From a virus (lineage: Duplodnaviria > Caudoviricetes), in IMG/VR virus record IMGVR_UViG_3300030090_000464, positions 1 to 30,642 of that record: DNA of 30,642 bases. The stretch is one strand, 5' to 3'. Each line of letters starts with the position of its first letter. The stretch's first letter is position 1. The position numbers were made by a program, and so were the translations under genes. Positions 1-30,642 of this stretch are shown here, piece by piece. The notes beneath the pieces are model-generated. The model made no database searches. It worked only from the letters and a program-made list of their open reading frames with translations, and had not been told where the DNA came from.

Positions 1-4
1 ATAA

Positions 5-175
5 ATGGAAATAATAGTAGACATATTTAACATTGTAACAGCAGCAGTAGCTTTAGCTTCAGCAGTTGCAGCAGTAACCCCTACACCTAAAGACGATGAA
101 TGGGTTGCAAAGGCTTATAAGTTTATAGATATGATTGCGTTGAATGTAGGACTAGCAAAGGACAAAGGAGAGTAG
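5..175 (+). CDS. Small membrane protein, putative holin-like (56 aa; not in ORF track)
   Basis: Read manually: ATG at 5, TAG at 173-175; MEIIVDIFNIVTAAVALASAVAAVTPTPKDDEWVAKAYKFIDMIALNVGLAKDKGE. A hydrophobic helix followed by TPTPKDD...LNVGxAK resembles a common small phage membrane-protein family. TAA at 2-4 suggests an upstream gene ends there. Confidence 0.75.
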   Translation: MEIIVDIFNIVTAAVALASAVAAVTPTPKDDEWVAKAYKFIDMIALNVGLAKDKGE

Positions 176-178
176 TAG

Positions 179-364
179 ATGGCATTAGATACTGAAGCAG
201 TTAAGTCAGGGGTAGATGTATTAGCAGTATCCACGACTGCTTCAGCGTTGATGGGTTGGTTACCTCCTTTAGCAGCCTTAGCAACATTAATATGGACTAG
301 CATCCGTATTTATGAAACACAGACTGTAAGGAGTATATTTAGGAATGACGAAAAAGAAGAATAA
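179..364 (+). CDS. Small membrane protein, holin-like
   Basis: SD AAAGGAG at 164-170; hydrophobic segment LMGWLPPLAALATLIWTSIRIYET, typical of small phage membrane proteins. Confidence 0.7.
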   Translation: MALDTEAVKSGVDVLAVSTTASALMGWLPPLAALATLIWTSIRIYETQTVRSIFRNDEKEE

Positions 365-455
365 GACACAACGAGAAGAAATCTGGAAATGGATGAGGGT
401 TACTTTAGGACAAAAGAAACCTAATAAGAAGATTAAGTCTAAAAAGGAAAAGTAA
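345..455 (+). CDS. Small Lys-rich hypothetical protein (36 aa; not in ORF track)
   Basis: MTKKKNKTQREEIWKWMRVTLGQKKPNKKIKSKKEK; AAGGAG at 328-333; its TAA (453-455) abuts the ATG at 456, filling the gap exactly. Confidence 0.55.
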   Translation: MTKKKNKTQREEIWKWMRVTLGQKKPNKKIKSKKEK

Positions 456-2960
456 ATGAGTAAAGCACGACAATCAAAAAGACAAAGATATAGAAAGCCT
501 AGAGCAGACTATCAAGCTGGTGGTCGTGTTAATGCTCGTATAGGAGGAGGTGGCCCCAGAAGATTTACTGAATATGATGCTGTTATGCCTAGAGGCGGTA
601 AAAAAATACCTAGAAAGAAAACTGATCTTCCTTTAAAAGATATACCAGTAATAGGAAATCAAACATATACACCTATTGAATCTTCTGGTGATGTAAATTC
701 TGAATTAGATAAAATAAATAGAGCGCAAGCAGAAGCTCAACGACGAGCAGCAGCTCAAAATAATAATGAAGCTTCCGAAGAATTAAATTATAATACAGAT
801 GACGCTGCAACTACTCAAAGTCCTGCTAATTTAGTAACAACTCAAAATCCTCAAAATGTTCAAGCTACACAATCTCAGACAAACAGTGGTGTAGATGAAA
901 CTATGGAAGGTGAAGGAGATGTAACTAAAGATGATCAAGGAAATAATCAATTATCTTCTGAGGATGCTAAAGGGAGTGAAAATGTGAGTAATAATCAAGG
1001 ATCTAGTTCAGGAAATGAAAAAAAGCCAATTCCTAAGCCTACAGATAATCCTATTACTGGTATTATTGATAAAGATGCTAGAGAAGAAAGACTTAAAACA
1101 TATGATACAGAATTAGCTAAAGGTCTTAAAGGTGAACTTCCTGATAATGCTAAACTAGCTGATATATCTGAAGAAGCAGGGACTAAACTTAAATATGAAT
1201 CTGCTAAAGAAATAACAGGTAAAGATCCTGTTACAGTAGCTGAACCTACTAAAACTCCAGAAGCTGAAGAAGTTAAAGCTATGGATGATGAAGATGTTAA
1301 AACTGTAAAAGATGTAGAAAAAGCTAAAGATGTAACTATAGATCCTGTAACAGGAAAACCTAAAGAAGCTGCTCAACTTGATTTAGATGAATTAGATTTA
1401 TTAAAAGAAGATGCTGATGTTGAAGCTGCAAAATTAGATGATCTTTCAGATGAATCTACTGTAGATGTAGACAAAGTTAAAGTTAAAGGTGTAGATTCTA
1501 TTGAAGCAGCTACAGTAGCAGATGAATTTAGATCAGATGATCCTGAAGCTAATGCTGCTCTTGTTAAAGAAGTAACAGGTAAACTAAGCCCCGGAGCTAA
1601 AGCAGAAGTAGTAAAAGTAGCAGGTCTTTCAGAAAGAAAGATTACTAGATATAAAAAACAATTAAGAAATGCTGGCTTATCAGAAGATGAAATTAAAGAA
1701 ATAGGAAATGATCCATCAGCATTAGAAGATAGAGTATTAGATTTTTCTGAAGAAGAAAGAGGTGTAATAGAAGGTTTACCTGAAGAAGCTCTTGTAAGTA
1801 CTCAAATAGAAGGTCTTCTTGAAGGTATGGAAGAAGGTAATCCTCCTTCATGGGCTAGACCAGCAATAGCTGCGGTTAATCAAATGTTAGCTCAAAGAGG
1901 CATGAGTGCTTCTACAGTAGGTCGTGATGCATTATTTAATGCTGTTATACAAAGTGCTATGCCTATTGCACAATCTAATGCTCAAGCAATACAAGCCAGT
2001 GTATCTCAGTCTAAAGACATAGAAGCTAAAGCAGCTATGCAAGATGCAGCAATGGCTCAAGAAAGAGCAGTTCAATATGCTGGTAATGTATTTAATATGG
2101 ACATGGCAAACTTTAATGCTCAACAACAAGCAGCAGTAACTAATGCTAAATATTTTCAAACAGTAGCTTTAACTGAAACTAATAACAGACAACAAGCAGC
2201 AATACAAGATGCTGTTATTACTTCACAACTTAATATAGCTGAAGCAGATATGCAAACTAAAGCTAGAATAAACAATGCTAATGCATTTTTAAAACTTGAT
2301 ATGTCTAATTTAGCTAATCAACAACAAGCAAATATAACAGAAGCACAAATTGAAAATCAAAGAATGTTAAGCAATCAAGCTGCTAAAAATACAGCTTTAT
2401 CTTTAAATATTCAAGAGCAAAATAAAGTTGATATGTTTATGACTAATATGCAAAAAGAAATAGAAGTTGCTAATGCTGCTGCTGTAAATAACATGGCTCA
2501 ATTTAATACCAATCAACAAAATGCTGCCACAGCTAGAGAAGCTGATAGAGAGCTTGATAGACGTAAAGCTAATGCAGCTATGGCTCAAGACATAAATAAA
2601 TTTAATGCTGATATGAAACAAAGGAGAGATACATGGAATGCTGCAAATGCTGCGGCAGTACAACAAGCAGATGTAGTTTATCATCGTAAAACAAACCAAA
2701 TAAACACAGCCACTCAAAATGCTGTTAATTTACAAAATGCTATGAATGGATTTAATATGACTGTTAAATCTATGTCTTTTTTAAATCAAGAAATGAGAGA
2801 TCAAGCAGACTTTGAATTTAAAGCATATGAAGCAGAAGAACAAAGAGCAGCTTCAGTTATTGTAGGTGCTTTAGGAGCAGATGCTAAAGCATATGAACAA
2901 GGTGGTTGGTCAGCAGCACTTAGAGATCAGATTAACGCATTAATTAGGATTTTGACATAA
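456..2960 (+). CDS. Large virion-associated protein (probable internal virion/ejection protein) with Q/N/A-rich coiled-coil C-terminal half
   Basis: 834 aa; basic N-terminus, acidic low-complexity middle, long A/N/Q-rich helical region (QFNTNQQNAA-type repeats); first of a block of large late genes. Confidence 0.55.
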   Translation: MSKARQSKRQRYRKPRADYQAGGRVNARIGGGGPRRFTEYDAVMPRGGKKIPRKKTDLPLKDIPVIGNQTYTPIESSGDVNSELDKINRAQAEAQRRAAAQNNNEASEELNYNTDDAATTQSPANLVTTQNPQNVQATQSQTNSGVDETMEGEGDVTKDDQGNNQLSSEDAKGSENVSNNQGSSSGNEKKPIPKPTDNPITGIIDKDAREERLKTYDTELAKGLKGELPDNAKLADISEEAGTKLKYESAKEITGKDPVTVAEPTKTPEAEEVKAMDDEDVKTVKDVEKAKDVTIDPVTGKPKEAAQLDLDELDLLKEDADVEAAKLDDLSDESTVDVDKVKVKGVDSIEAATVADEFRSDDPEANAALVKEVTGKLSPGAKAEVVKVAGLSERKITRYKKQLRNAGLSEDEIKEIGNDPSALEDRVLDFSEEERGVIEGLPEEALVSTQIEGLLEGMEEGNPPSWARPAIAAVNQMLAQRGMSASTVGRDALFNAVIQSAMPIAQSNAQAIQASVSQSKDIEAKAAMQDAAMAQERAVQYAGNVFNMDMANFNAQQQAAVTNAKYFQTVALTETNNRQQAAIQDAVITSQLNIAEADMQTKARINNANAFLKLDMSNLANQQQANITEAQIENQRMLSNQAAKNTALSLNIQEQNKVDMFMTNMQKEIEVANAAAVNNMAQFNTNQQNAATAREADRELDRRKANAAMAQDINKFNADMKQRRDTWNAANAAAVQQADVVYHRKTNQINTATQNAVNLQNAMNGFNMTVKSMSFLNQEMRDQADFEFKAYEAEEQRAASVIVGALGADAKAYEQGGWSAALRDQINALIRILT

Positions 2961-2970
2961 GGTACTACAT

Positions 2971-4518
2971 ATGAAAAAGTTTTTTAGTAAAATAGCTAAA
3001 GGGTTTAGAGAAATAGGTAAAGGCTTTAAAAAGTTTTTTAAATCTAAAATAGGTAAAATATTAGGAACTATTTTATTAGCTATAGCTTTACCTGCTGTAG
3101 GAGGAGCTATTTTTGGAGCAGGAGGTGGAGCAGCAGGGGCTACTGTAGCTCAAACAGCGGCAGCAGCTACTCAAACAGCAGCGGCAGCAACTAGTCCTAC
3201 TCTTGGTTTAGGGTCAGCTCTAACAAGCGTATCAGGTACTGTAGCTGCTCCGGGTACAACATTAGCAGGAACAGCAGCAGGAAGTTTAGGAACCGCAGCA
3301 AGTGCTGTAGCTGCTCCGGGTACAACATTAGCAGGAACTTCGGCAGGAGCTTTAAGTGGTACTAGTATTGCAGGAGGAGTAGTCCCGGCTGTTTCAGGCA
3401 GCGGAGCTTCTTTGTTAGGAGGAGCAAGTACAGGAGCAGGTATAGCTGCGGGAGAAATAGCAGCTGGAGCAGATGTAGCAGCAGGATTAGGAAATGTACT
3501 AGGAAAAGAAGCCGTAGTTACAATTAACAGTGGAGCAGATGTTTTAAAAGTAGCTGATGGATTAGCAAAAAATTTACAAATTACTGAGCCTAATGCAATA
3601 TTTAATTCTGTATCAGATGTAGGTAAAGCTTCTGTAAAAAATCTTGAAGCTGCTGTTATAGCTCCTGAAAAAGTTGTAACTAGTAGTGAACTAACTAAAA
3701 GTGCAGAAACATTTGCTCAAATTGGAAAACAAGAAGGAGGAGTTTCTCAGCTTACAGCTAAAATGAATATTAAAGGTGGATTAGGTGAAGGATCTCTTTC
3801 TAATGTAAGTCAATCAACATTAAAAGATACCTATATAAAATTAGGTGAAGGTATTCCAAAATTTAATGATTTATCATTGGCTCAACAACAAGTAACGGTA
3901 CAAAATTATTTAAGCCCCGGAAATAATTGGTCACAATCTTTTACTAGTCCTACATTTAGAACTGATTATACTAATTTTATAGCTGACAAAGGAACATCTA
4001 CTTTAGGTGAAAGTTTTTTAAATCCTACTAAATTAGATTTAAGAGCAGCTTCAGAAATTCCCGGAGTTAGACAATATCAAAGTATGGGAGAAGCTTTAAA
4101 AGCTGGAGATAGTTTATTAAGTAAAGCAGGTAATGTAGGTGAATACATAGCAGATACTTCTATATCTGATTTAACTAGAGGAGGCTATACTGGCCCCGGA
4201 GGAAATGTAGGAGTAGGAACAGCAAGTGTAGGTGGTTATACTGTAGCTTCTCAATTTGCTAGCCCTCAATTTGAAGGTAGAGAAATGAGTCCTTCTACTC
4301 TTAGTGTAGCTCAAGATATGGCAAATAGAGGTACTGCTTATACTGATAATACTCTTTCAGGAGTAACTACTGATATGTATAGCAATAATATTGAAGATTA
4401 TCAAGGTTCAAATTATATGGGTTATATGAATTCAATAAATCAACAAAATAATGTTACACATTCTTATGGTCATAATGATGTTAGTATGGGTCATATAGAT
4501 CCAGTTATGTACGGATAA
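2971..4518 (+). CDS. Putative ejection/DNA-pilot-type internal virion protein
   Basis: 515 aa; cationic amphipathic N-terminus, then hydrophobic ILGTILLAIALPAVGGAIFG and a long Gly/Ala-rich tract, as in membrane-inserting ejection proteins of podoviruses. Confidence 0.55.
   Translation: MKKFFSKIAKGFREIGKGFKKFFKSKIGKILGTILLAIALPAVGGAIFGAGGGAAGATVAQTAAAATQTAAAATSPTLGLGSALTSVSGTVAAPGTTLAGTAAGSLGTAASAVAAPGTTLAGTSAGALSGTSIAGGVVPAVSGSGASLLGGASTGAGIAAGEIAAGADVAAGLGNVLGKEAVVTINSGADVLKVADGLAKNLQITEPNAIFNSVSDVGKASVKNLEAAVIAPEKVVTSSELTKSAETFAQIGKQEGGVSQLTAKMNIKGGLGEGSLSNVSQSTLKDTYIKLGEGIPKFNDLSLAQQQVTVQNYLSPGNNWSQSFTSPTFRTDYTNFIADKGTSTLGESFLNPTKLDLRAASEIPGVRQYQSMGEALKAGDSLLSKAGNVGEYIADTSISDLTRGGYTGPGGNVGVGTASVGGYTVASQFASPQFEGREMSPSTLSVAQDMANRGTAYTDNTLSGVTTDMYSNNIEDYQGSNYMGYMNSINQQNNVTHSYGHNDVSMGHIDPVMYG
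3239..3338 (+). repeat. Exact 34-bp direct repeat, 66-bp period, in frame (VAAPGTTLAGT twice)
   Basis: ctgtagctgctccgggtacaacattagcaggaac at 3239-3272 and 3305-3338. Confidence 0.9.
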
Positions 4519-4537
4519 TTAAACTAGGAAATAACAT

Positions 4538-5149
4538 ATGGCAGAACAACCTTTAATTGATGAAGACATTGTAAATGAGATATCTCCTTTTCAAAGACCT
4601 ATTCCCGGTCAATCTTTAACTAATGATCCTGATACTTCTTATGCTTGGGAAAGTCCTCCTGAGTACGTTACAGTGGAAGATGGTATTGAATACTTTATGG
4701 ATAAAATATTAGATAAAGATGCTTTTACTAATTTAATTCAATTATTAGCATCAAAAAGATTTTCTATAGCTACTTTAGCTCAAATAATGTTAGAGAAAGG
4801 ATGGAGAGAAGGAAAATGGAAATCTGATCTTATGTTACTTCTTGCAGAACCTTTAATGGTTATATTAATGGCTATTTCTGAAAGAGCAGAAATTAGAGAT
4901 TATGAATTATATGATGGTGAAAATGATGAAGTTGATGACGAAGAAGAAATAGCTATAACAAAAGATCTTAGAGATTCTATTAAAGAAGATACATTTTTTA
5001 GAGGAATAAGTATACCTCCAGTAAGAAAAGAAAGTGTTCCTGAAGGTGTATTAGAACAAATAAAAGAAATGCCAATTCCAGAAAAAGAAAGTTTATTAGC
5101 TGCTCCAGAAAAAAATACTTCTGAAGAAAGTTTACTAGGGAGATCATAA
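4538..5149 (+). CDS. Acidic virion-associated hypothetical protein
   Basis: 203 aa with PIPGQSLT...YAWESPP motif; lies within the internal-virion gene block; stop abuts next ATG. Confidence 0.6.
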   Translation: MAEQPLIDEDIVNEISPFQRPIPGQSLTNDPDTSYAWESPPEYVTVEDGIEYFMDKILDKDAFTNLIQLLASKRFSIATLAQIMLEKGWREGKWKSDLMLLLAEPLMVILMAISERAEIRDYELYDGENDEVDDEEEIAITKDLRDSIKEDTFFRGISIPPVRKESVPEGVLEQIKEMPIPEKESLLAAPEKNTSEESLLGRS

Positions 5150-7639
5150 ATGTCTATAATTGATAGAGTAGGGCCTATAATAGATACTGTAATGGGTGCT
5201 AACCAAGGCAGAAGAGATAAACAAAGAAGAAGAGAAAATGCTTTGATGGGAACAAGTATAGCTCTTGGACTTATAGGAAATTTTAAAAGAAATAAATATT
5301 TAGATAAAGCAGACCAAGCTTCTATTGATCAGTGGATAGCACGAGGCAAAATACGGAATGAAATTTCTGAATTAAAACAAGAAAAAGAAGCTCTTTCTGG
5401 ATACACTAAAGCATTAGCTAATGTAGATTTAACTAAACCTGCTTTAGTAGAAAATGCTATAGGGCCTCAAGTTTGGCAAGAAACTGTATATAATAATGAA
5501 AGTTTAAGAGAGTCAGGAAAAGCTGCTGACTACCCTACTTATCAAGATTTTTTAAAACATAGACATATGTACAGTGCTGATGGCCAAAGAAAAATTAAAG
5601 AAGCTTATGATGCTAATTTACAAAATACATTAGAAAGAGTTAAAACAGGCAAAAAAGTTGATTTAGTAAATCTTGAAGCTCAGTTTAAAGAGATAGAAGC
5701 AAATAAAATTAACACTGATTTTATAGAAAATGCTTCTTTGTTAAATTTATTTACAGGTAAAACAGAAAAAAGACTACAAAGAAAACTTAAAGCTTTTGAT
5801 AGTTTTTCAGGAATGTATCTTTCCGATCCTATAGAAAAAAATGCAATGGCATTTAATGCTTTAAGAGGATCTAAAAATTTAACAGATACTAAAGCTGCTT
5901 TAAAGAATCATCAATTTTCTGATGTTACTAGACTTCCAAATGAAACATTAAATATTATTAGTATTTTTCCTCCTGAAGAACAGAAAAAATTAATTGATAT
6001 GATTGAAAGTAATTTACAAACTGAAGAAATTTTAAAAGATGGTGTTATAGATCAAAGTGAAGTAGAACGTGTAGGATATAAAGTTGTATATAATACAATG
6101 AATCCTACCGAGGGTGTTAAAGCTTCTGCTGCTGAAAAAGCACAAAAAATAAGAGCAATTTATGATTCTAATATATCTGATGAAGAAAAAGCAAAAAAAA
6201 TAGAAGTTGTAAATTTAGATTATGAAAATACATTAAATTTTTTCAGCTCTATTACAGATATGGATACTGCTAAAAAAGCAGTAGCTCAAAAAAATTCTGC
6301 TGAAGGAGTATTACAATATATAGAAGCAAATAATTTAGATACAACAGATCCTCAATTAGCTAATATTATGAGAAGACAATCACGTTTATGGGAATCAGGT
6401 CTTGATTCTGTTAGTCAAAATATTCTAAGAAAACAATTAGACGCTGAACTTAGTTATATTACTACACAAAGATATGCTGATAAAAACGATGCTAAACTAC
6501 AAAGAGAAGCAGAAGATAGAATTATTTCATTAATAGGTGCTGATAAACCTTATAATGCAGCAACTGTAAATGATTTAGTAAGAAAAAATCCTGAGTTACA
6601 AAGTGATAAAAATTTAGCACGTAAAAGAATAGGTAAAGGTTCTAGAATATTTTGGACTCCTATTGATGCAAATGATAATAATAAAAATAGTCCATACATA
6701 AATGATGCATTTTTTAATCAATCAGTAAGAGGTTTAGCTAAAGCTGTTAACCCTGAACTTAATAATTTAATTGAAACTGTACGAGATTCAAATACAGATG
6801 CTTTTGATGCCATGAGAAAATGGTACGCTAATACAAGAGATAGAATAGACATATTAGCTGCTGAACAAGAAGCAGTAGGAACTTTTGGGCCGGGAATTAC
6901 TTTAGATAAAGATTTTATTTTTAGGCAAATAGTAAGTGATCCTACTTATTCAAATTTAATTGGATTTGCTGATGATTCTTTTACTACTGCGGCTGGACAT
7001 GATGAAGCTTTATCTGAAAAAATGTTAAGATCATTATCTCAACAATATGTAAATACTCAACTAGGAACATCAATAGATGCCAAACGGATGAGAAATTCTT
7101 TTGGTTTAAATATTAAAGGGGGAGTACATCCTGATATAGTTAATGAATTAAACTCTTTAAATAAAAAAGAAGCTGCGGATAAAGTAAATAGTTATGTTAC
7201 TAATATTCTTCAAGAGTATGATGATGATATAAACATTACTCCAGAACAAAAAGAAGAACAAAAAGAAAATGTTATTGACACATGGGAAAATTTTCTTCAA
7301 GACAATGGTATATTAATTAGTTGGAATGAAAATAATAAATCTTTTAATTCTATGGATACTGCTGATTTATCAAGTATAGAACGATTAATTAATGAAACTG
7401 AAAATCAATTAAAACAAACTAGAAAACTTAATCCTTCTGTAGGGCCTAGAGCAGCTACTGAAAATCCTATGTATACTCAGTTAGAAGAAAAATTAAAAGA
7501 TTTAAATTCTCTTGATAACATAGAAAGATCAATAGATTTATATCAATCAAAACCTAAAAGAACTTCACGACAAGAAGCTACTTTAAATAGACAAATACAA
7601 AAGAAATTTGAAATTTATAGGAAATACAACATTCAATAA
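5150..7639 (+). CDS. Large internal virion protein (predicted helical)
   Basis: 829 aa; N-terminal hydrophobic stretch ALMGTSIALGLIG; TAATG overlap with the 2137-aa gene. Function inferred from size and position only. Confidence 0.55.
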   Translation: MSIIDRVGPIIDTVMGANQGRRDKQRRRENALMGTSIALGLIGNFKRNKYLDKADQASIDQWIARGKIRNEISELKQEKEALSGYTKALANVDLTKPALVENAIGPQVWQETVYNNESLRESGKAADYPTYQDFLKHRHMYSADGQRKIKEAYDANLQNTLERVKTGKKVDLVNLEAQFKEIEANKINTDFIENASLLNLFTGKTEKRLQRKLKAFDSFSGMYLSDPIEKNAMAFNALRGSKNLTDTKAALKNHQFSDVTRLPNETLNIISIFPPEEQKKLIDMIESNLQTEEILKDGVIDQSEVERVGYKVVYNTMNPTEGVKASAAEKAQKIRAIYDSNISDEEKAKKIEVVNLDYENTLNFFSSITDMDTAKKAVAQKNSAEGVLQYIEANNLDTTDPQLANIMRRQSRLWESGLDSVSQNILRKQLDAELSYITTQRYADKNDAKLQREAEDRIISLIGADKPYNAATVNDLVRKNPELQSDKNLARKRIGKGSRIFWTPIDANDNNKNSPYINDAFFNQSVRGLAKAVNPELNNLIETVRDSNTDAFDAMRKWYANTRDRIDILAAEQEAVGTFGPGITLDKDFIFRQIVSDPTYSNLIGFADDSFTTAAGHDEALSEKMLRSLSQQYVNTQLGTSIDAKRMRNSFGLNIKGGVHPDIVNELNSLNKKEAADKVNSYVTNILQEYDDDINITPEQKEEQKENVIDTWENFLQDNGILISWNENNKSFNSMDTADLSSIERLINETENQLKQTRKLNPSVGPRAATENPMYTQLEEKLKDLNSLDNIERSIDLYQSKPKRTSRQEATLNRQIQKKFEIYRKYNIQ

Positions 7640-10600
7640 TGATTACACAATTTCCCACATCGTTTGGATTACCGTCACAAACAACTTTTAAAAGAGCATT
7701 AAGAGATGAAACTTTAGATGATCTTGAAAATGATGATGAGTATATTAATAGAGCATCTCGTTTTCTTCAAAGTTTAGGAGAAAAAGAAAGTGATGTTGAT
7801 GATTTATACGAATACTTTAGAGATGCAGATTGGAATTTAGCATCAGGAGCTAATAGAGCTTTTAATGAATTGCCTAATTTTACTGATCAACAAAAACAAG
7901 ATTATAGATATTTAAAACAAAGATTTGATAAAGCAGATACAGGAAGCATGTCACAGTACCTTAGTGCTGCTAGAGATATAGGAATTGATATTGTTACTGA
8001 TCCTATGTCTATTCTTAGTGCTATGTTTATTCCTTTAACTGGAGGAGCTTCAGTAGCTACTAGAGCAGCATTAGGTGAAGCAACTCGTATGGGTTTAAAA
8101 CAAGTAGGTAAAGGATTTGCTCAAAGTAAACCTTTATTGGCTGTTGCTAAAAAAGAAAAAATAGAACCTGTTCAAAAAGGAGCAGCTTTAGTTAAAACTA
8201 AACTAGCTAGAAAACAAGCTCTTCAAAAGTATTACAAAGATCAAGTTAAATACTATGGCACGTTAGGAGCTGCTGAAGGCTCTATATGGGCTGGAATGGA
8301 TGAATACCTTAGACAAGAACGAGATGACGTAGATGGTATTGATTTACGTTATGGCATGGATTATTCTGATATAGGGTTAAGCGCAGCTATGGGAGGCATT
8401 TTAGGTGGAGCTTTTGGAGCTGTGCCTACTAAACTAGGTCAAAAGTTTTCTCCTGAAGTAAGAAATTCTTTACATAAGTTTGCAGATGAAACTCAATTAG
8501 ATGAATCTGATTTAATCTTTAAAGCAAACAGAGCTAAAGATATTTTTATAGCTAACACAATAGGTAAGCCTACTACACGGCTTATGACTATTTCCAAATA
8601 CTCTCCTACTTTACAAAAATTATTAACTACTTTTAGATACGATACTTACAAAGGTATTGAAGATATAGATTTAGAAGCTGTTAGAAAAGGTGATGAACCT
8701 ATTACTAGATCTTATAAAGAAACCGCAGATGACTATGAAGGTCGATATATGGTTGCTTATGAAGATGCTGTTAGACCTTTATTAAAAGGTAAAAAATTAA
8801 CTAAGAAAGACGAACAAATTCTTACAGAGTTAATGAGAAGTAAAGAAGCTCAAGATATTTTTGAAGAACAAATAGTTGATGCAGATAGAATTAAAAAAGT
8901 AAAAGAATTATTTCCTAATGCTTCTATTGATCATATTAAAACTTATGCAGCAGTAAGAAATTTATCTAACAGAGTATTAGGAGATGGTCAAAAAGTTGGA
9001 ATATACAGACAAGCTTTAAAAGCTGGCCCTAATGCTTGGTTTCCAAGAAGATGGAAATGGAGTGTTGTAGATGAAGATAGAGATGAGTTAGCTAAAATTA
9101 TGGTAGATTCTAATGCTGTTGTCGTAGATGACAATATAGCTTTAGAACTTATAGATGAAAGTAATAGAGAAAATTTATCTAACTTAATAAGTTTAGAAAA
9201 TAATATTGTTGATTTAATAGATAATACTAAAAATAAAAATTATGAAGATATTATTCAGATTGCTCGTAGTTATAATATTGATATACCTAAAGAAGGAGAT
9301 ATTGAATTAGCTGCTGTAACTTTTGGCAAACAATTAACAGAAGCAAGAAATGCTAAGAGAGAATTAATAAATACTATACCTAGTAGTAGACGATTAACTG
9401 ATGAAAAATATAAAGCAGCTAATAATGTAATAGATGAAATGCTAGGTAAAAAAGATTTACTTCATCAAATAGATGGGGATACTTTAGGAACAATTTTGCC
9501 TTCATCTTTTAGTCCTAGAAATTTATTTATGTTAGATGATAAAGACATAGCTAAATTTATTGATGATGATTTTGATTTATTAATGAGAGATTATTTTAGT
9601 TCTAGTGCTAGATTATATGCAAGAAAACAATTATTTGGTGCTAATGTAAATGAATTTAAAGAACGCTTTATTGATGATATAAGAGATGAGTTAAAAGCGG
9701 CTGGAGGATCTTTAAAAGGAAAAGATGCTGAAGAACTTGTTAAGATATATGAATATGCTACAGGGTTAAATCAACAAGGATTTAATTCTAATGTTGCTAA
9801 TACGTTATCAGACTACAGTAAATTATCTCAGCAATTAGCTCACTTACCTTTAGCTACTTTATCAAGTTTTACAGAAATGTTAATTCCTTTAACTAGAGTA
9901 GATGCAGATATTTATGCTAAAGGAGTAGGAAAAGCATTTAAAAATGCTAGTACTTCTTTTTATGATAACACTAAAAAACTTTTACAAGATGATCATAACT
10001 TAGGAAGAGAAGAAGCTCATAGAGAAATGCATAGAGTTATGCTTGGGCTTGAACAAGCTATAGCTCAAAGAATTGATTCATTAGCTGGAGAAGGAGTTCA
10101 AAGTCCTTTAGCTAGAAAAATACAAAATGTATTCTTTAAAGGTAATTTATTAAGTCAATGGACACGTACTGTTCAGTTAGCTGCTTTTACTATGGGTAAA
10201 GATATGATTACTCGTAATCTAAGAATAGTTAAAAATCTTGAAGCTAAAGGAATTAAAAATTTAACTAAGGGTGAAAAAAGAAAACTAGATGATGCTACTC
10301 TTCAGTTATATGATTTAAATGTTGATATTAACAGAGGTAAAACTTGGATAGATCGTGGTGAATCTAAGTACCATAAAATTTCAGAAGATAGATTTACAGG
10401 AATGAAAAAATGGGATGACTTCTATGAAAATCATATAATGAAAGGTGCTGCACGTTTTGCTAATGAAGTAATCTTAGATCCTTCTAAAGCAGCAGTAACT
10501 AGACCTCATGCTCAACAACATCCTGTAGGAACTATTTTATTTCAGTTTTTAGGTTACCCAACTGCGTTTACTAATACAGTATTAAAAAATTATTATACTC

Positions 10601-13600
10601 AAATAAAAAGAAACCCTGTAACAGGTACAGCTAAAGTAGGTAGTGTAGCTTTGTTAATGACAGGAGTTGCAGCAGGTTTAAATGCAATAAGAAGTAATGG
10701 AGAAAGTTTAGAAAAAGAACCTAATGAAATTATATTAGATTCTGTTAGTCGTTGGGGTGGATTAGGTTTTGGGGAGTATATACAAAACATTAGAAAGAAT
10801 CAAGAAATAGGTGGAGGAACTTTAGGCTCTGTAGCTAAAGGTATATCAGGCCCTATTGTTGGTGATGTTGTAGATAGTATTCTTTACCGTAAAGGCCCTA
10901 ATGAATTTTTAATGACTAATATGCCCGGATACTCTGCATTAGATATGGCATCTTCTGGAATAAAAGCTGTGACAGGAGATGAAACAGATATTAAAGGTAA
11001 TTTAAAAAGTCTTGCAAGAGAACAAGATTATATTATTGATGTAGGTTTAGGATTAAGAAAACCTAGAGAGCCTATAAATCCTTATACAAAAGGAAATAAA
11101 TTTTATAGAGATGCTAGAAAAGAAATTTATGGATATGCAGAAGGCGGTACAGTAGATGAAGAAATAAAAGGTATATCTAAAAATCCTAGTACTAAAATAG
11201 ATAAGATGACAGGTGTTCCTTACTCTGAACAAGCTGGAGATATTATAGAGGATAGAGAAGAATTTGTAACAGGAGGTTTTGCAAAGTTAGCTAAAGAAAC
11301 TCTTTCTTCTATTTTAAATTTAAGTTCTAAAGAAATTGATGAAGATCCTAGATTAAACTATACAAATAAATTATTTTTAAATCAAAAAGATATTGAAGAA
11401 GATCCTTTAGATGATTTTACAGGATTAACTATTGAGCAAGGCCCTGAAGAACAATTAAGAATTAGAAACTTAGTGTTAGATGATTCAGAGTTTAAAGATG
11501 ATTATGTTCACATAAGAAACCCTGAAGCTGATGAACGTACTTTAATGCCTCGTGTTACTCCTATGGAATATAAAGAAGATGAGATAGGATCTAATTTATA
11601 TAACTATAAAGGTACTCCATATAATGAAGTAACCTCTAATGATGTATTGTTAAGAGCTAGTAGAAGTTTGGATTATGAAGGTGACATACCTAACGCTCCA
11701 TTTCTGTTAGTATACGATGATAAATTTTTAAATGTATTTCAAAATCTTGAAACTAGAAAAGCTTTAAACAGCATAAGAAAAGATTATGAAAAAGAATTAG
11801 AACAAATAAAACAGATAGATAACTTAGATACTAAATATCCTGAGTTTAATTCTGCTTACTTTGCTCAAAAAATACTTTCTAAATACAATGACAAATTTTC
11901 AAATATTCTTCTTAACGAAGGCTATGATGTTATTGGTTACTTTCCTAAATCACAAACTAATTTATCTAAAGAACTAACAGATATACAAGGTTCTTATATA
12001 ATAGATAAAATATTAACTGCTAAAGGAACTGAAGATAAATCTAAATCTGTAAAAGATGCATTAGGTAGATATAGCCCAGAAGAATTACAAGAACTTCTTA
12101 GTTTAGAATCAATGAGTAGAGCAAGAAGAGATAAAGAAATAAAAGATACTTATGAAACTATTAAAAGAGTAAATCCTGCAACTAATCAAACTTTTAAACA
12201 ACGAATAAAACTTCCTGAAGAAATAAAAGCTGAATATGAAAAAGATAAAAAGATACCTTTGGAAGTCTTTAAAAGAGAAGAAACAGGCTATGAAGATTTA
12301 GTAGGGCCTACAGATCCTGAAATAGATGATCCTGTTACAAGAATGGCTGAGCCTGTATATAAAATAACTGATGGTATTCGTAGAAAAAGATCTTACATAC
12401 TTTTAAACCCAGAAGCTCAATTAATTAATTTGCATAAAACTGCTAAACCTTCTCAAAAAGAAATAGATTTTGTTAATGCTAGACCAACTCAAGAAAAGAT
12501 TGATTTTATTAACGAAGGCAATGTTACTAATCTTCCTGTTAAAGCTATTACTAATATACTAGATAATGAAAAAACTTTTCATATGGTTAGTACTGCTTCT
12601 TCTGCTACTGATATGGGTCAAATAATTTCTTATCATCCTTTAACTAATAAATTTTTAAGAGATGTTAGAAATAGTATAGATATAGGAAGTGATCTGCCTA
12701 TTGAAGAGTTTACTGCTGAATCTTTTAATGTTGCTGAAGCTTCTATAAGTCCTAGTGGAATGATACGAATGGATTTAGAAGGGCCTTATGGAATTATAAA
12801 TAGAATTAAAACTGGACGTATGAAAACTAAATTTGAAGCTTTGCTTAAAGAAGGTCAGTATTCTAGAGAAGATGCAAATACAAGTTATTTTAATATAGGC
12901 AATACTGGCAATGCAAAAGAAGATTACAAAGAAGTAATAGATTTTATTATATTTCATGAAAGAGCGCATAATAGAATCAAACGTAAACCTAATGAAGATC
13001 CTTATGATTATGAAAAAAGAATAAATCAAATTGCTATAGCTAAATTAAAACAACAAGCTACTTATGAAAAGTTAGTAGAGATTTTAAATAAACAAAGCAA
13101 AACAGAAGATATAAAATATGTAAGAATGGATACGTTTGGAGGACAAGAGGTTCCTGTGCTTTATAAAAATGTATACACAAAAGAAAATGTAGTTAATTTA
13201 GTTAAAAATAATGCTGGAGAACCTTCTAAACTTTGGTTTCATCCTTTAGATAATAATATATTAAATCCTTTAGCTAGACATTGGAGACTTCTTAATATAG
13301 AAGATCAAGATATTTTAGATAGATTAGAGCCTGATACTATTAGAAAATATATAGAAGAACAAGATGAAATAAAACTTCATAAGCATGAAGCTAATAAAAA
13401 TAGATTTGTTAGAGATGTTTATCAACGATTAGGTGATGAAGGACAAGTAGAAGAAGAAATAGAATTAGGAAAAGGTAAGCTAGGTGTTGCAGATATTGCA
13501 GAAGAATTAGATAGAAATCTTAAAATGGAAAAAAGATATGATGATCCAGTCCCTGAAAAATCAGCTATACTTTATAAGAGAGGCAGAACTTGGACAAGAA

Positions 13601-14052
13601 CTCCTCCTCCTGCAATGGAAACTGGATTAACTCCTCAAACTAATCCTCAAGTAATTAGGGCACCTTCTAAGAAACAAGCTAAAGTAGCGGTACTTAAAAA
13701 CACAGAAGGTTTAAATGAAGAAGAAATAAATTTAATGTCTGATGCTTGGTTGTATAAAGAAACTGGAGGTGCTTATGGTAGGTTTGAACCTTTAAAAAAA
13801 TACGTTGAAAATAATTTACCTTTCTCTCAAGGGTTAGGAACACAAGCTTTTATACAAGATTTAATAAATGAATTTACAGCAGTACCTAATGTACGAGGAA
13901 AGTTAGCTAAAGCATTAAGAAGAAAAACTAAAGTTAAACCTATTGGTAATATTCCTTATAAAGATTTTAATCAAGGTTCTTTAGTTAAAGTTTTAAGAAC
14001 TAAAAAAATAAATGGTGGATTACTTAATAGATTAAAAAGGAAAGTTGTTTAA
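7639..14052 (+). CDS. Very large internal virion/ejection protein with polyvalent-like C-terminal extension (HExxH motif)
   Basis: 2137 aa; Gly/Ala hydrophobic segments (IGLSAAMGGILGGAFG; VALLMTGVAAG) as in T7 gp16-like ejected proteins; C-terminal half contains HERAH (12955-12969) and GYDVIGY...SYILLNP. Confidence 0.65.
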   Translation: MITQFPTSFGLPSQTTFKRALRDETLDDLENDDEYINRASRFLQSLGEKESDVDDLYEYFRDADWNLASGANRAFNELPNFTDQQKQDYRYLKQRFDKADTGSMSQYLSAARDIGIDIVTDPMSILSAMFIPLTGGASVATRAALGEATRMGLKQVGKGFAQSKPLLAVAKKEKIEPVQKGAALVKTKLARKQALQKYYKDQVKYYGTLGAAEGSIWAGMDEYLRQERDDVDGIDLRYGMDYSDIGLSAAMGGILGGAFGAVPTKLGQKFSPEVRNSLHKFADETQLDESDLIFKANRAKDIFIANTIGKPTTRLMTISKYSPTLQKLLTTFRYDTYKGIEDIDLEAVRKGDEPITRSYKETADDYEGRYMVAYEDAVRPLLKGKKLTKKDEQILTELMRSKEAQDIFEEQIVDADRIKKVKELFPNASIDHIKTYAAVRNLSNRVLGDGQKVGIYRQALKAGPNAWFPRRWKWSVVDEDRDELAKIMVDSNAVVVDDNIALELIDESNRENLSNLISLENNIVDLIDNTKNKNYEDIIQIARSYNIDIPKEGDIELAAVTFGKQLTEARNAKRELINTIPSSRRLTDEKYKAANNVIDEMLGKKDLLHQIDGDTLGTILPSSFSPRNLFMLDDKDIAKFIDDDFDLLMRDYFSSSARLYARKQLFGANVNEFKERFIDDIRDELKAAGGSLKGKDAEELVKIYEYATGLNQQGFNSNVANTLSDYSKLSQQLAHLPLATLSSFTEMLIPLTRVDADIYAKGVGKAFKNASTSFYDNTKKLLQDDHNLGREEAHREMHRVMLGLEQAIAQRIDSLAGEGVQSPLARKIQNVFFKGNLLSQWTRTVQLAAFTMGKDMITRNLRIVKNLEAKGIKNLTKGEKRKLDDATLQLYDLNVDINRGKTWIDRGESKYHKISEDRFTGMKKWDDFYENHIMKGAARFANEVILDPSKAAVTRPHAQQHPVGTILFQFLGYPTAFTNTVLKNYYTQIKRNPVTGTAKVGSVALLMTGVAAGLNAIRSNGESLEKEPNEIILDSVSRWGGLGFGEYIQNIRKNQEIGGGTLGSVAKGISGPIVGDVVDSILYRKGPNEFLMTNMPGYSALDMASSGIKAVTGDETDIKGNLKSLAREQDYIIDVGLGLRKPREPINPYTKGNKFYRDARKEIYGYAEGGTVDEEIKGISKNPSTKIDKMTGVPYSEQAGDIIEDREEFVTGGFAKLAKETLSSILNLSSKEIDEDPRLNYTNKLFLNQKDIEEDPLDDFTGLTIEQGPEEQLRIRNLVLDDSEFKDDYVHIRNPEADERTLMPRVTPMEYKEDEIGSNLYNYKGTPYNEVTSNDVLLRASRSLDYEGDIPNAPFLLVYDDKFLNVFQNLETRKALNSIRKDYEKELEQIKQIDNLDTKYPEFNSAYFAQKILSKYNDKFSNILLNEGYDVIGYFPKSQTNLSKELTDIQGSYIIDKILTAKGTEDKSKSVKDALGRYSPEELQELLSLESMSRARRDKEIKDTYETIKRVNPATNQTFKQRIKLPEEIKAEYEKDKKIPLEVFKREETGYEDLVGPTDPEIDDPVTRMAEPVYKITDGIRRKRSYILLNPEAQLINLHKTAKPSQKEIDFVNARPTQEKIDFINEGNVTNLPVKAITNILDNEKTFHMVSTASSATDMGQIISYHPLTNKFLRDVRNSIDIGSDLPIEEFTAESFNVAEASISPSGMIRMDLEGPYGIINRIKTGRMKTKFEALLKEGQYSREDANTSYFNIGNTGNAKEDYKEVIDFIIFHERAHNRIKRKPNEDPYDYEKRINQIAIAKLKQQATYEKLVEILNKQSKTEDIKYVRMDTFGGQEVPVLYKNVYTKENVVNLVKNNAGEPSKLWFHPLDNNILNPLARHWRLLNIEDQDILDRLEPDTIRKYIEEQDEIKLHKHEANKNRFVRDVYQRLGDEGQVEEEIELGKGKLGVADIAEELDRNLKMEKRYDDPVPEKSAILYKRGRTWTRTPPPAMETGLTPQTNPQVIRAPSKKQAKVAVLKNTEGLNEEEINLMSDAWLYKETGGAYGRFEPLKKYVENNLPFSQGLGTQAFIQDLINEFTAVPNVRGKLAKALRRKTKVKPIGNIPYKDFNQGSLVKVLRTKKINGGLLNRLKRKVV

Positions 14053-14423
14053 TGTCTTTTAAATATTTTACATCGGATGAACTTAAATGTCAACATTGTG
14101 GTGCAGAAGGAATTGATGGTTACTTCATGGCTAAAATAGATAATCTTCGTGAAGAGCTAGGATTCCCGTTTCCTGTTACTTCTGGCTATCGTTGTCCAGA
14201 ACACCCCATAGAAGCTCGTAAGAAGGCTCCGGGGGCGCATACGACAGGTCAGGCTATAGATATAGGGGTATCTGGAAACGAGGCTTATATCTTAATAGAG
14301 GCCGCTATACGAGATAACTTCACAGGGATAGGAATTAATCAGAAAGGAGAAGGTAGGTTTATACATTTAGATATTATACCTCATGCACCTAGCTCACCTC
14401 GTCCTTGGATTTGGAGTTACTAA
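14052..14423 (+). CDS. Endolysin, Zn peptidase family M15 (D-Ala-D-Ala carboxypeptidase-like)
   Basis: Motifs YFTSDELKCQHCG, TSGYRC, GAHTTGQAIDI (H-x6-D) and FIHLD. Confidence 0.9.
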   Translation: MSFKYFTSDELKCQHCGAEGIDGYFMAKIDNLREELGFPFPVTSGYRCPEHPIEARKKAPGAHTTGQAIDIGVSGNEAYILIEAAIRDNFTGIGINQKGEGRFIHLDIIPHAPSSPRPWIWSY

Positions 14424-14626
14424 TGGTTTTGTATGCTGAATCATTATTAGTTATGTTGTATTCAATTTATCTAAAACATCAAACTAAAGTAGGGTTGGAT
14501 GTATTGCAACTAGAAGATTTTAGATTAATGTTTGAAGAAGAACAAGAAGCTCTTTCAAAACTTTTAGAAGATGAAAATCCTGACATTACAAATGAAATAG
14601 AAACGGAGAAAGTAACATGGCACTAG
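14423..14626 (+). CDS. Hypothetical protein (start re-called to 14423)
   Basis: TAATG overlap with the endolysin stop and GGAG at 14413-14416; MVLYAESLL...KVTWH. Confidence 0.6.
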   Translation: MVLYAESLLVMLYSIYLKHQTKVGLDVLQLEDFRLMFEEEQEALSKLLEDENPDITNEIETEKVTWH

Positions 14627-14991
14627 GAGTAGGAGCTATTGTTAAATCTGTAGCTGGATTAGGACAGACTTGGCTAGAAGGTAAAGTTGCTAAGACTAAA
14701 GCCAAGGCAGAAGCTGAAGCAGCGGTCATGGTTAAACAAGCTGAGTCAGTAGCAGATTGGGAAACAGCTATGGCTAGATCATCTCAACAGTCTTGGAAGG
14801 ATGAGTGGCTAACAATATTATTTAGTATACCGTTAGTATTGGCTTTTATACCTGCCACAGTTCCGTATGTTGAAGAAGGTTTTAGAGTATTACAAAATAT
14901 GCCTGAGTGGTATCACTATGCTTTAAGTGTAATAGTAGCAGCATCGTTTGGGGTTAGATCTGTAATAGGCATAATGAATAAAAAGAAATGA
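14617..14991 (+). CDS. Holin, 3TM/GTA-holin-like
   Basis: SWKDEWLTILFSIPLVLAFIP and PEWYHYALSVIVAASFGVR, basic C-terminus; close to the endolysin. Confidence 0.75.
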   Translation: MALGVGAIVKSVAGLGQTWLEGKVAKTKAKAEAEAAVMVKQAESVADWETAMARSSQQSWKDEWLTILFSIPLVLAFIPATVPYVEEGFRVLQNMPEWYHYALSVIVAASFGVRSVIGIMNKKK

Positions 14992-15458
14992 TATTTGAAT
15001 CCATTGCAGCGGTGACAGCAGCATTAAGTGCTGTAAATGGATTGATTGGTCAGGTTAAAGAATCTGGTGGTCATATAGGTTCTGTATTAGATAGAATGCA
15101 AGCTATCAATTCAGGTATGCAAAAATTAGAAATAGAAAAACGTGAGTCTTTAGTACAACCTTTAACACCACAGGAGGCTATGAAGTTAGCTATGGCTAAA
15201 AGACAGATGGAAAGGTTTCACGAAGAGCTAAGAAACATGGCAGTTCTTTCTAGAGATCATCAAAAATTTGTAGATGATTACTTTCAAGTAATAGCAGAGT
15301 CTAAAGCTCAACATGAAGCTTCAGTTAAAGCTGTTATAGAAAAACGTAAACAAAGAAAACAATTATTACATGATCTTTTTGTTTGGACTTCAGTAAGTGG
15401 AATTGGATTAATAATAGCTGCAATAATAATTGCATTAGTTATAGCATTATTGAAATGA
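14988..15458 (+). CDS. Coiled-coil protein with C-terminal transmembrane helix
   Basis: ATGA overlap; helical body, C-terminal IGLIIAAIIIALVIALL. Confidence 0.7.
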   Translation: MIFESIAAVTAALSAVNGLIGQVKESGGHIGSVLDRMQAINSGMQKLEIEKRESLVQPLTPQEAMKLAMAKRQMERFHEELRNMAVLSRDHQKFVDDYFQVIAESKAQHEASVKAVIEKRKQRKQLLHDLFVWTSVSGIGLIIAAIIIALVIALLK

Positions 15459-15670
15459 AAATAATGGCTTTTATGTTGGTTGTTATCATCAATGGTAACA
15501 CACTAGAAAATGATGGGTGGTATTTTAGAAATGTTTATCGTTGTAATACATTTGCTCATGCAGTAGAACATGGCAATGTAAATCAATACGATAGAAGAGA
15601 TAGGCAACACAATATCTCTGCATACTGTGTTCCTGTAACAGTTCCTAAAACTACACAGTTTTGGGATTAA
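15455..15670 (+). CDS. Small two-Cys hypothetical protein (start re-called to 15455)
   Basis: ATGA overlap with previous stop; MKIMAFMLVVIING...YFRNVYRCNTFA...SAYCVPV. Confidence 0.65.
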   Translation: MKIMAFMLVVIINGNTLENDGWYFRNVYRCNTFAHAVEHGNVNQYDRRDRQHNISAYCVPVTVPKTTQFWD

Positions 15671-15710
15671 ATTAAACTAAACTATATGGAGGTAATAAGA
15701 TCTACAAACT

Positions 15711-15896
15711 ATGATAAAATTTATACTTGTAATTATTTTAAACACAACCCCACAATATATTCAAGTATTTCATGACAGAGAACAATGTTCTATGACTGCA
15801 AATTTAATAAATAAAACTGAAAATGTACAAAGCTATTGTGTTCCTGCTGGAACTAATATAATAGCAACAGTACCTATAAAAGAAATAACAGGATAA
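15711..15896 (+). CDS. Small two-Cys hypothetical protein, similar to the preceding gene
   Basis: MIKFILVIILN...VFHDREQCSMTA...QSYCVPA; same motif layout as 15455-15670. Confidence 0.6.
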   Translation: MIKFILVIILNTTPQYIQVFHDREQCSMTANLINKTENVQSYCVPAGTNIIATVPIKEITG

Positions 15897-15900
15897 TTTT

Positions 15901-16092
15901 ATGGCTACCAAGAAGACCAAGAAAAAATCTACCGTTAACAAAGCTGGTAATTATACTAAACCTACTATGAGAAAGAATTTGTTTAATAAAATTAAAGCAG
16001 GTTCCAAAGGAGGTAAGCCCGGACAATGGAGCGCACGTAAGGCTCAGATGTTGGCTAAACAGTATAAAGCAAAAGGTGGTGGATACAAATAA
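15901..16092 (+). CDS. Basic small protein, DUF5872-like N-terminal part
   Basis: NYTKPTMR...IKAGSKGGKPGQWSARKAQMLAKQYKAKGGGY motif. Confidence 0.8.
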   Translation: MATKKTKKKSTVNKAGNYTKPTMRKNLFNKIKAGSKGGKPGQWSARKAQMLAKQYKAKGGGYK

Positions 16093-16334
16093 TGGCACTT
16101 AAAAAATCTCAAAAATCTTTAAAGAAGTGGACTAAACAGAAATGGAGAACTCCTAGTGGTAAGAAGTCTTCAGAAACTGGAGAAGTCTATGCTCCTTCAG
16201 CTACTATAAAAAAATTAAAATCAACTAAAGCTGGAAGAGCAAAGCTTGCAGCAGCTAATAAAAAGAAAAGAGAAGCTACTAAAAAAGGTAAACAACATGC
16301 AAAGCATGGACTACATAAAGGAAAAAAACGATGA
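16092..16334 (+). CDS. Basic small protein, DUF5872-like C-terminal part
   Basis: SQKSLKKWTKQKWRT...TGEVYAP...ANKKKREATKKGKQH; TAATG-coupled to the previous ORF. Confidence 0.75.
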   Translation: MALKKSQKSLKKWTKQKWRTPSGKKSSETGEVYAPSATIKKLKSTKAGRAKLAAANKKKREATKKGKQHAKHGLHKGKKR

Positions 16335-16645
16335 GAGAAGAATACAAAAAAGGAAGTAAAGCTAAGAAAAAAGATTCACGCTTAAAAAATGCAGGAGTCT
16401 CTGGCTATAACAAACCTAAAAGAACTCCGAGTCATCCTACTAAATCTCATGTAGTAGTAGCAAAAGTTGGAGATAAAATAAAAACTATACGGTTTGGACA
16501 ACAAGGTGTTAGAGGAGCAGGTAAGAATCCTAAAACTGCTAAAGATAAAGCACGTAAAAGATCTTACTATGCTAGACATAATGCTCAAGATGCCAAGCCA
16601 TCTAAGCTTAGTGCTAGGTATTGGTCACATAAAGTAAAATGGTAG
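16331..16645 (+). CDS. Basic small protein, DUF5754/DUF6321-like
   Basis: KPKRTP...KSHVVVAK...IRFGQQG...RSYYARH...SARYWSHKVKW motif set; ATGA overlap. Confidence 0.75.
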   Translation: MREEYKKGSKAKKKDSRLKNAGVSGYNKPKRTPSHPTKSHVVVAKVGDKIKTIRFGQQGVRGAGKNPKTAKDKARKRSYYARHNAQDAKPSKLSARYWSHKVKW

Positions 16646-16673
16646 TAATTATTATGTAATATTAAATAATACA

Positions 16674-16720
16674 CGTTCATCCTTTACAGGACGGAAGTAG
16701 GCATAATGCTGAAGGAACGC
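16674..16720 (+). ncRNA. Glutamine-I riboswitch (glnA RNA motif)
   Basis: CGUUC-A-UCCU-uuac-AGGA-CGGAAGUA-GGCA-uaa-UGCU-GAAG-GAACG-C. P1 = 16674-78/16715-19, P2 = 16680-83/16688-91, P3 = 16700-03/16707-10, with the GGAAGUA/GAA E-loop junction of the glnA motif. Lies 5' of a YRG-peptide gene. Confidence 0.88.
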
Positions 16721-16756
16721 ATTGATGATGTTTATCAATCTAACTGGAGGTATATT

Positions 16757-16915
16757 ATGACTGAGTACTATAGAGGCTTTAAAAATGAAAACGAATCTGA
16801 AACATTTTCTGGTATGAAATCTGGAATTTATAGAGGAGTAAAGTGGTATGCAACAACAACAACAAATCAAAACAAAAAAAGAAAAAGAAGAGCATCTAAA
16901 ACAACAACAAAATAA
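16757..16915 (+). CDS. DUF4278-like YRG-motif peptide (52 aa; start re-called from 16706)
   Basis: SD GGAGG at 16746-16750, ATG at 16757; MTEYYRGFK...SGIYRGVKW has two YRG motifs, the hallmark of peptides downstream of glutamine riboswitches. Confidence 0.75.
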   Translation: MTEYYRGFKNENESETFSGMKSGIYRGVKWYATTTTNQNKKRKRRASKTTTK

Positions 16916-16931
16916 AAGGCATAATCAGTAA
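16848..16931 (+). CDS. Putative Gln-rich leader/coupling peptide (27 aa; not in ORF track)
   Basis: MQQQQQIKTKKEKEEHLKQQQNKRHNQ; SD GAGGAG at 16833-16838; TAA 16929-16931 overlaps the ATG at 16931. Confidence 0.55.
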   Translation: MQQQQQIKTKKEKEEHLKQQQNKRHNQ

Positions 16932-17155
16932 TGGGTGTAGAAGATTTTTTTGGTGGGCCTGAACTACCTGAAACAAGTGTTATAAAAACAAATGCAGATG
17001 TTGTAGCTCATGTAGCTGAAGCTATAGCAGGTTCAAATGATTTAGATTTATCTAAAGCTTTATTTGAAATATTAAATAAACACTCTGAAGTTGTCTTGGA
17101 AACAAGTCAAAAGATAATGTGTAAATATAAAATGCATTTACAATCAGTCAAATGA
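16931..17155 (+). CDS. Hypothetical protein (74 aa)
   Basis: ORF track; phage-like codon usage; ATGA overlap with next gene. Confidence 0.7.
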   Translation: MGVEDFFGGPELPETSVIKTNADVVAHVAEAIAGSNDLDLSKALFEILNKHSEVVLETSQKIMCKYKMHLQSVK

Positions 17156-17355
17156 TTGAGCCAACATCACCATCAATACCTGTTGGTACATGGGCTAAAC
17201 ATAATACTACAGAAGTAGTTAGACATGATAAGAAGAATGGAGAAGAGCTTAGACTACAGACAGTCTTCAGGACTGTTTACTATGAGTTTGCTGATGGTAG
17301 AGTTCAACTAAAAAATTATACATCTCAAAACTCTACGATAAACTTAACTGCTTAA
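17152..17355 (+). CDS. Hypothetical protein (67 aa), last gene of the + arm
   Basis: ORF track; stop overlaps the convergent stop in TTAA at 17352-17355. Confidence 0.65.
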   Translation: MIEPTSPSIPVGTWAKHNTTEVVRHDKKNGEELRLQTVFRTVYYEFADGRVQLKNYTSQNSTINLTA

Positions 17356-17564
17356 CGTAGAGCCTGTAATTCTTTTTCTAAATAACCGTGAAGGTTTTCT
17401 AGTTTTAGAAGACCTTCACGTATTACTTTTCTTATAAGAATCTTATCATCATCTTCTGCAAATATTTTAGATACTGCTTCTTCTGGTAGCTGGCTAAGTT
17501 CAGTAACCAGCGTACCTTTAGAATCTATCATAATTTTGAATGATAATATATTTCCTTCGTTCAT
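17352..17564 (-). CDS. Hypothetical protein (70 aa)
   Basis: ATGA overlap with nrdB stop; last gene of the - arm. Confidence 0.7.
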   Translation of the reverse strand: MNEGNILSFKIMIDSKGTLVTELSQLPEEAVSKIFAEDDDKILIRKVIREGLLKLENLHGYLEKELQALR

Positions 17565-18532
17565 GCTACATCCAGAAATTCTGTTTTATTTACATTACCT
17601 CTAAGACCTGCTTTCATATAAGCTGTAGCCCTGCCTTCAAAAAAGTTCTGATGTTCTACTCCTAATACATCATCTAGCCACGTAAGAGGATTATCTTTTA
17701 CATTGTAGTTAGGCTTTAGTCCTAGTTGTAGTAATCTTCTATCTGCTATGTAACGTATGTACTGTTTCATTTCTGCCTGTGTAAGACCTTCAATGTTCCC
17801 CATCTCAAACACAAGATTTAAAAATCTATCTTCTAAATCTACCATGTCTCTACAAGCTTGGTATATTTCTTTCTTTAAATCATCAGTCCACAGTTCTATG
17901 TTTTCCTGTATATAATCTCTAAATAGTTTTGTCATAGCTTCTACATGAAGAGATTCATCTCGTATGCTATAAGTAATAATCTGACCCATACCTTTCATAC
18001 GTCCAAATCTAGGAAAGTTTAATAGTATAATAAAACTACTAAACAACTGTAGTCCTTCTGTAAATCCTGAGTATACAGCTAATGCTTTTGCAATAGACTT
18101 TTTATCTTTAGAAGATACTTTAATATTATTAATATACTCATGTTTGTCTAGCATAACTGAGTATTCTGAAAAAGCTTTGTATTCTATTTCAGGCATACCA
18201 ACTGTATCTAATAATAAACTATAAGCATGTTGATGTATGGACTCCATGTTGTTAAATGCTCCCATCATCATACGCGCTTCAGGCTTTTTAAAGATACGCA
18301 TGTACCTGTCAACATAGCCTGTACTAACATCCACATCTGATTGAGTAAACAATCTAAATATCTGTGTTAATAAATTCTTTTCTGATTCATTTAATTCCTG
18401 CCAATCTTTTACATCCGTATGTAAAGGTACATCTTCAGGAAACCAATGCATTTGATTCTGTTGTACATAGTAATCAAACATCCACGGATGATCAAACGGC
18501 TTATAATAATCTCTTGTTCCTGTCAAACTCAT
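17561..18532 (-). CDS. nrdB: Ribonucleotide reductase class Ia beta subunit
   Basis: W-x-PEDV; metal ligands in FTQSDVDV, MESIH, EGLQLFSSF and DESLH; radical Tyr in HQHAYS; C-terminal NFFEGRATAY. Confidence 0.95.
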   Translation of the reverse strand: MSLTGTRDYYKPFDHPWMFDYYVQQNQMHWFPEDVPLHTDVKDWQELNESEKNLLTQIFRLFTQSDVDVSTGYVDRYMRIFKKPEARMMMGAFNNMESIHQHAYSLLLDTVGMPEIEYKAFSEYSVMLDKHEYINNIKVSSKDKKSIAKALAVYSGFTEGLQLFSSFIILLNFPRFGRMKGMGQIITYSIRDESLHVEAMTKLFRDYIQENIELWTDDLKKEIYQACRDMVDLEDRFLNLVFEMGNIEGLTQAEMKQYIRYIADRRLLQLGLKPNYNVKDNPLTWLDDVLGVEHQNFFEGRATAYMKAGLRGNVNKTEFLDVA

Positions 18533-18726
18533 TAAAACATTCCTTGTATTGTATTTAATTTTTCTTGTGCTGTAGCTAATGCTCCTACAAGATCATCTAT
18601 ATCTTGCACTATATCTGGATGTTCTGCAACAGCTACCGCATTATCCAAATAGTTTTTAAGATTAAGTTGTATTACTTCGATGTCTGCTTCGTATTTCATT
18701 TCTAAAGCTTTTAAGTATGGATTCAT
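18532..18726 (-). CDS. Conserved phage hypothetical protein
   Basis: NYLDNAVAVAEHPDI motif resembles a common marine phage family; coupled overlaps on both sides. Confidence 0.75.
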   Translation of the reverse strand: MNPYLKALEMKYEADIEVIQLNLKNYLDNAVAVAEHPDIVQDIDDLVGALATAQEKLNTIQGMF

Positions 18727-18956
18727 AATAAAGTCTCCTCATATTTTTCATTTAACCAATCACTGTATTTATTGCAATACCGTTCTAAAGACATATGTTC
18801 AGATAAAATATTGTTATGCTCATCACAATAATCTAACCACATTCTAATTTTAAAACTATTAAAAACACTTTGATTGAAAGGTCTTGATTTAAATTTAGCA
18901 TAATCAACAAATTGTTTTGTTTCACTTACATAATATTGAGCGTCTTCAATACTCAT
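18723..18956 (-). CDS. Hypothetical protein
   Basis: SD GGAGG upstream (cctcc at 18963-18967 on +); MWLDYCDE motif. Confidence 0.75.
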   Translation of the reverse strand: MSIEDAQYYVSETKQFVDYAKFKSRPFNQSVFNSFKIRMWLDYCDEHNNILSEHMSLERYCNKYSDWLNEKYEETLL

Positions 18957-18993
18957 AATATTCCTCCTAATCTATTAATTTAATTTTCATATT

Positions 18994-19158
18994 TCACCAC
19001 TTATTAATTATGTTAGCTATAATAAAAAAACAAGTTACAAAATTAACTATAACAATAATTGTTCTTAGAATTGCTATAGCATCATCATGCTCTACTGTTT
19101 TATCATCACTAAAACTTCCTATAGTGTATTTCCAGATTGTCCAAGCCTTACCCTTCAC
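18994..19158 (-). CDS. Small membrane protein (54 aa; not in ORF track)
   Basis: GTG start overlapping the nrdA end; MKGKAWTIWKYTIGSFSDDKTVEHDDAIAILRTIIVIVNFVTCFFIIANIINKW, resembling the WKY-x-x-GSFSDDKT family of marine phages. Confidence 0.7.
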   Translation of the reverse strand: MKGKAWTIWKYTIGSFSDDKTVEHDDAIAILRTIIVIVNFVTCFFIIANIINKW

Positions 19159-21028
19159 AACTTAAACACTCTACATCTTCTAAGTTTATTCTAGGTATTT
19201 TTATATTAACATTCTCAGCAGATCGTGCTGCATCTGATCTAAGATAGTATAATGATTTAAGTTTATTAGCCCCTACCCAATGCACTGTATTAATATAATT
19301 TAAATACTCATCATGTTCCTCTTGATCTGCTGTAGCTTTTGGAGGTATGAAAAATAAATTAACACTTTGGCTTTGACAAATGTATTGCTGTCTTTGATGA
19401 GCATGTTCTATTATCCATATTTGATTTAACTCTGGTGCTGTTTTAAATATCTCCTTTTCTTCTTCAGATAGTTGATCAAGATGTTGAACAGAGCCTTCAT
19501 GAGCTGCAATATCCTTCCACGTTTCTTCATTGTTTAATCCTTTCTTTTTGAGAACAGCTTCAAGGTATTTGTTTTTAACTTTGTAACTACCTGTGAGAGT
19601 CTTGTGGGTATATGTGTTAGCTCTAAAAGGCTCAATACTAGGACTCGTTCCACCGCATATAATACTACTACTAGCATTAGGAGCAATAGCAAGGAGATGA
19701 CTGTTCCTCCTACCACTCCCAACCATATCAGGAGCTTCCCCACGTTCTTCAGCCAAGCTATTACTAGCTGCACTAGCTCTTTCTTTGATGTGGGAGAATG
19801 CTCTATGATTGAAACTTGTGGCGTACATACTCTCAAAGCAAATTCCCCTGCGCTGTAAGTAAGAGCAAAAGCCCATCGACCCAAGACCAACTGCGCGTTC
19901 TCGATATGCTGAATAAGCGGCTTTGATAAGCCCTTCTTTATCTTCTTTTCCATAGTTTTTAAACCTCTCATAACCTACGCTATAAGATCCTAGCTTGTGA
20001 GTATCTATAGCATTTTCTATAAAATGTTCTAATACATTATCTAACATGGTAATAAGATCTCCTATAAAATTAGGATCATCTTTCCATTCATCAAAGTATT
20101 CTAAATTAACAGAACTTAAACAACATACTGCTGTTCGGTCTTCTGATGTTGGTAATGTAATTTCAGAACATAAATTACTTTGTTTAACTTTCAAACCCAA
20201 ATTCTTTTGTTCTTGAGGTAATTCTTCATTACATCTATCAAGATTAACAATATAAGGTTCTCCTGTTTCTGAACGTGCGTTAATTAACTGCCACCATAGT
20301 TCTCTGGCTGACATAGTTTTAACAGCTTCTTTAGTATTAGGATCTATTAATCTCCAATCATTATCTTCTTTAACCGCAGTAAGAAATGAATCTGTTATTG
20401 ATACAGCATTATGAAGATTTAAACATTTACGATTTAAATCTCCACCTGTAGGTTTACGCATATTAATAAACTCTTCTATCTCTGGATGATTGATATCCAT
20501 GTATGCTGCATATGATCCTCTTCTGGTAACTCCCTGATTGAAAGCTAACATCTGAGAATCTACTACATGCATGAATGGGATAGATCCAGTAGAACGACTA
20601 TGGTTACTAGTAGCGACACCATTACTACGAACCTCTCCCCAATAACCTCCGATACCTCCACCCGAACTTGATAACCATATGTTTTCATCATAATGATCAG
20701 ACAAACCACGTCTTGAATCAGGTACGAAATTGAGGAAGCAACTGATAGGTAAGCCACGAGTGGTTCCTCCGTTAGAAAGTATAGGAGTGCTGAACATAAA
20801 CCAATACCTGCTACTATATTCATAAAGTCTCTGGGCCATATCGAAATCAGTAGTCCCTTTATAAGTAGCCCCGAATATACTAGCCCTTGCAAAAGCTTCT
20901 TGTGCATGTGTTTCTTCCTTCCATAGGTAACGATCTTTTAATGTGTTTAAACTAAAATTATCTAGAGTTTTATCTCTATCATAATCAATAGTTATTCCTA
21001 AATAATTAGTAATCCCTTCTTTAGTCAT
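19148..21028 (-). CDS. nrdA: Ribonucleotide reductase class Ia alpha subunit, no N-terminal ATP cone
   Basis: STPILSN, PISCF, SNLCSEI (catalytic N-x-C-x-E), APNASSS, LKSLYY and C-terminal CLSCEG. Confidence 0.95.
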   Translation of the reverse strand: MTKEGITNYLGITIDYDRDKTLDNFSLNTLKDRYLWKEETHAQEAFARASIFGATYKGTTDFDMAQRLYEYSSRYWFMFSTPILSNGGTTRGLPISCFLNFVPDSRRGLSDHYDENIWLSSSGGGIGGYWGEVRSNGVATSNHSRSTGSIPFMHVVDSQMLAFNQGVTRRGSYAAYMDINHPEIEEFINMRKPTGGDLNRKCLNLHNAVSITDSFLTAVKEDNDWRLIDPNTKEAVKTMSARELWWQLINARSETGEPYIVNLDRCNEELPQEQKNLGLKVKQSNLCSEITLPTSEDRTAVCCLSSVNLEYFDEWKDDPNFIGDLITMLDNVLEHFIENAIDTHKLGSYSVGYERFKNYGKEDKEGLIKAAYSAYRERAVGLGSMGFCSYLQRRGICFESMYATSFNHRAFSHIKERASAASNSLAEERGEAPDMVGSGRRNSHLLAIAPNASSSIICGGTSPSIEPFRANTYTHKTLTGSYKVKNKYLEAVLKKKGLNNEETWKDIAAHEGSVQHLDQLSEEEKEIFKTAPELNQIWIIEHAHQRQQYICQSQSVNLFFIPPKATADQEEHDEYLNYINTVHWVGANKLKSLYYLRSDAARSAENVNIKIPRINLEDVECLSCEG

Positions 21029-21152
21029 GATTCATGAATCCTTCTTTGTATTTTGTTTTTTCTCTTTTGTGTTTTTTATTTTTTGACTTAGACTTTGAGT
21101 TTTGTTTTTTGTCAAATCTTTCTTTACGTTCAGCCTTTCGATCCCAAGACAT
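21021..21152 (-). CDS. Small basic hypothetical protein (43 aa; not in ORF track)
   Basis: MSWDRKAERKERFDKKQNSKSKSKNKKHKREKTKYKEGFMNHD; SD GGAGGA (tcctcc at 21161-21166); overlaps both neighbours. Confidence 0.65.
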   Translation of the reverse strand: MSWDRKAERKERFDKKQNSKSKSKNKKHKREKTKYKEGFMNHD

Positions 21153-21552
21153 TCTTGTTATCCTCCATAAATTTTAAAAGTCTTTCTTCATACCAGTTTG
21201 CTTTGTTAAGATCTTCTATAGGTTTACCTTTGTATCGAAACCTCCACCTATACTTTAAACTATTGCCACGCAAATATCCAACAAATTCTTCAGGGGATAA
21301 CATTGCTTCTATAGCTTCAATGCATTCAACTGATCCAGAATTGTAATGGCTAGGACTATTTACATTATCATTTAATTGTTTAGAAACATTCCTTATATGA
21401 TCTGTTTCGTGATTGTAAGGTAAGTTTTCTACATCTTGGTCAGTCATACCTTTAGGGTTTTTAAGTGAAGGATCTTTTAAACCATTAATCCTTCTACGGT
21501 TGTAAGCATCCCATTCTTGTGGTGACACATCATCTATACTAGCTTTAGCCAT
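21130..21552 (-). CDS. DUF3310-like protein (T7 gp1.7 nucleotide-kinase-related family); start re-called to 21552
   Basis: DNVNSPSHY...VECIEAI...GYLRGNSLKYRWR..YKG...EDLNKANWY. The longer ORF-track start lies inside the endonuclease gene; AAGGA precedes MAKASID. Confidence 0.85.
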   Translation of the reverse strand: MAKASIDDVSPQEWDAYNRRRINGLKDPSLKNPKGMTDQDVENLPYNHETDHIRNVSKQLNDNVNSPSHYNSGSVECIEAIEAMLSPEEFVGYLRGNSLKYRWRFRYKGKPIEDLNKANWYEERLLKFMEDNKNVLGSKG

Positions 21553-21562
21553 TTGTTTTCCT

Positions 21563-21988
21563 TTAGTTTGTAAATGTTTCTTTAAATGATTTTTCTGAAA
21601 ACCATGTAAATTTATTTTTCTCAGCCCATTCAGCATGAGAAAACTTTGTACCATCCTTACGCTTCTTTGCTCCGGGCATTGCAGCATCAGGTGACGCAAA
21701 TAAAAATATAAGTTCTGTATTTTTTGGTAAAGATTTTTTAATCCAAATATATTTACTATATTCTGCATGATCCCAAAATCTTCCTTTAGCTTCTATTAAA
21801 ATAGTTTTATTGTTTATTACTTTAATAAAATCTGGTGTATAAGAATGTTCAACTACATAATTTAATTTAGATGTATGTAGTTTCCATCCTTTTAATATCG
21901 TATTGTGTAGTTCTGACTCCCATTTAGAATCATAACCTTTTGGAACTCCTTTTTCAACAGGTCTTTTCTTACGTGGTACTCTACGCAT
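21563..21988 (-). CDS. Endonuclease I-like Holliday junction resolvase (T7 gp3-like)
   Basis: YDSKWE, YTPDF, IEAKGRF and AEWAEKNKF motifs. Confidence 0.85.
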   Translation of the reverse strand: MRRVPRKKRPVEKGVPKGYDSKWESELHNTILKGWKLHTSKLNYVVEHSYTPDFIKVINNKTILIEAKGRFWDHAEYSKYIWIKKSLPKNTELIFLFASPDAAMPGAKKRKDGTKFSHAEWAEKNKFTWFSEKSFKETFTN

Positions 21989-22244
21989 TTTCTAAATCAG
22001 ACATAGTTATTTTATCCAATGGTTTAATCCTCATTTGTTTTTTAAGTCTTTGCCTCACCCATTTATGTGTGTATGCATTAAGATATCTTTGACCCATAGA
22101 ACTAAAATATTTTTCTTTGGGTAACATATCAATTATTTGTTCTTCTGTTAAATTAGAATTTTCTGGCAACAAAGAAGCCAACCACTCCATTAGCAATGTG
22201 TAAACTTTGTGATTTAGTTTTTGTTTTTTACTTTTAGGATACAT
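21981..22244 (-). CDS. Hypothetical basic protein
   Basis: 87 aa, overlapping both neighbours within the operon. Confidence 0.7.
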   Translation of the reverse strand: MYPKSKKQKLNHKVYTLLMEWLASLLPENSNLTEEQIIDMLPKEKYFSSMGQRYLNAYTHKWVRQRLKKQMRIKPLDKITMSDLENA

Positions 22245-23082
22245 CTAATACCTCTTCAACTTTAGGTTCATTTACAATTTCTGTAAAGTAAACTAATCCT
22301 TTAGAATATTTGAACACTCTAAGATCTGGATAACATTTAAACTTATGATTGCAGTATACACAATTCTTTGGAAGCTTCATGTTACCAGACTTTCCTTCTG
22401 GAATAGGCTCATAGCAAACCTCTGGTGGTTCATTGTTATTTAAAGATTCTTTTATATCTTCGATAATTTTAGGAGCGTATGGTTTATCTAACTCTTCTGG
22501 TTGATAAAGTGTAAGCTCTCCAGATTCTTTATTAATTACTAAGAATCCACCATTAGTAGTACCTTCTGCTTCTTCATAGCCAGCTAACTGAGCCATATAT
22601 CCAAAAGGATCATCCTCTCTTAAAGTACCATTCCTAAACTTATTAAATGCAAAACCTGATGCAGTTTTAATATCTATTACTTCTCCATCAATCTTACAAT
22701 CAATATGTCCTTTGACACCTTTAACCTCTACTTCTTTCTGTTCATCTTCAACTTTATGTCCAGACATTTTAACAAGAAATAATAAAACTTCTTCAAGTAA
22801 ATGTCCATACAGAAACTTAATAGGCAGATGTGAATCTTCAAAAGAACTTTCTTCTCTTTTGTATTTAAGATCATACCATAACTGCCTACTAGGTTTTCCA
22901 ATATTAGACATTCTTAATGTATTACTATCTCTTGCCTTTGGAGTAGCCCAATGACGAACTACATCTTTGATAGCTTCTCCAAAGTCATCAATGTCTTTAT
23001 CAGATATATCTAAAGCCTCTCCCTCTGTTAAAGGAGATAACACAGAATAAATATCGGATACTAAGTTTTCTAATTTTTTCAT
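22234..23082 (-). CDS. PD-(D/E)xK exonuclease, Cas4-like/lambda-exonuclease superfamily
   Basis: LRMSNIGKPSRQLWY, GHLLE, GHIDCKIDGEVIDIKT, QLAGY and C-terminal CVYC-x5-C. Confidence 0.85.
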   Translation of the reverse strand: MKKLENLVSDIYSVLSPLTEGEALDISDKDIDDFGEAIKDVVRHWATPKARDSNTLRMSNIGKPSRQLWYDLKYKREESSFEDSHLPIKFLYGHLLEEVLLFLVKMSGHKVEDEQKEVEVKGVKGHIDCKIDGEVIDIKTASGFAFNKFRNGTLREDDPFGYMAQLAGYEEAEGTTNGGFLVINKESGELTLYQPEELDKPYAPKIIEDIKESLNNNEPPEVCYEPIPEGKSGNMKLPKNCVYCNHKFKCYPDLRVFKYSKGLVYFTEIVNEPKVEEVLDVS

Positions 23083-23375
23083 TTAATATGTTTCACAAAA
23101 TGTAAACTTCTATCAGCAGGATTAAATTGTAATAATTGAACTTTCATTTTCTTTTGTTCATCAGTACGTTTACTTCCGCTCCAATGGGTTCTTTCTTTCC
23201 TTACAGTTTTAACATCTATATAAAGTGGTTTACCTTTTTTATCTATAGCTATTAAATCTACAGGGCCTGTGCATCCTGAGTTCTTGAATACATTATAACC
23301 TTTATCCCACAAATATGTAATAGCATAATGTTCTGCAATATCTCCGAGCCTTGATGAACCGTGTTCTGTTTTCAT
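23079..23375 (-). CDS. Small PD-(D/E)xK endonuclease (Hjc-like)
   Basis: GDIAE...GYNVF...GPVDLIA...IDVKT. Confidence 0.75.
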   Translation of the reverse strand: MKTEHGSSRLGDIAEHYAITYLWDKGYNVFKNSGCTGPVDLIAIDKKGKPLYIDVKTVRKERTHWSGSKRTDEQKKMKVQLLQFNPADRSLHFVKHIK

Positions 23376-23385
23376 AAATATCTCC

Positions 23386-25128
23386 TTAGTGAGTTTCCGA
23401 CCAGTTGTTTCCTATTTTATATTCACCGTCCAAAGGACATCGTAAATTAAAATCATGTTCTACTTGCTTTATAGATTCTACTCCATGCTCTCCAACCTTG
23501 TATGCTTCATGACCCGCTGCTTCTATTTGCCACTCATCATGAACATTTGCTACAAAGTGTGCATCAAGATTACTTTCTTTTATTTTATTATTTAGATTCA
23601 CAAGAGCTTGCTTCATTACTATAGCACCTGCACTTTGTAATAAAGTATTTAATGCTGCATGTTCTGATCTTATAAATACCTTGCGTCCATCTAATCCTTT
23701 AAGGTATCCCTTTGCTGTTGCTCTTTCAACTCTATCTTTAAGAGTTGCAAATGATGGGAGATTATTAAGAAAAGATCTTCGTAATCTTTTACCATCGTTT
23801 CTATTTCCTCCAACCACTTGCCCAAGTCTAAGGTCACTTCCACCGTAGATGAGGGCATAGATGAAAGTCTTTGCCTGATCTCTTGATTCAAGACCTGCAA
23901 GTTTTTGATTTGCTGTGTGGATATCTCCATTGAGTATTTCATTCTTAAACCCCTCGTCATTCATGTAGTGTGCTAACATTCTTAATTCTAACCCAGATGC
24001 ATCAATACCTACAAGTTTATATCCATTAGGAACTATCCAACAAGATCTGCAATCTTTTCCATAAGGACTGTATGATGCTGGTATCTGTGCTAAGTTTGGT
24101 TTAGCATGGCTCATCCTTCCTGTAATTGCACCATTAGGTATTACAAAACCATGTACTCTCTGATCATCTGCTAAATGCTTGAACCAAGAATCTACTTGAG
24201 CTATTCTTTTTTGAAGCGTTAAGAACTTAGAAATTAACTGAGCTTCTGGTATATCTTTTACTTTATTTAATGTTGATTCATCTACAATCGGCTGACCTGT
24301 TGGAGTGAACTTCTTAGGTTTCCATCCAAAGTCTTTTAGATACTCACCTATTTGTTTACGTGATCCTAAATTAAACTCTTGTAGTTTGCATCTATCAAAT
24401 GGCAATAGCTGTGCATGTTTTGGTTTACTTATTATTTTAAGAAACTCTTCATCAGTTAAACCTTGCTTAGATAAACAGCCATTCTTTTTCCACTTGGGTT
24501 GTACTGTTTTTAATTTAACTAACTTAGGTTTAAAAACTTTTTGAACTGTTTCTTCTATCTCACGTTTACGTTCATTCAACTCAGCCAACAATACTGTACC
24601 TCTTTTCTCATCAAAAAGAAAACCATGTTTCTCTTGTTCTTTGAGTATAACAGCTACACCATGTTCAAGACCTATAGATTTAGGATCAAATCCATCAAGT
24701 TCTTTTATAACTGTATTAAATACTTTTGAATTTAATTCAACATCATTAATACAATACTCCATCATTTCTTCTGAGTATTTAGTGAATCCATGTTCCTCCA
24801 TAGATCCTTTATTAAATCCTAAATTAAATCCCCAAGCTTTTAAACCATGACCTCCTCTTTCTGGTTTAGCTAAACGTGACAGTACTAATGTATCAATTAC
24901 TTTTTTATCTTTAAAAGATAATCCTGTAAGTTTTTCTATTATTGGAATATCAAATCCAAGAATGTTATGTCCAACTAACAGTTCTGCTTTAGCCAACAAA
25001 TCTAACCCTTCTTTAATTTGATCAGGATTAAATGTGTGTACCTTATTTGTCTCCAAGTCTTTAGCTACAATACACCAAATCTTAGATGCGTCTAGTCCAT
25101 CAGTTTCTATATCGAATACTAATTTCAT
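23386..25128 (-). CDS. DNA polymerase family A (T7 gp5-like) with 3'-5' exonuclease
   Basis: ExoI FDIETDG, ExoII GHNILGFD, ExoIII YCINDV; motif A DASGLELR, motif B RDQAKTFIYALIYG, motif C VHDE. Confidence 0.97.
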   Translation of the reverse strand: MKLVFDIETDGLDASKIWCIVAKDLETNKVHTFNPDQIKEGLDLLAKAELLVGHNILGFDIPIIEKLTGLSFKDKKVIDTLVLSRLAKPERGGHGLKAWGFNLGFNKGSMEEHGFTKYSEEMMEYCINDVELNSKVFNTVIKELDGFDPKSIGLEHGVAVILKEQEKHGFLFDEKRGTVLLAELNERKREIEETVQKVFKPKLVKLKTVQPKWKKNGCLSKQGLTDEEFLKIISKPKHAQLLPFDRCKLQEFNLGSRKQIGEYLKDFGWKPKKFTPTGQPIVDESTLNKVKDIPEAQLISKFLTLQKRIAQVDSWFKHLADDQRVHGFVIPNGAITGRMSHAKPNLAQIPASYSPYGKDCRSCWIVPNGYKLVGIDASGLELRMLAHYMNDEGFKNEILNGDIHTANQKLAGLESRDQAKTFIYALIYGGSDLRLGQVVGGNRNDGKRLRRSFLNNLPSFATLKDRVERATAKGYLKGLDGRKVFIRSEHAALNTLLQSAGAIVMKQALVNLNNKIKESNLDAHFVANVHDEWQIEAAGHEAYKVGEHGVESIKQVEHDFNLRCPLDGEYKIGNNWSETH

Positions 25129-25244
25129 TCCATGTCCTCAATAGTTTTCTTTACATAAGCTAAAGCTTCAGCCTCAGACATTCCCATGTCCAAGGCTTTT
25201 TCATATAGCTTCTCCTCGTATACTTCTCTGTAGTGATCACTCAT
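25125..25244 (-). CDS. Small hypothetical protein (39 aa; not in ORF track)
   Basis: MSDHYREVYEEKLYEKALDMGMSEAEALAYVKKTIEDME; ATGA overlap with the polymerase start; fills the gap exactly. Confidence 0.7.
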   Translation of the reverse strand: MSDHYREVYEEKLYEKALDMGMSEAEALAYVKKTIEDME

Positions 25245-25246
25245 CC

Positions 25247-25495
25247 TTATTCCCTAGTTACTATTGAAGATACCATACCGAGTTCTCTTGTATTTTCTTT
25301 AATTCCAAGATATTCGTCAATGCTTTCACCTTTAGTTTTATCCCTTAAACTATCTAAAAGCTTAGATTTTTCTTCATTGATTAACTCTCTTAAAGCTAAT
25401 TCAAACTCAGCTTGTCTTCCATTTAGAGTGGGAATGTTAGGATCTTTTTTCCTGTACAATACCCAATGATCTAAAAACAATTCAATAGAGTCCAT
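25247..25495 (-). CDS. Hypothetical protein
   Basis: SD AGGAG upstream; co-oriented with operon. Confidence 0.7.
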   Translation of the reverse strand: MDSIELFLDHWVLYRKKDPNIPTLNGRQAEFELALRELINEEKSKLLDSLRDKTKGESIDEYLGIKENTRELGMVSSIVTRE

Positions 25496-25504
25496 TTGAT
25501 TCTC

Positions 25505-25744
25505 CTATGTTACTATAACATTATTAAAGGTTTCAATCCAGCACTTAGCTCCACAATCTAAAGGTTTGTCTGGAGAGTATATAACTCTTGCCACAACTTC
25601 TCTATTGCTATCAAGTATCTCTACATGATTACCTTTCCTGTTTTGAGTATAATCTTTTGCTGTTATCACAGGCTTTATATTACCTGTATTTTTATTATTA
25701 TACTTTATATTATGTTGGTTAATATGTATTCTAGTACGTTTCAT
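25505..25744 (-). CDS. Conserved phage hypothetical protein
   Basis: IHINQHNI...PVITAK...YSPDKPLDCGAKCWIET; SD AGGAG upstream. Confidence 0.8.
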   Translation of the reverse strand: MKRTRIHINQHNIKYNNKNTGNIKPVITAKDYTQNRKGNHVEILDSNREVVARVIYSPDKPLDCGAKCWIETFNNVIVT

Positions 25745-25752
25745 GCCTTCTC

Positions 25753-27408
25753 CTAAAAAGGTATATCATCAAATTCTAAATCACCATTATCTGTTTCATG
25801 TTGTACTTCACTGAGTCTTCCAGTATCAACATCATAAAATAATGAGCAAGCTAAACCTACATCGCCTGTGTATCTAGATTTAAGAACACGTAGCTTAGTA
25901 GTATTAGATTCAATAGGATCATCTGCTTGCTGATTACGCTCCAAAGCAATGACACAATCACTTATTTGCGCTATTGATTGACTGCCTCTCAGATGGCTCA
26001 GATTCACTTCTACGCCATTTTCATGACCTTCATTACCTGCTACCCGTCTAAGGTGTGATACAAGCATTAGACCGACTCCTGTTTCCTCTACGAGGCTCCT
26101 TAGCTCTGTCATGATGTTATCAATAGCTCTTCTCTCATCTCCGTCTGACAATGCAGATACTAGCATGTGTAAGTGATCGACTACTACCCATTTACATTCA
26201 CAGCCTACAATAATATATCTTAGTTTAGAAAATACTTCATCTATATCATTCATACCAAAGTGTGCATGTATATATACTTTATCTTCATCTGTCATCTTCT
26301 TGAATAGACCGTCAAGAGTATCTTCATCGTATTTGTTTCTGATCTCTTCAATATACAGTCTATCATTAGCTTCGATAGATACGATACCATCGACTGTACG
26401 CTTCCAATCTTCTTCAAGTGCAATAATACCTACACGATCTTTACTGTGTGTAATCAGCCAGTGTTCCAGCTCTCTTGTAATACTGGACTTACCTAATCCT
26501 GTACCACCTGTAAATGTTACAAGCTCTGACTTACGCATACCAAATAACTTTTCATTTAATCCTTGCCAAGGATATGGAATACTTTCTTTCTGACTACGAT
26601 CTTTCCATTCATCAAGCTTCTCAGATACACGGATAATACCAGAAGGTGTAAATGTTTTAGCTTGCCAGAAACAATCGACAAACTTCTTATGTTGATTAGC
26701 TTTCAACATATCATTAGCATCTTTATAACCTTCAGGAATATTCATAATCTTAGCTTTGTTAGGTCTGAATAAAGCTGCAACTTTATTGGCTGCTTCCTTT
26801 CCCGGCTTGTCATTATCAAAACATATTATTACATTATCAAAAGATTCTAAAAATTCTAAATTCTTTTTGATATCTCCTGATGCACTTTCTGCTCCATTCT
26901 TAATTGAAACTACAGGCCATCTGCTTCCTGTCATTTCATGAGCTGCCATTGCATCACATTCACCTTCAACTAACGTGACATACTTGCCACCTTTGCTGAA
27001 CACTTGTTGACCAAATAAATTTCCTTCTTGAATACTCCCTTGGCTTTTAAATCCTTTACCTTCAATGGTTCTTATTTTATAAGCAACAAGATCTTTATCA
27101 TTGTAGTAAGGATAATAATGTTTAGCAATATTTCCATCATGATCATAAGTTACACGTACACCATACTTAGATGCTGTTTCTTCTGATATACCTCTATCAG
27201 TCAACGCACCTACTACACCTACATAATCATCACTAGAAAAATATACTACATTAGAACTTTCTTTCTTAACTGTGTCCTGAACAGGACTATCAAAATCTGG
27301 CATGAATTCTCCACAACTAAAACATTTTGCTGATCCGTCATCATTAATACTAACAGCATCACTACTGTTACACAATGGACAAGCTACATGATATTTAACA
27401 AACGTCAT
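25753..27408 (-). CDS. DNA primase-helicase (T7 gp4-like)
   Basis: Zn finger CPLC...CFSC; TOPRIM VEGECD and CFDND; Walker A GGTGLGKS; VVVDHL, LVSHL, LRGSQSIAQISD and LKSRYTG; acidic tail DDIPF. Confidence 0.97.
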   Translation of the reverse strand: MTFVKYHVACPLCNSSDAVSINDDGSAKCFSCGEFMPDFDSPVQDTVKKESSNVVYFSSDDYVGVVGALTDRGISEETASKYGVRVTYDHDGNIAKHYYPYYNDKDLVAYKIRTIEGKGFKSQGSIQEGNLFGQQVFSKGGKYVTLVEGECDAMAAHEMTGSRWPVVSIKNGAESASGDIKKNLEFLESFDNVIICFDNDKPGKEAANKVAALFRPNKAKIMNIPEGYKDANDMLKANQHKKFVDCFWQAKTFTPSGIIRVSEKLDEWKDRSQKESIPYPWQGLNEKLFGMRKSELVTFTGGTGLGKSSITRELEHWLITHSKDRVGIIALEEDWKRTVDGIVSIEANDRLYIEEIRNKYDEDTLDGLFKKMTDEDKVYIHAHFGMNDIDEVFSKLRYIIVGCECKWVVVDHLHMLVSALSDGDERRAIDNIMTELRSLVEETGVGLMLVSHLRRVAGNEGHENGVEVNLSHLRGSQSIAQISDCVIALERNQQADDPIESNTTKLRVLKSRYTGDVGLACSLFYDVDTGRLSEVQHETDNGDLEFDDIPF

Positions 27409-27436
27409 CTAAACTCCTAATTTATTTATAAAGGAA

Positions 27437-27470
27437 TGGGGAAGCCCCACATTGCGTAGGGGCTTCACCA
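27437..27470 (-). terminator. GC-rich intergenic stem-loop (terminator or processing site)
   Basis: Minus strand TGGTGAAGCCCC-TACGCAATGT-GGGGCTTCCCCA followed by TTCCTTT; arms 27441-27448 and 27459-27466. Confidence 0.55.
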
Positions 27471-27479
27471 GTACGACAT

Positions 27480-27752
27480 CTATTCTGCTTTCACCTCCTC
27501 TTCTTCAACTTCAGTAAACTCAGCTCCAACAATAGCCTCTTCAGTTAGCCCTGCTTTTATTACATTATTATAATGAGCTTGCGCTGCTTTATAATGATTA
27601 GTAGTAATCTCAGCTTGACGTAACTCATTCTGTTGTAGCTGTGCCAGCAACATAAAAGCTTGTTGAGCTTCCGGGGTTAGTTTAGATACATCGTAATCTG
27701 TTTCCTCATTACGATATACAGCTTTAGGTGCTTGTTGTTCTACTTCACTCAT
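27480..27752 (-). CDS. Hypothetical protein, DUF6447-like
   Basis: YDVSKLTPEAQ followed by a coiled coil; TAATG-coupled to the SSB-like gene. Confidence 0.65.
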   Translation of the reverse strand: MSEVEQQAPKAVYRNEETDYDVSKLTPEAQQAFMLLAQLQQNELRQAEITTNHYKAAQAHYNNVIKAGLTEEAIVGAEFTEVEEEEVKAE

Positions 27753-28177
27753 TAGAACTCATCTCCATCATCAAGACCAAACTCTGCTCCATCAGATGAT
27801 CTATCACCATAAGGTACTAAATCTAAAACTTGCATAGCTTGAAAATCTAAACCTTTGAAATCTCCAAACTGATTAGATGTTTCCCATTCATGATATTGGA
27901 CTTTAACTTTAGAACCATTTCCAACAAGATCGGTAATAGGTTGTTTATTAGAATCCACTAACTTAGGTGCAGGTCGTTCCTTGCCATTCTTATCTTTAGC
28001 TTTACGCTTGATAACAATACTAGGCCCTTCATCCATCTGTTTAATCTTATGACCTTTCTTTGCAAACTCTTTTGCAACATCATCATCCACCAATAGATTG
28101 ACAGAATAGACAGGTTCAAATTTAGTATTAGGTGTGGTTACTGAAGCCCAATAAGCTAAACCTTCAACTAGTGCCAT
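27752..28177 (-). CDS. Single-stranded DNA-binding protein, T7 gp2.5-like
   Basis: YWASVTTPNTKF, VGNGSKVKV, AMQVLDLVPY and an acidic tail ending in Phe (DDGDEF); SD AAGGAG. Confidence 0.8.
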   Translation of the reverse strand: MALVEGLAYWASVTTPNTKFEPVYSVNLLVDDDVAKEFAKKGHKIKQMDEGPSIVIKRKAKDKNGKERPAPKLVDSNKQPITDLVGNGSKVKVQYHEWETSNQFGDFKGLDFQAMQVLDLVPYGDRSSDGAEFGLDDGDEF

Positions 28178-28209
28178 ATATTTTCTCCTTAATTAAAGTT
28201 GGCTAGACA

Positions 28210-28238
28210 AGACTATACAAACTGTACAGCCTTGTCAA
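28210..28238 (-). promoter_or_regulatory. Sigma70-type promoter upstream of the SSB/primase/polymerase operon
   Basis: Minus strand TTGACA (28238-28233), 17-bp spacer, TAGTCT (28215-28210), with an A-rich region upstream. Confidence 0.65.
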
Positions 28239-28247
28239 GTGTTTTAT

Positions 28248-29231
28248 TTAAGCTGCTAACTTAAATACTGGATTATGAGTGACTAACTTCCTAACATCTT
28301 CCATCTTAGTAGCACGTAGATGATGTACGCTGTTATCTTTCTTAGTTGTAAGATGATTGCTAGTCCAATCAGTCATTGTATTATATAAAGCCCATAGATT
28401 ACTACCTAATGAAGGTCTGTATTCATGGATATATAAATTCCATAGAGTACTAAGAGGACTGTTGGCTCTTGTTGAACCATCTTGATTCTTAGTAGCTACA
28501 TCAAGAGTCTCAGCAATACTTTGCCTACTTGAATGTATATCATCTAATTGACTAATAGCATGGTTATTCCTAGACAAAGTAGCAATAGCTTGAAATGCCT
28601 CTTTATCTGTTACTGGAGTATCAATCCATCTAGTCCATTTATCTGACTCGTCTAAGAAAACTTCCAAGCAATTCATTACCTGCATAGCTCCCTTATCATA
28701 GTTAATATTTTTAGTATGACGTTGCTTAGATACTGCAACTGTTGTACCAAATACACATAAATTTGTGCATATCATTCTCCATGCACCACCCTCAAATACT
28801 GTAGGCCATGTACCATCAAAGCTATTCCTACCTAATATTTCCAAGCTTACATCACCAGTACCACCTACATTAATAGTATGAGCAGGAAATTTATAATTTA
28901 CAAATGCTCTGCCTCCACCATCTGATACATTTATTGTTCTTGTCATACCTTCCAAGTTCAATCTAGATTTAATAATATTCTCTTCAATCTTTTCAAACTG
29001 TTTTGCATGAGACAATGGATTAGAATACTTATTACCTACAGTAGATATATACTCTCCTGTATTACCGTTCAACAACACCTTTCTATTTGGTATATAACAA
29101 GTCTCACCATTTAGTTTATAAGATGCGCCTACTTCTTGAACATCAAAGTCAACATCAGTACCCATGTATCCAAGGTCTGCAAATGCTAATCTTCTCTGTT
29201 CCTCTCGGGAATTGAATGAAACTAAATTCAT
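28248..29231 (-). CDS. DUF932/DUF945-like protein
   Basis: NSFDGT, RMICTN, KQRHT and LWALYNTMT motifs; SD GGAG. Confidence 0.8.
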   Translation of the reverse strand: MNLVSFNSREEQRRLAFADLGYMGTDVDFDVQEVGASYKLNGETCYIPNRKVLLNGNTGEYISTVGNKYSNPLSHAKQFEKIEENIIKSRLNLEGMTRTINVSDGGGRAFVNYKFPAHTINVGGTGDVSLEILGRNSFDGTWPTVFEGGAWRMICTNLCVFGTTVAVSKQRHTKNINYDKGAMQVMNCLEVFLDESDKWTRWIDTPVTDKEAFQAIATLSRNNHAISQLDDIHSSRQSIAETLDVATKNQDGSTRANSPLSTLWNLYIHEYRPSLGSNLWALYNTMTDWTSNHLTTKKDNSVHHLRATKMEDVRKLVTHNPVFKLAA

Positions 29232-29258
29232 TAATTTTCTCCATTTATTTTATTGAAA

Positions 29259-29298
29259 GTTGTGTGGAAACCCACATCAAGAGGGGTTCCACAACAAC
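29259..29298 (-). terminator. Intergenic stem-loop related to the one at 27437-27470
   Basis: Minus strand GTTGTTGTGGAACCCC-TCTTGATGT-GGGTTTCCACACAAC followed by TTT. Confidence 0.5.
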
Positions 29299-29303
29299 GA
29301 GGG

Positions 29304-29540
29304 TTACTGAATAACATATGTAAATTTATCCAGCTTTTCACTACGCTTGATCCTAGCCATCAACATTTGTGCAGCTAAGTCTTGCTCAGTAGTAAACTTT
29401 TTCTTGTTTAATCTTGCTTTAAGATGGGAAGAACTACCTAAACCTAATGCTCTAGCTAACGCTCTCCAACCTTGATCATTAGGATTAGATTGATCTTTTA
29501 ACTTATCAGCTAACCATACTAATTTATCTTTGTATTCCAT
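29304..29540 (-). CDS. Hypothetical protein, possible helix-turn-helix
   Basis: WRALARALGLGSSSHLKARL resembles an HTH; weak evidence for function. Confidence 0.6.
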   Translation of the reverse strand: MEYKDKLVWLADKLKDQSNPNDQGWRALARALGLGSSSHLKARLNKKKFTTEQDLAAQMLMARIKRSEKLDKFTYVIQ

Positions 29541-29549
29541 ATGACTAGC

Positions 29550-29831
29550 CTATAAAGGATTTATTTGATAGTTGTAAGCCCAATGATTATCATGAAAATT
29601 AACAACATATTCTTCTTGATTGGCATGAAAATCTTTCCAGCTTATTTTATTTATATATTTATTAGTGCCTTCATCTTCAAATTTTTGAATTGAAGTTACT
29701 TTTGCTACTCTAGGTGGCTCTGTTCCCCAAGCACCTTTATGAATAACATCATCATTTACTTCAAGATATTCTTTATGACCATCTTTAAGTATACTCATTA
29801 AGTTACTTAACTCAGTTTCAAATTCTAACAT
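29550..29831 (-). CDS. Hypothetical protein
   Basis: ORF track; AAGGA upstream; GAWG...WAY motif. Confidence 0.7.
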   Translation of the reverse strand: MLEFETELSNLMSILKDGHKEYLEVNDDVIHKGAWGTEPPRVAKVTSIQKFEDEGTNKYINKISWKDFHANQEEYVVNFHDNHWAYNYQINPL

Positions 29832-29859
29832 TTAAATTTCCTTATGGTTTATAATTAAA

Positions 29860-29907
29860 ATGCTTATTGATCATAGCAGTTAATAGCAATTTCCGTTCAA
29901 TAAGCAT
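29860..29907 (-). promoter_or_regulatory. 11-bp perfect inverted repeat with 26-nt loop
   Basis: ATGCTTATTGA (29860-29870) and TCAATAAGCAT (29897-29907), intergenic. Confidence 0.6.
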
Positions 29908-29927
29908 CCTAAACTTAATAGATTATA

Positions 29928-30140
29928 TCACGATAAAAGATTTTGTAAAGTCCCCGGTATATCTTTTTGTAAATTTCTTACAACTTCTTGACTTTCAATC
30001 TCCATTCTTGCATGAGTAGCACAATAATAATTTAACTGTCCTGTAAATTCTCCAGTTAAATATACTGATACTTTCCTTGAACAATTAGATACAGAACATT
30101 TAAGTTCATGTTCTATTTTATCTCTAAGTTTCATCTTCAA
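29928..30140 (-). CDS. Small putative Zn-binding protein
   Basis: C-x4-C (CSVSNC) ... C-x2-H (YCATH). Confidence 0.65.
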   Translation of the reverse strand: MKMKLRDKIEHELKCSVSNCSRKVSVYLTGEFTGQLNYYCATHARMEIESQEVVRNLQKDIPGTLQNLLS

Positions 30141-30145
30141 TATCC

Positions 30146-30451
30146 TTAATCTATTTGCCTTTCTAAAATTTCTGATTCAAAATCATTTAATATTTCTAAT
30201 ATTTCTGACATATGTTTTAAAGAAACATCACAATAAGAACAATCAATAAGTTCTGTACTGAATCCTTTAAAATCAAAAATTTCAGAAGGTGAAGTAAACA
30301 AAACTACTCCATCATCTCCATCAAAGTAAAGAACACTACATTTATAAGGTTCTGAATGAACAATAAAATATGGATCAACAAGACCATATCTATGTTCGTT
30401 ATATTCATCTTCACTAAGATCAAATTCATTATAGATTTTATTTGATTCCAT
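30146..30451 (-). CDS. Acidic hypothetical protein (start re-called to 30451)
   Basis: GAGGA upstream of MESNKIY; the longer start lies deep inside the upstream ORF. Confidence 0.6.
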   Translation of the reverse strand: MESNKIYNEFDLSEDEYNEHRYGLVDPYFIVHSEPYKCSVLYFDGDDGVVLFTSPSEIFDFKGFSTELIDCSYCDVSLKHMSEILEILNDFESEILERQID

Positions 30452-30641
30452 CTTCAAAATCCTCAAACAATTCTTCAGGTGTAGGAAATTCAAAGTCTAC
30501 AGTTCTTCCTTTTACTATTGATCTGTTACCATCATGAATTAAAACTGGCTCCATAAACTTTCCATTAGGATCTTCTTCCTTTTCATCTGCAAAGATAGGA
30601 TGTGTAATAGTATTTTGTCTGATAGATTTAGTCCAAGCTTT
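30438..30641 (-). CDS. 3' end of a hypothetical protein truncated by the window edge
   Basis: Open frame KAWTKSIRQNTITHPIF...FEFPTPEELFEDFEDGIK ending in TAA at 30440-30438. Confidence 0.6.
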   Translation of the reverse strand, partial: KAWTKSIRQNTITHPIFADEKEEDPNGKFMEPVLIHDGNRSIVKGRTVDFEFPTPEELFEDFEDGIK

Positions 30642-30642
30642 G

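Follow-up and report, generated by a model that had tools for sequence, protein, structure and literature searches.

A glutamine riboswitch and a DUF4278-like reading frame beside an apparently undescribed portable Gln-rich micropeptide in marine phages

The window, the whole 30,642-nucleotide stretch of DNA that was analysed, is an IMG/VR record (30.6-kb) of about 60% completeness and encodes a T7-type DNA polymerase, a primase-helicase and an endolysin. The DNA polymerase is closest to those of the Pelagibacter phages HTVC115P, 104P and 103P (49-50% identity), and the host is probably not a cyanobacterium. The locus described here is found where the plus-strand arm ends, among a cluster of small basic ORFs, and all of its features are on the plus strand. 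Three Lys/Arg-rich small proteins encoded at 15901-16645 correspond to phrog_17747, 14910 and 7595; for the phrog_17747 protein, the viral collection is estimated to contain ~13,000 matching stretches, and the order of this small-gene cluster is shuffled among relatives. Around the same cluster, a fragment judged by eye to be an IscU/NifU-like Fe-S scaffold lies immediately upstream in a related phage (L119:1-306), and an Rfam Mu-gpT-DE RNA (RF03012, 64.5 bits) lies near a 15901-type gene (L223:839-892). The 104-aa basic protein of phrog_7595 (16331..16645) ends at the left edge of a 286-nt accessory module (16642..16927), which comprises an AT-rich spacer, a riboswitch aptamer, a YRG-repeat ORF and a Gln-rich ORF and is missing in close relatives. 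It is followed by the gene of a 74-aa protein (16931..17155), a stable gene of this phage group, and by that of a 67-aa protein (17152..17355), the last gene of the arm; neither protein has a family. A terminator-like hairpin (17387..17420) marks the meeting point of the two gene arms, with one such hairpin found against 0.5 expected in shuffles, which is weak alone.

The aptamer was identified with the Rfam covariance model RF01739, glutamine-I (glnA), at 16672-16723 (+), with 59.2 bits where the gathering score is 35 (E = 7.5e-11, model positions 1-53). Standard pairs are present at all counted positions of helices P2 and P3 in 17/17 variants of this phage group, and one position in each helix shows two-sided substitutions (C-G/T-A and G-C/A-T/G-T exchanges). 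The aptamer is a genuine member of the glutamine-I riboswitch family, and the glnA-type fold claimed at 16674-16720 in the original prediction was borne out by the Rfam match and by the P2/P3 covariation. The presumed expression platform (16721..16750) consists of a short hairpin at 16721-16739 and the Shine-Dalgarno (SD) sequence GGAGG at 16746-16750; the pattern that collected the 17 variants demanded a 3-prime hairpin and an SD, so that the conservation of both among them is by construction. Folding with P1 forced raised the unpaired probability of the SD in 7/14 loci and lowered it in 7/14; a switch in SD access was thus not reproduced by folding, which counts against the reading of the locus preferred below. 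Binding of L-glutamine and regulation of expression are described as demonstrated for a Synechocystis member in the accessible text of PMC6212724, and by analogy with gifB, where the glnA aptamer is reported to turn translation on (accessible parts of PMC6212724 and PMC6316151), the window aptamer would be an ON switch. No sigma-70-type promoter was found 5' of the aptamer in a promoter scan. Contigs from RNA runs X16, X17 and X18 cover the aptamer-YRG part at a depth of 2-8, which stems partly from the choice of query; these contigs cannot reveal starts or levels and give no basis for a separate transcript. With one search pattern, at least 92 viral stretches were found to carry the aptamer, and its first following ORF is a YRG ORF in at least 20 of 63 distinct viral stretches, by a strict rule that undercounts. 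Tandem glnA aptamers were seen in the marine viral contigs L017, L019, L024, L030, L076, L079 and L081, where they precede several non-YRG small ORF families, for example basic peptides with a terminal P-x-Y-I-x-x-N-P-[FW]-Y. A further variant (L200:992-1456) has a peptide ORF 5' of an aptamer whose P3 has a long insertion, and this aptamer shares sequence with the end of a small membrane-type ORF.

The GGAGG sequence precedes the predicted YRG-motif ORF, which is present at 16757..16915 and encodes 52 aa with two YRG repeats. Its match to PF14105 (16.5 bits, E = 0.011) lies below the Pfam gathering cut-off of 25.3; DUF4278 was the best match for 19/19 YRG ORFs scanned and was above the cut-off in 4. 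The window ORF has both the repeated YRG motif and the place directly 3' of a glutamine aptamer and, given its sub-threshold score, is called DUF4278-like only. Position 16757 was taken as the start because ATG 16706, the choice of the ORF caller, sits inside the aptamer and has no SD. The final ~22 residues are a non-conserved read-through across the Gln-rich ORF, and the tail past the last YRG runs to between 5 and 25 non-conserved residues across relatives. Where relatives have the order aptamer, YRG ORF, ADPK-type gene and Gln-rich ORF, the YRG ORF again overruns the next ATG, which directly follows YRGVKW; in ~8 relatives the gene after YRGVKW is the ADPK-type gene rather than the Gln-rich ORF. 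The overlap exists because the YRG ORF, stopless in this lineage, overruns the ATG that follows the last YRGVKW. Taken together, the variable tails and the ADPK-type layouts suggest that the window overlap is most probably the outcome of losing an intervening ADPK-type gene, and L146 and L153 resemble such stages. In the second YRG repeat, the Arg-Gly codons also contain an SD-like site, AGGAG (16834-16838), that may serve ATG 16848.

From ATG 16848, where translation would begin, an ORF of 27 aa with 9 Gln runs in the +1 frame to 16931, overlapping the YRG ORF as originally described. Against the Gln background of 4.1% in the 17 long ORFs of the window, the probability of 9 or more Gln in 26 residues is 5.7e-7, and none of the other small ATG ORFs, 121 in all over six frames, reaches 20% Gln. 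Pattern and profile searches gathered an unnamed marine-phage family with 112 distinct versions at the DNA level and 88 distinct peptides; in assigning their starts, one Gln was demanded close by. The peptides are 26-48 aa long with a median of 25% Gln, and 64/88 are 26-29 aa. Outside the search motif, dN/dS, computed with no correction for transitions, was 0.22 over 46 disjoint close pairs, compared with 0.58 and 1.69 in the shifted frames. Gln codons outside the motif had changed residue in 5/395 cases, compared with 54/530 for Lys and Glu combined, a comparison whose p value is optimistic since the pairs share ancestry. Judged from these substitution patterns, the hidden Gln-rich frame codes for protein and is under selection. 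A DNA-level element in place of a peptide was rejected because synonymous variation is seen. The peptides carry two Gln clusters whose spacing from the stop is fixed: counted back, and hence independently of the start, a Gln lies 16 residues before the motif in 86/97 contexts, a Trp lies 11 residues before the last Gln in 60/97, and 92/97 DNA contexts terminate 0-1 residues past the motif, a figure to which the search patterns contribute. For 86/88 peptides, the start of the following gene falls between -11 and +10 nt of the peptide stop. In phages unrelated to that of the window, the stand-alone peptide ORF was seen between nrdA and nrdB and also after a clamp-loader-like gene (L360 / L358, ~1440-1535). 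A 39-40-aa ORF between the 15901- and 16092-type genes of L310 and L344 matches the middle of the 44-aa form of the peptide and does not contain the Gln motif, which suggests that the peptide family may be modular.

The core motif, K-Q-Q-Q-[DN]-[PK]-R-H-N-Q, lies at 16899..16928 in the window, where the copy has Asn at a position that is Asp in 98% of contexts; the full C-terminal form is E-x-I-[KR]-Q-Q-[QK]-D-[PK]-R-H-N-Q. Conservation is 75-100% at Asp, Arg, His, Asn, Glu and Ile (for Asp, His and the last Gln partly by construction), and non-Gln residues are conserved as much as Gln. Over 151 contexts, the second Gln is replaced by Met in 6% and the third by Lys in 10%, and in several unrelated host proteins the conservation extends beyond the last Gln. 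A search of longer proteins, in which 8000 candidates were scored, returned the motif in 98 proteins of 85-431 aa that form 32 BLAST-unlinked groups; it is C-terminal in 13, N-terminal in 24 and internal in 47, the other 14 having a Met for Gln missed by the strict pattern. Among the 84 long proteins placed by that pattern, the motif is therefore N-terminal or internal in 71, and internal copies sit inside linkers. One copy per record was found in 13/13 matching records, several of which are fragments and one of which is a 99%-complete 170-kb genome, and the motif was absent from two near-complete close relatives. The motif is portable and single-copy per record, and both motif and peptide are common to podo-, sipho- and T4-like marine phages; among cellular genomes (185,579 species) there were two matches, both on phage-like contigs of one MAG. 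Fusions were seen to DHFR (before thyA) and to APS-kinase-like, DUF3310, glycosyltransferase, WYL_2, HldE-like and jumbo-phage structural-like proteins (loci L386, L406, L418, L419, L357, L400 and L452; proteins P0052-P0149), and the predicted structure of the WYL_2 fusion, with a pLDDT of 48, is too poor for interpretation. At the junction with a FabF-like gene (L418, L419), the motif is in frame on two different upstream proteins, and its copies differ by 3 synonymous changes and 0 residue changes.

This portability of position would be expected if the motif were a T4 CTS-like tag for capsid loading or processing, with its vicinity to the aptamer due to hitch-hiking in a hypervariable small-gene cluster, and one motif-bearing host protein family does have distant matches to jumbo-phage virion structural proteins. 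However, a tag should sit on several cargo proteins rather than occur once per record, and the motif is mostly stand-alone without cargo, occurs in podo-, sipho- and T4-like phages alike and is also found on metabolic enzymes. We consider a capsid tag improbable.

Proximity of the aptamer was then compared across the peptide family. It lies within 700 nt of 16 peptides, for 7 of them directly by way of the YRG overlap, and there is none near 59 peptides for which at least 600 nt of flank was seen; 13 more had too little flank. With 59/75 distinct peptides lacking an aptamer within 700 nt, the aptamer is not the constant partner of the Gln-rich ORF that the original prediction implied. The predicted linkage nevertheless has a counterpart in the data, as the aptamer is commoner near peptides of the small-ORF cluster type (16/45) than at cluster loci without a peptide (0/25 and 0/78), and all 16 linked peptides are of this type, compared with 0/30 in other contexts. 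A Gln surplus in riboswitch-linked alleles was considered and not supported, the Gln fraction being equal with or without an aptamer (median 0.25 in both, p = 0.79); runs of 5 or more Gln occur in 3/16 linked and 2/59 unlinked peptides. At a neutral anchor (47/80 loci usable, 32 haplotypes; aptamers called by pattern, with an Rfam check on 40/80 loci), 4 haplotypes had both elements, 3 the peptide only, none the aptamer only and 25 neither, which gives a Fisher p of 0.001, yet the nrdB tree (17 rows) resolves these into only 2 independent pairs. At a second anchor the peptide was present in 2/80 loci and the aptamer in 1/80, at the same locus (Rfam on 20). From the opposite direction, the peptide is present in 2 of 9 aptamer-anchored loci near cluster genes and is lacking in the aptamer-anchored L021, L034, L053 and L074. 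Among near-complete peptide-bearing genomes, 5/7 have no aptamer at all, 1/7 has one adjacent and 1/7 has one 30 kb away. These mixed whole-record and locus counts therefore indicate an association between aptamer and peptide that is not obligate and is so far not separable from shared ancestry.

The order of the parts was assessed at 12 loci with the 74-aa gene, 2 of which are incomplete upstream, leaving 10 usable. The window layout is found in 3 of these (and recurs in L191), the Gln-rich ORF occurs without aptamer or YRG ORF in 2, and 2 have neither module nor Gln-rich ORF; in the other 3 the aptamer, YRG ORF and Gln-rich ORF lie ~880 nt upstream, coupled to a 16092-type gene. The aptamer of L012-L014 is further upstream of the 74-aa gene, not absent. 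L004 has the 74-aa gene at 100% identity but no module, its upstream gene being TAATG-coupled straight to the 74-aa gene, and one contig of run X15 joins 16641 to 16928, which is the L004 layout. Genes 3' of the Gln-rich ORF number at least a dozen and are mutually unrelated, for example nrdB, thyA, FabF-like and tail genes, and 11/16 aptamer-linked peptides are coupled to the 16092-type gene. The co-conservation expected of a cassette was thus found in part: the Gln-rich frame is under selection and abuts the next gene in 86/88 peptides, but the parts are gained and lost independently and the downstream partner varies. Both predicted overlaps, TAATG into the 74-aa gene (16931) and ATGA into the 67-aa gene (17152), are present, and overlaps of -1 or -4 are ordinary in this arm (5/10 other junctions; 7/12 counting all). 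The predicted model of the 74-aa protein, a two-helix hairpin, is generic and matched only a near-identical twin; this gene is not a dedicated effector of the module, and both the 74-aa and 67-aa genes are likely passengers. Searches with the 74-aa gene, the module, the 44-aa peptide, the WYL_2 fusion and the 16092 gene gave no cultured-phage match, within the limits set by low-complexity filtering.

The original prediction held that the riboswitch and the Gln-rich ORF are two sensors in series, evolved as one cassette that gates the 74-aa and 67-aa genes as effectors according to host nitrogen status. In the window the 74-aa gene is indeed downstream of both elements, and the same layout is shared by 3/10 homologous loci and L191. 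A fixed cassette is contradicted by the 7/10 loci that break this layout, by L004 and the X15 contig, which have no module, and by the 11/16 aptamer-linked peptides that are coupled to the 16092-type gene instead; the reading is very improbable.

The Gln-rich ORF had also been read as an attenuation leader. A run of Gln codons that is conserved and above background, as expected of such a leader, is present. However, no attenuator-like structure was found at the end of the window ORF (z = +1.62, no terminator-like site) or across 87 relatives (median z +0.32; z < -2 in 5/87). Conserved non-Gln residues and the motif inside long proteins set the ORF apart from a simple codon-run leader and, because ORF-end structure is missing, non-Gln residues are conserved and there is no fixed operon, classical attenuation is unlikely.

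A less classical form of cis action deserves more weight. The Gln-rich ORF might be a portable cis sensor, in which ribosomes would slow down or arrest at low (or else high) levels of Gln-tRNA or free glutamine and so tune any gene that overlaps its stop, with a second layer added where a riboswitch lies beside it. In many marine bacteria Gln-tRNA is made via glutamine-dependent transamidation, and Gln was changed far less often than Lys and Glu (5/395 and 54/530). Short peptides prevail (64/88 at 26-29 aa), stop and start abut in 86/88, the coupled partners include nrdB, thyA and FabF-like genes, and the motif is retained at one junction across two fusions (L418, L419). The aptamer is near 16/45 cluster peptides and 0/25 and 0/78 peptide-free loci, and the Gln clusters at a fixed stop distance, together with the Trp spacing, resemble W12/P24 of TnaC as given in the accessible part of PMC10941005. 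Against this, ORF-end structure is lacking (median z +0.32; 5/87 below -2), tight gene spacing is the norm in this arm, and the motif is N-terminal or internal in 71/84 long proteins. Gln-to-Met and Gln-to-Lys swaps occur, residues beyond the last Gln are conserved, Gln content is no higher beside the aptamer, and the association comes from ~2 independent contrasts. We regard a cis sensor as possible, with a clear minority share of the probability. The specific form in which Q-Q-Q-D-[PK]-R-H-N-Q is a portable phage glutamine-responsive stall, pacing infection to nitrogen in unrelated marine phages and sometimes placed behind a riboswitch, is slightly more doubtful still.

An action in trans is favoured because of the single copy per record, the free position of the motif, the Met and Lys swaps and the conservation past the last Gln. 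Several points count against it: Gln is conserved beyond Lys and Glu, the motif of the peptides is at the C-terminal end, the next gene abuts and the motif is retained at the FabF-like junction. The C-terminal placement and the next gene within 10 nt (86/88) are both compatible with a cis-acting stall. One particular trans target has a precedent in IF17, of which the module could be a split analogue, with the YRG ORF as the DUF4278 half and the Gln-rich peptide as an IF7-like half that inhibits host glutamine synthetase at high glutamine. The peptide motif may resemble IF7, and order and regulation are the same here. In the accessible part of PMC6316151, DUF4278 makes up the N-terminal half of IF17, with the part that binds glutamine synthetase located C-terminally. 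However, the peptides gave no IF7 or IF17 match in Pfam, NCBIfam and PDB sequence searches, most have no YRG ORF or aptamer, and the host is probably not a cyanobacterium, which makes a split IF17 quite improbable.

The explanation preferred here, with moderate confidence, is that a mobile glutamine riboswitch with its DUF4278-like gene was placed directly before an independent Gln-rich micropeptide gene whose product binds a host component, the 74-aa and 67-aa genes being passengers. In this mechanism bound glutamine would likely turn on the YRG peptide, and the start site nested in the YRG codons would likely extend the switch-on to the micropeptide. The micropeptide would most likely act in trans, its own sequence-specific motif binding the putative host target. 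The new element is the core motif of the Gln-rich peptide, the riboswitch half being already known. That a motif of 10-14 residues stays constant across dozens of otherwise unrelated proteins suggests either a host target common to marine phages or a new kind of nutrient-sensing stall, and either reading, if true, bears on how phages read oceanic nitrogen limitation.

The Gln-rich peptide family had no significant match in Pfam, NCBIfam, PHROGs (window copy) or the ESM Atlas clusters searched, and its best match among PDB sequences (E = 0.029) was judged to be chance. Nothing relevant to the combination or the motif was found in the literature searched, which took in few subscription journals. 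Amino-acid attenuation leaders of the trpL/hisL kind are short ORFs enriched in one amino acid. The Gln-rich ORF shares this single-amino-acid enrichment and differs by its conserved non-regulatory residues, by having no terminator/antiterminator and by downstream genes that are not for glutamine biosynthesis. With TnaC, as far as the accessible part of PMC10941005 goes, it shares a short ORF, conserved residues at a fixed distance from the stop (a feature here partly due to the search patterns and untrue of internal copies) and an aromatic residue 11-12 positions upstream. Unlike TnaC, the Gln-rich ORF is known from sequence, shows no terminator or rut-type partner, has its motif also inside long proteins and precedes a variable downstream gene. 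Glutamine riboswitches are reported in the marine phages Melnitz, Mosig and AG-345-P14 (PMC9004378), and in cyanophages such as S-CREM1 (PMC9964418); for SAR86 and Prochlorococcus populations they are reported as deletions (PMC12379486), each as given in the accessible text. The published phage examples share with the window the use of RF01739 as a marine-phage accessory element; in the accessible portions of PMC9004378 and PMC9964418 they belong to myoviruses, are tied to ssrA or nitrogen genes and come with no mention of a Gln-rich peptide, whereas the phage of the window is nearest HTVC103P-type pelagiphages by DNA polymerase. The claim that the combination is undescribed stands for the Gln-rich peptide, which is apparently new, and falls for the aptamer with a DUF4278 ORF, which is the published default, the glnA aptamer preceding a DUF4278 ORF in 25/28 cyanobacterial genomes in the accessible text of PMC6212724. 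The likeness to the cyanobacterial gifB/DUF4278 riboswitch described there lies in the shared aptamer family and in the SD and DUF4278-like YRG ORF that come within 40 nt after the aptamer. The differences are that the module here is in a phage late operon, that its YRG ORF is short, below the cut-off and without a recognisable IF7-like half, and that this ORF overlaps a second peptide gene. The locus thus combines a riboswitch-DUF4278 module that is already known, though newly arranged, with an adjacent portable peptide that is apparently undescribed.

Follow-up and report, generated by a model that had tools for sequence, protein, structure and literature searches.

Attenuator leader peptides of the his, trp and thr type are short ORFs rich in one amino acid that lie upstream of another gene. 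Short ORFs have also been described behind glutamine-riboswitch RNAs (PMC2864571). The glutamine aptamer (RF01739), found at Synechocystis gifB/IF17, is tied to DUF4278/IF17 genes; the DUF4278 part forms the N-terminal half of IF17, and Prochlorococcus has DUF4278 proteins without the C-terminal GS-binding part (PMC6212724). Three Arg residues are essential in the IF7-like half (PMC6316151). RF01739 has been reported in SAR86 (PMC12379486), and phage glutamine riboswitches have been published for Melnitz, Mosig and AG-345-P14 (PMC9004378, the accessible text of which mentions neither DUF4278, with 0 occurrences, nor the micro-ORF considered here).

The window analysed here is a stretch of 30,642 nt (IMG/VR record IMGVR_UViG_3300030090_000464), a marine phage contig that encodes structural proteins as well as DNA polymerase A, a primase/helicase and ribonucleotide reductase. 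A sequence-only reading of it had drawn attention to an unannotated Gln-rich micro-ORF next to a peptide with YRG motifs. Phage glutamine riboswitches are already known; the micro-gene, judged by its relatives, is a real and so far unnamed small phage gene. No description of it was found in the literature searched, supplements apart; relevant material on the OFF helix or on further phage examples may be contained in Supplementary Figure S3 of PMC6212724 and the additional files of PMC2864571.

A glutamine riboswitch and a YRG peptide form a cassette in the late gene cluster

The nearest cultured DNA polymerases are those of the pelagiphages HTVC115P, 104P and 103P (49–50% identity), a group described in bioRxiv 10.1101/2019.12.14.876532 (accessible part). 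The micro-ORF locus lies at the end of the plus-strand late module, past the M15 endolysin and small basic genes. Three very basic small genes (phrog_17747, phrog_14910, phrog_7595) occupy 15901–16645 of the window, and their order is shuffled among relatives. The phrog_7595 gene (16331–16645, plus strand, 104 aa) encodes a basic phage protein ending in HKVKW, which the micro-ORF follows directly in relatives without the cassette. On the other side, a 74-aa ORF (16931–17155, plus strand) overlaps the micro-ORF stop by TAATG, the gene at this position differing among relatives, and a 67-aa ORF (17152–17355, plus strand) is the last plus-strand gene before the convergent replication module. A terminator-like 15-bp hairpin with a T tail (17387–17420, plus strand), a consensus match only with two such sites found and 0.9 expected in shuffles, is likely the end of the late transcript. 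It lies within a minus-strand 70-aa ORF (phrog_27180), where the late and replication modules converge. The promoter scan gave 7 sites with 9.6 expected, none of them on the plus strand upstream of the aptamer.

The element at 16672–16723 (plus strand) scores 59.2 bits over the full glutamine-I riboswitch model (glnA leader, RF01739, positions 1–53), the gathering score being 35. Among 21 distinct related leaders P1 and P2 are 100% paired with two compensatory pairs and P3 is 98.8% paired with one; by score and pairing, the element is a glutamine-I riboswitch. The interval between aptamer and Shine–Dalgarno (SD) site contains an A/U-rich hairpin (16721–16739, plus strand), which the majority of related leaders retain; L256 and L270 carry a deletion of it. 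The SD itself, GGAGG (16746–16750, plus strand), is invariant in 22/22 aligned leaders and precedes an ORF (16757–16915, plus strand) for a 52-aa, DUF4278-like peptide with two YRG motifs, whose last 22 residues are read off-frame over the micro-ORF. This peptide reaches 16.5 bits on PF14105 and its relatives 20.7 and 24.3, all under the cut-off of 25.3; its repeated YRG motifs lie directly behind a glutamine aptamer, as in the context of DUF4278. Since the aptamer is directly upstream of a DUF4278-like YRG ORF, as at gifB/IF17, a translational ON switch is probable in the window.

In the unfolded aptamer, the P3 loop and 3′ strand (CATAATG, 16702–16708, plus strand) are predicted to pair with 16753–16759, which comprises the spacer and the YRG start codon. 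Such a helix has at best 6–8 bp in 17 of the 20 listed leaders of the lineage and 5, 5 and 4 bp in L066, L206 and L056; the best helix in 12 other YRG leaders has 3–5 bp. On the alignment, 95% of cells pair, compared with 13–80% for slid controls and with 1/500 shuffles as high, the helix having been derived from the very sequences used to score it. One pair is altered on both sides, from A-U to G-C, which may be a single event. In folds with P1 locked, the YRG start codon opens in the window's clade (from 0.06–0.20 to 0.42–0.87 unpaired). By contrast, it remains paired in the types L209, L216 and L219, and accessibility of the SD hardly changes; a general OFF-helix model is weakened by both results. 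The pairing is best treated as a candidate OFF helix and a lead. Unconstrained folding of the leader gave a stability no greater than that of shuffles (z 0.22).

The window's cassette is bordered on both sides by GTAAA(A/G)TGGTA. L203, whose flanking genes share 91% and 94% identity with those of the window, has the empty site: it carries the micro-ORF but no cassette. Among relatives the cassette is present or absent at several points of the gene cluster. DNA contigs from 4/4 runs span the region from aptamer through micro-ORF with 2–10 differing letters and no gaps (16851–16895 were passed over as repeat), so the arrangement is not an assembly artefact. One contig of run X15 joins 16641 to 16928 and matches the allele of L201, which has neither cassette nor micro-ORF. 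The cassette is covered by contigs in 3/4 RNA runs, and 1/4 has contigs over most of the micro-ORF, DNA carry-over being possible. These RNA-library contigs, from three studies, match the cassette with 0–2 differences, and one of them covers 16768–16918, which falls short of proving transcription.

Of 121 bacterial loci, those most similar in the aptamer belong to marine Gammaproteobacteria, SAR86 among them, the aptamer being too short to name the host. Long ORFs rather than YRG peptides follow the aptamer in L342, L355, L359, L391, L320, L330 and L376, loci of marine Gammaproteobacteria and SAR86. By eye these ORFs resemble glutamine synthetase, glutamate synthase subunits and outer-membrane proteins. 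Within viral glutamine-riboswitch loci, 14 of 120 carry, 108–255 nt past the aptamer, a PqqA-type precursor peptide that in most cases is preceded by another short ORF (L022, L027:1338-1406, L030, L044, L045, L062, L070, L092, L093, L094, L096, L099, L110, L116); the L027 peptide reaches 43.9 bits on PF08042, and that of L116 is fused to the preceding short ORF. Many viral glutamine riboswitches directly precede short basic non-YRG peptides of several recurring families (L001, L005, L008, L009, L013, L019, L021, L041 and others). Downstream of the aptamer in L002, L011, L026, L033 and L109, a YRG peptide with a Gln-rich linker is followed by a coupled Gln/Lys-rich peptide, and L014 carries a fused form of the two; the Gln/Lys-rich peptides of these loci gave no match to the micro-ORF profile at 18 bits.

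The micro-ORF is a member of a conserved gene family

The micro-ORF (16848–16931, plus strand, 27 aa) has its SD, GAGGAG, at 16833–16838, 9 nt before the ATG. A (CAA)5 run (16851–16865) follows the start, with three more CAA at 16902–16910 and a CAG at 16926–16928, nine Gln codons in total, and the last A of the TAA at 16929–16931 is the first letter of the next ATG (TAATG, 16929–16933). These statements of the sequence-only reading are exact, and the positions also agree with its view that codons of the second YRG motif supply the SD, whose letters are the AGA GGA G of TAT AGA GGA GTA (16829–16840). Gln accounts for 9/26 codons compared with 4.2% in nine long window genes (binomial P 7e-7, post hoc), and (CAA)5 occurs only once on either strand of the whole window. 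Those nine genes contain, in 20,193 nt, three chance off-frame ORFs of at least 25 aa with SD and ATG, so that the layout in one genome is modest evidence only. Rather, the micro-ORF is judged real because it is conserved in relatives.

The first homologs came from searches independent of the micro-ORF, namely with a pattern for the aptamer (120 of about 550 loci), with the gene downstream (12 loci) and with a YRGVKW-ATG pattern (19 loci). In these the ATG is fixed, the length is 27–29 codons and the end is conserved; the tail in the YRG frame is variable. A second round with patterns for the last 8–9 micro-ORF codons gave 16 viral and 61 metagenome loci, many of them redundant; 59 of the 61 metagenome matches have an open frame up to an ATG at 27, 28, 29 or 44 codons, and the other two run off the end of their contigs. 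When all phage and metagenome loci were then scanned with a profile, the set comprised 52 distinct DNA versions from related marine phages, encoding 44 peptides of 26–44 aa that are predicted to be helices, and a library of 1.84 billion proteins contributed 18 further representatives, 17 of which have 27–51 aa. The claim of a real ORF is borne out by this set: its members demonstrate an ORF with a conserved Gln frame that also occurs without the riboswitch, between variable upstream and downstream genes. One 81-aa protein, P0008, matches the micro-peptide in its last 21 residues and has an unrelated front; it is possibly an assembly chimera.

In the Gln frame, pN/pS is 0.45 for 23 versions of 29 aa, 0.39 for nine of 28 aa and 0.36 for the six of those embedded in YRG; the overlapping YRG frame gives 0.93, 1.68 and 2.40 for the same three sets. 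These ratios were computed outside the search-pattern bases, from non-independent and ungapped pairs and without P-value, and the sets omit 6/38 versions (three of the L209 type, 29 aa long through an internal insertion, two of 27 aa and one of 26 aa) as well as all 44-aa forms. They indicate that selection acts on the Gln frame and not on that of the YRG tail. The residues W, I, K, D and H persist while their codons vary synonymously. The CAA/CAG swaps that had been proposed as a check do occur, as in L088 (CAG CAG CAA CAA CAA), with 285 CAA and 113 CAG over the 52 versions, and conservation of the Thr frame, the competing outcome, is not seen. With its W and L positions lost and a Q5 run gained, the window copy resembles a member of the family that has drifted.

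The 44-aa form makes up 13/52 versions (e.g. L253:796-927, L267:796-927, L301:581-712) and is never near a riboswitch in the available flanks. AlphaFold predicts for it a single helix (residues 3–42, mean pLDDT 88.6), though a lone helix says little on function; its best scores in the ESM Atlas, 0.87–0.88, are to unnamed clusters and serve as leads only. The window micro-ORF has no match in Pfam, PHROGs or NCBIfam. Eleven relatives have none above cut-off in Pfam, with a best PHROG E of 0.067, and six have none in NCBIfam. When 15900–17400 was compared by blastn with 50,697 cultured-phage records, only the basic genes (query ≤748) matched, neither cassette nor micro-ORF being found, and the four cultured-phage regions obtained in this way gave no match to the micro-ORF profile. 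The micro-gene is absent from 2/5 near-complete relatives searched and is therefore dispensable.

Glutamine codons as a possible second sensor

Could the micro-ORF itself sense glutamine? When charged tRNA-Gln is scarce, its Gln codons would hold up the ribosomes, and the signal would reach the next gene through the TAATG overlap, as a second tier behind the riboswitch. In line with this, all 52 versions contain 6–10 Gln (well above the 4.2% background, though partly imposed by the design of the search patterns), a T(A/G)ATG stop/start overlap with the next gene is present in 49/52, and the aptamer pattern lies within 800 nt upstream in 21/45 versions with enough flank. The remaining 24 of these 45 have no aptamer pattern upstream, however, and RF01739 is absent throughout 4/4 near-complete (96–100%) cassette-less genomes carrying the micro-gene, while the positive control matched. 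Only 2/52 versions have the Q5 run and 1/52 has Q4; 47/52 have only QQ near the start, with KQxQQ at this place in most relatives. Conservation extends to non-Gln residues. Moreover, the downstream gene varies, the flanking genes are joined with no micro-ORF between them in the close relatives L201 and L208, and on the plus strand no terminator-like site precedes 17387, the micro-ORF region being unstructured. The hallmarks of an attenuator leader peptide are thus missing: no codon run is conserved, no terminator or antiterminator is adjacent, and the downstream genes are variable and unnamed.

The proposal that the CAA run senses Gln limitation fails on these counts; the idea of Gln sensing by the micro-ORF is weak, we consider it unlikely, and the run appears from its distribution to be a lineage quirk. 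Co-occurrence of aptamer and micro-ORF may be explained by shared descent. Of the 598 loci with the KVKW gene, the 80 best include none with the aptamer pattern and one with the micro-ORF, which leaves a link to nitrogen possible. As many relatives keep the gene without riboswitch and without Q5, an ordinary small late protein is likely, not a Gln sensor.

A more elaborate scheme would have glutamine read twice on one late mRNA. The riboswitch would gate YRG through a P3 loop that sequesters its start, the micro-gene, with about one Gln codon in four, would be a relay dependent on charged tRNA-Gln that tunes the nitrogen-rich basic proteins encoded next, and the cassette would be a plug-in with its own start site for the following gene. 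Such a Gln-codon relay, if true, would amount to a novel way for a phage to sense nitrogen; this reading, too, is unlikely.

Spacer or protein

The micro-ORF might instead be mainly a translated spacer that relays ribosomes and supplies the start of the next gene, its peptide sequence mattering little. Near its end the Arg/Gly codon is with few exceptions AGG or GGA, so that an SD-like core is retained, and part of the C-terminal conservation may thus concern the SD of the next gene rather than the protein. The frequent stop/start overlap and a window copy without the family residues would also suit a spacer. Yet pN/pS upstream of the SD-like region is 0.36–0.45, the W and L-I positions are kept, and L215 and L225 retain the peptide with no overlapping next gene. 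We therefore regard a mere spacer as improbable.

No likeness to a GS inactivating factor

The position of the micro-ORF behind a glutamine riboswitch and a DUF4278-like peptide, the counterpart of the N-terminal half of IF17, allows the pair to be read as a split IF17, in which the micro-peptide would be the IF7-like half that binds GS and hence a GS inhibitor; the Prochlorococcus DUF4278 proteins mentioned above fit such a split (PMC6212724, accessible text). An IF-type profile was built from 15 C-terminal domains, motif-picked from cyanobacterial loci. On 41 micro-peptides it scored at most 2.4 bits, with a shuffled 95th percentile of 5.5 and self scores of at least 65.8. The search in the reverse direction reached at most 3.6 bits, and hhalign a probability of 0.2%. 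The micro-peptides contain 0–4 Arg and a single Arg/Gly/Lys position, so the three-Arg pattern of IF7 is not conserved, and the micro-gene often has no YRG partner. With scores within those of shuffles, the profile tests rule out an IF7/IF17 likeness of the micro-peptide, and a split IF17 is very unlikely.

Translation probably starts at the ATG within the YRG overlap

The YRG and micro-ORF frames overlap by 68 nt, which had suggested a +1 shift of the YRG ORF at the TGG-TAT junction, the real product being a YRG–micro fusion; L014, an unrelated locus, indeed encodes a fused YRG and helical peptide. The junction codon, however, varies (TAT, AAT, GAT) and the ATG is invariant, at an SD–ATG distance typical of initiation. 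The gene before the micro-ORF is YRG in 13 of the 52 versions, the MADPKKG gene in 20, the GGGYK gene in 10, the KVKW gene in 4 and another in 5, so that 39/52 have no YRG ORF directly upstream. A programmed +1 frameshift would need a conserved shift site and an upstream frame that is always present, and neither was found. In L216, L219, L224 and L229, the same GGAG-to-ATG site opens an unrelated 100-aa gene, after which the micro-ORF follows with its own AGGAGG or AGGAG. As the same site starts another gene in relatives, initiation is favoured over frameshifting, and the fusion is highly improbable.

The odd tail of the YRG peptide is 10–26 residues long among 13 versions. That it is an off-frame reading over the micro-ORF, as first supposed, agrees with its variability and with pN/pS of 0.93–2.4 in the YRG frame; the varying junction codon, the fixed ATG and the empty site in L203 argue that it is read-through to the first off-frame stop. 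In L219 the 100-aa gene and the micro-ORF both begin with ATGGC, and the sequence of L275 looks as though the 100-aa gene had been lost between the two starts. In L270 an in-frame shortening leaves 46 aa of the 100-aa MADPKKG gene, which lies between cassette and micro-ORF about 200 nt upstream of the latter, a possible intermediate of gene loss.

The start region of the micro-ORF is less folded than shuffles (z +1.96). Having its own start site in unstructured RNA, 67 nt upstream of the YRG stop, the micro-ORF would be only loosely tied to the riboswitch; upstream translation should not be needed for it, and any control by glutamine would be indirect.

Finally, the 27-aa form lacks one codon of the 28-aa form in the CAA region, so in-frame slippage may have made the run. 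The notion of a slippage microsatellite within a chance ORF is nevertheless extremely unlikely and, as a full explanation, refuted by selection on the Gln frame and by a family conserved without the run, a 3-nt unit moreover being unable to switch frames.

A probable small late protein downstream of a riboswitch cassette

Taken together, 16848–16931 is probably a conserved small phage gene that is likely initiated afresh at the SD within the YRG codons; its product, a predicted short helix, likely binds a phage or host protein late in infection instead of sensing glutamine. The glutamine-riboswitch and YRG cassette would have been acquired or lost at several points in a cluster of small basic late genes. 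Its end would be YRGVKW plus the ATG of whichever gene comes next, and where this is the micro-ORF, the YRG frame would continue to the first off-frame stop and acquire its odd tail. Glutamine would free the YRG start codon from the P3-loop helix and so turn on YRG translation, and the last codons of the micro-ORF, AAA AGG or AAA GGA, together with the TAATG overlap, would hand ribosomes to the next gene.

The locus adds to a marine phage group an unnamed family of very small proteins that family libraries have missed. It also illustrates how a gene can come under the leader of a riboswitch cassette with no DNA added, the codons of its last motif being the ribosome-binding site of the next gene. 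The candidate OFF helix bears on how the glutamine-I riboswitch controls translation, which the accessible text of PMC6212724 calls unclear.

Comparison with known systems

The window resembles Synechocystis gifB/IF17 (PMC6212724, accessible part) in that an aptamer of full length, scoring above cut-off, immediately precedes a DUF4278-like YRG ORF. In contrast to gifB/IF17, the element belongs to a phage and is flanked by genes of a late cluster, the YRG peptide lacks the IF7-like C-terminal half, and the micro-ORF has no counterpart. The OFF pairings differ as well: the window's candidate involves the P3 loop and the start codon, whereas PMC6212724 proposes C68 and downstream bases with the RBS. 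Compared with the IF7/IF17 C-terminal domain, the micro-peptide is likewise small, basic, Gln-containing and near a Gln riboswitch, but shows no profile similarity and no conserved three-Arg pattern.

Melnitz, Mosig and AG-345-P14 have the same riboswitch class in marine phages. Melnitz, however, is a T4-like myophage with its element reported at ssrA (PMC9004378, accessible part), and the window is from a phage with PolA, primase-helicase and RNR. Compared with DUF4278/IF17-like YRG peptides (PF14105), the window likewise has repeated YRG motifs behind a glutamine aptamer, but it and its relatives score below cut-off (16.5–24.3 bits) and the last motif doubles as the SD of the next gene. As in the his, trp and thr attenuators, the micro-ORF is short, rich in one amino acid and upstream of a gene. 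It differs from them in that its run is not conserved, no terminator or antiterminator accompanies it, variable phage genes lie downstream, and it is other residues that are under selection.
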